From TPA_inf: Saccharomyces (taxonomy: Eukaryota), in contig BK006936.2 in the NCBI GenBank assembly GCA_000146045.2, positions 288,001 through 352,000 of the forward strand: DNA of 64,000 nt, in the 5' to 3' direction. This document shows positions 1 to 64,000 of this stretch, in pieces; within the stretch, counting starts at the first letter, position 1, and each line of letters starts with the position of its first letter. The notes beneath the pieces were generated by a model. The model worked only from the letters and a program-made list of their open reading frames with translations, ran no database searches and had not been told where the DNA came from. The position numbers and the translations under genes were made by a program.

Positions 1-1444
1 CTTTGCAAATCGGTAAACGTTTATAACCGTCTACCAATGTGATTCTTCTAGCAGGATTTACTACAAGTCGAAATGTTGGTACTGAATGTAAATCTGAAAC
101 ACAGGAAAGAATATTTTTGATTTCTATTTTTATGCTCTTATTTTCATTTTTGATTTTTTTTTTCGAGGTCTGCGCCAGCGCCAATAACGCGTTTTATCCA
201 AATAGGCAGCCAAAGAGGGTCACCTATGCAGGTGCTGAATGCAATACAACTGCGGGCTAACTGTCCATCGACGCTATTGAATATGCTTCAAGAAATATCC
301 AGTCTCATGCACATGTCAAATATGTGGGTGAGGGCGCAAATACAACGCACGATTATATATACATTTGTGGCTACGTAGTACGTGCGGAGATAGGCAGGTA
401 TTTGTTCAAGGATGTAAATAAGAACTACAATGCTTAGTTCTCGAATCCTAGAATGTGAGTAAATCTCACAAGCACCGCTTCTATAAATTTGTCTAGGGTA
501 ATTTGTAATCTTTTCCCATGCGGATTCTCTTAAATACGGTACAGCCGTCGCTGCTGCGGTGTGATTCTGGTTTCATAGATCTGGAAAAAGAAAGCGAGAC
601 ACAATACAAGAGCTTTGTGACACAGCGTACGGAGAGAATAAGATAAAGAACAGTTCCTGGCGTTTTTAATTGAACTTTTGTACTCGTCTCTTTATTCTCA
701 CGAATTTTTTTACCGCCGTTTTCATTTCCATTGCAAAGGAGGGAAAATATAAATGTTTTTATAGAGGCAGTATATCTTTAATTTCATAGCATATGCAGTT
801 TAGAAAAAAGACGTAAATTCGTTGCCCTAGTCACGCTGGTTACATAAATTGGTCGTTGAATTGACTTTTAAGACATCCAGTTGGTGTGTTTGCTCCAAAT
901 AGTGCTGACGCATCTTGCCAATTCTCGTCAATTTAGCACGGAATGCTTGTTACTTATTCGATAACGCTTTTACCTTGATTGCATGTAGTCACTATCCTCA
1001 AACCTTTTCTAAGGTTGCCCTATTGGCGACAGAAAAGCAGGACGAGAAATCTAAATAACCAACGTGTGGTTTATTAACTATGACGGTTGGTTTGCTTGCC
1101 GCCCCAAGTTATAGAAGACTGCCCTTCATCCCGGGGTAGCTATCATAGAATCTGTCGATAGTTACAATTTTGGGTGGGGTGTTTTCAAAAATGGACGGAT
1201 ATGCCGGTCTTTGAAACTTCGATGATGTAGCCTATTGTTTTAATTTTCTGCTTGATCCTTTCGCTCTTTTTAGGGATAAAAAAGAAAACCTAACAAAGTA
1301 TGAATTTCGAGAAGTCCCATCGATAGTAGTCAAACAATTGCTAAAGAGGGCTACGGATCGTCTACAATACCTTCGTAAAACAGCAGCTTACAGGATCTTT
1401 TATAATATCACCATAGAAAGGGGAATTTGGGAAGCGAGAGTAAA

Positions 1445-2350
1445 ATGTTGAATAGTTCAAGAAAATATGCTTGTCGTTCCCTATTCAGACAAGCGAACGT
1501 CTCAATAAAAGGACTCTTTTATAATGGAGGCGCATATCGAAGAGGGTTTTCAACGGGATGTTGTTTGAGGAGTGATAACAAGGAAAGCCCAAGTGCAAGA
1601 CAACCACTAGATAGGCTACAACTAGGTGATGAAATCAATGAACCAGAGCCTATTAGAACCAGGTTTTTTCAATTTTCCAGATGGAAGGCCACCATTGCTC
1701 TATTGTTGCTAAGTGGTGGGACGTATGCCTATTTATCAAGAAAAAGACGCTTGCTAGAAACTGAAAAGGAAGCAGATGCTAACAGAGCTTACGGTTCAGT
1801 AGCACTTGGCGGTCCTTTCAATTTAACAGATTTTAATGGTAAGCCTTTCACTGAGGAGAATTTGAAGGGTAAGTTTTCCATTTTATACTTTGGATTCAGT
1901 CATTGCCCCGACATTTGTCCAGAAGAGCTTGACAGATTAACGTATTGGATTTCTGAATTAGATGATAAAGACCATATAAAGATACAGCCATTGTTTATCT
2001 CATGTGATCCTGCAAGAGATACACCGGATGTCTTGAAAGAGTACTTAAGCGATTTTCACCCAGCTATCATTGGTTTAACCGGTACGTACGACCAAGTGAA
2101 AAGCGTATGCAAAAAATACAAGGTATATTTTTCAACTCCACGTGATGTCAAGCCCAACCAGGATTACTTAGTGGACCATTCGATATTTTTCTATTTGATC
2201 GACCCTGAAGGACAGTTTATCGATGCGTTGGGAAGAAACTACGATGAGCAATCTGGTCTCGAAAAGATTCGTGAACAAATTCAGGCGTATGTGCCAAAGG
2301 AAGAACGGGAGCGTAGGTCAAAAAAATGGTACTCTTTTATCTTCAATTGA
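1445..2350 (+). CDS. SCO2: Sco-family mitochondrial copper chaperone/thiol-disulfide oxidoreductase (SCO2, YBR024W). The longest ORF starts at 1427; the probable start is the second ATG at 1445, giving 301 aa.
   Basis: 307-aa ORF with the Sco/SenC signature 'FSHCPDICPEEL' (CxxxC copper-binding motif). It is paralogous to the ORF at 22565-23452. Order with OLA1 and ETR1 matches chrII. Confidence 0.85.
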   Translation: MLNSSRKYACRSLFRQANVSIKGLFYNGGAYRRGFSTGCCLRSDNKESPSARQPLDRLQLGDEINEPEPIRTRFFQFSRWKATIALLLLSGGTYAYLSRKRRLLETEKEADANRAYGSVALGGPFNLTDFNGKPFTEENLKGKFSILYFGFSHCPDICPEELDRLTYWISELDDKDHIKIQPLFISCDPARDTPDVLKEYLSDFHPAIIGLTGTYDQVKSVCKKYKVYFSTPRDVKPNQDYLVDHSIFFYLIDPEGQFIDALGRNYDEQSGLEKIREQIQAYVPKEERERRSKKWYSFIFN

Positions 2351-2680
2351 GCAAAAAAAAAAAGAAAAAGACACAGCTAGGATACCGAACTTATGGGTCG
2401 TTCAATTTAACAGTTACATTGTAAATAGAAAAAAATAGTAAAAAAAATGAAAGTCAAATGATTATGCTTGTCAGTTCAAATTATTAATTGGGCTTAAGGG
2501 CGTAAACATGCGGGAATAATAAACATACATACACACATACATAAAATCCGATGCCATCCACTCGCGAGATTGCTTTTTTCCTTTCGTTTCTCTTTCAAGA
2601 AAATCATGTTGAAAATTTCTATGATGATATATAGTAGGGAACTAAACCAAATAAAGAAAAGTCAACTTTAGTGCACGAAA

Positions 2681-3865
2681 TCAATTCTTACCAGCACCAG
2701 CTCTGAAGTAAATGATATCACCGTCTTCAACGACATAGTCTTTACCCTTTTGCATCAACTTACCAGCGGCCTTGATGGCAGAATCGTCCTTATATTCGAA
2801 GACATCTTCACATTTCATAACTTGAGCCAAAATAAAGGTATTCATTAAATCGTTATGAATAACACCAGCAGCTTGTGGAGCTTTAGTACCTCTTCTGATG
2901 GTCCATTCACGAACTTCATCTGGACCGCAGGTGAAAAAGGAAATCAAATCTAACTTTTGTCTCATGGTAGTGATAATCTTTGGCAAGGCAGATATTGTCT
3001 GCAGTTTCTTCAATTCTTCTTCAGCATCTTCTGGGGACATATGAGATAGTCTTTCTTCTAGAGAAACACTGAATGGAATGATCAAGTCACCTGGAGAGTA
3101 CTTGTCTACCCATTCCTTGATTCTTAGCAGATGCTTGTTTTTCTTTCTGATGTAATCTCTTTCAGATAAATTAATCAAATAGATACATGGCTTAGCAGTC
3201 AACAAGAACATGGAGTTGATAATTTCAACTTCTTTTGAAGTCCAGGAGTGATTAGCAACTCTTTGACCACTCTCTAGCAATTTAATGATTTTCGTAATCA
3301 AATCCATTTCTTCCTTCTTTTGTTTGACTTCCAAAGATTGACCACCTCTTTTGGCAATCTTTTCAGCACCTTCCAAAGCCTTTTGTGCGAATTCAATATC
3401 TTTCAATCTTAGTTCTTGGTTAATAATTTCTAAATCACGAACTGGATCAACGTCACCCTCAACGTGGATAATTTCAGCATCATCGAAACAACGAACGACT
3501 TGGTAGATAGAATCGACTGATCTGATGTGAGACAAGAAAGCATTACCCAAACCTTCACCAGCAGAGGCACCCTTAGTCAAACCAGCAATATCGTAAACGG
3601 TCAAATGAGCTGGAACTTCCGAAGCTGTCTTCTTGTAGATTTCACACAACTTATCAAATCTTGGAGATGGGACAATAACACGGGCTTCTTCTGGATCAAT
3701 GGTAGCGAATGGATAGTTAGCTGGGTTACCCAATGGACATCTAGTGATGGCTTGGAAAAAGGTAGACTTACCAACATTGGCCAAACCGACAATACCGGCT
3801 TTCAAGTTATTACCTGGACGACCCAATAAGACCTTTTTTTCTTCGACTTGCTTCTTTGGAGGCAT
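2681..3865 (-). CDS. OLA1: Obg-like ATPase / YchF family P-loop NTPase (OLA1, YBR025C)
   Basis: 394-aa ORF with the G1 motif 'GIVGLANVGKST', a C-terminal TGS domain, and the N-terminus 'MPPKKQVEEKK'. Confidence 0.9.
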   Translation of the reverse strand: MPPKKQVEEKKVLLGRPGNNLKAGIVGLANVGKSTFFQAITRCPLGNPANYPFATIDPEEARVIVPSPRFDKLCEIYKKTASEVPAHLTVYDIAGLTKGASAGEGLGNAFLSHIRSVDSIYQVVRCFDDAEIIHVEGDVDPVRDLEIINQELRLKDIEFAQKALEGAEKIAKRGGQSLEVKQKKEEMDLITKIIKLLESGQRVANHSWTSKEVEIINSMFLLTAKPCIYLINLSERDYIRKKNKHLLRIKEWVDKYSPGDLIIPFSVSLEERLSHMSPEDAEEELKKLQTISALPKIITTMRQKLDLISFFTCGPDEVREWTIRRGTKAPQAAGVIHNDLMNTFILAQVMKCEDVFEYKDDSAIKAAGKLMQKGKDYVVEDGDIIYFRAGAGKN

Positions 3866-4876
3866 GTTTTACAGTGCTATTTATTTGATTGTTTTTACGG
3901 ATACTAGAAGTAACACAAAAAGCTAAAAAAGGCAAAATGCAATAAAAAATTAGTACTAATTATCAACTGAATACACTACTAAATACGATTTCTCGCAACG
4001 AAAGGTATGAGAGAGAAGACGTAAGTTGACTTTCACTGCATCCTTCCTTTTGGGTCATAAAATCGCTGGGATGGCCCTTGAAAAAATTTTTTCAGTGAAA
4101 AAAAAAAGAATTTTCGAGAAAAAAAAAAAATTAGGAATTGTGCGTGGTCATTCAATACGGAGAATTAAGTAACACGCAACAACTGCATTCTGCCTTAGTT
4201 GTCTCAAGGCAAATTGGCACCAACAATATGAACTTGTTGTAAAGCTCAACTCCAAAGAAGGGAAACTACTCAGATTTGTTTTCTTCAGTTTAACAGGCGT
4301 ATCTTCTGCAAATCTACTACGTTTCCTACCGAAGACTTCGCTCTACGAGAATTCTTAGGTTTCTACGAGTTACGCGCCCTTCTTCGAACGCCATTCTCAG
4401 GAAAAATTGCATTTACGTAATCTTTTGTTCTAATTGATATAATGGCTATTTATACGTAATATCATGCTTAAGAACCAAGAAAGCCAATAATGGCATTCGG
4501 AGGAAGCAATCAGTGAGGAAAATTGTTGATTAAGCTAGATATTTCTATATCTAGTAGATCTTGTCAAGTTGAAGTAGCGAATAGGACTCCTGTATTGCTA
4601 TTGTGATGTTTTTTTATTGTACAGTAGTTGTATAACTTATCGTTGGTATTAACTACCGTTTGTTTATACATCATGCTCATTATCTCGTCCTGACTAATGT
4701 GAAAGGATCGATATATACATTGAAGGGTCGACGTCCCCTTTTATTAGCTCCTACAAAGATAGCACTGGCATATATTTTTTAATGTCTTGGTATATATTAT
4801 ATAGCAACTATACTCGATGTCATAAAGAGGAATACTATCTTTGGTGGTTGTCTAACTCTGAGCAATGCTAAGGCCC

Positions 4877-6019
4877 TTACCATTCTAAAACAACCATTTT
4901 TTTCTTCCCCTTCCCAGTTATACCTTTTTTGACTAGTTCTAGTAACTGTTCGTCAGTAGTAGTGTTAGTATTCCAGGTAAGAGTTTCAATTTCATCTCTT
5001 GGTGAAATAATGTGACCATAATTATACATTTTGATAAAATCACTGATGGTGTCAATCTTGCTTTGGGGGTTTTTTTTGTTCTTTTCAGTCACCCAGTACC
5101 CTTTGGATGTCAAGCCTTTGAAAATGTGTAGAGATGTTGGTAAAGTTACAGGTTGTTTTGACATTCCTCCATAAGTGAGCATCAAAGCATTATTTTCCAA
5201 CTTACGTGCTATTGATGCACTGGATTTACCTCCAACAGAATTCAAGGCAAGCCTCACCCTTGCATTTTCACCCAAAATCTTGGACAATACTTCTTTGGCA
5301 AAAGTCTTGTCGTTGTTTTGCGATTCGGAAATAACCTTCGTAGCACCATACTTATCCTCCAAAACTTTTGCTACCTCATCAAAATTATCACGGTCACGTA
5401 TAACACTTAATGTTTTGATCCCTTTAGCTTTTGCTACTTGCGTAACTATTTTTGATACACTAGATGTACCGGCATTTTGGATAATCCATTCATTACCGTT
5501 ACTGTTCCAGTCGATATAGTCTGATACTAATTGGAAACCGGTACAACCATTAACAGATACAGTTGCCGCAGAAAACAGATCCAAATCATTTACCTTGATT
5601 AAATCAGAACTACTAGAGAAAACTCTATAATTGGACCAAGTCCCTTGATTTGCCTGCAATGGGATAACTCGGTCACCCAATTTCAAATCTCCCTTGGAAC
5701 TTCCCGAAGGTAAAGAAACAACTTCAAAGACACCCTCATTACCGGCGATAGCGGCTGGCTCATCTGTGGAGTAATCGTATGTCTTTTCTGGACGAGACGG
5801 GTATACTCCTTGCAACTGATTGATATCCGAAGGGTTTATGGGAAAGGCCAAAGTTTTTAACACAATTGATTGAGATAAGTCTTGTTTAGGCGTATAATTT
5901 TTCACTGACAAAACCTTGGTACAATCCTCAACTTCATGAGTTGAATAGATGAGCGATTTGAAGTGCTTGGGAATCTGATGAGCTGAGGACGACATGTAAC
6001 GTTTGAATGTGGGAAGCAT
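4877..6019 (-). CDS. ETR1: Mitochondrial 2-enoyl thioester reductase, MDR superfamily (ETR1, YBR026C)
   Basis: 380-aa ORF with a medium-chain dehydrogenase/reductase fold, an N-terminal mitochondrial presequence, and synteny. Confidence 0.85.
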   Translation of the reverse strand: MLPTFKRYMSSSAHQIPKHFKSLIYSTHEVEDCTKVLSVKNYTPKQDLSQSIVLKTLAFPINPSDINQLQGVYPSRPEKTYDYSTDEPAAIAGNEGVFEVVSLPSGSSKGDLKLGDRVIPLQANQGTWSNYRVFSSSSDLIKVNDLDLFSAATVSVNGCTGFQLVSDYIDWNSNGNEWIIQNAGTSSVSKIVTQVAKAKGIKTLSVIRDRDNFDEVAKVLEDKYGATKVISESQNNDKTFAKEVLSKILGENARVRLALNSVGGKSSASIARKLENNALMLTYGGMSKQPVTLPTSLHIFKGLTSKGYWVTEKNKKNPQSKIDTISDFIKMYNYGHIISPRDEIETLTWNTNTTTDEQLLELVKKGITGKGKKKMVVLEW

Positions 6020-6424
6020 CTTGTTATATCAAATGTAATTGGCAGATTATGAACCTTCTTAAATGACAATGTACGTTTGTAATCTCCAATTTCTTTAGCC
6101 ATGGAAACAACCCCTGGGTACACCACTCGTGCGTCCCTTGGAGGAGAACCACTCTTTTAAGGTAAAAAAAAAAGCACCGGCGGGGTCCAATAATGATAAT
6201 AATACCATAAATAAGGAAGATGGTATCACCGATTGGTCCAGAAGTATTATCCATACAGTTGTTTTTAATATTATTACATACATTATATATTAAAAATGTG
6301 TTTCGTAACCCTAAAGCAAAACAAAGTATATACAGTGACACAGATCCTTTAAACATCAAAAAAACAAAAAAAAGTAAGTCAGTGCAGATCCGAGCCTTCT
6401 CTCTTAATCTATCTAACTTTTAAT

Positions 6425-8002
6425 TCAAAAGTACTTCTCCAAATAGCTACCACTTGCTTTATAACTAAATCCCTTGAACATATCCGGGGACTTGCTCACC
6501 GAATTGATATTAATCGGCTTGCTATCCGTATAGGTTTCCTCATATGACATAGAAGTAAATTCTGTGTCAAAATTTTCCGCTAGTTCCAAATCCGTAATAA
6601 CTGGAACAATTGGGCCTAGAGTGGTTTTTTGCAATTGTCCAGATTCTAATAACTTCCAGTCTATTTTTCTAAAGATAAAATGTTCAGTGAAAAGACTAGT
6701 TCTTGCAGCCCCTGATTTCTTCTTCTTAGACTTAGTAGGCTTATTATTAGCCCCGGTTTTGGCCCAGTATTTGTCAACATTCCACCTTTTGGCAGTTTCC
6801 TTCTTCAACAGCGCGTTTAATATATCTTTCATTCCCTCGCTCAGATAAAATGGAATTTTGGGGCCTTGCTTGTTTTGTTGAATCTTATTAATGATCACCT
6901 TATGATTGCTACCAGTATATGGAGGCTTACCTACTAACATGTCATACAACAGACATCCCAAAGAATACCAATCACAATTCTGACTGTAAGCTTTACCTAA
7001 TAATATTTCAGGCGCACAGTATTCAGGCGTACCGATAATCGAGTATAGGGCATTGACGTTCTCTGGATCCTCCTCATCAACCGCGGAATCATTAGCACTT
7101 TTTTTACTCAGACCAAAATCTGTCAATACTAAATGTCCACGTTGATTCAATAAACAGTTTTCAGGTTTTAAATCTCTATAGACAACACCTTTCGTATGCA
7201 AAAATCTCAAGGCACAGCTGATTTCTGCCGCGTAAAACGAAACTGTCGTCTCATCTAGGGTCCCGTGTTCCTTCAAGTGGTAAAATAGTTCACCGCCAGG
7301 GATATATTGTAGCAGTAAATATAACTTTGAGTTATCGTGAAAAGAATAAAATAACTTGACAATGTTTGGATGTTCTATTTCAGATAGAATAGACCGTTCG
7401 GCAAATGTTCTCTCAAGCCTCTTTGATAATCCATCGTCATTATCGTTGTTATTACCATCATTTTTATCTTCGTCTTCTCTCTTGGAATCTGTGGCTGTTT
7501 GAGAAATTAAAATTTCTGCTTTCCGTAATTGCTTCATAGCATACAGCTTGGATGTATTGACGTCCTTAACAAGAAGAACTTTACCGTAGGCACCTTGGCC
7601 TAGGACTCTCACGGGCTTAAAATCGTGCAGGTTCCTTGATAATTCATTTTCTCCAATATTAGAGGAAATAATGTCCTGAGGTGTTATGGATAGTCTATTC
7701 GTATTAGTTCGCATTGCGTCCGAACCTGTAATAGAAAATCTTCTCGTATTTGGTGGAGTGAGAATAGGGAATTTGGAATAAGCTGAGGACCTTCTTCTCA
7801 TCCTATGTGCAGGACTCATGCCATTTAGCGGAATCGCATTTGAATGAACCGAGAGGTGATTTATACTCTCCTCATATGTGATGGAGCTGCCTTGTTCATG
7901 ATTGATATCATTGTATATTGCCGAGGAATAATCTACTTTAATGTCATTCTTTTTATCATCTAGTGACACACGATGAAGTTCTTCATCTAGTGAGAAAATC
8001 AT
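6425..8002 (-). CDS. YPK3: AGC-family Ser/Thr protein kinase (YPK3, YBR028C). The ORF extends to 8017; the probable start is the ATG at 8002.
   Basis: Kinase motifs 'GQGAYGKV', 'YRDLKPEN', 'DFGLS' and 'GTPEYCAPE', plus a C-terminal AGC tail. Confidence 0.8.
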   Translation of the reverse strand: MIFSLDEELHRVSLDDKKNDIKVDYSSAIYNDINHEQGSSITYEESINHLSVHSNAIPLNGMSPAHRMRRRSSAYSKFPILTPPNTRRFSITGSDAMRTNTNRLSITPQDIISSNIGENELSRNLHDFKPVRVLGQGAYGKVLLVKDVNTSKLYAMKQLRKAEILISQTATDSKREDEDKNDGNNNDNDDGLSKRLERTFAERSILSEIEHPNIVKLFYSFHDNSKLYLLLQYIPGGELFYHLKEHGTLDETTVSFYAAEISCALRFLHTKGVVYRDLKPENCLLNQRGHLVLTDFGLSKKSANDSAVDEEDPENVNALYSIIGTPEYCAPEILLGKAYSQNCDWYSLGCLLYDMLVGKPPYTGSNHKVIINKIQQNKQGPKIPFYLSEGMKDILNALLKKETAKRWNVDKYWAKTGANNKPTKSKKKKSGAARTSLFTEHFIFRKIDWKLLESGQLQKTTLGPIVPVITDLELAENFDTEFTSMSYEETYTDSKPININSVSKSPDMFKGFSYKASGSYLEKYF

Positions 8003-8125
8003 CCTAATTACTGCCAACAGTATGCTCAGCTAGATTGGTTGATGAAAAATCTTATCATAGGGCACCTTCCAGGTAAAAGATCTACTTACTATTAGTCAGT
8101 ACGTCCTTTTTTCATTTGTTTATAA

Positions 8126-8147
8126 TTTTTTTTTTTTTTTTTTTTTT
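8126..8147. promoter_or_regulatory. poly(dT)22 tract in the YPK3 upstream / CDS1 downstream intergenic region
   Basis: Uninterrupted T run seen directly in the sequence. Poly(dA:dT) tracts are nucleosome-excluding promoter elements in yeast. Confidence 0.6.
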
Positions 8148-8368
8148 CTCCTCTCAATATTTTAGAAGTAACATGACAGAGCAACACGTTTATTTTCCTA
8201 CATATAGTCATAAGTATAAAAACGAGCGAGAAATTTTGTTAAAGAATTGATATCATATTTTATAATTTACATAAACTAAATAGGGAAAGAGTAGTATAGC
8301 GTGCATAAGTTTGAAAAAAAAAAACTATTCATACACTCATATATACTTTTATATGGTCTTTTTTATAT

Positions 8369-9742
8369 TCAAGAGTGATTGGTCAATGATTTCTTGGTCA
8401 CATTAAAGATGTCAGCCAACTTTTCAAAATTCTTCGCTGATATTATACCTTTTTTAGATAGGAATCTAATCAAGATATCAATCAATTCTATAATCTGCTT
8501 GTCGTTCAGGTTCATTAAAATAGTGGATAAAACTGTATCTACTGTTATTCTGTGTTCGCTGATGAATGTTTCATAGTACAAATTGGCAAAAGAACCCATT
8601 ATGAATTGGCAATCAACCCTGTCTGTGATACCACCATGGCCTGGGATGGAGTGGCCAAAGTCTTTAACTTTAAAAGTTCTCTTTAGACCAGATGCGAAAA
8701 AGCCTCCAAATGGCGCAAATAATGATGCAAAGGTAGCTAAGTTTAAAGCATGGAAATAAATTGGTTTTACTGTAATTGAATTGATTTGAACTTTATCGAA
8801 AAAGATGGGTGGAAGTCTGTAAACTTGTGGAAGGAAAACTGGGTTTAGTTCACATGTCAAATTAGAGAAAAAATTGGTATGGAGATCTTCAACAGGGCAC
8901 GTCAAGTAAGTATAAGGGCTCAGAATCCTTGTTAATATAATACTAGCTAGAGCAGTGAAAAACCAGGCACCAAGGAAACCTTCTAAAGTTTTCTTGGGCG
9001 AGATTTCTATTAGTTTAGTCTTACCGAATGTAATGCCGCACAGGTAGGCGAAGATATCATTAACAATTACCAACCCGCATGGTAATAAGAACCAGAATAG
9101 CCCATTGAGCACGTTTTTGATGATCAAATGAGCCTGAAATACTACCAGAAGAAGAACCATATGAGTAACGCACAATGATCCGAACTGGAATTTCAAAAAT
9201 CCCTTTCTTAAACTACAAACGAACAGAACAAATCCCATAAGATAGAGACAATAGCAGATAAACTTATGATTTGTTACGATAAAGTTCAATACAGGATACT
9301 CGTAAAAAGTAGCTTGGAAAAACTTGAAGAGTGATTTCCCATCTAAGTAATAGATAGTGGTGAAGAGAAGGTACCAGTTCAACGTCTTTGTCAATGGCAA
9401 ATTCTTTTCGCGACCAGATGCACTTGTTACGGCAATACACTCTTTAAAAGTAGCAATTTGGCAGCCCAAAATCAGCACTATACACCATGCATGACCCGAT
9501 GCTAAGGTGATGAAGAAACCACTGATCATAACAAACGTCCAAACTGTTCTAATGAAAAAGTTGTATTTCCTGCTTTCCTTTGTAGCAGCAGTGCTTTCCT
9601 TGGTCACCGGCGTGACGGATTCGCTGGCGTCCTTGTGGAGTTCTTCTTGCAATTTATCAATCGCCTTTGAGGTGGCGTCAGTAACCGACTCCACAATCTC
9701 CTTGCTCGTACCATGTGGTTTCATCTCAGGGTTGTCAGACAT
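8369..9742 (-). CDS. CDS1: Phosphatidate cytidylyltransferase / CDP-diacylglycerol synthase (CDS1, YBR029C)
   Basis: 457-aa polytopic membrane ORF with a CTP-transferase C-terminal signature region and synteny. Confidence 0.88.
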   Translation of the reverse strand: MSDNPEMKPHGTSKEIVESVTDATSKAIDKLQEELHKDASESVTPVTKESTAATKESRKYNFFIRTVWTFVMISGFFITLASGHAWCIVLILGCQIATFKECIAVTSASGREKNLPLTKTLNWYLLFTTIYYLDGKSLFKFFQATFYEYPVLNFIVTNHKFICYCLYLMGFVLFVCSLRKGFLKFQFGSLCVTHMVLLLVVFQAHLIIKNVLNGLFWFLLPCGLVIVNDIFAYLCGITFGKTKLIEISPKKTLEGFLGAWFFTALASIILTRILSPYTYLTCPVEDLHTNFFSNLTCELNPVFLPQVYRLPPIFFDKVQINSITVKPIYFHALNLATFASLFAPFGGFFASGLKRTFKVKDFGHSIPGHGGITDRVDCQFIMGSFANLYYETFISEHRITVDTVLSTILMNLNDKQIIELIDILIRFLSKKGIISAKNFEKLADIFNVTKKSLTNHS

Positions 9743-10291
9743 TTTAGGTATATGGAAGTGGAACAGTTAAGTATGACAGGTTCGCTGTTTGGGAAGATAC
9801 TTGGCAAGAAGTGCGTCTTCACAATCTGGCTTACACTAAATAACAATATTGATGAATGCTCCCCCATGCTGTTTACAGTTCTCGATTGTTACACTTTTCA
9901 CATGTCATCCCATCTGAAAAATTTTCAAGAAGGGTATCCGTTGATAATGACTGTCAAATACATAGCGATATAGTACCAATATACAGTGCCTGAAAACGCC
10001 TGGAATAAGCCAAAGCGATCAAGGTGGAGCTCCTGCAGATTGGTTTAGAAAGTAGTGTATTGATAGTTATTTACATGGGCGTTTGTTTATGATTCTTTGT
10101 GCCTAATATATCCACGTTCTCCGTTGAATTCTGAGATGTACTGCATCAAAATAGCGAAAAACGAGCAATAAATATCAGAAAATCAAATGAAGTATACTCG
10201 ATGAAGGCAGCTGAGATGAGGTGGCAGATACAATAAGAAAGATTTGTTGCCATATATAATAGCAATTAAAAAATAAATTTGAAAGAGTGAG

Positions 10292-11950
10292 ATGTCCGTA
10301 ACTTTTAAGGACGATGTTCATCGGATTCTGAAGTTTGTTGCTAATTGCAATGGCAGGTTTGAAGATTCCAAATGTGATATAAGAGAATCGCCTCTCGGTG
10401 GATTGGGTGTCTTTGCAAAGACTGATATTGCAGAAGGTGAGTCAATATTGACGTTGAACAAATCCTCGATTTTTTCTGCATCTAACAGCTCCATTGCCAA
10501 TTTGTTATGTGACAGTAGCATCGATGGAATGTTAGCTCTAAACATCGCATTCATTTACGAAACTACAGTTTTCAGAAATTCTAGTCATTGGTACCCATTT
10601 CTGCGAACTATCCGAATTCGTGATGACGAAGGGCACTTAAACCTGCCGCCAAGCTTTTGGCATGCGGATGCTAAGCGACTTTTAAAAGGAACCAGTTTCG
10701 ATACCTTATTCGATTCGTTGGCACCAGAAGAAGAAATCATGGAAGGATTTGAAATTGCTGTGGATTTGGCACACAAATGGAACGACGAGTTTGGGTTGGA
10801 AATTCCAAAAGGCTTCCTAGACGTTAGTGAGGAGAATCATGAAGAAGATTACAATTTGAAATTAGAAAAGTTTATATCGGTGGCATATACTTTATCATCA
10901 AGAGGATTTGAAATTGACGCGTACCATGAGACAGCTTTGGTGCCCATCGCAGACCTGTTCAATCATCATGTTTCCGACCCGGATTTAAAGTTTGTATCGC
11001 TATATGATGTGTGCGATAAATGTGGTGAACCAGACATGTGTAAACATCTCATAGCAGAGGAATACTTGGAAGCAGAAAATCTAGACAAAAATATGCCCAA
11101 AGTCGCAAGTATGGAGACTCGTGTCATCGATGAAGACTTAATCAAAAGTTTAGAAAATGATTTAGAGAAAGAATACTCTAATGTTACGGCAAACATCGAG
11201 GATGATGATGGCGGTATTGAAAACCCTGACGAATGTGTCGATTTAGTGTTAAAGAATGACGTCGCACAAGGCCAAGAAATATTTAATTCCTATGGTGAGC
11301 TCTCAAACGTCTTTTTGTTGGCCAGATATGGTTTCACCGTACCTGAGAATCAGTATGATATTGTTCATTTAGGACCTGATTTTATGAAAATCTTAAAGAA
11401 AGAAGAAAAATATCAAGAAAAAGTCAAGTGGTGGAGCCAAGTCGGTCATGGCTTGTTTTCAGCATGGTATGCTCAAATGCGCCAAGAAGATGAAGAAGAC
11501 GAAGACGGTCAAGCAAAATCAGACAATCTGTCTGACGATATAGAGAGCGAAGAGGAAGAGGAAGAGGAAGAGGGTGATGATAGCTTGGAATCATGGCTTT
11601 CCCAGCTTTACATAGACTCAAGTGGCGAGCCTTCACCCTCAACGTGGGCCTTAGCTAACCTTTTGACTTTAACGGCCGTTCAATGGGAATCATTGTTTTC
11701 CAAAAAGGCCACTCCTCACATCAGTGATTCTATAGTTAACGAAGAAAAGCTGCCCTTCCTGGCCAAAAAAGACAATCCCCATTCCAAGAAACTGCTTTCC
11801 AACTTACTTAAGGAAAAGCAACTACCTTGCATAAAAGGCGACAACTCGTCAAAGATAACAAGTGCTACTAAAAGCATGCTCCAAAATGCTCGAACACTTG
11901 TACAATCGGAGCATAATATCTTAGATAGATGTCTCAAGAGACTATCCTAA
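10292..11950 (+). CDS. RKM3: SET-domain ribosomal protein lysine methyltransferase (RKM3, YBR030W)
   Basis: 552-aa ORF with a SET-like domain and an acidic E/D-rich tract ('SEEEEEEEEGDD'). Confidence 0.8.
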   Translation: MSVTFKDDVHRILKFVANCNGRFEDSKCDIRESPLGGLGVFAKTDIAEGESILTLNKSSIFSASNSSIANLLCDSSIDGMLALNIAFIYETTVFRNSSHWYPFLRTIRIRDDEGHLNLPPSFWHADAKRLLKGTSFDTLFDSLAPEEEIMEGFEIAVDLAHKWNDEFGLEIPKGFLDVSEENHEEDYNLKLEKFISVAYTLSSRGFEIDAYHETALVPIADLFNHHVSDPDLKFVSLYDVCDKCGEPDMCKHLIAEEYLEAENLDKNMPKVASMETRVIDEDLIKSLENDLEKEYSNVTANIEDDDGGIENPDECVDLVLKNDVAQGQEIFNSYGELSNVFLLARYGFTVPENQYDIVHLGPDFMKILKKEEKYQEKVKWWSQVGHGLFSAWYAQMRQEDEEDEDGQAKSDNLSDDIESEEEEEEEEGDDSLESWLSQLYIDSSGEPSPSTWALANLLTLTAVQWESLFSKKATPHISDSIVNEEKLPFLAKKDNPHSKKLLSNLLKEKQLPCIKGDNSSKITSATKSMLQNARTLVQSEHNILDRCLKRLS

Positions 11951-11983
11951 ATAATATTGAATATGCACTTTTACTATATTAAT

Positions 11984-11996
11984 ATCACGTCACACG
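11984..11996. promoter_or_regulatory. Abf1 consensus site (RTCRYN5ACG: ATCACGTCACACG) upstream of RPL4A
   Basis: Exact match to the Abf1 consensus about 170 bp upstream of the RPL4A ATG. It is followed by an A26 tract (12034-12059) and TATATAAA. Confidence 0.55.
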
Positions 11997-12033
11997 ACGC
12001 ACAGTGAGAAGTGAAAAATTTTTTTTCAATCTG

Positions 12034-12059
12034 AAAAAAAAAAAAAAAAAAAAAAAAAA
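12034..12059. promoter_or_regulatory. poly(dA)26 tract plus TATA (tttatataaac, 12058-12070) in the RPL4A promoter
   Basis: Seen directly. This is the typical architecture of an Abf1-driven ribosomal-protein promoter. Confidence 0.6.
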
Positions 12060-12135
12060 TTTATATAAACGAATGGTATCTCCATCACATTTCTTTTAGC
12101 CTCGCAACTTGTACTTTTCATCACTTTTCTTGTAA

Positions 12136-13254
<1,119 letters not shown>

Positions 13255-13943
13255 ACTTATTAGTACATTAAAAATATTCTTTTATTTTTTATATACATAC
13301 ATAAGCCTTTAATACCTTTAAAGCGGTAACGACTGCCTCTTGAACTTAAAATTATTCTTTTTTTTGGATATTTGTTCGTTATGTTTAATGTATATATGTT
13401 GATGTTCGATCAGTTTTACGATATGCTCTTATAGGAACATTTACAGTTTTCCCCGCATTGAGTCCAGACCGAAGGTTACATACAAGATTTCTTCAGCGTT
13501 TGTTACTTCAGGAAGGCAATGGTAATCATACGTATCACATTGAGCAACCTACTGAGGGAGAAAGGAGATTTGTGCCTGGAACTACTTCGTGTAGACAAAG
13601 GAATATACCCCTTTGATACTTCTCAACCAATTGGTAGTATGCAGGTGCTGCTCCCCCACGCTAGTAATTACCCCGGTTCCGCTCAATTTTATCTTTTTGA
13701 CGCGGCTACGAAACTCGGTTTCGAGCAGTCCGTTAACTTAAACTACAGTGAAAATCATTGGTTAAACAACACTCCATGCCAGTATCTGTATGTGTTTTTG
13801 CAACAAGCACGACTGGAGTAATAAAGAGTCACGCTAGCAAAATTTGTCTCTATAAGATTAAGATTCTGCTTTATAGCTTTGGAACCTTTCGTAGCTGTAG
13901 CCCGCTACGTAGAAATACATAACAATAGAATAATCTTTCAAAA

Positions 13944-16703
13944 ATGTCACACCATGTTCCTAATTTATATGGTACACCTATTCGCGACCCTCACGAACGC
14001 AAACGCAATTCAGCGTCAATGGGCGAAGTAAATCAGTCAGTTTCTTCGAGGAATTGTGAAAGAGGAAGTGAAAAGGGCACGAAGCAAAGGAAGAAAGCCT
14101 CTCACGCTTGTGACCAATGTAGAAGGAAAAGAATCAAGTGCAGGTTTGATAAACATACCGGCGTATGTCAAGGGTGCTTAGAAGTCGGTGAAAAGTGTCA
14201 ATTTATTAGAGTTCCATTGAAACGTGGTCCTGCAAAAAAAAGGGGCAGTGTAGTATCCATTGAAAAATTCAGCTCGGATAATGATCCTCTTCAATACCGA
14301 CCAAGAACACATTCATACCCAATGAACTCGGGAAATAACTACTTACCATCACTCGCCAGGAATTCCTCTTTTCCTTCCATAAGCAGTCTATTTGTTCCCT
14401 CGATAACTGCTCAATCGCAACAATTTGTAAAGGTGCCGTACGATGACATCAAGCGTAGGAGCTCTCTGGCAATATTAGGCAGCGATTCATCGATATCTAC
14501 CGAATTTGGGGGAAACTATCGCTTAGATGAAAACTTAAATGTCAGGCAAGAGGGGAAGGATATTGTAGCGAAAGGAATGATAACGCCCGTGGAGGAAATG
14601 GGCGCATGTTCATCTAACGTTCGTCGTCAGGGTTCACAATCTCTTCCAATTCAAGAACAGCGCGCTAGCCCGTACATTAACCCTTTTATCTCTGGGAGAT
14701 CCAGGCTAAGCAGCCTTTCCTATACAAGTGAGGCTACAACTTCAGAAGGTAATACGCAAGGTAAAAACCAATGCATGCTTACTCCCAATAGTGTACGTTC
14801 CATTGAAAAGGAACGATTAAACTCGTTAACTGCGGGATTTCCGAACAAAAAATTAGGCACAGATGGTAGAAGTGACAAATGGGACAAAAATTCGACTTGG
14901 AAGCCTGTATATCGATCGTCGAATCCTTCTCATCCTAGCACTGAAAAAAATGTTTCCTTGAATCAGGAAGCCAGTGCTAAACCACTTATGCTTGGAACCT
15001 ACAGACAGTTTGATGCAACCTCGTTCTACAAGGTTTTAGGCATCTACTATAACTTTTTCCATATTAATTTTCCTGTAATACCAATTAACAAAAGTAAATT
15101 TACTGACATGCTTGATCCTGAAAAGCCAAACGTGATTGATGAGATCAGACAAATTAACAATGAAATTATCCAGTGTTTTAAAACCGCGCTAGAGGTATTG
15201 GTATTTTGCAAAATAAAACAAAGAAGGTCATCGAAATCAACAAAATCATGGTCTCGTGACAGTTTATGCGATTTTCAAAAAGGTCTGTATTACATTCAGA
15301 ATTTCAACAAATGTATAGCCGACTGCTTCCAAAGTTTAATAACTATAAAACCCGTATTAAAACAAAATTCCAGTGTTATTCCTTCAAGAATAAAGTTCAT
15401 TTACTTTTCGACAATAATAGTGTTAAATTTTATCTTAATATTGGCCGGTGAGGAAAGCTCGCTTTTGCTAGGCCCCTCTGTTGGGGTTTTTAACGAATTT
15501 CAAGCTCATAAGTTATTTCTACCTTTTCAAAATACGTCCCCAATGCTATTATTAAATTCAAACGAGGAAAGTGGTGACGAGATACTGGATTATGCTGTGT
15601 TGTTCAAAAGGTTGTACATCCTTTTAAACATTCTGGATACGCTACAAAGCTTTCGGCTAGGTCAACCAAAATTAATTAATCTAAATTTTGGTAGCGCCAT
15701 TGAAACATATTTTAGCGATAAAACAGGTCATAACCAAGTCGTCGAAAAAGCTCCCGTAGCTTTGGATAACATTCTACGAAACCTTAAACTTGGTGAATTT
15801 ATAACATATTTTGTCCTTAACAGAAAATCATTGCAAGTAAATGTACCTCACCACTTGCTGTTCACAAATCAAACGGATTACGGAGAGTTCGCTGTTGAAA
15901 AAGGGGAACATGATAATATAGCTGGCAAATTTGAGACCCTTTTGAAGAAAAAGGAAATTTTAATCAGAAAATTACTAAATATTGAACAGAAAAATGACCA
16001 TATTCTAGAAAATTGCTGCAATTCGGATGCTGAAATGAAAAATATCGGAGAGCTAGTCTGCTCAATGATCACTCTGGTATCAGGCATATTAGATTCAATT
16101 ACTAATATGAACGCAGAAAACTCTGTTGATTTGGATTCAAAGCCCCTTCCGAACGCCTATTTTGCTCAGGACAGTGAAGAAGAATTAATGTCGCCAACAC
16201 AAAGTATTACGTCAAATCTTGCCAGTGAAGAAAATACACGTTGCACAACCAAAGACTTGATGGGAACTGTTTCTATTTTCATGCTGCCAATGGTGGAAGA
16301 ATGCTATAATATCATTAGTTTGATAGGACCCATACCTACCACATTAATAAGTTTATACATCCGTAATGGAAATATGGCCAAGGGAATAAATGACAGAATT
16401 ATGACGTTGTCAACTGCGCTGAACGAATTGGTGCAAATAACCGCACTATTTAATACCCTAGAACCTTTTAGGAAGAATGCACATGACCGTGCTAAGCGTT
16501 ACTATGTAAGTGCTACAAGTAGTACCGGATGCTACGAATCGGTAATGAAGAGCATGTATTCCGGAAAATGTGCAGCTAGTAACGCCTCAAACGTTGCGCC
16601 ATCGGAGGAAGAAAACAAAAAGATATTGAAAAAGTTTGCCGACATAGGTTGGAAATTGATGGATGATTCAGAATTGGGTTGTTGCTGTTGCTTCTTTAAC
16701 TAA
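13944..16703 (+). CDS. EDS1: Zn(II)2Cys6 binuclear-cluster transcription factor (EDS1, YBR033W)
   Basis: 919-aa ORF with the N-terminal '[33 protein letters not shown]' Zn2Cys6 motif and a fungal-specific TF middle region. Confidence 0.8.
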
Positions 16704-16929
16704 TATTCATGATAACAAGGTGAAAAATAGCATCCTAATGAAGGATAGATAAGTAGATTTTTTCTTTTAAAAACTATAGTACAAGGACATGCAAAGTCAT
16801 ATATCTAAACTAATTTTGGTACACGACCAACAAAAAAGGGTAACAAAGTACACATATTCGCGTCAATAATATGAACAAGTTTGTTTATTTGCTTTTCAAA
16901 TTTTTTTCTTTCTCCAGCAAACAAAAGTC

Positions 16930-17976
16930 TTAATGCATTAAATAAGAACCTTCGTTTTTTCTGCTTCTTGAATTACCGTCGATGCCATTCGATTCGAACT
17001 TGTAAGAAATTTTGATATTTAGATCTCTGTTATTCTTCTCGTTTGGAGAGCAAACCAATTCACCTTCAATGGTGTCACCAGTTTCAGCATCTAGATCATC
17101 AGGGAAATAAAATATTGTTTGCTTCCAGTGAGTGTATGGAGCATGAGGACCAGTGGAGAACTCAACAGGTCTCTTACCCTTTGGTGCAGGGAAAACAATG
17201 TCGAACCAGGTGACTATACCATTAATCATATCTTGTCTCTTGGCCGTCAATTTAAAGTTACTCTTAAACGCTAGATCTGATATTTTTACTGTATTTAAAT
17301 CAAATTCGATCAATTTGTCTGAGGTGGTGTTGACATTGTTTCTTTCCACGGTGTCGACGATGGGCTCGTGTAAGACCAACGGAACAAATGGCGAATAATC
17401 AAACCCGTAAACGTCTTGCCAGTAGTTCAACTTCTCGTCTTTATACTGAGAGTCTTCCAAACCGGCCAAATGAATGGAGCACTTGTCGGGAAAGATCAGA
17501 CCGCCTTCTACCAAATAGTGGTCTCTAGCGTAAAGAACGGTGTCCATCATGGACTCGTATAGTAGAAAGTAACCCATCCATTCAGAAATTATGATGTCAA
17601 CTTTAGGAAAGGGTAAATGAACGTCCTCCAACTTGCCTCTTAGCAAGGTGATCTTGTCGCTGAATCCGTTCAACTCTACCAATTCCTTCGCCATCTCAAT
17701 AATGCTTGACATATCAACACCGATAACATGCTTCGCACCGTGTTTAGCGGCAAACATGGATAAAATACCGGTACCGCAACCGACGTCTAAAACAATCTTG
17801 TCCTTAAAAAGATCCTTATTTTGGATAATTGCGTTTCTGTAAGATAAGGTACGAACAGTATCTTGAAGCATCTCTTCGTGAATACCATAGTGATCGTACG
17901 AATTGAAGTAGTGCTGTTCGCTTTCACTTAGCTTGGTTTTTTCTGTAGCAGAATCTTTCACGGCTGTCTTGCTCAT
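16930..17976 (-). CDS. HMT1: Type I protein arginine N-methyltransferase (HMT1/RMT1, YBR034C)
   Basis: 348-aa ORF with SAM-binding motif I 'VLDVGCGTGILS' and a PRMT beta-barrel. Confidence 0.92.
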   Translation of the reverse strand: MSKTAVKDSATEKTKLSESEQHYFNSYDHYGIHEEMLQDTVRTLSYRNAIIQNKDLFKDKIVLDVGCGTGILSMFAAKHGAKHVIGVDMSSIIEMAKELVELNGFSDKITLLRGKLEDVHLPFPKVDIIISEWMGYFLLYESMMDTVLYARDHYLVEGGLIFPDKCSIHLAGLEDSQYKDEKLNYWQDVYGFDYSPFVPLVLHEPIVDTVERNNVNTTSDKLIEFDLNTVKISDLAFKSNFKLTAKRQDMINGIVTWFDIVFPAPKGKRPVEFSTGPHAPYTHWKQTIFYFPDDLDAETGDTIEGELVCSPNEKNNRDLNIKISYKFESNGIDGNSRSRKNEGSYLMH

Positions 17977-18268
17977 TATTTTCTTTGGATGAATTTGTCG
18001 GTTCTAACTCTTTTTTGGAAACGGCAAGGTGAGCAGTAGGCAGCTCATCTCTTCAACTATTTTTATAACATATAATTTCCCTTTGTGAAAAAATTTTCCC
18101 GCCATTTCCAAATTTCGGAATTCCTTTTTCTTTTTTTTCATCTCGGTATATTCTGACATATTACCCTATAGGCGGTATAAAAAGATTCATTATACAGTAT
18201 AAAATAGAAAATGAGAGAATTATATGGTGTTAAATAGATCCTACATTGAATTTTTCATTAACAGTCCC

Positions 18269-18955
18269 TCATGGGGCTAGTCTAACGACTTTCCATGGAT
18301 CGTTTTCTGTTTTTCTTCTGTAAACGAATCTATCATGCAATCTCGAGGGTCTACCTTGCCAGAACTCAATTTCCAGTGGAACGATTCTCAAGCCACCCCA
18401 ATAATCTGGACATGGGATGTCTTCAGCATCCTTGAAACGTTCGGTGTTTTTTTGGGTCAACTCGTCTAGTTCTTCTCTGTTCTTGATAACATCCGATTGG
18501 CGGGAAGCCCATGCACCGATCTTGGATCCACGAGGTCTCGTCTTAAAGTATCTTTCAGAAGTTTCTCTGTTAACATGCTCTGTGATACCTTCAACTCTCA
18601 CCTGCCTTTGCAGATCCTTCCAAAAGAATACGATTGCCGCATTCGGGTTGGTAGCAATATCATGAGCCTTTCTAGAGGTTCCCCAGTTAGAATAAATAGT
18701 AAAACCTCTATGGTCGAGCTCCTTAAAAAGAAGAATCCTGGACGACACCCTCCCACTAGGTAGTTCCGCGGATGAAAAAGTAATTGCTTCTGGCAACGTT
18801 TCCCTTGGGTCTTCCTTGGCTTCGTTGAACCATTTGGTGAAAAGATCGATTGGGTCGTCAGTAAGTTGTTTTTCATTCAAAGTAAATTTATCATATTGAT
18901 ACGTCTCAGGAGCAAATATGATTGGCTTTTGGGTCTCCTCAGCTTGTTTAGTCAT
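18269..18955 (-). CDS. PDX3: Pyridoxine/pyridoxamine 5'-phosphate oxidase (PDX3, YBR035C)
   Basis: 228-aa ORF of the PNPOx family with the C-terminal 'RLHDRFVYRR...WKVVRLAP' signature. Confidence 0.9.
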   Translation of the reverse strand: MTKQAEETQKPIIFAPETYQYDKFTLNEKQLTDDPIDLFTKWFNEAKEDPRETLPEAITFSSAELPSGRVSSRILLFKELDHRGFTIYSNWGTSRKAHDIATNPNAAIVFFWKDLQRQVRVEGITEHVNRETSERYFKTRPRGSKIGAWASRQSDVIKNREELDELTQKNTERFKDAEDIPCPDYWGGLRIVPLEIEFWQGRPSRLHDRFVYRRKTENDPWKVVRLAP

Positions 18956-19586
18956 TTTCAGTGCAGATCCGTGAAGTGTACTACTGGTCTAGGTAGAGTA
19001 TCTTTAAAATATCTAATCATGCAAATTAGTCATTTCTTCTTTCTTATAAGTTGCGGCCCCTTCTAGTATTTACAATTTACCCGGCGCTGGTTCTGGTGGC
19101 ATCTATAAGAGCTCTATCTGGCTGCTAAGCAGACTTGCTGTTACTTGTATGTGCTGTTTATCAAGATTGGGGCATTACGCATGTGTATGTGTGAACTACA
19201 GTAGTGTTATGAAATACAGCCTGAAAGACGAAAACTTCACAACGGAACTTAAGCGGTTCAATAAACATCTATCTGCCAGCTTAGAGAGACTACCCGTGGT
19301 AGAGAAAGACACGGGCAGCCAAAAATACTGGGTGTTGTATATTTACTTGTGTTAGTTTATAAATAAATTTTATATCACTATATGTGTGGTGAAAAGGAAG
19401 AGCAATCCTGCTAAAGCTTTTATATCTAAACGCCAAAAAAATAAAAAAAAAAGGAAATGGGAGAAAAGTTTTCAGCGCGCGAACTCGCGAAAAAACTTCC
19501 TCTTTAGCAATGGTGACATATAGATCTCAAGGTTCTCAATTAAAAGACCTTCTTTGTAGCTTTTAGTGTGATTTTTCTGGTTTGAG

Positions 19587-20887
19587 AATAAAACTAGAGA
19601 GGAAGATAGGTACCCTATGAAAATGTCAATGGCTGTTGCGTTTGCTTAATCGTATTTTTTTTTTTTTCAGTCCGTGTTTTTTGTACATTCTACGTTTGAG
19701 TTTTCCATCATGCAGGCCTCAGAAATTTGGTAGGCACTCGATGGTGAAGAGATAGTGTCGGATTTCGGATTGATCTTTCAGTTGATAGCCTGCTGCTCTT
19801 TTCTTTTCCAAAGAATTTCGAGTATGCTGGTGTCAGTGTAGATGCTTGTGTGTGCGCAATTTGTGGTTTTTTATTGTGTTTCTACTTATAGATGGCTAAA
19901 ATCTGAGTTTAGAAAATGCAAACCGTAAATTCTTAAACACTGCTATTGCATTTAGTTGCTAAAGCAGTGTTTTTGAACTTATTCCTGTTATTCCTTCTTC
20001 GTACCGATCCTCTTCTCGACCTAACCTTTTAATTACCATGGGAAGCCTACCATCACCACACCCACACACAAATGTTACAGCTAATTGTTTATTAGCAAAG
20101 TTTGCACGAGTTCGCTGTTTATTTTTTTCTCGTTTTCTTATACCTAGTATTTTTTCTGACACTGTTTAAGGTGACAGAAAAAAAGGAGTTTAAGTTAGAT
20201 TTGCAAACAGACGGTGCTAAGCGCTGTCACTTTATGTCTATCTTATCGTTAACTCTGGAAAAAGAAAAAGGAAAAAGAACGTCAGGGAACATGAGTATAT
20301 ATAGAAATGGTTTATTCTAGTTTTTTCCGTTTTTTCAGTAGATTTTTGCCTTTAAAAGAATAAATCCCACTACAAAAAGGTAAAATAAAAAATCTATTCA
20401 CTGAACTTACTGATGAAATTTCCAAATGTGCCCCGTACATCGAACGATGTGACAGAGAAAAATACGAGTAGGTAAATAAGCCAAAAGGCAAGGGTGTCCT
20501 TTCTTAAGCATCGGTTAGGTTTGCGGGCGATCAGTAACTGAACAATGACACAAGATCAAGAACGTAATTTGAGATTTTTCAAGATGGTTTTTTTAGGTAT
20601 CTATTAAAACTACTTTGATGATCAATACGGTATTTTTGTCGCATTATTTTCCAAGCGGAAGGAACCGTGTGTTCATTTTATGAATCTTGGTGTTGTATTC
20701 ACAGCTACTTCTCCTAATGCCTTCGATGCATTTAGATAATTTTTGGAAACATTTTTTTTCTTGATGTATATTTTTTGTATTGTAGAAATCGCGCGTACTG
20801 TACTTGTATATCGCTTTATAAGCGCTTTTAATTGATTGTTCATGACGAGGATAGGCGGATAGGCGGAGGTATGCCTCTTAATATTTA
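19587..20887 (+). ncRNA. TLC1: Telomerase RNA template component TLC1. The mature RNA is about 1.16 kb and the poly(A)+ precursor extends to about 20887.
   Basis: The ORF-free 2.1 kb gap between PDX3 and CSG2 contains CACCACACCCACACAC at 20054-20069, the complement of yeast TG1-3 telomeric repeats and so the telomerase template. It lies about 468 nt from the presumed 5' end. The Sm site AATTTTTGG lies at 20738-20746 near the mature 3' end. The chromosomal position matches my memory of TLC1 (YNCB0010W). Confidence 0.8.
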
Positions 20888-21080
20888 TAATAAAGCCCAC
20901 CAAATGGCTTCTTCTTTTTAGAATATACAATATACAAATAAAAATAAAAAAATAGAAGAACATCCTAGTAATTGTCTTGAAAATAATCAAGATATTGATT
21001 GGGATTTTTTATTTAGGGAAACCAAATAATTGCATATGCTTGTTACATCATCATCAGTCATATAAAGTATGTTGTCCGTA

Positions 21081-22313
21081 CTAATGGTGGTATTTACCTT
21101 CCCCGAGTGTTACTGATAGGACCAACAAACTTACCGTTAGCATTATGTATCCTATGACTTCCCATCTCACAATTGTGGTTTGCGTAGGTTCGCAAACCCA
21201 CTCAGCTAACCCCATAAAGATAATAGCTCCCAGGTTGCACGTCGTCAAATACTCAGCAGGGGCCTTGCGATTCAACTCTAATATCGAAATCAAGCTCGGC
21301 AAGGAACCAAAGATAATCGAGCCTAGTAGAGAGAACCAAAAGCTCTTGTCATTATAGAACAACGAAATGGATTCCACAGACTCACGGGAGGGAAATTTAG
21401 GAATAAATGGCAAAAGTATTACCATGCCAATAATACCGATTAGGGCCATGTGGGTGCTCTGCTTAACCAAGACTACAGCAGAATTTTCGTTCTTGGAAAT
21501 GTTACTGCAAAACCAACGGTTCCATAACACGGCAAAAGGACCCATAATCAAAGCACCAAGGCCGCAAATCAGAGCACCTTTCAACCTATCAAACAAGAAT
21601 GGGTCAGAAAGTTCACCCGTGTTAGGGTTGACGGACAGCTTTCCGGCAAGCATGTCACAGGTAGCCTTCGTGTATGAGATGATCAAAATTCCAATGACCG
21701 CGTTCATCATGATGAGGAAATTACGGAAAACGTAGTTCTTCCTGGAGATTCCACAAACACCATATAGTAAAGTGACAATTTCGAAAATGGCAGTATTTTG
21801 CATCAAAGCAACATCAAATGCCGGTGACAATGACAAAGCCATGTTATAAGTCAAATCAGCGACAATCATTATGAGAGCCAGCACTGTTAGCTTAGCCACA
21901 TATTTGAAGGTAGCCACGGATATGATTTTTTGCTTCTGCTGTTGGGCTGGAATCCGTGGTTGAGGATCATCCAACACGTGCGAGAACGTATCGACATCTT
22001 CGTTTGTCACAGACCCGCTGTTGTTGTTGTCAAACTGAGAATTCCTGTTCGAGTCTGAGTCAGAGACAAACATCGGTCTCATCTTCTCCCAAAGTCGAGA
22101 TGCAGGCACCAAGAGCAGCCACGAAGCAAAATACATAAAGGTCAGATAGAAGGTTAATGAACTTGAGTTTCCGTTGTCGCCGTTAGTTTCAGGCGTTGCA
22201 ATTGTACCATTGGGCCCCACGGAGATTTCCTTTTTAGATTGTATGTTAGACAAACATTTTGTTTGAATCACGTAGCCTATTACACTTGAAAACCAAAGTA
22301 GTGTGGTAGACAT
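21081..22313 (-). CDS. CSG2: ER membrane protein required for mannosylation of inositolphosphorylceramide / Ca2+ homeostasis (CSG2, YBR036C)
   Basis: 410-aa polytopic membrane ORF with synteny. Confidence 0.8.
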   Translation of the reverse strand: MSTTLLWFSSVIGYVIQTKCLSNIQSKKEISVGPNGTIATPETNGDNGNSSSLTFYLTFMYFASWLLLVPASRLWEKMRPMFVSDSDSNRNSQFDNNNSGSVTNEDVDTFSHVLDDPQPRIPAQQQKQKIISVATFKYVAKLTVLALIMIVADLTYNMALSLSPAFDVALMQNTAIFEIVTLLYGVCGISRKNYVFRNFLIMMNAVIGILIISYTKATCDMLAGKLSVNPNTGELSDPFLFDRLKGALICGLGALIMGPFAVLWNRWFCSNISKNENSAVVLVKQSTHMALIGIIGMVILLPFIPKFPSRESVESISLFYNDKSFWFSLLGSIIFGSLPSLISILELNRKAPAEYLTTCNLGAIIFMGLAEWVCEPTQTTIVRWEVIGYIMLTVSLLVLSVTLGEGKYHH

Positions 22314-22564
22314 GACGCTGTATCTTTGTTTGTTATCGTGCTAACTCACCAGCTCAAGAGCGGATCTGTTCTGGAAGAAAATGGCCTACAAACATTTCTT
22401 TCACTTGATCTTCCCACGTTCACATAGCCTCCTTTAGAGTGAGAGAGCTTTTTTTTTTCTTGCGATACACCTTCGCCGGGTGATAGCCGATATTACAAGA
22501 ACGGGTTATAGCGTTATAAGTATATATGTATATACAAGGAAGAAAGTAGCATATATTTACAATC

Positions 22565-23452
22565 TTATTTGAATAAGAAGGAGTACCATGCCTCCTTCTG
22601 CTTGGCGCGCTGCTCTGCAGGCACATAACTCTTAACGTGTTCCACGATCTTGTCCACGCCCGTTTTTTCATCATAATTTCTACCCAAAGCATCAACAAAC
22701 TGTCCTTCAGGGTCCATGAGATAAAAGAAGATGGAATGGTCTACCAAATAATCTTGGCCCGGTTTGACGTTTGGAGGCGTAGAAAAGTATACTCTGTACT
22801 TCTTGCATGCGTTCTTCACCTCATCGAACGTCCCCGTCAAACCCAGGATGGAGGGATGAAAGTCGCTCAAATACTCTTTCAATACAGCAGGGGAGTCTCT
22901 TGCTGGATCACAAGTTATAAATAATGGCTGCAGAGTAATACCATACTTTGAAGAGAGTGTATTAAGCCATAGACCTAGCTTATCCAGTTCATCAGGACAG
23001 ATGTCAGGACAGTTACTAAACCCAAAGTATATTATAGAAAACTTACCGAGAAGGTTTTTCTCCGTAAACTCATTGCCATACATATCCTCCAGATGGAAGG
23101 GTCCCCCAAGTGAAGGTTTACCGTATCCTCTGTTTGCTTCAGCCTCCTTCTGTGTTTCCAATCTGCGTTTCTCCCTGTTGAAGAAATAAGAAAGTGCCCC
23201 ACCGACTGCTAGGAATAGAGCAATGGCCTTTCCCGTGGAAAACTCGATCGAGCCTTCTCGCACTTTGCCGTTATCCTTAATGGGAGTACCGCCCACAGGT
23301 ACTCTGCTTAATGGTTTCTTGCCATTTGACTGCCATAAGCGCGTTACAGTAAAGAATCCCCTTTGAGTGAGCAATTTAGCGCCATTGCCACTTAATCTTG
23401 CGGCTGGCAATTGGACCAATCTTAGATTGGCACTTCTTGACAACTTCAGCAT
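22565..23452 (-). CDS. SCO1: Sco-family copper chaperone for cytochrome c oxidase Cu(A) site (SCO1, YBR037C). The ORF extends to 23536; the probable start is the ATG at 23452, giving 295 aa.
   Basis: 'FGFSNCPDICPDEL' CxxxC motif, N-terminus 'MLKLSRSANLRLVQ', and paralogy with SCO2. Confidence 0.85.
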   Translation of the reverse strand: MLKLSRSANLRLVQLPAARLSGNGAKLLTQRGFFTVTRLWQSNGKKPLSRVPVGGTPIKDNGKVREGSIEFSTGKAIALFLAVGGALSYFFNREKRRLETQKEAEANRGYGKPSLGGPFHLEDMYGNEFTEKNLLGKFSIIYFGFSNCPDICPDELDKLGLWLNTLSSKYGITLQPLFITCDPARDSPAVLKEYLSDFHPSILGLTGTFDEVKNACKKYRVYFSTPPNVKPGQDYLVDHSIFFYLMDPEGQFVDALGRNYDEKTGVDKIVEHVKSYVPAEQRAKQKEAWYSFLFK

Positions 23453-23897
23453 CTTTTCTACGTTTGCTGTTTTTTCTGTTTCCCTTGCCTTATACGAACA
23501 TACGTTTCTAATGCCGATTATAAACACAATAGACACAATTATACTATTTTCTCACTTTTCTCTTCGGGAGATCGCTATTGATTATTATTCCCGTTTATTT
23601 CCTTCAATTTAGGGTCTGAAAAGAAGATAGTAGGGTTAGTTTTTTGGGGTTTAAAACCCTAGTATAAACCCCTATACTATTTGTTTATATATTTCCTATT
23701 TGAGTATGATAGCATCGATATTGAAATTTACAGAACTTCAATTTAGTTTCAATTGGGAATTCGAGGACTCTCCCTTGGGATGGCCCCAGTCTATTTAACT
23801 ATCTTCCATAATATTACTGTTGATTTCGTGACTCAGAAGAGAAAACAGAGGAAGTTACATATAGACCCAAATAAAAACCAAAGAACCACATATAGAA

Positions 23898-26789
23898 ATG
23901 ACGAGAAACCCGTTTATGGTGGAACCTTCGAATGGCTCTCCTAATAGACGTGGTGCTTCAAACCTCTCCAAATTTTACGCAAACGCTAACAGCAACTCTC
24001 GGTGGGCTAATCCCAGTGAGGAGAGTTTGGAGGATAGCTATGACCAATCTAACGTTTTCCAAGGCCTTCCGGCATCTCCTTCGAGAGCTGCACTAAGATA
24101 CTCCCCAGACCGTCGCCATAGAACTCAATTTTACCGCGATAGTGCCCATAACTCTCCAGTTGCTCCGAACAGGTATGCTGCTAATCTACAAGAGTCTCCC
24201 AAAAGAGCAGGCGAGGCTGTCATACATCTAAGTGAGGGGAGTAACCTTTACCCCCGCGATAATGCAGATCTACCGGTAGACCCCTACCATCTATCACCCC
24301 AGCAACAGCCCAGTAACAATCTGTTTGGAAGTGGCAGATTGTATTCTCAAAGCTCGAAATACACGATGTCTACTACTTCCACAACGGCTCCCTCTCTGGC
24401 AGAAGCAGACGATGAAAAGGAAAAATACCTCACTTCGACTACTTCCTATGATGATCAGTCTACAATTTTCTCTGCAGACACTTTCAATGAAACAAAATTT
24501 GAACTGAACCATCCAACAAGACAGCAGTATGTAAGACGTGCCAATTCTGAGAGTAAGAGAAGAATGGTCTCAGACTTGCCTCCCCCAAGCAAGAAGAAGG
24601 CACTATTGAAACTAGACAACCCGATACCAAAAGGTCTGTTGGATACTTTGCCTCGTAGGAACTCCCCTGAGTTTACGGAAATGAGATATACAGCCTGCAC
24701 TGTGGAACCTGACGATTTTTTGAGAGAAGGTTACACTTTGAGATTCGCAGAGATGAACAGAGAATGTCAAATTGCCATTTGTATTACCATGTACAATGAA
24801 GATAAATATTCATTGGCAAGAACCATCCACTCCATTATGAAGAATGTTGCTCATCTTTGTAAGCGTGAAAAATCTCATGTTTGGGGCCCCAATGGCTGGA
24901 AGAAAGTCTCTGTAATTCTGATTAGTGACGGTAGAGCAAAAGTCAACCAAGGGTCTCTCGACTATTTAGCTGCTTTGGGTGTTTATCAAGAAGATATGGC
25001 CAAGGCGTCTGTGAATGGTGATCCGGTAAAAGCGCACATTTTTGAATTGACAACTCAGGTCTCTATCAACGCCGATCTGGATTATGTTTCAAAGGACATT
25101 GTTCCTGTGCAATTGGTTTTTTGTCTAAAAGAAGAAAATAAGAAAAAGATCAATTCCCATCGTTGGCTATTCAACGCGTTTTGTCCCGTTTTGCAACCTA
25201 CTGTAGTTACTTTGGTTGATGTCGGTACACGTTTAAACAATACAGCAATTTACAGGTTATGGAAGGTTTTTGATATGGATTCAAATGTGGCTGGTGCGGC
25301 TGGTCAGATTAAGACTATGAAGGGGAAGTGGGGACTGAAACTTTTCAATCCATTAGTTGCATCGCAAAATTTTGAATATAAGATCTCGAATATTTTAGAT
25401 AAACCATTAGAAAGTGTTTTTGGTTATATCTCTGTTCTTCCTGGTGCCCTGTCCGCATATAGGTATAGAGCCTTAAAAAATCATGAAGATGGCACTGGCC
25501 CTCTCAGATCGTATTTCCTTGGTGAAACTCAAGAAGGCAGAGACCATGATGTTTTCACTGCAAATATGTACTTGGCTGAAGATAGAATTCTTTGTTGGGA
25601 ATTGGTCGCCAAGCGAGATGCAAAATGGGTTCTAAAATATGTTAAGGAAGCCACTGGTGAAACGGATGTTCCCGAAGACGTTTCTGAATTTATTTCTCAA
25701 AGAAGACGTTGGTTAAATGGTGCAATGTTTGCCGCAATTTATGCTCAATTGCATTTCTACCAAATTTGGAAAACTAAACATTCTGTTGTACGCAAGTTCT
25801 TTCTTCATGTTGAATTCCTTTATCAATTTATTCAGATGCTTTTTTCCTGGTTTTCTATTGCAAATTTCGTTCTTACCTTTTATTATTTAGCAGGATCAAT
25901 GAATTTAGTTATTAAACATGGTGAGGCCTTATTCATTTTTTTTAAATACCTGATCTTTTGTGACTTGGCAAGTTTATTCATTATTTCCATGGGTAATAGA
26001 CCCCAGGGCGCGAAACATTTATTCATTACCTCCATGGTTATACTGTCTATATGTGCCACATATTCTCTAATTTGTGGGTTTGTTTTTGCTTTCAAGTCGT
26101 TAGCTTCTGGAACGGAATCCCACAAAATATTTGTCGACATCGTTATCTCATTGCTCTCCACCTATGGCCTATACTTTTTCTCATCACTGATGTACCTAGA
26201 TCCTTGGCACATGTTTACATCATCCATACAATACTTTTTGACACTTCCCGCCTTTACGTGTACTTTACAGATTTTTGCCTTCTGTAATACACACGACGTT
26301 TCCTGGGGTACTAAAGGTTCCACACAGGAGTCCAAGCAATTGTCCAAGGCCATTGTCGTTCAAGGTCCAGATGGGAAACAGATTGTGGAAACAGATTGGC
26401 CTCAGGAAGTTGATAAGAAGTTTTTGGAAATAAAAAGTCGTTTGAAAGAACCAGAATTTGAAGAATCAAGCGGCAATGAAAAACAATCCAAGAATGATTA
26501 TTATAGAGATATAAGAACCAGAATTGTGATGATTTGGATGCTATCAAATCTAATACTGATCATGTCTATAATTCAAGTCTTTACACCACAAGATACTGAC
26601 AATGGTTATTTGATATTCATTTTATGGTCTGTGGCCGCTTTAGCTGCCTTTAGGGTGGTTGGTTCCATGGCCTTTTTGTTCATGAAATACTTGCGTATAA
26701 TAGTGAGTTACAGAAATAAAGTTGAAGGTAGCGGCTCATGGGAAGTCTCTAAATTAGACTTACCAAATGTTTTCCACAAAAAGGGCTAA
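23898..26789 (+). CDS. CHS2: Chitin synthase II (CHS2, YBR038W)
   Basis: 963-aa ORF with chitin-synthase motifs 'EDR' and 'QRRRW' ('[13 protein letters not shown]') and C-terminal transmembrane helices. Confidence 0.92.
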
Positions 26790-27365
26790 TGCCAGTATTT
26801 TTCAGCTAATTTCTCGTCATTCCCTCTTTTTTCTCATTCTGTTTTAGAATGTACAGGTTATGACAACCATTACCTTCTAGGATATTTTGACATTTCTCTC
26901 TTAGACTTTTTATATATAATATACATGTTTCAATACCAAATATAATGTAGCATAACATAATCTATCTTTTTACTCATAGACCTTTACTTTCCTCTCTAAA
27001 AGCCGTGTCGCAGTAACTGGTGACGCTAAAGTTCTCCGGCGTTTTTTTATGTATGAGCTGGGCATCAAGAGCTTTTGAGATTTTCCAAGTAGTAACTCAT
27101 CTTTCTGAGTGTGCTATCAAATACATACTAAGGAGAATAAACTCTTGTTATTACGTATTCTTCATCCTTATGGGTAGAGAGCGCACTGTTTTAGTACATT
27201 TTCTAGACGTCGAAACGTAGAGCAATTGTCGATAAAACAAAAAAAAAGTAAGAAGATATATGAATAGGAGCTGTCGCTAGAACTAGTAAGTATATGATGG
27301 AGATATAATAAGTGAATTATTCGATATTTAATGAACGTTCTCATTTATTTGGAAGAAATGTTTAT

Positions 27366-27386
27366 CACGTGATGGAGAACCAATGA
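27366..27386. promoter_or_regulatory. CACGTG E-box (Cbf1-type, 27366-27371) and ACCAATGA HAP2/3/4/5 CCAAT box (27379-27386) upstream of ATP3
   Basis: Motifs seen about 190-210 bp upstream of the ATP3 ATG. The HAP complex regulates nuclear respiratory genes. Confidence 0.45.
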
Positions 27387-27574
27387 GCGGCGAGTAACTA
27401 CGCGAGGAACCCGGACCGCAATAACGATTAAAGAAGGCCCGGAAGGGAGATGCTTAAATGATTATCACTCAGTTAAAAAAGACAAATAAGAAACTATTGA
27501 GACTGAACCGTTTTGGTTAATTTCAGGTGGAAACAATTGAAGACGAGCAGTAAACATTATTTTATTTAGTAGTC

Positions 27575-28510
27575 ATGTTGTCAAGAATTGTATCAAACAA
27601 TGCAACACGCTCCGTAATGTGCCACCAAGCGCAAGTGGGTATTCTTTATAAGACTAACCCAGTGAGAACTTATGCTACTTTGAAAGAAGTGGAAATGCGT
27701 TTGAAATCTATCAAAAATATTGAGAAGATCACAAAAACTATGAAGATTGTTGCATCTACAAGATTGAGTAAAGCTGAAAAGGCTAAAATTTCCGCAAAGA
27801 AGATGGATGAAGCAGAGCAGTTGTTTTACAAGAACGCCGAAACCAAAAATTTGGATGTTGAGGCTACTGAAACAGGTGCTCCTAAAGAGTTGATTGTTGC
27901 TATCACCTCTGATAAGGGGTTGTGTGGTTCTATCCACTCTCAATTGGCTAAAGCTGTGAGAAGACATTTGAATGATCAACCAAACGCCGATATAGTCACT
28001 ATTGGTGATAAAATTAAAATGCAGCTATTGAGAACCCATCCTAACAACATTAAATTGTCTATTAATGGAATTGGTAAAGATGCCCCAACTTTCCAAGAAT
28101 CTGCTTTGATTGCCGATAAGTTATTGAGTGTCATGAAGGCCGGCACTTACCCAAAGATTTCCATTTTCTACAATGACCCAGTGTCTTCCCTATCTTTTGA
28201 ACCATCTGAAAAACCGATCTTTAACGCCAAGACCATTGAACAATCCCCATCATTCGGCAAATTTGAGATCGACACGGACGCAAACGTTCCAAGAGATTTG
28301 TTTGAATATACTTTGGCTAACCAAATGTTGACAGCAATGGCTCAAGGTTATGCTGCTGAAATTTCCGCCAGAAGAAACGCTATGGATAACGCTTCCAAGA
28401 ATGCCGGTGATATGATCAATCGTTACTCTATCTTGTACAACAGAACAAGACAAGCTGTCATTACTAATGAACTGGTTGATATTATTACTGGTGCTTCCTC
28501 TTTGGGATGA
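27575..28510 (+). CDS. ATP3: F1F0 ATP synthase gamma subunit (ATP3, YBR039W)
   Basis: 311-aa ORF with the ATP-synthase gamma family C-terminus '...ELVDIITGASSLG' and an N-terminal mitochondrial presequence. Confidence 0.92.
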   Translation: MLSRIVSNNATRSVMCHQAQVGILYKTNPVRTYATLKEVEMRLKSIKNIEKITKTMKIVASTRLSKAEKAKISAKKMDEAEQLFYKNAETKNLDVEATETGAPKELIVAITSDKGLCGSIHSQLAKAVRRHLNDQPNADIVTIGDKIKMQLLRTHPNNIKLSINGIGKDAPTFQESALIADKLLSVMKAGTYPKISIFYNDPVSSLSFEPSEKPIFNAKTIEQSPSFGKFEIDTDANVPRDLFEYTLANQMLTAMAQGYAAEISARRNAMDNASKNAGDMINRYSILYNRTRQAVITNELVDIITGASSLG

Positions 28511-28929
28511 TAAAAAAATCACCCTGCATTGCCTCTTTATTTGACGTTGTTTTTGTAGAACATGAAACGAATTTTGACTTGATGAGACGAAGTATATATC
28601 CAAAGAATACCTTAAATAGAAAAGGAAAGATAATAAATACTAAACACTACTATATATTCAGGTAAAATACAAAAATTATAACATTTTTAAAACTTTTTTT
28701 TTTTGAAAGTCCTTCTCGCTTTAGGATTTTTTCCCATTAAGATTATGATGGTTTCATGTATGTGTCAGTTAAAAAAAATATGGCTAAGTAGCAATGAAAC
28801 GAACCAAGAAAATGAAAACAATATATAGTGCTGTTGAAATAACAAAGACATTGGTATATATTTGTAAAATGTCTGTTAAATGTTTTTTATCTCAGGTTCT
28901 TGCTTGTCTTTGGTAGAAGAAATTATAGT

Positions 28930-28967
28930 AAACAAACAAACAAACAAACAAAAAAAAAAAAAAAAAA
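28930..28967 (+). repeat. (AAAC)5 followed by A18, immediately abutting the FIG1 ATG
   Basis: Seen directly: aaacaaacaaacaaacaaac then aaaaaaaaaaaaaaaaaa and ATG at 28968. Confidence 0.9.
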
Positions 28968-29864
28968 ATGGTCGCAATCTCAATGATTTGGTTTTTTACC
29001 AAGCGTATGCCCAGAATATTTGCATTAGCTTTTAATTTAATTTCAATATTTCTTTTGATTTTTCTTCTCATCGGCTGTTACAACCCGTCAAATCAGTCAA
29101 CATTTCTAGTGAAGTATAAATTTGATGACAACTCACCTTTTTATACGATCATAGAGAAATCATATGAAAAATCAAATACAACTCTGGGCTTGGAGGAAGT
29201 CATTATAAGATCCGGTTACATGGGTGTTTGTATTGATAACATTCCCTCCCAATATAGCTCTTACAATAATATGACTACATTCTCCAATTCAATTTGCTAT
29301 GCAAGAAAGAATTTAAGCTCGGTTCCCTTATACAGAGACTTGGAAATTCAACTCTCAAATATTGCATCTTCCAGCTCCAAAACCCAATCAAGCGTTGTCT
29401 TGAACATTTTGAAGTTAGCCCAATTAACTTCGGTTAATGTTATACATCCATATGTCTTGATGGCAACTGTAATCCTAACAATCCTAATGTTTCTATTTAT
29501 TCTGTATGTAACTGTCCCTAAGTTACCATTCAAACTAGCGGTTAATAAATTTCTACTGTTGCTAAGTTCAACTATAGTTTTGACATGGGGTATTGGTGCG
29601 ATGTGGACTCATGTAGGGATAAATGCAAGTTACAGATTGGTTCCATCATCAAGTATGAATATAATCACTGTCAAGAAGGGCAAGAAGGCAGCAGTAATGG
29701 CTTGGTTTAGCTTTGCATTCCTCCTTTTAGACAGTGTGGTTTTATGGTTAATATTTTTAAGGGATAGGAAAAGCTTGAAAGATGAAATTGATAATGTTCC
29801 ATGTGCCCAAAATAGGTACAATAACTACTCTTCGGATTCATCTACATTGCATTCCAAAGTTTAG
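28968..29864 (+). CDS. FIG1: Mating-induced integral membrane protein of the low-affinity Ca2+ influx system, claudin-like (FIG1, YBR040W)
   Basis: 298-aa ORF with four transmembrane segments and synteny. Confidence 0.75.
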   Translation: MVAISMIWFFTKRMPRIFALAFNLISIFLLIFLLIGCYNPSNQSTFLVKYKFDDNSPFYTIIEKSYEKSNTTLGLEEVIIRSGYMGVCIDNIPSQYSSYNNMTTFSNSICYARKNLSSVPLYRDLEIQLSNIASSSSKTQSSVVLNILKLAQLTSVNVIHPYVLMATVILTILMFLFILYVTVPKLPFKLAVNKFLLLLSSTIVLTWGIGAMWTHVGINASYRLVPSSSMNIITVKKGKKAAVMAWFSFAFLLLDSVVLWLIFLRDRKSLKDEIDNVPCAQNRYNNYSSDSSTLHSKV

Positions 29865-30265
29865 TTTTATCCTCAAATAAACATATAAGTTTTGAGCGGA
29901 TATTTCAGAATGTCAATTTTTAAAAGTAAAAGGAGAAAAAATTTATATAATTCACGATTAACATTATATAATGTGATGAACTACTTAAAAAATTTAACGT
30001 TCGATAATTAAGTAACAACAGAGAAAATATGAGCTTACCTAAACTCTAATCATTACCGTCTGTTTTATTTACTGTCACCTTGATGAGCGACTAAAAAGAT
30101 AGAACGCGGGTTTTTCGCGCAATGTAACAAAGCTCCAGAAATTTTTTATAAATACTAATGTTATAGCAAAAAAAATAAGGACCTTAAAGTCGTAAACTAA
30201 ATTGAAAAGCCCAAATCATTCAAATTCTATATCGTTGAACTTTTAATAGGCTGCGAATACCGACT

Positions 30266-32275
30266 ATGTCTCCCATACAGGTTGTTGTCTTTGCCTTGTC
30301 AAGGATTTTCCTGCTATTATTCAGACTTATCAAGCTAATTATAACCCCTATCCAGAAATCACTGGGTTATCTATTTGGTAATTATTTTGATGAATTAGAC
30401 CGTAAATATAGATACAAGGAGGATTGGTATATTATTCCTTACTTTTTGAAAAGCGTGTTTTGTTATATCATTGATGTGAGAAGACATAGGTTTCAAAACT
30501 GGTACTTATTTATTAAACAGGTCCAACAAAATGGTGACCATTTAGCGATTAGTTACACCCGTCCCATGGCCGAAAAGGGAGAATTTCAACTCGAAACCTT
30601 TACGTATATTGAAACTTATAACATAGTGTTGAGATTGTCTCATATTTTGCATTTTGATTATAACGTTCAGGCCGGTGACTACGTGGCAATCGATTGTACT
30701 AATAAACCTCTTTTCGTATTTTTATGGCTTTCTTTGTGGAACATTGGGGCTATTCCAGCTTTTTTAAACTATAATACTAAAGGCACTCCGCTGGTTCACT
30801 CCCTAAAGATTTCCAATATTACGCAGGTATTTATTGACCCTGATGCCAGTAATCCGATCAGAGAATCGGAAGAAGAAATCAAAAACGCACTTCCTGATGT
30901 TAAATTAAACTATCTTGAAGAACAAGACTTAATGCATGAACTTTTAAATTCGCAATCACCGGAATTCTTACAACAAGACAACGTTAGGACACCACTAGGC
31001 TTGACCGATTTTAAACCCTCTATGTTAATTTATACATCTGGAACCACTGGTTTGCCTAAATCCGCTATTATGTCTTGGAGAAAATCCTCCGTAGGTTGTC
31101 AAGTTTTTGGTCATGTTTTACATATGACTAATGAAAGCACTGTGTTCACAGCCATGCCATTGTTCCATTCAACTGCTGCCTTATTAGGTGCGTGCGCCAT
31201 TCTATCTCACGGTGGTTGCCTTGCGTTATCGCATAAATTTTCTGCCAGTACATTTTGGAAGCAAGTTTATTTAACAGGAGCCACGCACATCCAATATGTC
31301 GGAGAAGTCTGTAGATACCTGTTACATACGCCAATTTCTAAGTATGAAAAGATGCATAAGGTGAAGGTTGCTTATGGTAACGGGCTGAGACCTGACATCT
31401 GGCAGGACTTCAGGAAGAGGTTCAACATAGAAGTTATTGGTGAATTCTATGCCGCAACTGAAGCTCCTTTTGCTACAACTACCTTCCAGAAAGGTGACTT
31501 TGGAATTGGCGCATGTAGGAACTATGGTACTATAATTCAATGGTTTTTGTCATTCCAACAAACATTGGTAAGGATGGACCCAAATGACGATTCCGTTATA
31601 TATAGAAATTCCAAGGGTTTCTGCGAAGTGGCCCCTGTTGGCGAACCAGGAGAAATGTTAATGAGAATCTTTTTCCCTAAAAAACCAGAAACATCTTTTC
31701 AAGGTTATCTTGGTAATGCCAAGGAAACAAAGTCCAAAGTTGTGAGGGATGTCTTCAGACGTGGCGATGCTTGGTATAGATGTGGAGATTTATTAAAAGC
31801 GGACGAATATGGATTATGGTATTTCCTTGATAGAATGGGTGATACTTTCAGATGGAAATCTGAAAATGTTTCCACTACTGAAGTAGAAGATCAGTTGACG
31901 GCCAGTAACAAAGAACAATATGCACAAGTTCTAGTTGTTGGTATTAAAGTACCTAAATATGAAGGTAGAGCTGGTTTTGCAGTTATTAAACTAACTGACA
32001 ACTCTCTTGACATCACTGCAAAGACCAAATTATTAAATGATTCCTTGAGCCGGTTAAATCTACCGTCTTATGCTATGCCCCTATTTGTTAAATTTGTTGA
32101 TGAAATTAAAATGACAGATAATCATAAAATTTTGAAGAAGGTTTATAGAGAGCAAAAATTACCAAAGGGTTTGGATGGAAATGACACTATTTTTTGGCTC
32201 AAGAATTACAAGCGCTATGAAGTCTTGACCGCTGCTGATTGGGAAGCCATCGATGCACAAACAATTAAATTATGA
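30266..32275 (+). CDS. FAT1: Very-long-chain fatty acyl-CoA synthetase / fatty acid transporter (FAT1, YBR041W)
   Basis: 669-aa ORF with the AMP-binding motif 'IYTSGTTGLPK' and FATP family features. Confidence 0.9.
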   Translation: MSPIQVVVFALSRIFLLLFRLIKLIITPIQKSLGYLFGNYFDELDRKYRYKEDWYIIPYFLKSVFCYIIDVRRHRFQNWYLFIKQVQQNGDHLAISYTRPMAEKGEFQLETFTYIETYNIVLRLSHILHFDYNVQAGDYVAIDCTNKPLFVFLWLSLWNIGAIPAFLNYNTKGTPLVHSLKISNITQVFIDPDASNPIRESEEEIKNALPDVKLNYLEEQDLMHELLNSQSPEFLQQDNVRTPLGLTDFKPSMLIYTSGTTGLPKSAIMSWRKSSVGCQVFGHVLHMTNESTVFTAMPLFHSTAALLGACAILSHGGCLALSHKFSASTFWKQVYLTGATHIQYVGEVCRYLLHTPISKYEKMHKVKVAYGNGLRPDIWQDFRKRFNIEVIGEFYAATEAPFATTTFQKGDFGIGACRNYGTIIQWFLSFQQTLVRMDPNDDSVIYRNSKGFCEVAPVGEPGEMLMRIFFPKKPETSFQGYLGNAKETKSKVVRDVFRRGDAWYRCGDLLKADEYGLWYFLDRMGDTFRWKSENVSTTEVEDQLTASNKEQYAQVLVVGIKVPKYEGRAGFAVIKLTDNSLDITAKTKLLNDSLSRLNLPSYAMPLFVKFVDEIKMTDNHKILKKVYREQKLPKGLDGNDTIFWLKNYKRYEVLTAADWEAIDAQTIKL

Positions 32276-32415
32276 TTTGATGTTCCTGAATTAGGATAAA
32301 GTATTTTTCCTTGCACGAGAGTACGTATGTAAACGTAATATTGATAAAGAATCAAAAAAAGTTTTATATCTATCTATATATGTACCTAATAACATATGGA
32401 AAGGATTATTTAAAT

Positions 32416-33609
32416 TCAAAAAATAAAACAATAAAGTTTATAAACTAACCAAATTATTGTTAGAGTTGGTAATATTAGCACTTCAGTTAACTCAATACGA
32501 TTGATCTTGAAACTATCGGTAACTGAATGGTTTGTTTCAGGATCACTTACGAATGATCCAGTGGAATAGTACCTTTCCATTAGAGCATCCTTCTCACTCC
32601 AAATTTTATACAGCCATTCTGAAAATTCATTCTCGTCCTCTAATGGAATATCTTTAACATCAAATGCTCTGATGTGAATATCGACTAACTTCGGGTATTT
32701 TCCTTCTAAAAATATGCTCTTCAGCCCATATATAAGCTCACCATATTCCTCCTGTTTTACACCGGAGTAGCCGATCGTAATATCATAAAGACTTTCAATA
32801 CTTGGCTTCAACTTTTGTAACGAGTATCTTAGGCCTGTAGAATGAGGCAGTAGCACATTCTTGAATGGCTTTTTGCCTATTTTGGCAGCATATTTAGCAC
32901 TTTTTTGCCTAGTATCAGCACTGAGATTTGTACCTTCAGGGAATAGGATAAGATTGTATGGCCAATGGATTTGTTTTGGATCAATAACCTCCGGATTCCA
33001 TATGCTCTCTCCTTCCTCAGTTATGCGCTCAGGTGACTTTCCAGCAAGTGAGCCGGCGCCCCTTGCATTCGAATCAAGGCCAGCAAGGCTGTTGCTTAGG
33101 GTTATTTTGTCTTGTGCCCACTTTCTACTCATAAAAATGAAATTATAGTTTCTCATACCGAAACCGAGGATAGGAATGGAAGCCAACGATTTTTTTAAAA
33201 TAATGAAGACATTAGCCCCTAAGTTCGATGTGTAAGCCAACCACCATAAAAATATCCAATCCGTGTATATTTGGTGATTGCAAATGGCCACCGAATTGGA
33301 CTTTAGATGAGAAAGAATCCTTTTCTTCTTCAAGTCTAAAAAAAAAGTACCTTTAGGAACACTGGAATTTTCAGTGGTAATTCTCACTGCAGATGGTGCG
33401 ACAACATGCAAAATGGATGATACCAAGACAATAAATAATCTTTTGGTTTTATTGAGACCAATTTGTTTCCTTATATCATTTCTACAGTAAAGAGTCTTAT
33501 AGGTGAGTTGGAGAAACAAAAGAATAAGGCATCCCTGGAAGAAAATCAATAAGGAAATACCTGGGACGACGACTTTTCGAACTTTATGAGCTATTTTTTG
33601 ATGCAGCAT
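32416..33609 (-). CDS. CST26: Lysophospholipid acyltransferase, PlsC/LPLAT family (CST26, YBR042C)
   Basis: 397-aa ORF with the HX4D acyltransferase motif 'NHQIYTD' and an N-terminal transmembrane segment. Confidence 0.75.
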   Translation of the reverse strand: MLHQKIAHKVRKVVVPGISLLIFFQGCLILLFLQLTYKTLYCRNDIRKQIGLNKTKRLFIVLVSSILHVVAPSAVRITTENSSVPKGTFFLDLKKKRILSHLKSNSVAICNHQIYTDWIFLWWLAYTSNLGANVFIILKKSLASIPILGFGMRNYNFIFMSRKWAQDKITLSNSLAGLDSNARGAGSLAGKSPERITEEGESIWNPEVIDPKQIHWPYNLILFPEGTNLSADTRQKSAKYAAKIGKKPFKNVLLPHSTGLRYSLQKLKPSIESLYDITIGYSGVKQEEYGELIYGLKSIFLEGKYPKLVDIHIRAFDVKDIPLEDENEFSEWLYKIWSEKDALMERYYSTGSFVSDPETNHSVTDSFKINRIELTEVLILPTLTIIWLVYKLYCFIF

Positions 33610-33875
33610 CAGCTTATTGACCTCGCTAGCAATCTCAATACCAGTGGACCTGATATATCCTTTTTTTTTGTTGGCTAGTGTTCATTAATGATCTTTCGCG
33701 TTTATATTTCTTTTTCTGATGAGTTTTTCGCCTCTTGAGATGTTGTTGAACATTATTTAATAATACTTTTAGCACAATAACGATTTACCATAAACTAAAG
33801 TAAACTATGTATGTGCCACCCTATGAAAAGTCTACAATGAAAATATTTACGCTTCCGTCTTATTAACCGATATGA

Positions 33876-35945
33876 TTAATCAATTTTGTCGTACAATTTT
33901 TGTAAATCGTAGTTCTCTCTCCAGTAATCACCGTGCTTTTTCAGTATTATAAGTACACTGCTAGCACCCAAGACGATAAAGGCCAGCATTGTGAAAGCCC
34001 ACCCAGTTCCCATACCGTTTAACATGGGTGTGGTGACAAAGACTGCGGTTGCAGCCAAGATTTGCCTTATTAAATTATTCAAAGCAACACCGGTGGCACC
34101 CTTTCCCGGCAATGAATCGACTAAATAGGAAAGGGTAGCACCAATTGTCATCATAGCTGCATATCCAAAGAGGGCTGTTCCAATTAGTGGCGTTACCCAG
34201 TGGCATTTTTTATCTAGGCACCAGCCAAATATCAATAGCGCAATGGGGAAAGATATTACAGATGTAACAACATTCCACGATATACGAGCTTCAGGAGCAA
34301 GAATTCCATATTTCTCTTTGTATCTTTTTAAAAGCATGTCCACCCAACGTCCACCGTAAATTGAGGCGAAAAAGTATGTTACAGAATTCGGAATATACAG
34401 TAGACCAATGTATAATGGTTTAAAGTTGTAAGGAGGCCTTGAATATTTATATTCAACTGTCATATTAACAAAGTATACTGTGGAAAAGGAAATTGCGGAA
34501 AATGTTATTGCAAGTGCCACGGGTGGATATTCTAGGAAGTGCAATGATTTTAAAGGCTTGATAAAATAAACAAAAAAGGTGTCCCAGACCTTCCTCACCG
34601 CTGATACCTGTTTAGGAGCGATTTCACCTCCATTACTGGATAGCACTTTTTTGACTTGCTCTTCCAGGTTGGTTTGTAATTTTCTCAGACTATTTTCTCG
34701 AATCGATCTCGCTAACTTTGGATCTGTTGATCTTATTCTCGTAACTTGTGCTGTTGTTGCATCGATACCGCTATCATCTAGCTGATATTCATACAGACTT
34801 CTACTCGCCTCTGTATAAATCCGTTGCAATTGGGTTTCTCCAGCTCGACCATCATAAGTATTGGGGCTAGAGTGACTTTCTAAATCTAGCGAGTCTTGAT
34901 CCCTTACCTCTCCAACGTAGTTATGCTTCTCAGTAGATAATGTGGCAACTTGGTTTTCAATTCGATCTGTCTCATCTTCTCCCCTCTGATAATCTTCTTG
35001 TATCTCTCCACGTTCGTTATTGTCTACTTGAATACGTCTTTCAGCCAAAATTTGAGCGATAGCGCCTTTAGAATCTTGTTTTCTTAATGTTTCAGGTAGT
35101 AACACCGTCAAAAGAATGACATTACATCCGGATAAAATAACCATAAACCATTGAGTGGATCTCCAGGGCCAGCGATTCACTAACAAAGATCCAAAAATTG
35201 GAGATAGTAGCGGCGCCAGTAGTGGACCCAAATAGTAATAACTCAAATTTTTACCTCTATCTTCGCTAATATATAAATCAGCCACTGTTCCAGCACCTAC
35301 ACTTTGAACACTGGCAGAAGCAGCCCCACAGAGCATTCTCAAGGCAATAAATGAGTTGATATCAGGAGCTAGAGCAGACCCGATATTAAATGCAAACAAT
35401 AATGCAAATGAAGTTATGTAAGTAGTTCTTCTGCCCTCTAGCTCGGATAGAGAAGACCACCACAATGGGAAAACACCAAGACTTAAAAGGTACACACCAA
35501 TTGAAACGTTTACCATAATCACTGATGTTTTAAATTCTGTTGTGATTGAGTTGATCGCTGGAAAAATGATAGATGTGCCCATGGGGCCCATCATGGAGGA
35601 AAACGCAATCAAGAAGACAATCATCTTTTTCATCATCGGTGGATAATCTCTGGCATCCTTGAACTCCGGTATAATGGCGAGTTGAGGCAATAGTCCCCTA
35701 CGTTGATTCTTTGGAACAACGTATTCCTCACTCTTCAACCTACTTAGCTGGTTGTCTCTGTGTTCACGACTATTTGATGCCGTACTTTCCAGATTGGTCT
35801 TTTCGTAACTATAATCGTTGTGCTCGCTGTGCGGGCTGCCGCTGCTTTCATCGCAGTGCATCATAACATGATTGTTCGGTAGTGAATTGTCAGAGCAATT
35901 ACTCCTCAAAGACCCTACATTCGATTGTGAACCTTGGGCTTGCAT
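33876..35945 (-). CDS. QDR3: MFS multidrug/polyamine transporter of the DHA1 family (QDR3, YBR043C)
   Basis: 689-aa ORF with 12 transmembrane segments and a long hydrophilic central loop. Confidence 0.8.
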   Translation of the reverse strand: MQAQGSQSNVGSLRSNCSDNSLPNNHVMMHCDESSGSPHSEHNDYSYEKTNLESTASNSREHRDNQLSRLKSEEYVVPKNQRRGLLPQLAIIPEFKDARDYPPMMKKMIVFLIAFSSMMGPMGTSIIFPAINSITTEFKTSVIMVNVSIGVYLLSLGVFPLWWSSLSELEGRRTTYITSFALLFAFNIGSALAPDINSFIALRMLCGAASASVQSVGAGTVADLYISEDRGKNLSYYYLGPLLAPLLSPIFGSLLVNRWPWRSTQWFMVILSGCNVILLTVLLPETLRKQDSKGAIAQILAERRIQVDNNERGEIQEDYQRGEDETDRIENQVATLSTEKHNYVGEVRDQDSLDLESHSSPNTYDGRAGETQLQRIYTEASRSLYEYQLDDSGIDATTAQVTRIRSTDPKLARSIRENSLRKLQTNLEEQVKKVLSSNGGEIAPKQVSAVRKVWDTFFVYFIKPLKSLHFLEYPPVALAITFSAISFSTVYFVNMTVEYKYSRPPYNFKPLYIGLLYIPNSVTYFFASIYGGRWVDMLLKRYKEKYGILAPEARISWNVVTSVISFPIALLIFGWCLDKKCHWVTPLIGTALFGYAAMMTIGATLSYLVDSLPGKGATGVALNNLIRQILAATAVFVTTPMLNGMGTGWAFTMLAFIVLGASSVLIILKKHGDYWRENYDLQKLYDKID

Positions 35946-46385: not shown

Positions 46386-48818
46386 TTAATTTTCTGTTTT
46401 CATTGAAATATTGGAGCTAAAATAATCAACTAGCTCTTTACTGATTTCATTGATTGATTTTTGCTTATAGCCTTTGACCTTTTTCTTCATTCTTTCATAG
46501 CACAATTTCAACTCTAACCCATTTAATTTCATGCCAGGCTTCAAAGCTGCAAGTTCATCCCAATCTACTTGAGAATCTTCTGTTATACCTAAATCTCTTA
46601 ATTTTTCAAAAATCCATAACATATCATCATCTTTTACAGTCTGAATTTTGGCAATTGCTTCCCTTTTGACCAATTTATTCCATTTATAACGACATTGAAT
46701 ACGTGATCTCGTACCGCCCATACGCTCACTGACAATGGTCCAGTTAATGATGTCTTTGAAATCTAACTTACCGTTACCCATCAAAGATTTCCTCAGTTTA
46801 TTATTGTGACGTCTGATTGTATTTGACAAACTTTTAGAATGTGTGCTTGTTGCTGATGGAGCAGGTACCATTGAGTTCTGGGAATTATCATCGAGCTGTA
46901 TACCTAATGAATCGTGGGGTTTGTCTTCGTCTTTGTTGTCTCCCAGGGATGAAGAAGCAGCAGCGGCAGCAGCGGCAATAGCATCGTCATCATCTTGCTG
47001 CTTTTGTTGAAGAAGTTGTTGTTGTTCTTGAATAGCAGCAGCAGCAGCTGCTGCTGCAGAAGCTGTATCATCATCGTCTTCATCGTTATTGCGATGATCA
47101 TTCTGGTCATCTTGCAGTAAATGCTGTTCTTCTTCCAATAAGTTTGGATGCAATTGAGACTGTTGTTGCTGGGCTTCTTCCAACATATCGCTGATAACCT
47201 TTTTCAGAAGCTCTTCTTCTTCAACGGACCATCTATTTGATGCTCTATTGGTACCACATTTTACGTAGTTTCTCCAACGATCCCTACAATCTTCTGGCAT
47301 TCTGCCTAAAGTTTTACCTATTTCTGCCCATTGACCTTCTTTTTCTGCACATAATTTAGCTAGCTCTTGTTCCTCCTCCGCGGTCCATTTACCACGTTGT
47401 TCAAAAATGTGATATTTTCTTCTCATGTGTTTGTAGATAGAGGAGCTAGATCTATAGGGTAAGACTTTGTAAATATTATTCCAAAAGTTGTCCTTTGGCC
47501 TGTCGGAACTCCATATCCTTTCACAAACTTGTTGTCTAGTCAAACGTTCAATGGCCTCATACTCGTTAATAAATCTTTCTAAAGCGGCGTCTTCGGCTTT
47601 ATCAAAAGCTTTGCTATTGTTAGACCTTGAAGTCGATGGCGTTGCTGAGGATGAGGATAAAGATACCAAAGATGATGCCTTTGTGGCGGCTGATTGAAGT
47701 AGTTGAGATATTTCTGAATTGTCCACGCTGCCAGCTTCATTATCATGAGAGGGAGATTTTTGTTGGTGTGGTTGAGTATCTTGAGAGATAACTTTGGGCA
47801 AGACTTCCATATAATTTCTAGATTTGTTGAGGGAACTATCCAGCATAGAGTCTTTCTGCAGTTCAGAGTATTGCTTTGTACTATTTGATAAATCATCTGT
47901 ATCATCATTGTGATTCTTGTTCTGATGATTCAAACCGTGTGTACGCATCAAATGATCTTTAATATGCTTTAATTTTTCGTTATCGTCAGTATCAGCCGCA
48001 GTATTCAAGTATTGCTGGAAATCAGGATGTTGGGTAATCGAATCAGCGTCGATAATGGCCTTATGGACCAGTTGATCACGATCAATCACATCATTATTAG
48101 TATCGTTGTCATCTGCATCACCCAAGGTGGTTAATTCCGGATCTACGTTTCCAATTTGTCTGTCATCGTCATCATTATTGTTTTTCCGCTTTTTCTGTGA
48201 ATTCTCATGATTATTTCCGTTATCATGCTGTCTTTTACGCGAATTGCTATCGTTCGCAATACTGTTATTATTATTGTTATTTTTCGATAGAGTGTAAGCA
48301 GCAGCGACGGCGGCCATCGCCATAGATTGATGATCATCGTCCACACCAACACCCGCATCTTTCTTATTCTTGTCGTCGTCGTCATCCACGACTATGTCAG
48401 ATTGAGAAAAGTGATTATTACTGTCATTGCCGTTGTCAGTGTTATTATTGTTTTCGTCATCTTCGTCGTCTTGTTGATTATGCGCTGTTTGCCTTAAATA
48501 CCAATCCATAACTGCGTTATGTTGTTCATTGGAGTTGGCATGATCCACATTCGAAGATGATTCGTTCGCATTCAATGCGCTAATATTTTCAGAATCATCA
48601 TTATTATCCTCGTTTCTATTACTGTCATCATTGTTATTAACATCAACATCACTACTACTTTCCACAATATTCTGCTTTTTCGAGTGTTTGTTTTCCAGAT
48701 CCTTCGTATGCAATTGAGGGTCATGGTTCTGGTGATCTAGACCTACACCGACATATTTCAAAACAGCCTCTTCCACAGACTCTTGATTTGCGTTTTTATC
48801 GTTATGACCTGAAGGCAT
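46386..48818 (-). CDS. REB1: Myb-like RNA polymerase I enhancer/terminator-binding general regulatory factor (REB1, YBR049C)
   Basis: 810-aa ORF with Myb/SANT-like repeats ('KWTAEEEQEL', 'RWSVEEEELL') and long N/D-rich, poly-Ala and poly-Gln low-complexity tracts. Confidence 0.92.
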   Translation of the reverse strand: MPSGHNDKNANQESVEEAVLKYVGVGLDHQNHDPQLHTKDLENKHSKKQNIVESSSDVDVNNNDDSNRNEDNNDDSENISALNANESSSNVDHANSNEQHNAVMDWYLRQTAHNQQDDEDDENNNNTDNGNDSNNHFSQSDIVVDDDDDKNKKDAGVGVDDDHQSMAMAAVAAAYTLSKNNNNNNSIANDSNSRKRQHDNGNNHENSQKKRKNNNDDDDRQIGNVDPELTTLGDADDNDTNNDVIDRDQLVHKAIIDADSITQHPDFQQYLNTAADTDDNEKLKHIKDHLMRTHGLNHQNKNHNDDTDDLSNSTKQYSELQKDSMLDSSLNKSRNYMEVLPKVISQDTQPHQQKSPSHDNEAGSVDNSEISQLLQSAATKASSLVSLSSSSATPSTSRSNNSKAFDKAEDAALERFINEYEAIERLTRQQVCERIWSSDRPKDNFWNNIYKVLPYRSSSSIYKHMRRKYHIFEQRGKWTAEEEQELAKLCAEKEGQWAEIGKTLGRMPEDCRDRWRNYVKCGTNRASNRWSVEEEELLKKVISDMLEEAQQQQSQLHPNLLEEEQHLLQDDQNDHRNNDEDDDDTASAAAAAAAAIQEQQQLLQQKQQDDDDAIAAAAAAASSSLGDNKDEDKPHDSLGIQLDDNSQNSMVPAPSATSTHSKSLSNTIRRHNNKLRKSLMGNGKLDFKDIINWTIVSERMGGTRSRIQCRYKWNKLVKREAIAKIQTVKDDDMLWIFEKLRDLGITEDSQVDWDELAALKPGMKLNGLELKLCYERMKKKVKGYKQKSINEISKELVDYFSSNISMKTEN

Positions 48819-49079
48819 ATTGATTGAGCTATAAATATTCTAATTCAGCAGCAACACGTGAGTTCAAACTAATAACGATAGTGTGTAGATAACCTTGCTT
48901 GTGATGATGTTTATTTATTTACTTTAGGTTGGGTCCACAGCAGGGTAATAACAGCCTGAGTTTTGTTGTTTTATCTTGTGTGGTCAAGAAAGCTGCCATT
49001 TGTTTGTCGTTGTCCTTTGTGAGGGTAGGTCCCTTGGCCGCCTTTGGTTTGCCACCCGGCATGGGCCCAATTTGAAAGA

Positions 49080-49086
49080 CGGGTAA
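49080..49086. promoter_or_regulatory. Reb1 core site CGGGTAA about 265 bp upstream of REB1's own ATG. A nearby weaker variant GCCGGGTGG lies at 49051-49060.
   Basis: Seen in the sequence. The Reb1 consensus is TTACCCGG / CCGGGTAA, and REB1 is reported to be autoregulated. Confidence 0.45.
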
Positions 49087-49182
49087 CAAAGTTGTTGCTA
49101 TATATCACGTGATCAATTTTTCCGAGGAGCTTCTAGAAGAAAATGAGACACAATTTCAATGTATTGAAAGTTTACGTAAAAT

Positions 49183-50199
49183 TTATAGGAGCAGGTTGGG
49201 TATACTGGTGTCTATGTAAGCGTCAATGTCATTTTCTGTTTCAGCGTCAGTATCAGTATCAGTGTCAGTTTCCGACTCGAAAATGAAGGTCGAATGACTT
49301 GAAGTTGACGAAGGTTTTACGGGGGAATGATGACTTATGTTGGATAACTTGAGATCGGAGTCAACCCGAAGCACACTACTGAAATCTGTTTCTCCTGCCT
49401 GTAACAAAACATTTCTTGGAACATCGCGAACATCGTGCCCACGCTGATAGTCTCCACTATTACTACTGATAATGGCAGTGGCAGCGGCAGTCGTAATAAT
49501 TGCGTCACTCGCGACGTAAACGCTGTTATAATCATAGAAACTTCGCTTACTTGCTGCGTTGCCAATACAGGGATCTAGTTCAGACTTTGAACAAGGGCGC
49601 TGTTCATCAGTCGAATTCAACCGTGTAGAAGGAAGCCTTTGTATGAAATGCTCATCAGTTATAATACACTGTTCAACGTTATCGTTAAATTTGATATGCC
49701 TCTCTCGTGGCTTGCCCATTATATCTCTCCTTTTGCGTGCCTTAAACCAGCTTCTCCAAAAAAGGTTCTCCAATCTTTGATCATTGTCCACTTTCTTGTG
49801 TTTTTGTAACGGTAAAACATTTTCATTTTTTACAGTGTTGTTCGAGCTTCTCACATGCTTATTATTTTTATTGTAATTGTTTTTACTACTACAATTGATA
49901 AACTTGATGAATTTCCATAAATTTAAATTCAAGATTAAACTTCTTTGCTCGTGAAAGTCGAAATTTTTCTTCTTTACTGCTGGCAACATGCACATTCTTT
50001 TCTTGTTTATTTTCCACTGTTTGGCATTCAAAGACTTGATTTTTTTTAAGCAATACGTACCATTTGCAGCGGCGGGAGGATATCCCATATCGTTTCTATT
50101 CATCAAAGTTCTGACCGCCTCAACGAATTTACTACTTTCTTCTTCCTCTGGAGGGTCCTGGAATAAGTTATCCAAAGAGTCGCAATTACTCAAAGTCAT
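49183..50199 (-). CDS. REG2: Glc7 (PP1) regulatory subunit (REG2, YBR050C). The ORF extends to 50298; the probable start is the ATG at 50199, giving 338 aa.
   Basis: The ORF has 'KNVRF'-like PP1-docking region 'RERHIKFNDNVEQ' and synteny. Confidence 0.75.
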   Translation of the reverse strand: MTLSNCDSLDNLFQDPPEEEESSKFVEAVRTLMNRNDMGYPPAAANGTYCLKKIKSLNAKQWKINKKRMCMLPAVKKKNFDFHEQRSLILNLNLWKFIKFINCSSKNNYNKNNKHVRSSNNTVKNENVLPLQKHKKVDNDQRLENLFWRSWFKARKRRDIMGKPRERHIKFNDNVEQCIITDEHFIQRLPSTRLNSTDEQRPCSKSELDPCIGNAASKRSFYDYNSVYVASDAIITTAAATAIISSNSGDYQRGHDVRDVPRNVLLQAGETDFSSVLRVDSDLKLSNISHHSPVKPSSTSSHSTFIFESETDTDTDTDAETENDIDAYIDTSIPNLLL

Positions 50200-50640
50200 T
50201 CTCACACACTTTCTTGTTCCTATTTTTTTTTTCTTATTCCAATATATTATTTTATCAGAAGACAGACAGCAAGAACGACAGCCTAAGTTTCGAGACAACG
50301 CTAAATTTGACGGACATGCGAAGACATGCCATATATAACAGTACGTCCAGGAAGAAGCTGCAACTCAAGAAGCAATAACTATTTTATGCATTATTAGTTA
50401 ATTAAAGGGGGTATGGTGTGGCTAAAAACGAGTAAAAAAGCAGCTTGTTGCGATGTTAGTAATGATAACTATAAGGTTTCCGTGTTGACACAATAAGCGT
50501 ATAAATTTAATCACTCCCCCCACGTTTTTTTATCCAGTGCTGCCCCGCCACATGCAATCGGGCCGTCGGAAAAGCAAGAGAAGGACAAACTATCGGGCAA
50601 ATGGCCTGGAAGGGACCTTCCCCATTGGCCCTTGACTATA

Positions 50641-50672
50641 GTCCTTCAGTCCTTCAGTCCTTCAGTCCTTCA
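50641..50672. repeat. Perfect tandem 8-mer (GTCCTTCA)x4
   Basis: Seen directly, about 50 bp 3' of the RFS1 stop and about 450 bp 5' of REG2. Confidence 0.95.
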
Positions 50673-50719
50673 ATGTTACAGTTATACCATATCGTACTTA
50701 TGTAAAGATATATACGGTT

Positions 50720-51352
50720 TTACAAATCTTTGATACGGTCGTAAAAGGCCTTCCCTTGAAGTTGGTGAACTCTTAGCTCGGATAAACTGGGAGGTCTGCC
50801 ACCGTCGATTCCAGAAACACATCCTGCGCCCCAGGCGCAAGACCCGTTCACATCTTCAACGTCGGTCAATTCCTTGTATGCGTTCTTATACCCCAATGGG
50901 ACATAAATGACACCATGATGGACCAGAGTACTCATTGCGTTCATGATACACATTTCTGTATCACCCTTGCCGCTTATTGCGCCTGAAACAAACAAACCGG
51001 CAATTTTGCCATGGAGAGAACCCTTTGCCCAAAGCCCACCAGTATTCGAGTCCCAAAAGCTTTTCCACTCCGCGGGGAAGTTTCCAAACTTAGTAGGTAT
51101 TCCGAATAAGTAGTAATCGTACTCAACCAACGTTTCTCTTGTTAGGATTTTATAGGAAAAATCTGCATTAGTTTTGGCGACTTTGGCTGCCTCTTTTCCC
51201 TCTTCTGTCGCATATTCAGTTTTATAGCTGACGTCTGGCACTTGGAAAATCTCAGCCTCACCACCAGCTATCTCTATACCTTTTTTTTCATTTTCTGCTA
51301 ATGTGGCAATTATATCGTCCACTGAATAAATCAAAATAGCGACTTTCGGCAT
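50720..51352 (-). CDS. RFS1: Flavodoxin-like fold / WrbA-type NAD(P)H:quinone oxidoreductase family protein (RFS1, YBR052C)
   Basis: 210-aa ORF 'MPKVAILIYS...' with a flavodoxin-like fold. It is a paralog of PST2/YCP4. Confidence 0.8.
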   Translation of the reverse strand: MPKVAILIYSVDDIIATLAENEKKGIEIAGGEAEIFQVPDVSYKTEYATEEGKEAAKVAKTNADFSYKILTRETLVEYDYYLFGIPTKFGNFPAEWKSFWDSNTGGLWAKGSLHGKIAGLFVSGAISGKGDTEMCIMNAMSTLVHHGVIYVPLGYKNAYKELTDVEDVNGSCAWGAGCVSGIDGGRPPSLSELRVHQLQGKAFYDRIKDL

Positions 51353-51674
51353 TATCTATGTGGCGTAGTATGTGCTTATAATAGTGAGTAGTATGCTGGA
51401 GGTCTTGATGTTCGATGTTTCTCGAGAAAAGTGTGATATAAAATGTGGTTTCTTTTTATTTCTTTTCTTTTCCGCTCTTTTATGTATTTTTGATTGTCCG
51501 CCCCTTAGGTGTTCCCTCCTTATAACTAGGCAACCAAAATGGAACGGCTATTATTCGATGTATAAGGACAAGTTTGGGAGCTTCGCTTCAATTTGCCCAT
51601 AAGCGGTGTCATATGACGCTAGTTACATGCGCTGGATACGTATGCTGCATATATATAAACATATGTATATACAC

Positions 51675-52751
51675 CTAGTGGAGAGGTTGTCGCTTTGTAG
51701 ATTCCAGAGGAACATTTCCGTCTAGCACGTTTGGAATTTTGTAGATGCAGCCACCATTCTTGTCAGTATTGGTTCTTACAGCATCGTTGATTTCTGCATT
51801 GGCAGTGGTCACGAAGAGATCTTTACCAACAAAACAACAACATGAAACTCTTGGTGTCTGCTCCGGCAAAATGAACTCCTTCAGCAATTTTCCGTTAGTT
51901 AAATCGAACATTTGAACCTTACTGGTGGACCAGACAGTGATAAACAGAAACCCAGAATGTTTTCCGTCTTTGCTAAACCAAATTGCACTTCCATCTGGTT
52001 CAGGAGACTCAAAAGATTGATTGTTGGAGTTCTTCACGTCAATTAACTCGTCACGTTTTAGCAAGTCGCCACCAGGACATTTCCAAATAGTGAAGTTTAA
52101 AGAATCAGTCACGTACATCGTCTTTTGATCACTTTCATCCCAGTGGATCGCGTTAGGAATTAACAAGCAATTCCAAACAAGCTCTATCTTGTGAGCTAAT
52201 AGGTCAACACGAAGCAAACACCCAATAGGTTCCAAATCAAATGGAAAATCGCTCATTAGCCCCACATAAATATATTTTCCATCTGGCGAAACGTTCCCAT
52301 CATTAGATCTCAACTTATATGCTCTGTCTGTACTCAATTCAGGACATTCGGAATACAAAATGACATATTCCCATTCACTTTTGCTAAAATCCAATTTTCC
52401 TATGCCAAATTTACTACCAAATAATACTTGTTTGATTTCATTTTGTGAAGCCCCATCAAGTATTGGAAATATACAGCCCACGGATTCTTTTAATTCATCT
52501 GGATTGGGAGGGTACTCAATTGACGCATTCTTGCCATAATTGGCTCTACTAATGGAAAAAAAAGAATGACTGGATTCAGGCTGTTCTATGTCTTCGACTT
52601 TATGAACCTCTCCTTTAAAAATATCAACCCACAACAGTGTACCGGTTTCCTTAACGAAGGTTATTCCTTCACTATGTATGGCACCGGGAACGTGATAATA
52701 AGGTTTTAAATCATGCAAAATAATTTCTTCAAAATCGCCAACACTACTCAT
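51675..52751 (-). CDS. YBR053C: SMP-30/gluconolactonase/LRE-like beta-propeller protein of unknown function (YBR053C)
   Basis: 358-aa ORF with similarity to the SMP-30/regucalcin fold, and synteny. Confidence 0.75.
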   Translation of the reverse strand: MSSVGDFEEIILHDLKPYYHVPGAIHSEGITFVKETGTLLWVDIFKGEVHKVEDIEQPESSHSFFSISRANYGKNASIEYPPNPDELKESVGCIFPILDGASQNEIKQVLFGSKFGIGKLDFSKSEWEYVILYSECPELSTDRAYKLRSNDGNVSPDGKYIYVGLMSDFPFDLEPIGCLLRVDLLAHKIELVWNCLLIPNAIHWDESDQKTMYVTDSLNFTIWKCPGGDLLKRDELIDVKNSNNQSFESPEPDGSAIWFSKDGKHSGFLFITVWSTSKVQMFDLTNGKLLKEFILPEQTPRVSCCCFVGKDLFVTTANAEINDAVRTNTDKNGGCIYKIPNVLDGNVPLESTKRQPLH

Positions 52752-52867
52752 TTTACGAAAAGTGTCTAGTTGCTCAATGCATATAAACTTAATCTAAGAA
52801 TCTTACAGGACATCTTCATATATGTCCATATGCTTTGAATAAGCATTGGCTTCCCCTTAAAGCCCGA

Positions 52868-52875
52868 CCGGGTAA
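52868..52875. promoter_or_regulatory. Reb1 site CCGGGTAA about 120 bp upstream of YBR053C, next to a CCCCT STRE-like element at 52853-52857
   Basis: Full 8-mer match to the Reb1 consensus. Confidence 0.45.
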
Positions 52876-55100
52876 ACTTTCACCTAGCTGTTCTTGGCGA
52901 CCATTAAATAATTTTGAATGCATTTCTAGGAACAAAATCAAGTGCAAGCTACAGCTTTACAATTATAGAATCTGTTGACCAAGTAAAATGGATGAGAAAA
53001 TTTACGTACGATTTTGTTCCTTATCCATTCAGCTTCTCAGTTAGTCAAGAGGTAGCTGTAGCGGCTTAACGAAAAAGGTATTAAAAAGGGACATACTTTT
53101 TTTATATCTTTTCCTTTGGCGTTCACAGTTACTCTTTTAGAACTCCTTGTTGTTGTGTAATGCATTTACCCATTCCCGATATAACTACCACTTTGGAGAA
53201 CTGTAGACAAAGACCGCTCTTACTGAGTATACATTTTACTTTCGTAGACCGACTTTTAACTCTATTAGGAAAAGCAATTGACTTTTGAACTTCGATGACG
53301 ATTGTGCAAAATACAAATCGTTTCAAGCGGTGTTCGGAATAGCTCACAGAAATGGCGAAGATATGTTGAAAAATACATACCGATGTCATTTGTGAAAAAC
53401 AAAAACACAAGCTACAATTTGTATATTTACTCAATTACATATACCAATTGAGTAATAATTAAACAAGAAGGCAAAAATAAACTAAAGCAAAATAGTATAC
53501 CATCTTTGGTTCCTGGACCACATTTTCTCTCAATATTTTTGAGATGTTTTTCTTTACTTTGTTTTAAGTAGTCTTTCCATCTCCCTTCAACGGAAACAAG
53601 TGCACGCAACATGTTATTTTCCTGTTATCCGCCCTGAGCAGTTTTCTTCCCCGGGTGGCAACCATTCTCCAACATTAGACAAACTTTACAAAGAAGACAC
53701 CCTACCCGGTTGCCTCCAAAGCCCTTCTTTCTTAACGCGAGTACCGCTTTGGGAGGCCTCATCTTGGTTGTGTCCTCGTATGGCAGCATCTGCCATTGAG
53801 CGAACCCTTTCCCGTTTTACGCGCATGGCCTAGACCGATCTTTAGCAGACATGCCGAGTGAATTTACCTAAGATTTCTAAGGACTCTTCTGCATGTTTCC
53901 GAAAATCACCGGAAAAACCTTCGGTTTTTTTAGACGAAAACTAGGAAGTTGCTTAGCTTTCCTTGTCGTCTTCAAATCTATATGCCATCGGAAGAGAATC
54001 AGAAGAGAAGATCACGACTTAAGAGCTTTGCTGTTAAGATAGCAAGAAAGCTTGCCAATAGGCAGTTATGTAACCTAGTTTATCTACACCTTCTTTGATT
54101 AACTTAGCTATGTAGGCCGGTGTGTTTGTTCATATCACGGCATACGTTAACACAATGTAAATCTTGCTTTGGGTTGACTGAGGGAAATAACTATAGACAT
54201 CACACCAATGGCTAAGGGATATTTCGACCTCGCTATGGGTTCTAAATGAGGGAATGGAAAAAAAGGGTAAATTGAAAACAACCTACCGATTTTGGTACCA
54301 CTTCCGTGATTTTCGATTCTTCAATTTCCGCATAATTTGCCTCAAATAGGAAATCTGAGCTGTTTTTTTCTTACCCTCGAGTGGTCGTTCTGCGGACTTT
54401 TCTCCGGTCCAATGCATGAATCCCTTTAAGAAGCATGAAGAAAAAAAAAAATAGCCTCTTGTAAAAGCAAAAATGCCTTTCACTATTTCTGTGTAAACGA
54501 ATAATTTCGTCATCTTAGTAGTTCACTGGATAATTGTGCTTTCCAATCAGATTAGTTAGTAAAACCCCTAGAAAATTTCAATGTTAGATCGGGATGATTC
54601 CTCATCGGGTTGTTGCTTATTCATGATCCTTTCAATTACTGGAAGCTTACCGAAAAGATATATAAAGAACCGAACTTATTCGGTTTACATGTAAGACAGT
54701 GTGTTAGTTATGGTTTTCCGCCCTTTTCTTCTCTTGTTTTCTTCGATATTTGTTATTAACCTTTTCTCATTTACGATTATATAATCAAGTGTCAAGATTG
54801 TGTCAGCAAATAACAGTAATATTCCAACCCGAAAAAAACTATCTATTTATCTTTGGATACTTTAACATAGACAAGAAGTCCTAAGAACTTACCATAATTT
54901 TTTTTCTAAAAACCCTTTTTTACTCAAAACTAATAGCTTATTCTGGTTATTTTTAATCAATCTAGAATTTTTTTCTTTTAATTCCAAACAATCTAATAAC
55001 GTTTAACCACTAATTCTTTAATTATTAATATTTAATTTTAAAAATCTTCTAATTTTCCTGATAACTTAAAGTGACACTATTTTTTAAAAAAAGCATCAAA

Positions 55101-56135
55101 ATGTCTGATTATGTTGAACTATTGAAAAGAGGTGGTAACGAAGCCATCAAAATTAATCCACCAACCGGTGCTGATTTCCACATTACATCTCGTGGTTCAG
55201 ACTGGCTTTTCACCGTTTTTTGTGTTAACCTACTATTCGGTGTGATTTTAGTCCCACTAATGTTTAGAAAACCAGTTAAGGACAGATTCGTATATTATAC
55301 GGCCATTGCTCCAAATTTGTTCATGTCAATTGCTTATTTCACCATGGCTTCTAACTTGGGTTGGATCCCAGTCAGAGCAAAGTACAACCATGTACAAACT
55401 TCTACCCAAAAGGAGCACCCAGGTTACAGACAAATTTTTTACGCTAGATACGTTGGCTGGTTTTTGGCTTTCCCATGGCCAATTATTCAAATGTCTCTAC
55501 TTGGTGGTACTCCATTATGGCAAATTGCTTTCAATGTTGGTATGACTGAAATATTTACTGTCTGCTGGTTGATTGCTGCCTGTGTCCACTCTACTTACAA
55601 ATGGGGTTACTACACCATTGGTATTGGTGCTGCCATTGTTGTTTGTATTAGTTTGATGACAACTACATTCAACCTGGTCAAGGCCAGAGGTAAGGATGTC
55701 TCTAACGTTTTCATTACTTTCATGAGTGTCATCATGTTTTTGTGGCTGATTGCTTACCCAACCTGTTTTGGTATCACAGATGGTGGTAACGTTTTGCAAC
55801 CAGATTCTGCTACCATTTTCTATGGTATTATTGATTTGTTGATCCTATCTATCTTGCCAGTTCTTTTCATGCCATTGGCTAACTATTTGGGGATTGAAAG
55901 ATTAGGTTTAATCTTCGACGAAGAACCCGCTGAACATGTTGGTCCAGTTGCTGAAAAGAAGATGCCATCTCCAGCTTCTTTCAAGTCATCTGATTCTGAC
56001 TCTAGTATCAAGGAGAAGTTAAAGCTAAAGAAGAAGCACAAGAAGGACAAGAAGAAGGCTAAGAAGGCTAAGAAGGCCAAGAAGGCCAAGAAAGCCCAAG
56101 AAGAGGAGGAGGATGTAGCCACCGACTCTGAGTAA
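55101..56135 (+). CDS. YRO2: Stress-induced plasma-membrane 7-TM protein of the HSP30/microbial-rhodopsin-like family (YRO2, YBR054W). The ORF starts at 55071; the probable start is the ATG at 55101, giving 344 aa.
   Basis: Seven transmembrane segments with similarity to Hsp30 and Mrh1, and a C-terminal (KKA)n tail. Confidence 0.85.
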   Translation: MSDYVELLKRGGNEAIKINPPTGADFHITSRGSDWLFTVFCVNLLFGVILVPLMFRKPVKDRFVYYTAIAPNLFMSIAYFTMASNLGWIPVRAKYNHVQTSTQKEHPGYRQIFYARYVGWFLAFPWPIIQMSLLGGTPLWQIAFNVGMTEIFTVCWLIAACVHSTYKWGYYTIGIGAAIVVCISLMTTTFNLVKARGKDVSNVFITFMSVIMFLWLIAYPTCFGITDGGNVLQPDSATIFYGIIDLLILSILPVLFMPLANYLGIERLGLIFDEEPAEHVGPVAEKKMPSPASFKSSDSDSSIKEKLKLKKKHKKDKKKAKKAKKAKKAKKAQEEEEDVATDSE

Positions 56136-56601
56136 ATGCTTTGATCTGCTGATGTAGCAATGTTTTTTTCCTTCTTTTTCCTGACGTATTATTATTTGAG
56201 ACCGAAACTTCGCTGGAAAAGAAACACTTCGATCCTTTTTTTATCTTCTGCATTATAACGCGCAACGATGAAGTGTTAATACATGAAAGAAGATGGGATT
56301 GGATTGTAGCGACCAAAGGCCACAAATAAATATGCACTGTTTTTAAATTTTTTTTTCATTAAAAAAATACGAATAAATTCCTTAAACACATACATCATTT
56401 TGCTTCAAATTTTTACGTTTGTAAGAAAGACCATTTGTTGTCTTAATACCTATGAAGCACTACTTATAATCTTAATTAAATCTAATTCTTTTCTTTAACT
56501 TTTTTTTTGAGCATCGCTTCTATCAATTATGTGTATACATACATACATACATATAAATATACGCGCAGGCTAAGTAGAAAACAACGCAAGATAGAATTAC
56601 T

Positions 56602-59301
56602 TTATTTGTCATTCATCAAGCGCAATAAAATCTCTCTAGGTGTGCAGTATTGCATTTTTACGTTCTTGGAGGCGGCTATCCATTCGGGTCCGTAAGTAGG
56701 CTCACATTGATCGAACATATTGTAGAGATCAACAGTATCCTTGCCTAACCTTGCATATGTCCTAAATAGCCAAACCCATGTATCTCCGTAACGCGAGCAC
56801 TTTTTCAGAGCTCTTTCTAACCATTTTAATGATGTTTCATATTGCGCTTCTGCATAAAAGGATACTCCAATCTCCAAAAGAACGCGATGATCGTTTTGTG
56901 TCCTTCTTAAAGCATCTTGAAAAATTGTTTTTTTTAACGAACTTTTGTTTCCATGCTTAAACAGCTTGATTTGCTCCACCCAAAGTAAAGCATTGCTTGG
57001 AAACTTTTGCAATGCCTGTGTGACGAGTAACTCCGCCTGATCTAAGTTACCAAGTCTTATTTCCATTTGGATTTTAGCAATGTAAAATAATACATCGTCA
57101 GGATTTTTTAACAATCCTCTATCTAAAATTGATCTTGCCCTTACTGGATTTTTTAGATCAATCTCGTCAATCTTTGATAGGGAAACCCATAATAAAGGGC
57201 AATTGGGCACTAACCTTGTACCAGACAAATAGGTTTCTCTACTCATTTCAATATTGCCCATGGAATGATAAATTTGACCCAGCTGTAAAAAAAATTTGTG
57301 GCAGATGGGAAATGATTTCAAACATCTCTCATTCAAGAATTTTATAGCCTCTTCATTCAGATCTTGGTACCGCAGAAAGTTTACGTATTTATAATATAAT
57401 CTTTCCGTGCCACTGATCTTAAAATCCTCTAAAGAGGAGAAAGTTTGCTGAAAAAAATCTCGTAATTCATCAAGTTGTAGTGAACGACCTAATAACTTTA
57501 TCTTGAAAAAGCGTAAATCCAAATTATGCGGGGCGAAATCTATAATCTGGTCAATCAAAACTAGTGTTTGCCTAGTATCCCCTTTTTGGGCCTTCCAATA
57601 TTCGCTTACATACATCATTAACAAGCCAGGGCTTTTCTCCCTCATATTTGCTCGTATATCATCACTATTCTTGGTCTGAAATAGCAGCTCCTGGAAAAAT
57701 GCTAATAACTCTTCAATTTTATGGTAGCTTTCAGTGGCCATTTTCAGTCTAGACCAAAGAACTGTATCACAAGGATCCCACTGAATAAGCTTTTTTAAGA
57801 CAGCAATTTGTACCTTTGAGTGTGGCATTTTTTCTAATATCTGATCAACATTATTCAACTCAGACTCATACTCGCCACTTTCTCTTAACCATTCTAATAT
57901 AGCGTAAACGATGGCTTGACAGGTTAAATTTGAATTGGGCGCATCATTTAGAGCCTCTGCACGTTTCAACCATGCTGACAAGGTCGCTTTGTACCCATTT
58001 TTAGAGAGTTCCAATAAACCCTCCTTGAGCAAACTAACTAGTTTATCTACAGGTATATCTGGGTTATTTCGTTCTTCCAAGAGTGTAGAGATAATCCAAA
58101 TTTCCGGTTCTTGCGGAAGGATTTTTCTGAAGGAATTCAAAGTCATTTTAGCATTATGATAGCTTTGCAAATTAGTATATGCAGTCAAGAGATCCATACT
58201 TTGTGGAATAAATTGTGTGGCTTTCTCTAACATTTTTATAACTTGCGCTTTGTCAGCTTCAAAACTGACAGCTAGCTTCCATAGGCCCTCATCTCGAGGA
58301 ATCTCTTGCAGTGCTTTTCTCACTACTCTATATTTGTTAACCGTTGTGCTTTCCAAATCAATAGCTTTGAACCAAAGAAGCGGAGACGTTGGATTAAAAT
58401 TTATTGCCGTTGCCACTAATGTTTTACAGTAGTGAACATCAGATTCGTGTAGTCTAATGTTTTCTAGCCAAATATCGGAGCTTCGAGGGCACTCTTGGCA
58501 ACCATTTTCTATTATTTTTTTTGCTACTGAAAATTTTCTTGCCTTTTCTTCTAATCTGGCAGAAGCTATCCAACCCTGTGGATTTGTTGGATCGGCCTTT
58601 CTGTATGACTTTAAAATTGTGCGCATTTTCTGTAAATCTTCTAACGTTGCGTCTGAGAGAGAATTTACTCTATCGTTTTCTAAGTCCTTTAAGTAACTTA
58701 GGGCATCGGTAGCAGCGTTCGGTTTATTAACCTGTATAGGGTTACTTGCATTCTTCGTTAATTGTGCAAGATTCTCATCTATTTGAGATTGCAATAATTT
58801 TTCTCGTTCTTCCGTTAATTTATTTAAATCAACATTCCCAGGTATTAGCGAATCCGGTGCAGCATAAGTTTTTCTGTTTAATTGCTCTTGAATTCTATTT
58901 CTCTTGTTTCTTCTTGTAAAATCTGTGGCATCCGGAATATCCATCCACTCACTCTCCGTTACAGCAGCTAATGATTCTTTCAAATCGGCAAATTGCCGTT
59001 TCACGTTTGAAGAATCAACTGAATTGTCATCATCCTTTTCATTAGCTCTTTTCTTTTTCTTTTGTGCTAATTTCAATTCAAGCGTTTTGAATACATTTGC
59101 AGCTTCATCATCTTCATCATCTTTCGGTTGGCTTTGAAGATGGTTGTTCAAATTTTCACGGTACCTTTTCGGTATTCTTCTTCCTTTGTCATCATTACTA
59201 ACCACTTGCTTTTCTTTTGTTGAAAATCCAGTGGCTCCACGACCAATACCTGGTACGTAACCTGCAGGTGGTTCTTGATCCAAAAAAGATGGCCTCTCCA
59301 T
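56602..59301 (-). CDS. PRP6: U4/U6.U5 tri-snRNP protein with HAT/TPR repeats (PRP6, YBR055C)
   Basis: 899-aa ORF with a PRP1 N-terminal domain followed by repeated HAT (half-a-TPR) motifs. Confidence 0.9.
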   Translation of the reverse strand: MERPSFLDQEPPAGYVPGIGRGATGFSTKEKQVVSNDDKGRRIPKRYRENLNNHLQSQPKDDEDDEAANVFKTLELKLAQKKKKRANEKDDDNSVDSSNVKRQFADLKESLAAVTESEWMDIPDATDFTRRNKRNRIQEQLNRKTYAAPDSLIPGNVDLNKLTEEREKLLQSQIDENLAQLTKNASNPIQVNKPNAATDALSYLKDLENDRVNSLSDATLEDLQKMRTILKSYRKADPTNPQGWIASARLEEKARKFSVAKKIIENGCQECPRSSDIWLENIRLHESDVHYCKTLVATAINFNPTSPLLWFKAIDLESTTVNKYRVVRKALQEIPRDEGLWKLAVSFEADKAQVIKMLEKATQFIPQSMDLLTAYTNLQSYHNAKMTLNSFRKILPQEPEIWIISTLLEERNNPDIPVDKLVSLLKEGLLELSKNGYKATLSAWLKRAEALNDAPNSNLTCQAIVYAILEWLRESGEYESELNNVDQILEKMPHSKVQIAVLKKLIQWDPCDTVLWSRLKMATESYHKIEELLAFFQELLFQTKNSDDIRANMREKSPGLLMMYVSEYWKAQKGDTRQTLVLIDQIIDFAPHNLDLRFFKIKLLGRSLQLDELRDFFQQTFSSLEDFKISGTERLYYKYVNFLRYQDLNEEAIKFLNERCLKSFPICHKFFLQLGQIYHSMGNIEMSRETYLSGTRLVPNCPLLWVSLSKIDEIDLKNPVRARSILDRGLLKNPDDVLFYIAKIQMEIRLGNLDQAELLVTQALQKFPSNALLWVEQIKLFKHGNKSSLKKTIFQDALRRTQNDHRVLLEIGVSFYAEAQYETSLKWLERALKKCSRYGDTWVWLFRTYARLGKDTVDLYNMFDQCEPTYGPEWIAASKNVKMQYCTPREILLRLMNDK

Positions 59302-59602
59302 AAAATGTGACGTTTTCTTGCTGTTAAACTCTTTATGTCAACTCACCCGTATATTTTCTGAAATTTTTCGTTTTTTTTTGCTTAATAGAACAATCTGACA
59401 CACTATAAATGTACTGGTTAAATTAGCCCAAGGTTCTATCAACGGTAAAGAAGACTTTTAAAAATACTTTCGTTACATTATTTATTAAAAGAAGAAACGC
59501 CATCATTTCATAAAGGTCTCCGGAGGAGCTACTAAAGAAAGAGTGCTGCAATTAATACAATTAATATAAGTGTGGTTATTGAAAATAACTATTCATTTAT
59601 AC

Positions 59603-59686
59603 GGAGGGTTGGCCGAGTGGTCTAAGGCGGCAGACTTAAGATCTGTTGGACGGTTGTCCGCGCGAGTTCGAACCTCGCATCCTTCA
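59603..59686 (+). tRNA. tL(UAA): tRNA-Leu (anticodon UAA), intron-less with a long variable arm
   Basis: GGAGGGTTGGCCGAGTGGTCTAAGGCGGCAGACTTAAGATCTGTTGGACGGTTGTCCGCGCGAGTTCGAACCTCGCATCCTTCA. The anticodon loop is CTTAAGA, giving TAA. Confidence 0.9.
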
Positions 59687-59878
59687 GTAATATTTTTTTA
59701 ATATACATTTTCTCTGCCATCATGGCTTAAAAAATGCTTAAAAGAAGGGAATTAGGGGGGATGGATGAACTAAGACATAACTTTCTTTTCTTCAATTCGA
59801 ACTCTGTTGGGAAGAGTTGCTTTAAAAAAGACTCTCTATCCATCTATAAAATTTATTAAAACTTTTGAACTGCACAGA

Positions 59879-61384
59879 ATGATTGGCTCACTTAGAAACA
59901 AATTTGAGCATTTCAAAGTTTCTGAAAAGGGAGGTCAAAATTTATCTACAACACTACCGAAACTACCCCCTGCAAAGGACCTTGATAGATCAACTATCTA
60001 CAAGTACCGTTACAATTATGGTGTAAACTTGGGTGCGTTATTTGTGCTCGAACCATGGATTTTTTCTAAAGAAACCATTTGTACAATCGATGGGAAAGAA
60101 TATGATAGCGAATTTGATGCTATTTCCCAACAATTGAAGAAGCATTCTTCTGAAGACGTTGCGAAAATGTTAAGCGATCACTATAAAAAGTACATTGATC
60201 GAATTGACTGGGAATGGCTATCTAAAGATGCCCATATTACAGCGTTACGTATTCCAATTGGATATTGGCATGTCGAAGATGGGAAGCATTTAGATTCGCT
60301 TCCATTTGCCCCATTGAGAAAAGTTTATGAGTTAGCCAAACCTTGGGAAAAACTTGGCGAATTAATCAATAATGCCAAGAAAATGAGCATTGGTGTATTG
60401 ATAGATTTGCATGGTCTACCAGGAGGCGCTAATTGCGACTCACACAGTGGCTCGAAGAGTGGTGAAGCTGCGTTTTTCCACAAGGAAAAGTACATGACCA
60501 AAGTCTACAAAGATATTTTACCTGCAATTATTAACACAATGACTCTGGGCAACGAAAACATCATTGGTATTCAAGTGGTTAATGAGGCATGTTTTGATAA
60601 TAACCCAAAGGGCCAAAAATTCTATTATTCAGAAGCCATTAATACCGTTGAAAAACTTCAACCAGGTTTACCTGTCATAATATCCGATGGTTGGTGGCCC
60701 CAACAATGGGCAGACTGGGTTAAAGAAAAACATTTTAGTGAAATAGTGGTCATTGATTCTCATGTCTACCGCTGTTTTTCTGATTCTGATAAGTCGAAGG
60801 ATGCCAATTCCATTATCAAGGATTTGCCAAATACTGTGAATTTTCCTCATGAAGATGCCGATTATACTGTTGGTGAATTTTCTGGTGTTCTTGATGGACA
60901 AACTTGGAATAAAACTTCTGGCGACAGAGACGCTATTGTTCAAAAATACGTACAAACCCAAGCAGATGTATTTTCTCATGTAGCTAGTTGGGGTTGGTTT
61001 TTTTGGACTTTGCAGTTTGAATACGGTGATGGAGGTGAATGGGGCTTAGCTCCCATGATGCAGAAAGGAAATTTACCAAAACGTCCTCACGGTGATGACT
61101 TACAAGTCGACAAGAAGAAAATAGATTCAATAATCCATGAACACGAGGCTTATTGGAACGGTAAAGGTAAAAATTTTGAACACTGGAGGTTTGAGGATGG
61201 CATAAAGACAGCTGTTGATGATATAATTGCCTTTAGGAAATTTGACAATTCATTAATTGGTAGATGGCATTCATGGAAGTCGCAAAGAAGAGCTGAATAC
61301 GTTTCTGCCAAAAAAGATAGCGAATTTATGTGGGAATGGGATCAAGGCTACCAACGTGGGTTAGATGAGTTTAATAAGTATTAA
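59879..61384 (+). CDS. YBR056W: Putative GH5-family glycoside hydrolase, exo-1,3-beta-glucanase-like (YBR056W). The ORF starts at 59807; the probable start is the ATG at 59879, giving 501 aa.
   Basis: Cellulase/GH5-like catalytic region ('NEP'-type motif 'VVNEACFDN') and synteny. Confidence 0.75.
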   Translation: MIGSLRNKFEHFKVSEKGGQNLSTTLPKLPPAKDLDRSTIYKYRYNYGVNLGALFVLEPWIFSKETICTIDGKEYDSEFDAISQQLKKHSSEDVAKMLSDHYKKYIDRIDWEWLSKDAHITALRIPIGYWHVEDGKHLDSLPFAPLRKVYELAKPWEKLGELINNAKKMSIGVLIDLHGLPGGANCDSHSGSKSGEAAFFHKEKYMTKVYKDILPAIINTMTLGNENIIGIQVVNEACFDNNPKGQKFYYSEAINTVEKLQPGLPVIISDGWWPQQWADWVKEKHFSEIVVIDSHVYRCFSDSDKSKDANSIIKDLPNTVNFPHEDADYTVGEFSGVLDGQTWNKTSGDRDAIVQKYVQTQADVFSHVASWGWFFWTLQFEYGDGGEWGLAPMMQKGNLPKRPHGDDLQVDKKKIDSIIHEHEAYWNGKGKNFEHWRFEDGIKTAVDDIIAFRKFDNSLIGRWHSWKSQRRAEYVSAKKDSEFMWEWDQGYQRGLDEFNKY

Positions 61385-62458
61385 GAAATATACAAACACA
61401 TATATACTAACTATAGGCGTTTCTATTCTTTTGGTTTACTGTCGAAAATAAAAAAAAAGCTGTTGTGGCGGCACTTCGTAAGTTTTCAATTATCCAGCTA
61501 CTGCCAGTAGAGTACTCAATACTTTTACTTTCAGCTGAAATGAGGTTTTTCTTTAAATGAAGTTGATACGCAATATCATAAAAGCACCGGAATAATGGTA
61601 ATCAAGATGAAGCGCTATGATATTTTTAGTATTTGCCATCTTCAAATCATTCTATTTTACCCAATAGAACATTCAAGTAAGGTGAACTATTTAAATTAAA
61701 AACTCAAGTAACATGGGCGATCTTTAAGCATTTGAGAGTTATTAAAAATTTCCGAATAGAGCAATAATGGAGGAAATTAAGTAAAAACTTTGAGCCAAAA
61801 TAAATAATATTACAAAGCAAGCCAGAGTCTCTTTTTAATCAGAGGAAAGATGAGTTGATAAGCGTATAAGCTACTCTGCTGTGAATGTTTGAATCAACCT
61901 CCCAAAAGATGTATTGGAGGTATTAAGCTGCCTTGAAGTTGGGATTTGGCAGGGTTATAAAAAAGGCGTCATTGGCTAAACATGCAGCCACACATATTGT
62001 TGTTTCATAGCCATAAACTTTGATATAATGACCGAAAATTGTTTTTGCGTTGTTCCATAAGCCCAGCTGCCCGTTGGGTATTTTGAACTTTTGTCGCCAG
62101 GTATCGGCCGTTCCTAATATTATAGTAGCTTATACCATCAAGAAAGACACTACATCTAACTACTCAAACAAAAGTAACCCCACGGTTATGTTCACCGAGT
62201 TGCGTACGGTTAACATGTATTATATGGCAGCGCAAAAAGCGATGGCTGTGACAGATGATGAAGTCATCCATCGGTAATTGTCCATCTTAGGTAACAATTG
62301 CGAGGCAAGTAACACAGACTCTCGAGTACTTGTTTTTCAGGGTGTGAGAAGAGCCGTTGTTTACTTAGTGATAATTCACGCTATTTTGTTGAGCAAGTCA
62401 TTAAACAATCTACTACCTGTAGCTCGTGAGTGGAATATCAAGGTGATATACACTTTTG

Positions 62459-62760
62459 TGTTCTAATGAAATTCAAATACTAATATTGACGAGTTTTCAT
62501 ATTACTAGTATATTATCATATAAGGTGTAAGAGAATGACATAAAGATTGAAAAAAAGTCAACGGATGTAATGGAAGCTGGATGACAACTTCTACAATGAA
62601 AGGAGAATAATAATGCTATAATGTCGAAATAGCAACTCTCTTTGTGAATTCTTCGCGTGGAGTAATTCTAGTGTCTTTTGTATTCACAATATTATAGCGT
62701 TTGAAAAACGATGTACTTCCAACAATTATTCCAAAATTCATCTATTTCTCAATGGTAATT
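62459..62760 (+). mobile_element. Diverged delta-family (Ty1/Ty2-like) solo LTR about 65 bp upstream of tRNA-Gln
   Basis: It starts TGTTCTAATGAAATTCAAATAC (compare TGTTGGAATAGAAATCAACTATC) and has internal 'TATTATCATATAAGGTGTAAGAGAATGACATAAAGATTGAAAAA...GGAAGCTGGATGA'. It ends ...CATCTATTTCTCA. Confidence 0.6.
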
Positions 62761-62826
62761 CCTATTGATCAATTATTTTTCAAACCACTCAATTTAAAAA
62801 ATTGTCAGAAATACCATCAATAAAAG

Positions 62827-62898
62827 GGTTTTATAGTGTAGTGGTTATCACTTTCGGTTTTGATCCGGACAACCCCGGTTCGAATCCGGGTAAGACCT
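62827..62898 (+). tRNA. tQ(UUG): tRNA-Gln (anticodon UUG)
   Basis: GGTTTTATAGTGTAGTGGTTATCACTTTCGGTTTTGATCCGGACAACCCCGGTTCGAATCCGGGTAAGACCT. The anticodon loop is TTTTGAT. Confidence 0.92.
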
Positions 62899-63254
62899 TA
62901 TTTTTATATATTTTTTCATGAATTATCGGACACTCTTAGAATGGAGATCTCGCAGATATGGGGCTGAGCCGTGCTGCATCAGTTAAGAAAGAAATAAGCC
63001 ACCTCGATGCTGTGGTGAATAATTTACGGGAAATTTCTTGGCGTTTCTGTAAGTGACATGATCCGTTATAGTGCCGCAAAGCCAAAAATGTCTTATTTTT
63101 AGGTTAGCATCTTTTCAGCCTCGAAAAATGCTTGTTCAGCAATAATATATAAAAGTATCAGTAAAACAACACTTTTTGTTAGATGAACAATTGATTTTGT
63201 CTAGGTCCTTGTACTTTGAGAAATATCATCAAAAAAAAAAAGTGCGACATCACA

Positions 63255-63455
63255 ATGAGACATCAATACTATCAACCACAACCGATGTATTATCAACCAC
63301 AACCGCAACCTATATACATACAACAAGGGCCGCCGCCACCAAGAAATGATTGTTGTTGTTGTTGTAACTGTGGCGATTGCTGTTCAGCAATTGCGAACGT
63401 TTTATGTTGTCTGTGTCTAATTGATCTATGTTGTAGCTGCGCTGGCGGCATGTAA
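63255..63455 (+). CDS. MNC1: Small Cys-rich tail-anchored CYSTM-module protein (YBR056W-A, MNC1). The track ORF starts at 63216; the probable start is the ATG at 63255, giving 66 aa.
   Basis: 'MRHQYYQPQPMYYQPQPQPIYIQQGPPPPRNDCCCCCNCGDCCSAIANVLCCLCLIDLCCSCAGGM' has a Pro/Gln/Tyr-rich N-terminus and a Cys-rich C-terminal CYSTM region. Confidence 0.8.
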   Translation: MRHQYYQPQPMYYQPQPQPIYIQQGPPPPRNDCCCCCNCGDCCSAIANVLCCLCLIDLCCSCAGGM

Positions 63456-63489
63456 GCTGTGGTTTGCCTTGTAAGCTGTGGTTTGCCTT
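63452..63489. repeat. Perfect 19-bp direct tandem duplication (GTAAGCTGTGGTTTGCCTT x2) starting within the MNC1 stop codon
   Basis: Seen directly: tGTAAGCTGTGGTTTGCCTTGTAAGCTGTGGTTTGCCTTgtatc. Confidence 0.9.
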
Positions 63490-64000
63490 GTATCATCATG
63501 AACGCTTTTCTTCGTGGAGTAGTCTTCCTATATTGTTTCCGGTGGTTACCATCAAGATAATTTACACACACAAAATTTTCCGCTGTACGTTTGCGAGTGG
63601 CATAACGAATAATATGTATCCTATCATTTCAATGAATCACAGCTGAGCACATTTGAATTTTATTGTTAAATGGAATGCCGTTAAATGTATTATGTAATAT
63701 CCATAAAAGTTCACACTGATTGTTCACTTTTATGAACCTCTAGGATTAAAAGTACGTCTTTGTTAATGAAGCCAGCAAAAAATGGAGAACATCAGGAACA
63801 AAGCGGCATAGCTTTGATCTTGCCTTGATGCTTCTAAAAAAATATATACGTTTGTAAGTATATACTCCAATTTTCAATAGTATTTTAATGAATAATTTTT
63901 ATAAATAGAGGTAAGAGATTAGACACGTTATCTGGAGGTAATAACTAAGTAAATAAATAACAGCTACGTTGCTCTTTTTGGAAAAAGCATAAAACTCAGC

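Follow-up and report, generated by a model that had tools for sequence, protein, structure and literature searches.

The telomerase RNA gene TLC1 between PDX3 and CSG2 of Saccharomyces cerevisiae: reconciled coordinates, neighbouring snR161 and conserved RNA architecture

Introduction

Yeast telomeres are built of TG1-3 repeats, and the template in the telomerase RNA has the C1-3A sense. The RNA subunit of Saccharomyces cerevisiae telomerase, TLC1, was reportedly described by Singer and Gottschling in 1994, and its SGD name is presumably YNCB0010W. It is needed for long-term chromosome-end maintenance in yeast and serves as a leading model of large ribonucleoproteins with a flexible scaffold. 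An RNA of about 1.16 kb from the + strand is associated with Est2 and required for telomere maintenance (PMC7151599, PMC3384322, PMC3683933, PMC7356895). Its transcription by Pol II is Swi4/Mbp1-dependent and G1/S-regulated (PMC3683933).

Two groups of RNAs outside yeast telomerase resemble TLC1. First, vertebrate telomerase RNA (hTR) and the other members of Rfam clan CL00004 do the same job and share with TLC1 a template, a 5' boundary element, a pseudoknot with triple helix, a core-enclosing helix and a CR4/5-like three-way junction (PMC7356895, PMC7685517). However, hTR belongs to a different Rfam family and has 451 nt with a terminal H/ACA domain bound by dyskerin, whereas TLC1 has 1157 nt, an Sm site and arms for Ku and Est1 (PMC7356895). 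Second, the spliceosomal snRNAs of the Sm class are likewise Pol II transcripts with an AU5-6GR Sm site near the 3' end, an Sm ring that guards against exosome trimming and Nrd1/Nab3 sites downstream (PMC7151599, PMC3384322, PMC3675052). [quoted passage not shown]

Results and Discussion

Identification of TLC1 in the interval between PDX3 and CSG2

The window, i.e., the whole 64-kb stretch of DNA that was analyzed, contains PDX3, encoding pyridoxamine-phosphate oxidase, at 18269-18955 (-) and CSG2, convergent with TLC1, at 21081-22313 (-). Both were assigned by Pfam domain and by exact look-up, which returned proteins identical to the S. cerevisiae references (NP_009592.1 for CSG2). Since the flanking proteins are identical to PDX3 and CSG2 of S. 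cerevisiae, the window was assigned to this species. The gap between the two genes spans 18956-21080 (2125 bp), and its longest ORFs encode 59-105 aa, none exceeding 105 aa.

A covariance-model search with RF01050, the Rfam family of Saccharomyces telomerase RNA, yielded a match at 19597-20754 (+) with 1117 bits as compared to a gathering score of 80. The match was full length (model positions 1-1208 of 1208; E about 1e-277) and covered the template and the Sm site, both on the + strand. It is virtually certain that 19597-20753 (+) is TLC1, the RNA subunit of S. cerevisiae telomerase, at its usual locus between PDX3/snR161 and CSG2. In the model, structure, synteny and orthologue comparisons, no evidence against this identity was found.

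The initial annotation, made from the letters and their ORFs, had placed TLC1 in a gap of about 2.1 kb lacking a credible ORF. Size, absence of credible ORFs and presence of TLC1 were all borne out, the last by the full-length match, the + strand, the syntenic locus and modules at their published coordinates. TLC1 is, however, not the sole content of the gap, as snR161 also lies there at 19185-19345 (-). Recovery of the gene in this way illustrates that a sequence-only reader can find a non-coding gene that is invisible to ORF tracks.

The described TLC1 of S. cerevisiae and the gene in the window agree in locus, strand, length, template, template-boundary helix, Ku hairpin and Est1 bulged stem. 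They also agree in the CS3/CS4 pseudoknot strands, the three-way junction, the Sm site, the MCB/SCB boxes of the promoter, the Nab3 and Nrd1 sites and the restriction-site landmarks; no difference was detected among the features tested. Thus, the gene is TLC1 itself rather than a relative, it is already known, and nothing deviates from published TLC1. The rating of the locus as important rather than novel was upheld.

A non-functional or diverged extra copy of TLC1 was considered as a rival reading, but nothing in favor of such a pseudogene was found. The order PDX3-snR161-TLC1-CSG2 is common to all six related genomes described below, every functional element is intact, as are the MCB/SCB boxes of the promoter, and the 1301-nt span 19587-20887 shares 99.3-100% identity with six other S. 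cerevisiae assemblies. One of these was 100% identical, and two more differed by a single mismatch each. Synteny, intact elements and near-identity within the species therefore exclude a pseudogene copy, which was judged highly improbable.

Comparison with orthologous loci of other Saccharomyces

Orthologous loci were found via PDX3 proteins of other species that fell into the same 90% cluster and were then traced to their genomic loci (n = 6). They represent a paradoxus-like lineage (two Logan assemblies), S. mikatae, S. kudriavzevii (as the subgenome of a hybrid), S. uvarum and S. eubayanus. The gene order SCO1, CSG2, gap, PDX3 and arginine-methyltransferase gene was present in all six loci. 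Each gap contained a full-length telomerase RNA (972-1157 bits with Rfam) and snR161 in the same arrangement. Two MAFFT alignments were made, one with flanks (A1) and one of the mature RNA only (A2), the latter built without reference to structure.

Overall identity of the orthologues to the window was only 57-74%. Despite this divergence, the template core, the 3' strand of the boundary helix, the tip of the Ku hairpin, the pseudoknot strands and the Sm site were invariant. The orthologues (paradoxus-like, mikatae, kudriavzevii, uvarum, eubayanus) thus resemble the gene in the window in synteny, modules and covarying helices, but differ from it by their limited identity and by large indels in the arms.

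When the Rfam consensus structure was mapped onto the window sequence, the RNA of the window was recovered base for base. Of 179 consensus pairs, 171 were canonical or wobble pairs. When the consensus was applied to A2, 90.6% of the cells paired as compared to 40-43% when the 3' partners were slid by 1-3 columns, and 25 pairs had changed on both sides as compared to 4-11 in the slid versions; the observed values were reached in 0 of 500 shuffles. As the Rfam model derives from sequences of the same genus, this covariation confirms the published structure models and is not a blind test. The compensatory changes were located in the long-range helices of the terminal arm, the core-enclosing helix, the template-boundary helix, the Est1 arm and the three-way junction.

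The alignments also bear on the short ORFs of the gap (59-105 aa; e.g., 20673-20990 (-) and 20102-20320 (+)), one of which might have a real product, so that the conservation would stem from coding. Such ORFs do exist in the S. cerevisiae sequence, and in a single assembly (L010) a 67-aa ORF of this region had been called by one gene caller. However, no ORF was kept in the orthologues, where stop-free reading in the aligned segments mostly extended over 28-56 aa at most. Of 181 indel runs, no more than 28 had a length divisible by three, and conservation tracked RNA helices with compensatory changes. Protein-coding short ORFs were rejected on the grounds that they are not preserved in orthologues and that the indels are mostly not multiples of three; their coding was considered exceedingly improbable. 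The ORF annotated in L010, an S. cerevisiae assembly from ENA, lies at 4652-4855 (+) inside TLC1, corresponding to 19959-20162 (-) of the window, and is a spurious protein call.

Gene ends in two numbering systems

Two coordinate systems, offset by 10 nt, exist for TLC1, and both were checked against the sequence. In the older '+1-1301' numbering, the template is at 468-484, the Ku element at 288-335, the Est1 bulge at 660-664, the Sm site at 1153-1160 and a BclI site at 1033 (PMC4800423). With 19587 as origin, each of these landmarks fell on the expected bases; therefore, 19587-20887 (+) coincides exactly with the 1301-nt span conventionally given for the gene.

The second system counts from the mapped major 5' end. 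Counted in this way, the Sm site occupies 1143-1150, downstream of an NsiI site at +1130, and the mature RNA terminates at +1157/1158; then come a T of the Nab3 site (+1165), a G of the Nrd1 site (+1186) and, at +1242, the first poly(A) site (PMC3384322, PMC7151599). Upstream, snR161 extends from -252 to -412, the MCB boxes lie near -108 and -120, and TATA-like boxes lie near -75, -171 and -221 (PMC3683933). The landmarks that could be checked in the sequence (NsiI, Sm, Nab3 T and Nrd1 G) fit the origin 19597, while none fits 19587, and snR161 at -252 to -412 was consistent with 19597 as well. Since the mapped-end landmarks fit this origin and the RF01050 match starts there too, the major 5' end was assigned to 19597. 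[quoted passage not shown] The RF01050 match and the published landmarks place the mature, non-polyadenylated RNA of 1157 nt at 19597-20753 (+). In addition, minor initiation at several positions within a stretch of about 70 nt has been described (PMC3683933).

The landmarks of two independent numbering systems were thus all found on the expected bases (PMC3384322, PMC7151599, PMC3683933, PMC4800423). Mixing the systems leads to apparent contradictions, such as an Sm site at 1153-1160 vs. 1143-1150 or a template starting at 468 vs. 458.

The initial annotation had counted back from a template at nucleotide 468 or so to a 5' end near 19587. As conventional numbering, this stands; as the 5' end of the mature RNA, 19587 was rejected, since no mapped-start landmark fits it and the major 5' end is 10 nt downstream, and it was kept as the origin of the old numbering. 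The mature 3' end, which had been put near 20750, was refined to 20753/20754 by counting the published +1157/+1158 from 19597. The proposed end of the poly(A)+ precursor near 20887 did not hold: this position is an annotation limit and not a mapped RNA end, and the mapped poly(A) sites are about 40-50 nt upstream. For annotation, the value of the analysis lies in the reconciled coordinates, i.e., the conventional span 19587-20887, the mature RNA 19597-20753 and the poly(A) site at about 20838, plus snR161.

Promoter region and the divergent snoRNA gene snR161

The promoter enhancer known as element E (-85 to -144; function from PMC3683933) corresponds to 19453-19512 (+). Within it, MCB2 (GCGCGA) and the MCB1/SCB motif (TCGCGAAA), in which the MCB1 and SCB boxes overlap, were located at 19477-19482 (+) and 19485-19492 (+), respectively. 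MCB and SCB boxes are bound by Mbp1 and Swi4 (PMC3683933). In the alignment, the block TTTTC..CG.G...TCGC.AAAAA of element E was conserved in all six species. A proximal TATA-like sequence, TATAGA, was present at 19519-19524 (+), about -75 from the start site; this box is weak and redundant (PMC3683933). Judging from the literature, Pol II would start mainly at 19597, driven by the MCB/SCB enhancer about 110-120 nt upstream.

The H/ACA snoRNA gene snR161 was matched at full length by Rfam RF01237 (19185-19345 (-), 166 bits) and was conserved in 6 of 6 related genomes. It is divergent from TLC1, the 5' ends being 251 bp apart, and the promoter region is common to both. An ACA box was found 3 nt from the 3' end. 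A quick regular-expression search for an H box, confined to nt 61-100, found none; in view of the full-length match with 166 bits and the ACA box, the identity was regarded as sufficiently established. On the opposite strand, snR161 is overlapped by a 68-aa ORF, 19149-19355 (+), for which Pfam gave no hit. The Rfam scan of the whole window also returned three unrelated tRNA genes elsewhere, at 38792-38865 (-), 59603-59686 (+) and 62827-62898 (+).

Template and template-boundary helix

The 16-nt tract CACCACACCCACACAC had been named in the initial annotation as the template at 20054-20069, and there it was found, on the + strand and as the single occurrence in the 64-kb window. Even with one mismatch allowed, only about 0.01 chance matches are expected. 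Together with the following A, the template CACCACACCCACACACA (17 nt; reverse complement TGTGTGTGGGTGTGGTG) extends to 20070, i.e., 20054-20070 (+), equivalent to 468-484 in the old numbering, and is unique in the window. The core ACCACACCCACACA was invariant in six species, and the full 17-mer was present in five of the six.

The template is preceded by the 8-bp template-boundary helix, formed according to the Rfam consensus by UGGUAGGC at 19728-19735 and GCCUACCA at 20045-20052 (+), which also closes the base of the Ku arm. All 8 pairs are canonical, and the helix stops 1 nt 5' of the template. Across species, this helix (helix 10) showed six invariant pairs and one compensatory pair, with 95.8% of the cells paired. 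Its 3' strand and the template core, CTACCAT-ACCACACCCACACA, were invariant in six species. In the working model drawn from the literature, Est2 (TERT) would bind the core and copy part of the template repeatedly onto chromosome 3' ends, yielding TG1-3 repeats (PMC7356895, PMC7685517), and the boundary helix would halt copying past the template.

The Sm-like motif AATTTTTGG lies at 20738-20746 (+), where it had been expected, and the distance from the template is 684 nt from start to start, in keeping with the anticipated 685 nt or so. This 9-mer has 5 matches in the window vs. 3 expected, which is not significant on its own, so the motif counts only in context. The lack of enrichment in this AT-rich window is what could be cited for regarding the C1-3A tract as a chance or relic interstitial telomere-like repeat, with a coincidental Sm-like motif and no RNA gene. 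Against this, the 16-mer is unique, not expected by chance and located inside a full-length covariance-model match of 1117 bits; moreover, the tract is invariant in six species amid diverging surroundings and is flanked by covarying helices. Model match, conservation and covariation exclude a chance or relic tract, and its probability was rated as vanishingly small.

Core and arms of the RNA

The predicted architecture is a core consisting of the template, the boundary helix, the pseudoknot strands and the core-enclosing helix, with Ku, Est1 and terminal arms; it is conserved and covarying. The core-enclosing helix, so named because it sits between the pseudoknot and the template-boundary helix (PMC7685517), was placed by the Rfam consensus at 19709-19722 / 20401-20412 (+) with 11 pairs, 10 of them canonical. 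Across species, 92% of its cells (helix 9) were paired, and 3 pairs had changed on both sides.

The putative pseudoknot/triple-helix region was assigned to 20303-20398 (+) from Rfam consensus helices, within CS3-CS4 (20305-20439). It includes a hairpin at 20303-20310 / 20327-20334 (+) and a U-rich/A-rich stem at 20337-20346 / 20389-20398 (+). Folding by minimum free energy (MFE) recovered the nested stems with z = -1.57, which is not unusually stable. All 10 pairs of helix 22 in this region remained unchanged across the six species. The same holds for the strands of the pseudoknot, TTTTTCAGTAGATTTT and AAAAATCTATTCA-TGAACTTA, whose invariance leaves no covariation signal.

The Ku arm spans 19728-20052 (+), its base being closed by the 8-bp template-boundary helix. 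The putative Ku-binding stem-loop was located at 19873-19920 (+) as the Rfam hairpin of nt 277-324, while the old numbering +288-335 translates to 19874-19921. In its tip helix (helix 14), 7 of 8 pairs were invariant. MFE folding gave the same hairpin, although with z = -1.0 it is not unusually stable; its support comes from conservation and coordinates and not from folding energy. In the basal helices 12-13 of the arm, only 39-52% of the cells paired in the MAFFT alignment, probably owing to misalignment in a fast-evolving stretch.

The bulged stem of the Est1 arm module was found at 20185-20256 (+), matching the Rfam helices of nt 589-660; its bulge, UCGUU, occupies 20246-20250 (+), i.e., +660-664 in the old numbering. 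Its helices (17-19) had 93-100% of the cells paired and 4 pairs changed on both sides, the stem GGAGTTT/AACTCT was invariant across six species, and MFE folding reproduced the bulged stem (z = -2.86). Est1 binds at the bulged stem, and Pop1/6/7 bind the region just distal (PMC4800423, PMC7356895). In the proposed working of the RNA, Ku, Est1 and Pop1/6/7 would be tethered on flexible arms for recruitment and stability (PMC7356895, PMC7685517).

The terminal arm bears the Sm site and a CR4/5-like three-way junction at 20549-20697 (+; Rfam helices at nt 953-1101). The helices 25-27 of the junction had 96-100% of the cells paired, with 3 compensatory pairs in helix 27. Its MFE fold had z = -5.0, none of 200 shuffles being as stable.

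Of the structural elements anticipated in the initial annotation, three could be located: the boundary helix, ending 1 nt before the template; the Ku hairpin, at its published coordinates, refolded by MFE and with an invariant tip; and the Est1 bulged stem, with its bulge at the published position and covarying helices. Of the predicted pseudoknot, both conserved strands and the nested stems are present and invariant.

Several lineage-specific indels were observed in the arms. S. uvarum and S. eubayanus carry a 17-nt insertion in the Ku hairpin loop (A2 columns about 312-328), which is absent from S. cerevisiae, and a 19-nt insertion in the terminal arm (A2 columns about 974-992). S. cerevisiae lacks a 25-nt segment of the hairpin loop of the three-way junction (window 20639-20655) that was kept in the other five. 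As far as can be read from the alignment, the arm indels are consistent with the flexible-scaffold view of fast-evolving arms.

Sm site, 3' extension and the flank shared with CSG2

The Sm7-binding site AUUUUUGG was found at 20739-20746 (+), i.e., nt 1143-1150, 7 nt upstream of the mature 3' end. It fits the AU5-6GR form close to the mature 3' end, the RF01050 match ending at 20754, and TTTTTGGAA was invariant in six species. The Sm site stabilizes TLC1 RNA and sets its mature 3' end (PMC7151599). With positions computed from origin 19597, the 3' extension and terminator comprise 20752-20847 (+). This region contains a T8 run (20752-20759), the Nab3 site UCUU (20759-20762), a T6 run (20771-20776) and the Nrd1 site GUAG (20782-20785), all on the + strand, the roles of the Nab3 and Nrd1 sites being taken from the literature (PMC3384322, PMC7151599, PMC12146844). 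Farther downstream follow the first poly(A) site (+1242) and position 20847 (+1251), where the published poly(A)+ model ends, both likewise on the + strand and taken from the literature.

The formation of the 3' end is debated. Termination by Nrd1-Nab3-Sen1 has been proposed (PMC3384322), as opposed to cleavage/polyadenylation at several poly(A) signals (PMC12146844), with Nrd1-Nab3 acting in surveillance in the latter view (PMC12146844). According to the literature, the transcript would be processed at its 3' side in 20754-20850, a region of poly(A) signals with the Nrd1/Nab3 sites among them, and an Sm ring on AUUUUUGG would block 3'-to-5' trimming at +1157 (PMC7151599). In one model, a hairpin of the 3' extension presents the Sm site in an internal loop (cited in PMC7151599). 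When 20716-20847 was folded alone and tested for such a hairpin, z was +1.16 and the ensemble was diffuse, which speaks neither for nor against this model.

A strongly conserved block was observed at about 20899-20942, just outside the conventional span of TLC1; relative to CSG2 on the other strand, it lies about 140-180 nt downstream of the stop codon. Its core TTAGAATATACA-TAT at 20918-20933 was the same in six species except for one base. The 3' region of TLC1 is known to have multiple PAS motifs and a terminator common to CSG2 (PMC12146844). The block is probably the poly(A) signal of CSG2 and/or a distal poly(A) signal of TLC1 in the shared terminator; alternatively, it may simply be the CSG2 poly(A) signal. 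That it is a dedicated element of both convergent genes, be it a bidirectional terminator or a distal fail-safe poly(A) signal for quality control of the TLC1 precursor, appears rather unlikely. A shared element of this sort, if true, would refine the published model (PMC12146844) and would not constitute a new kind of element.
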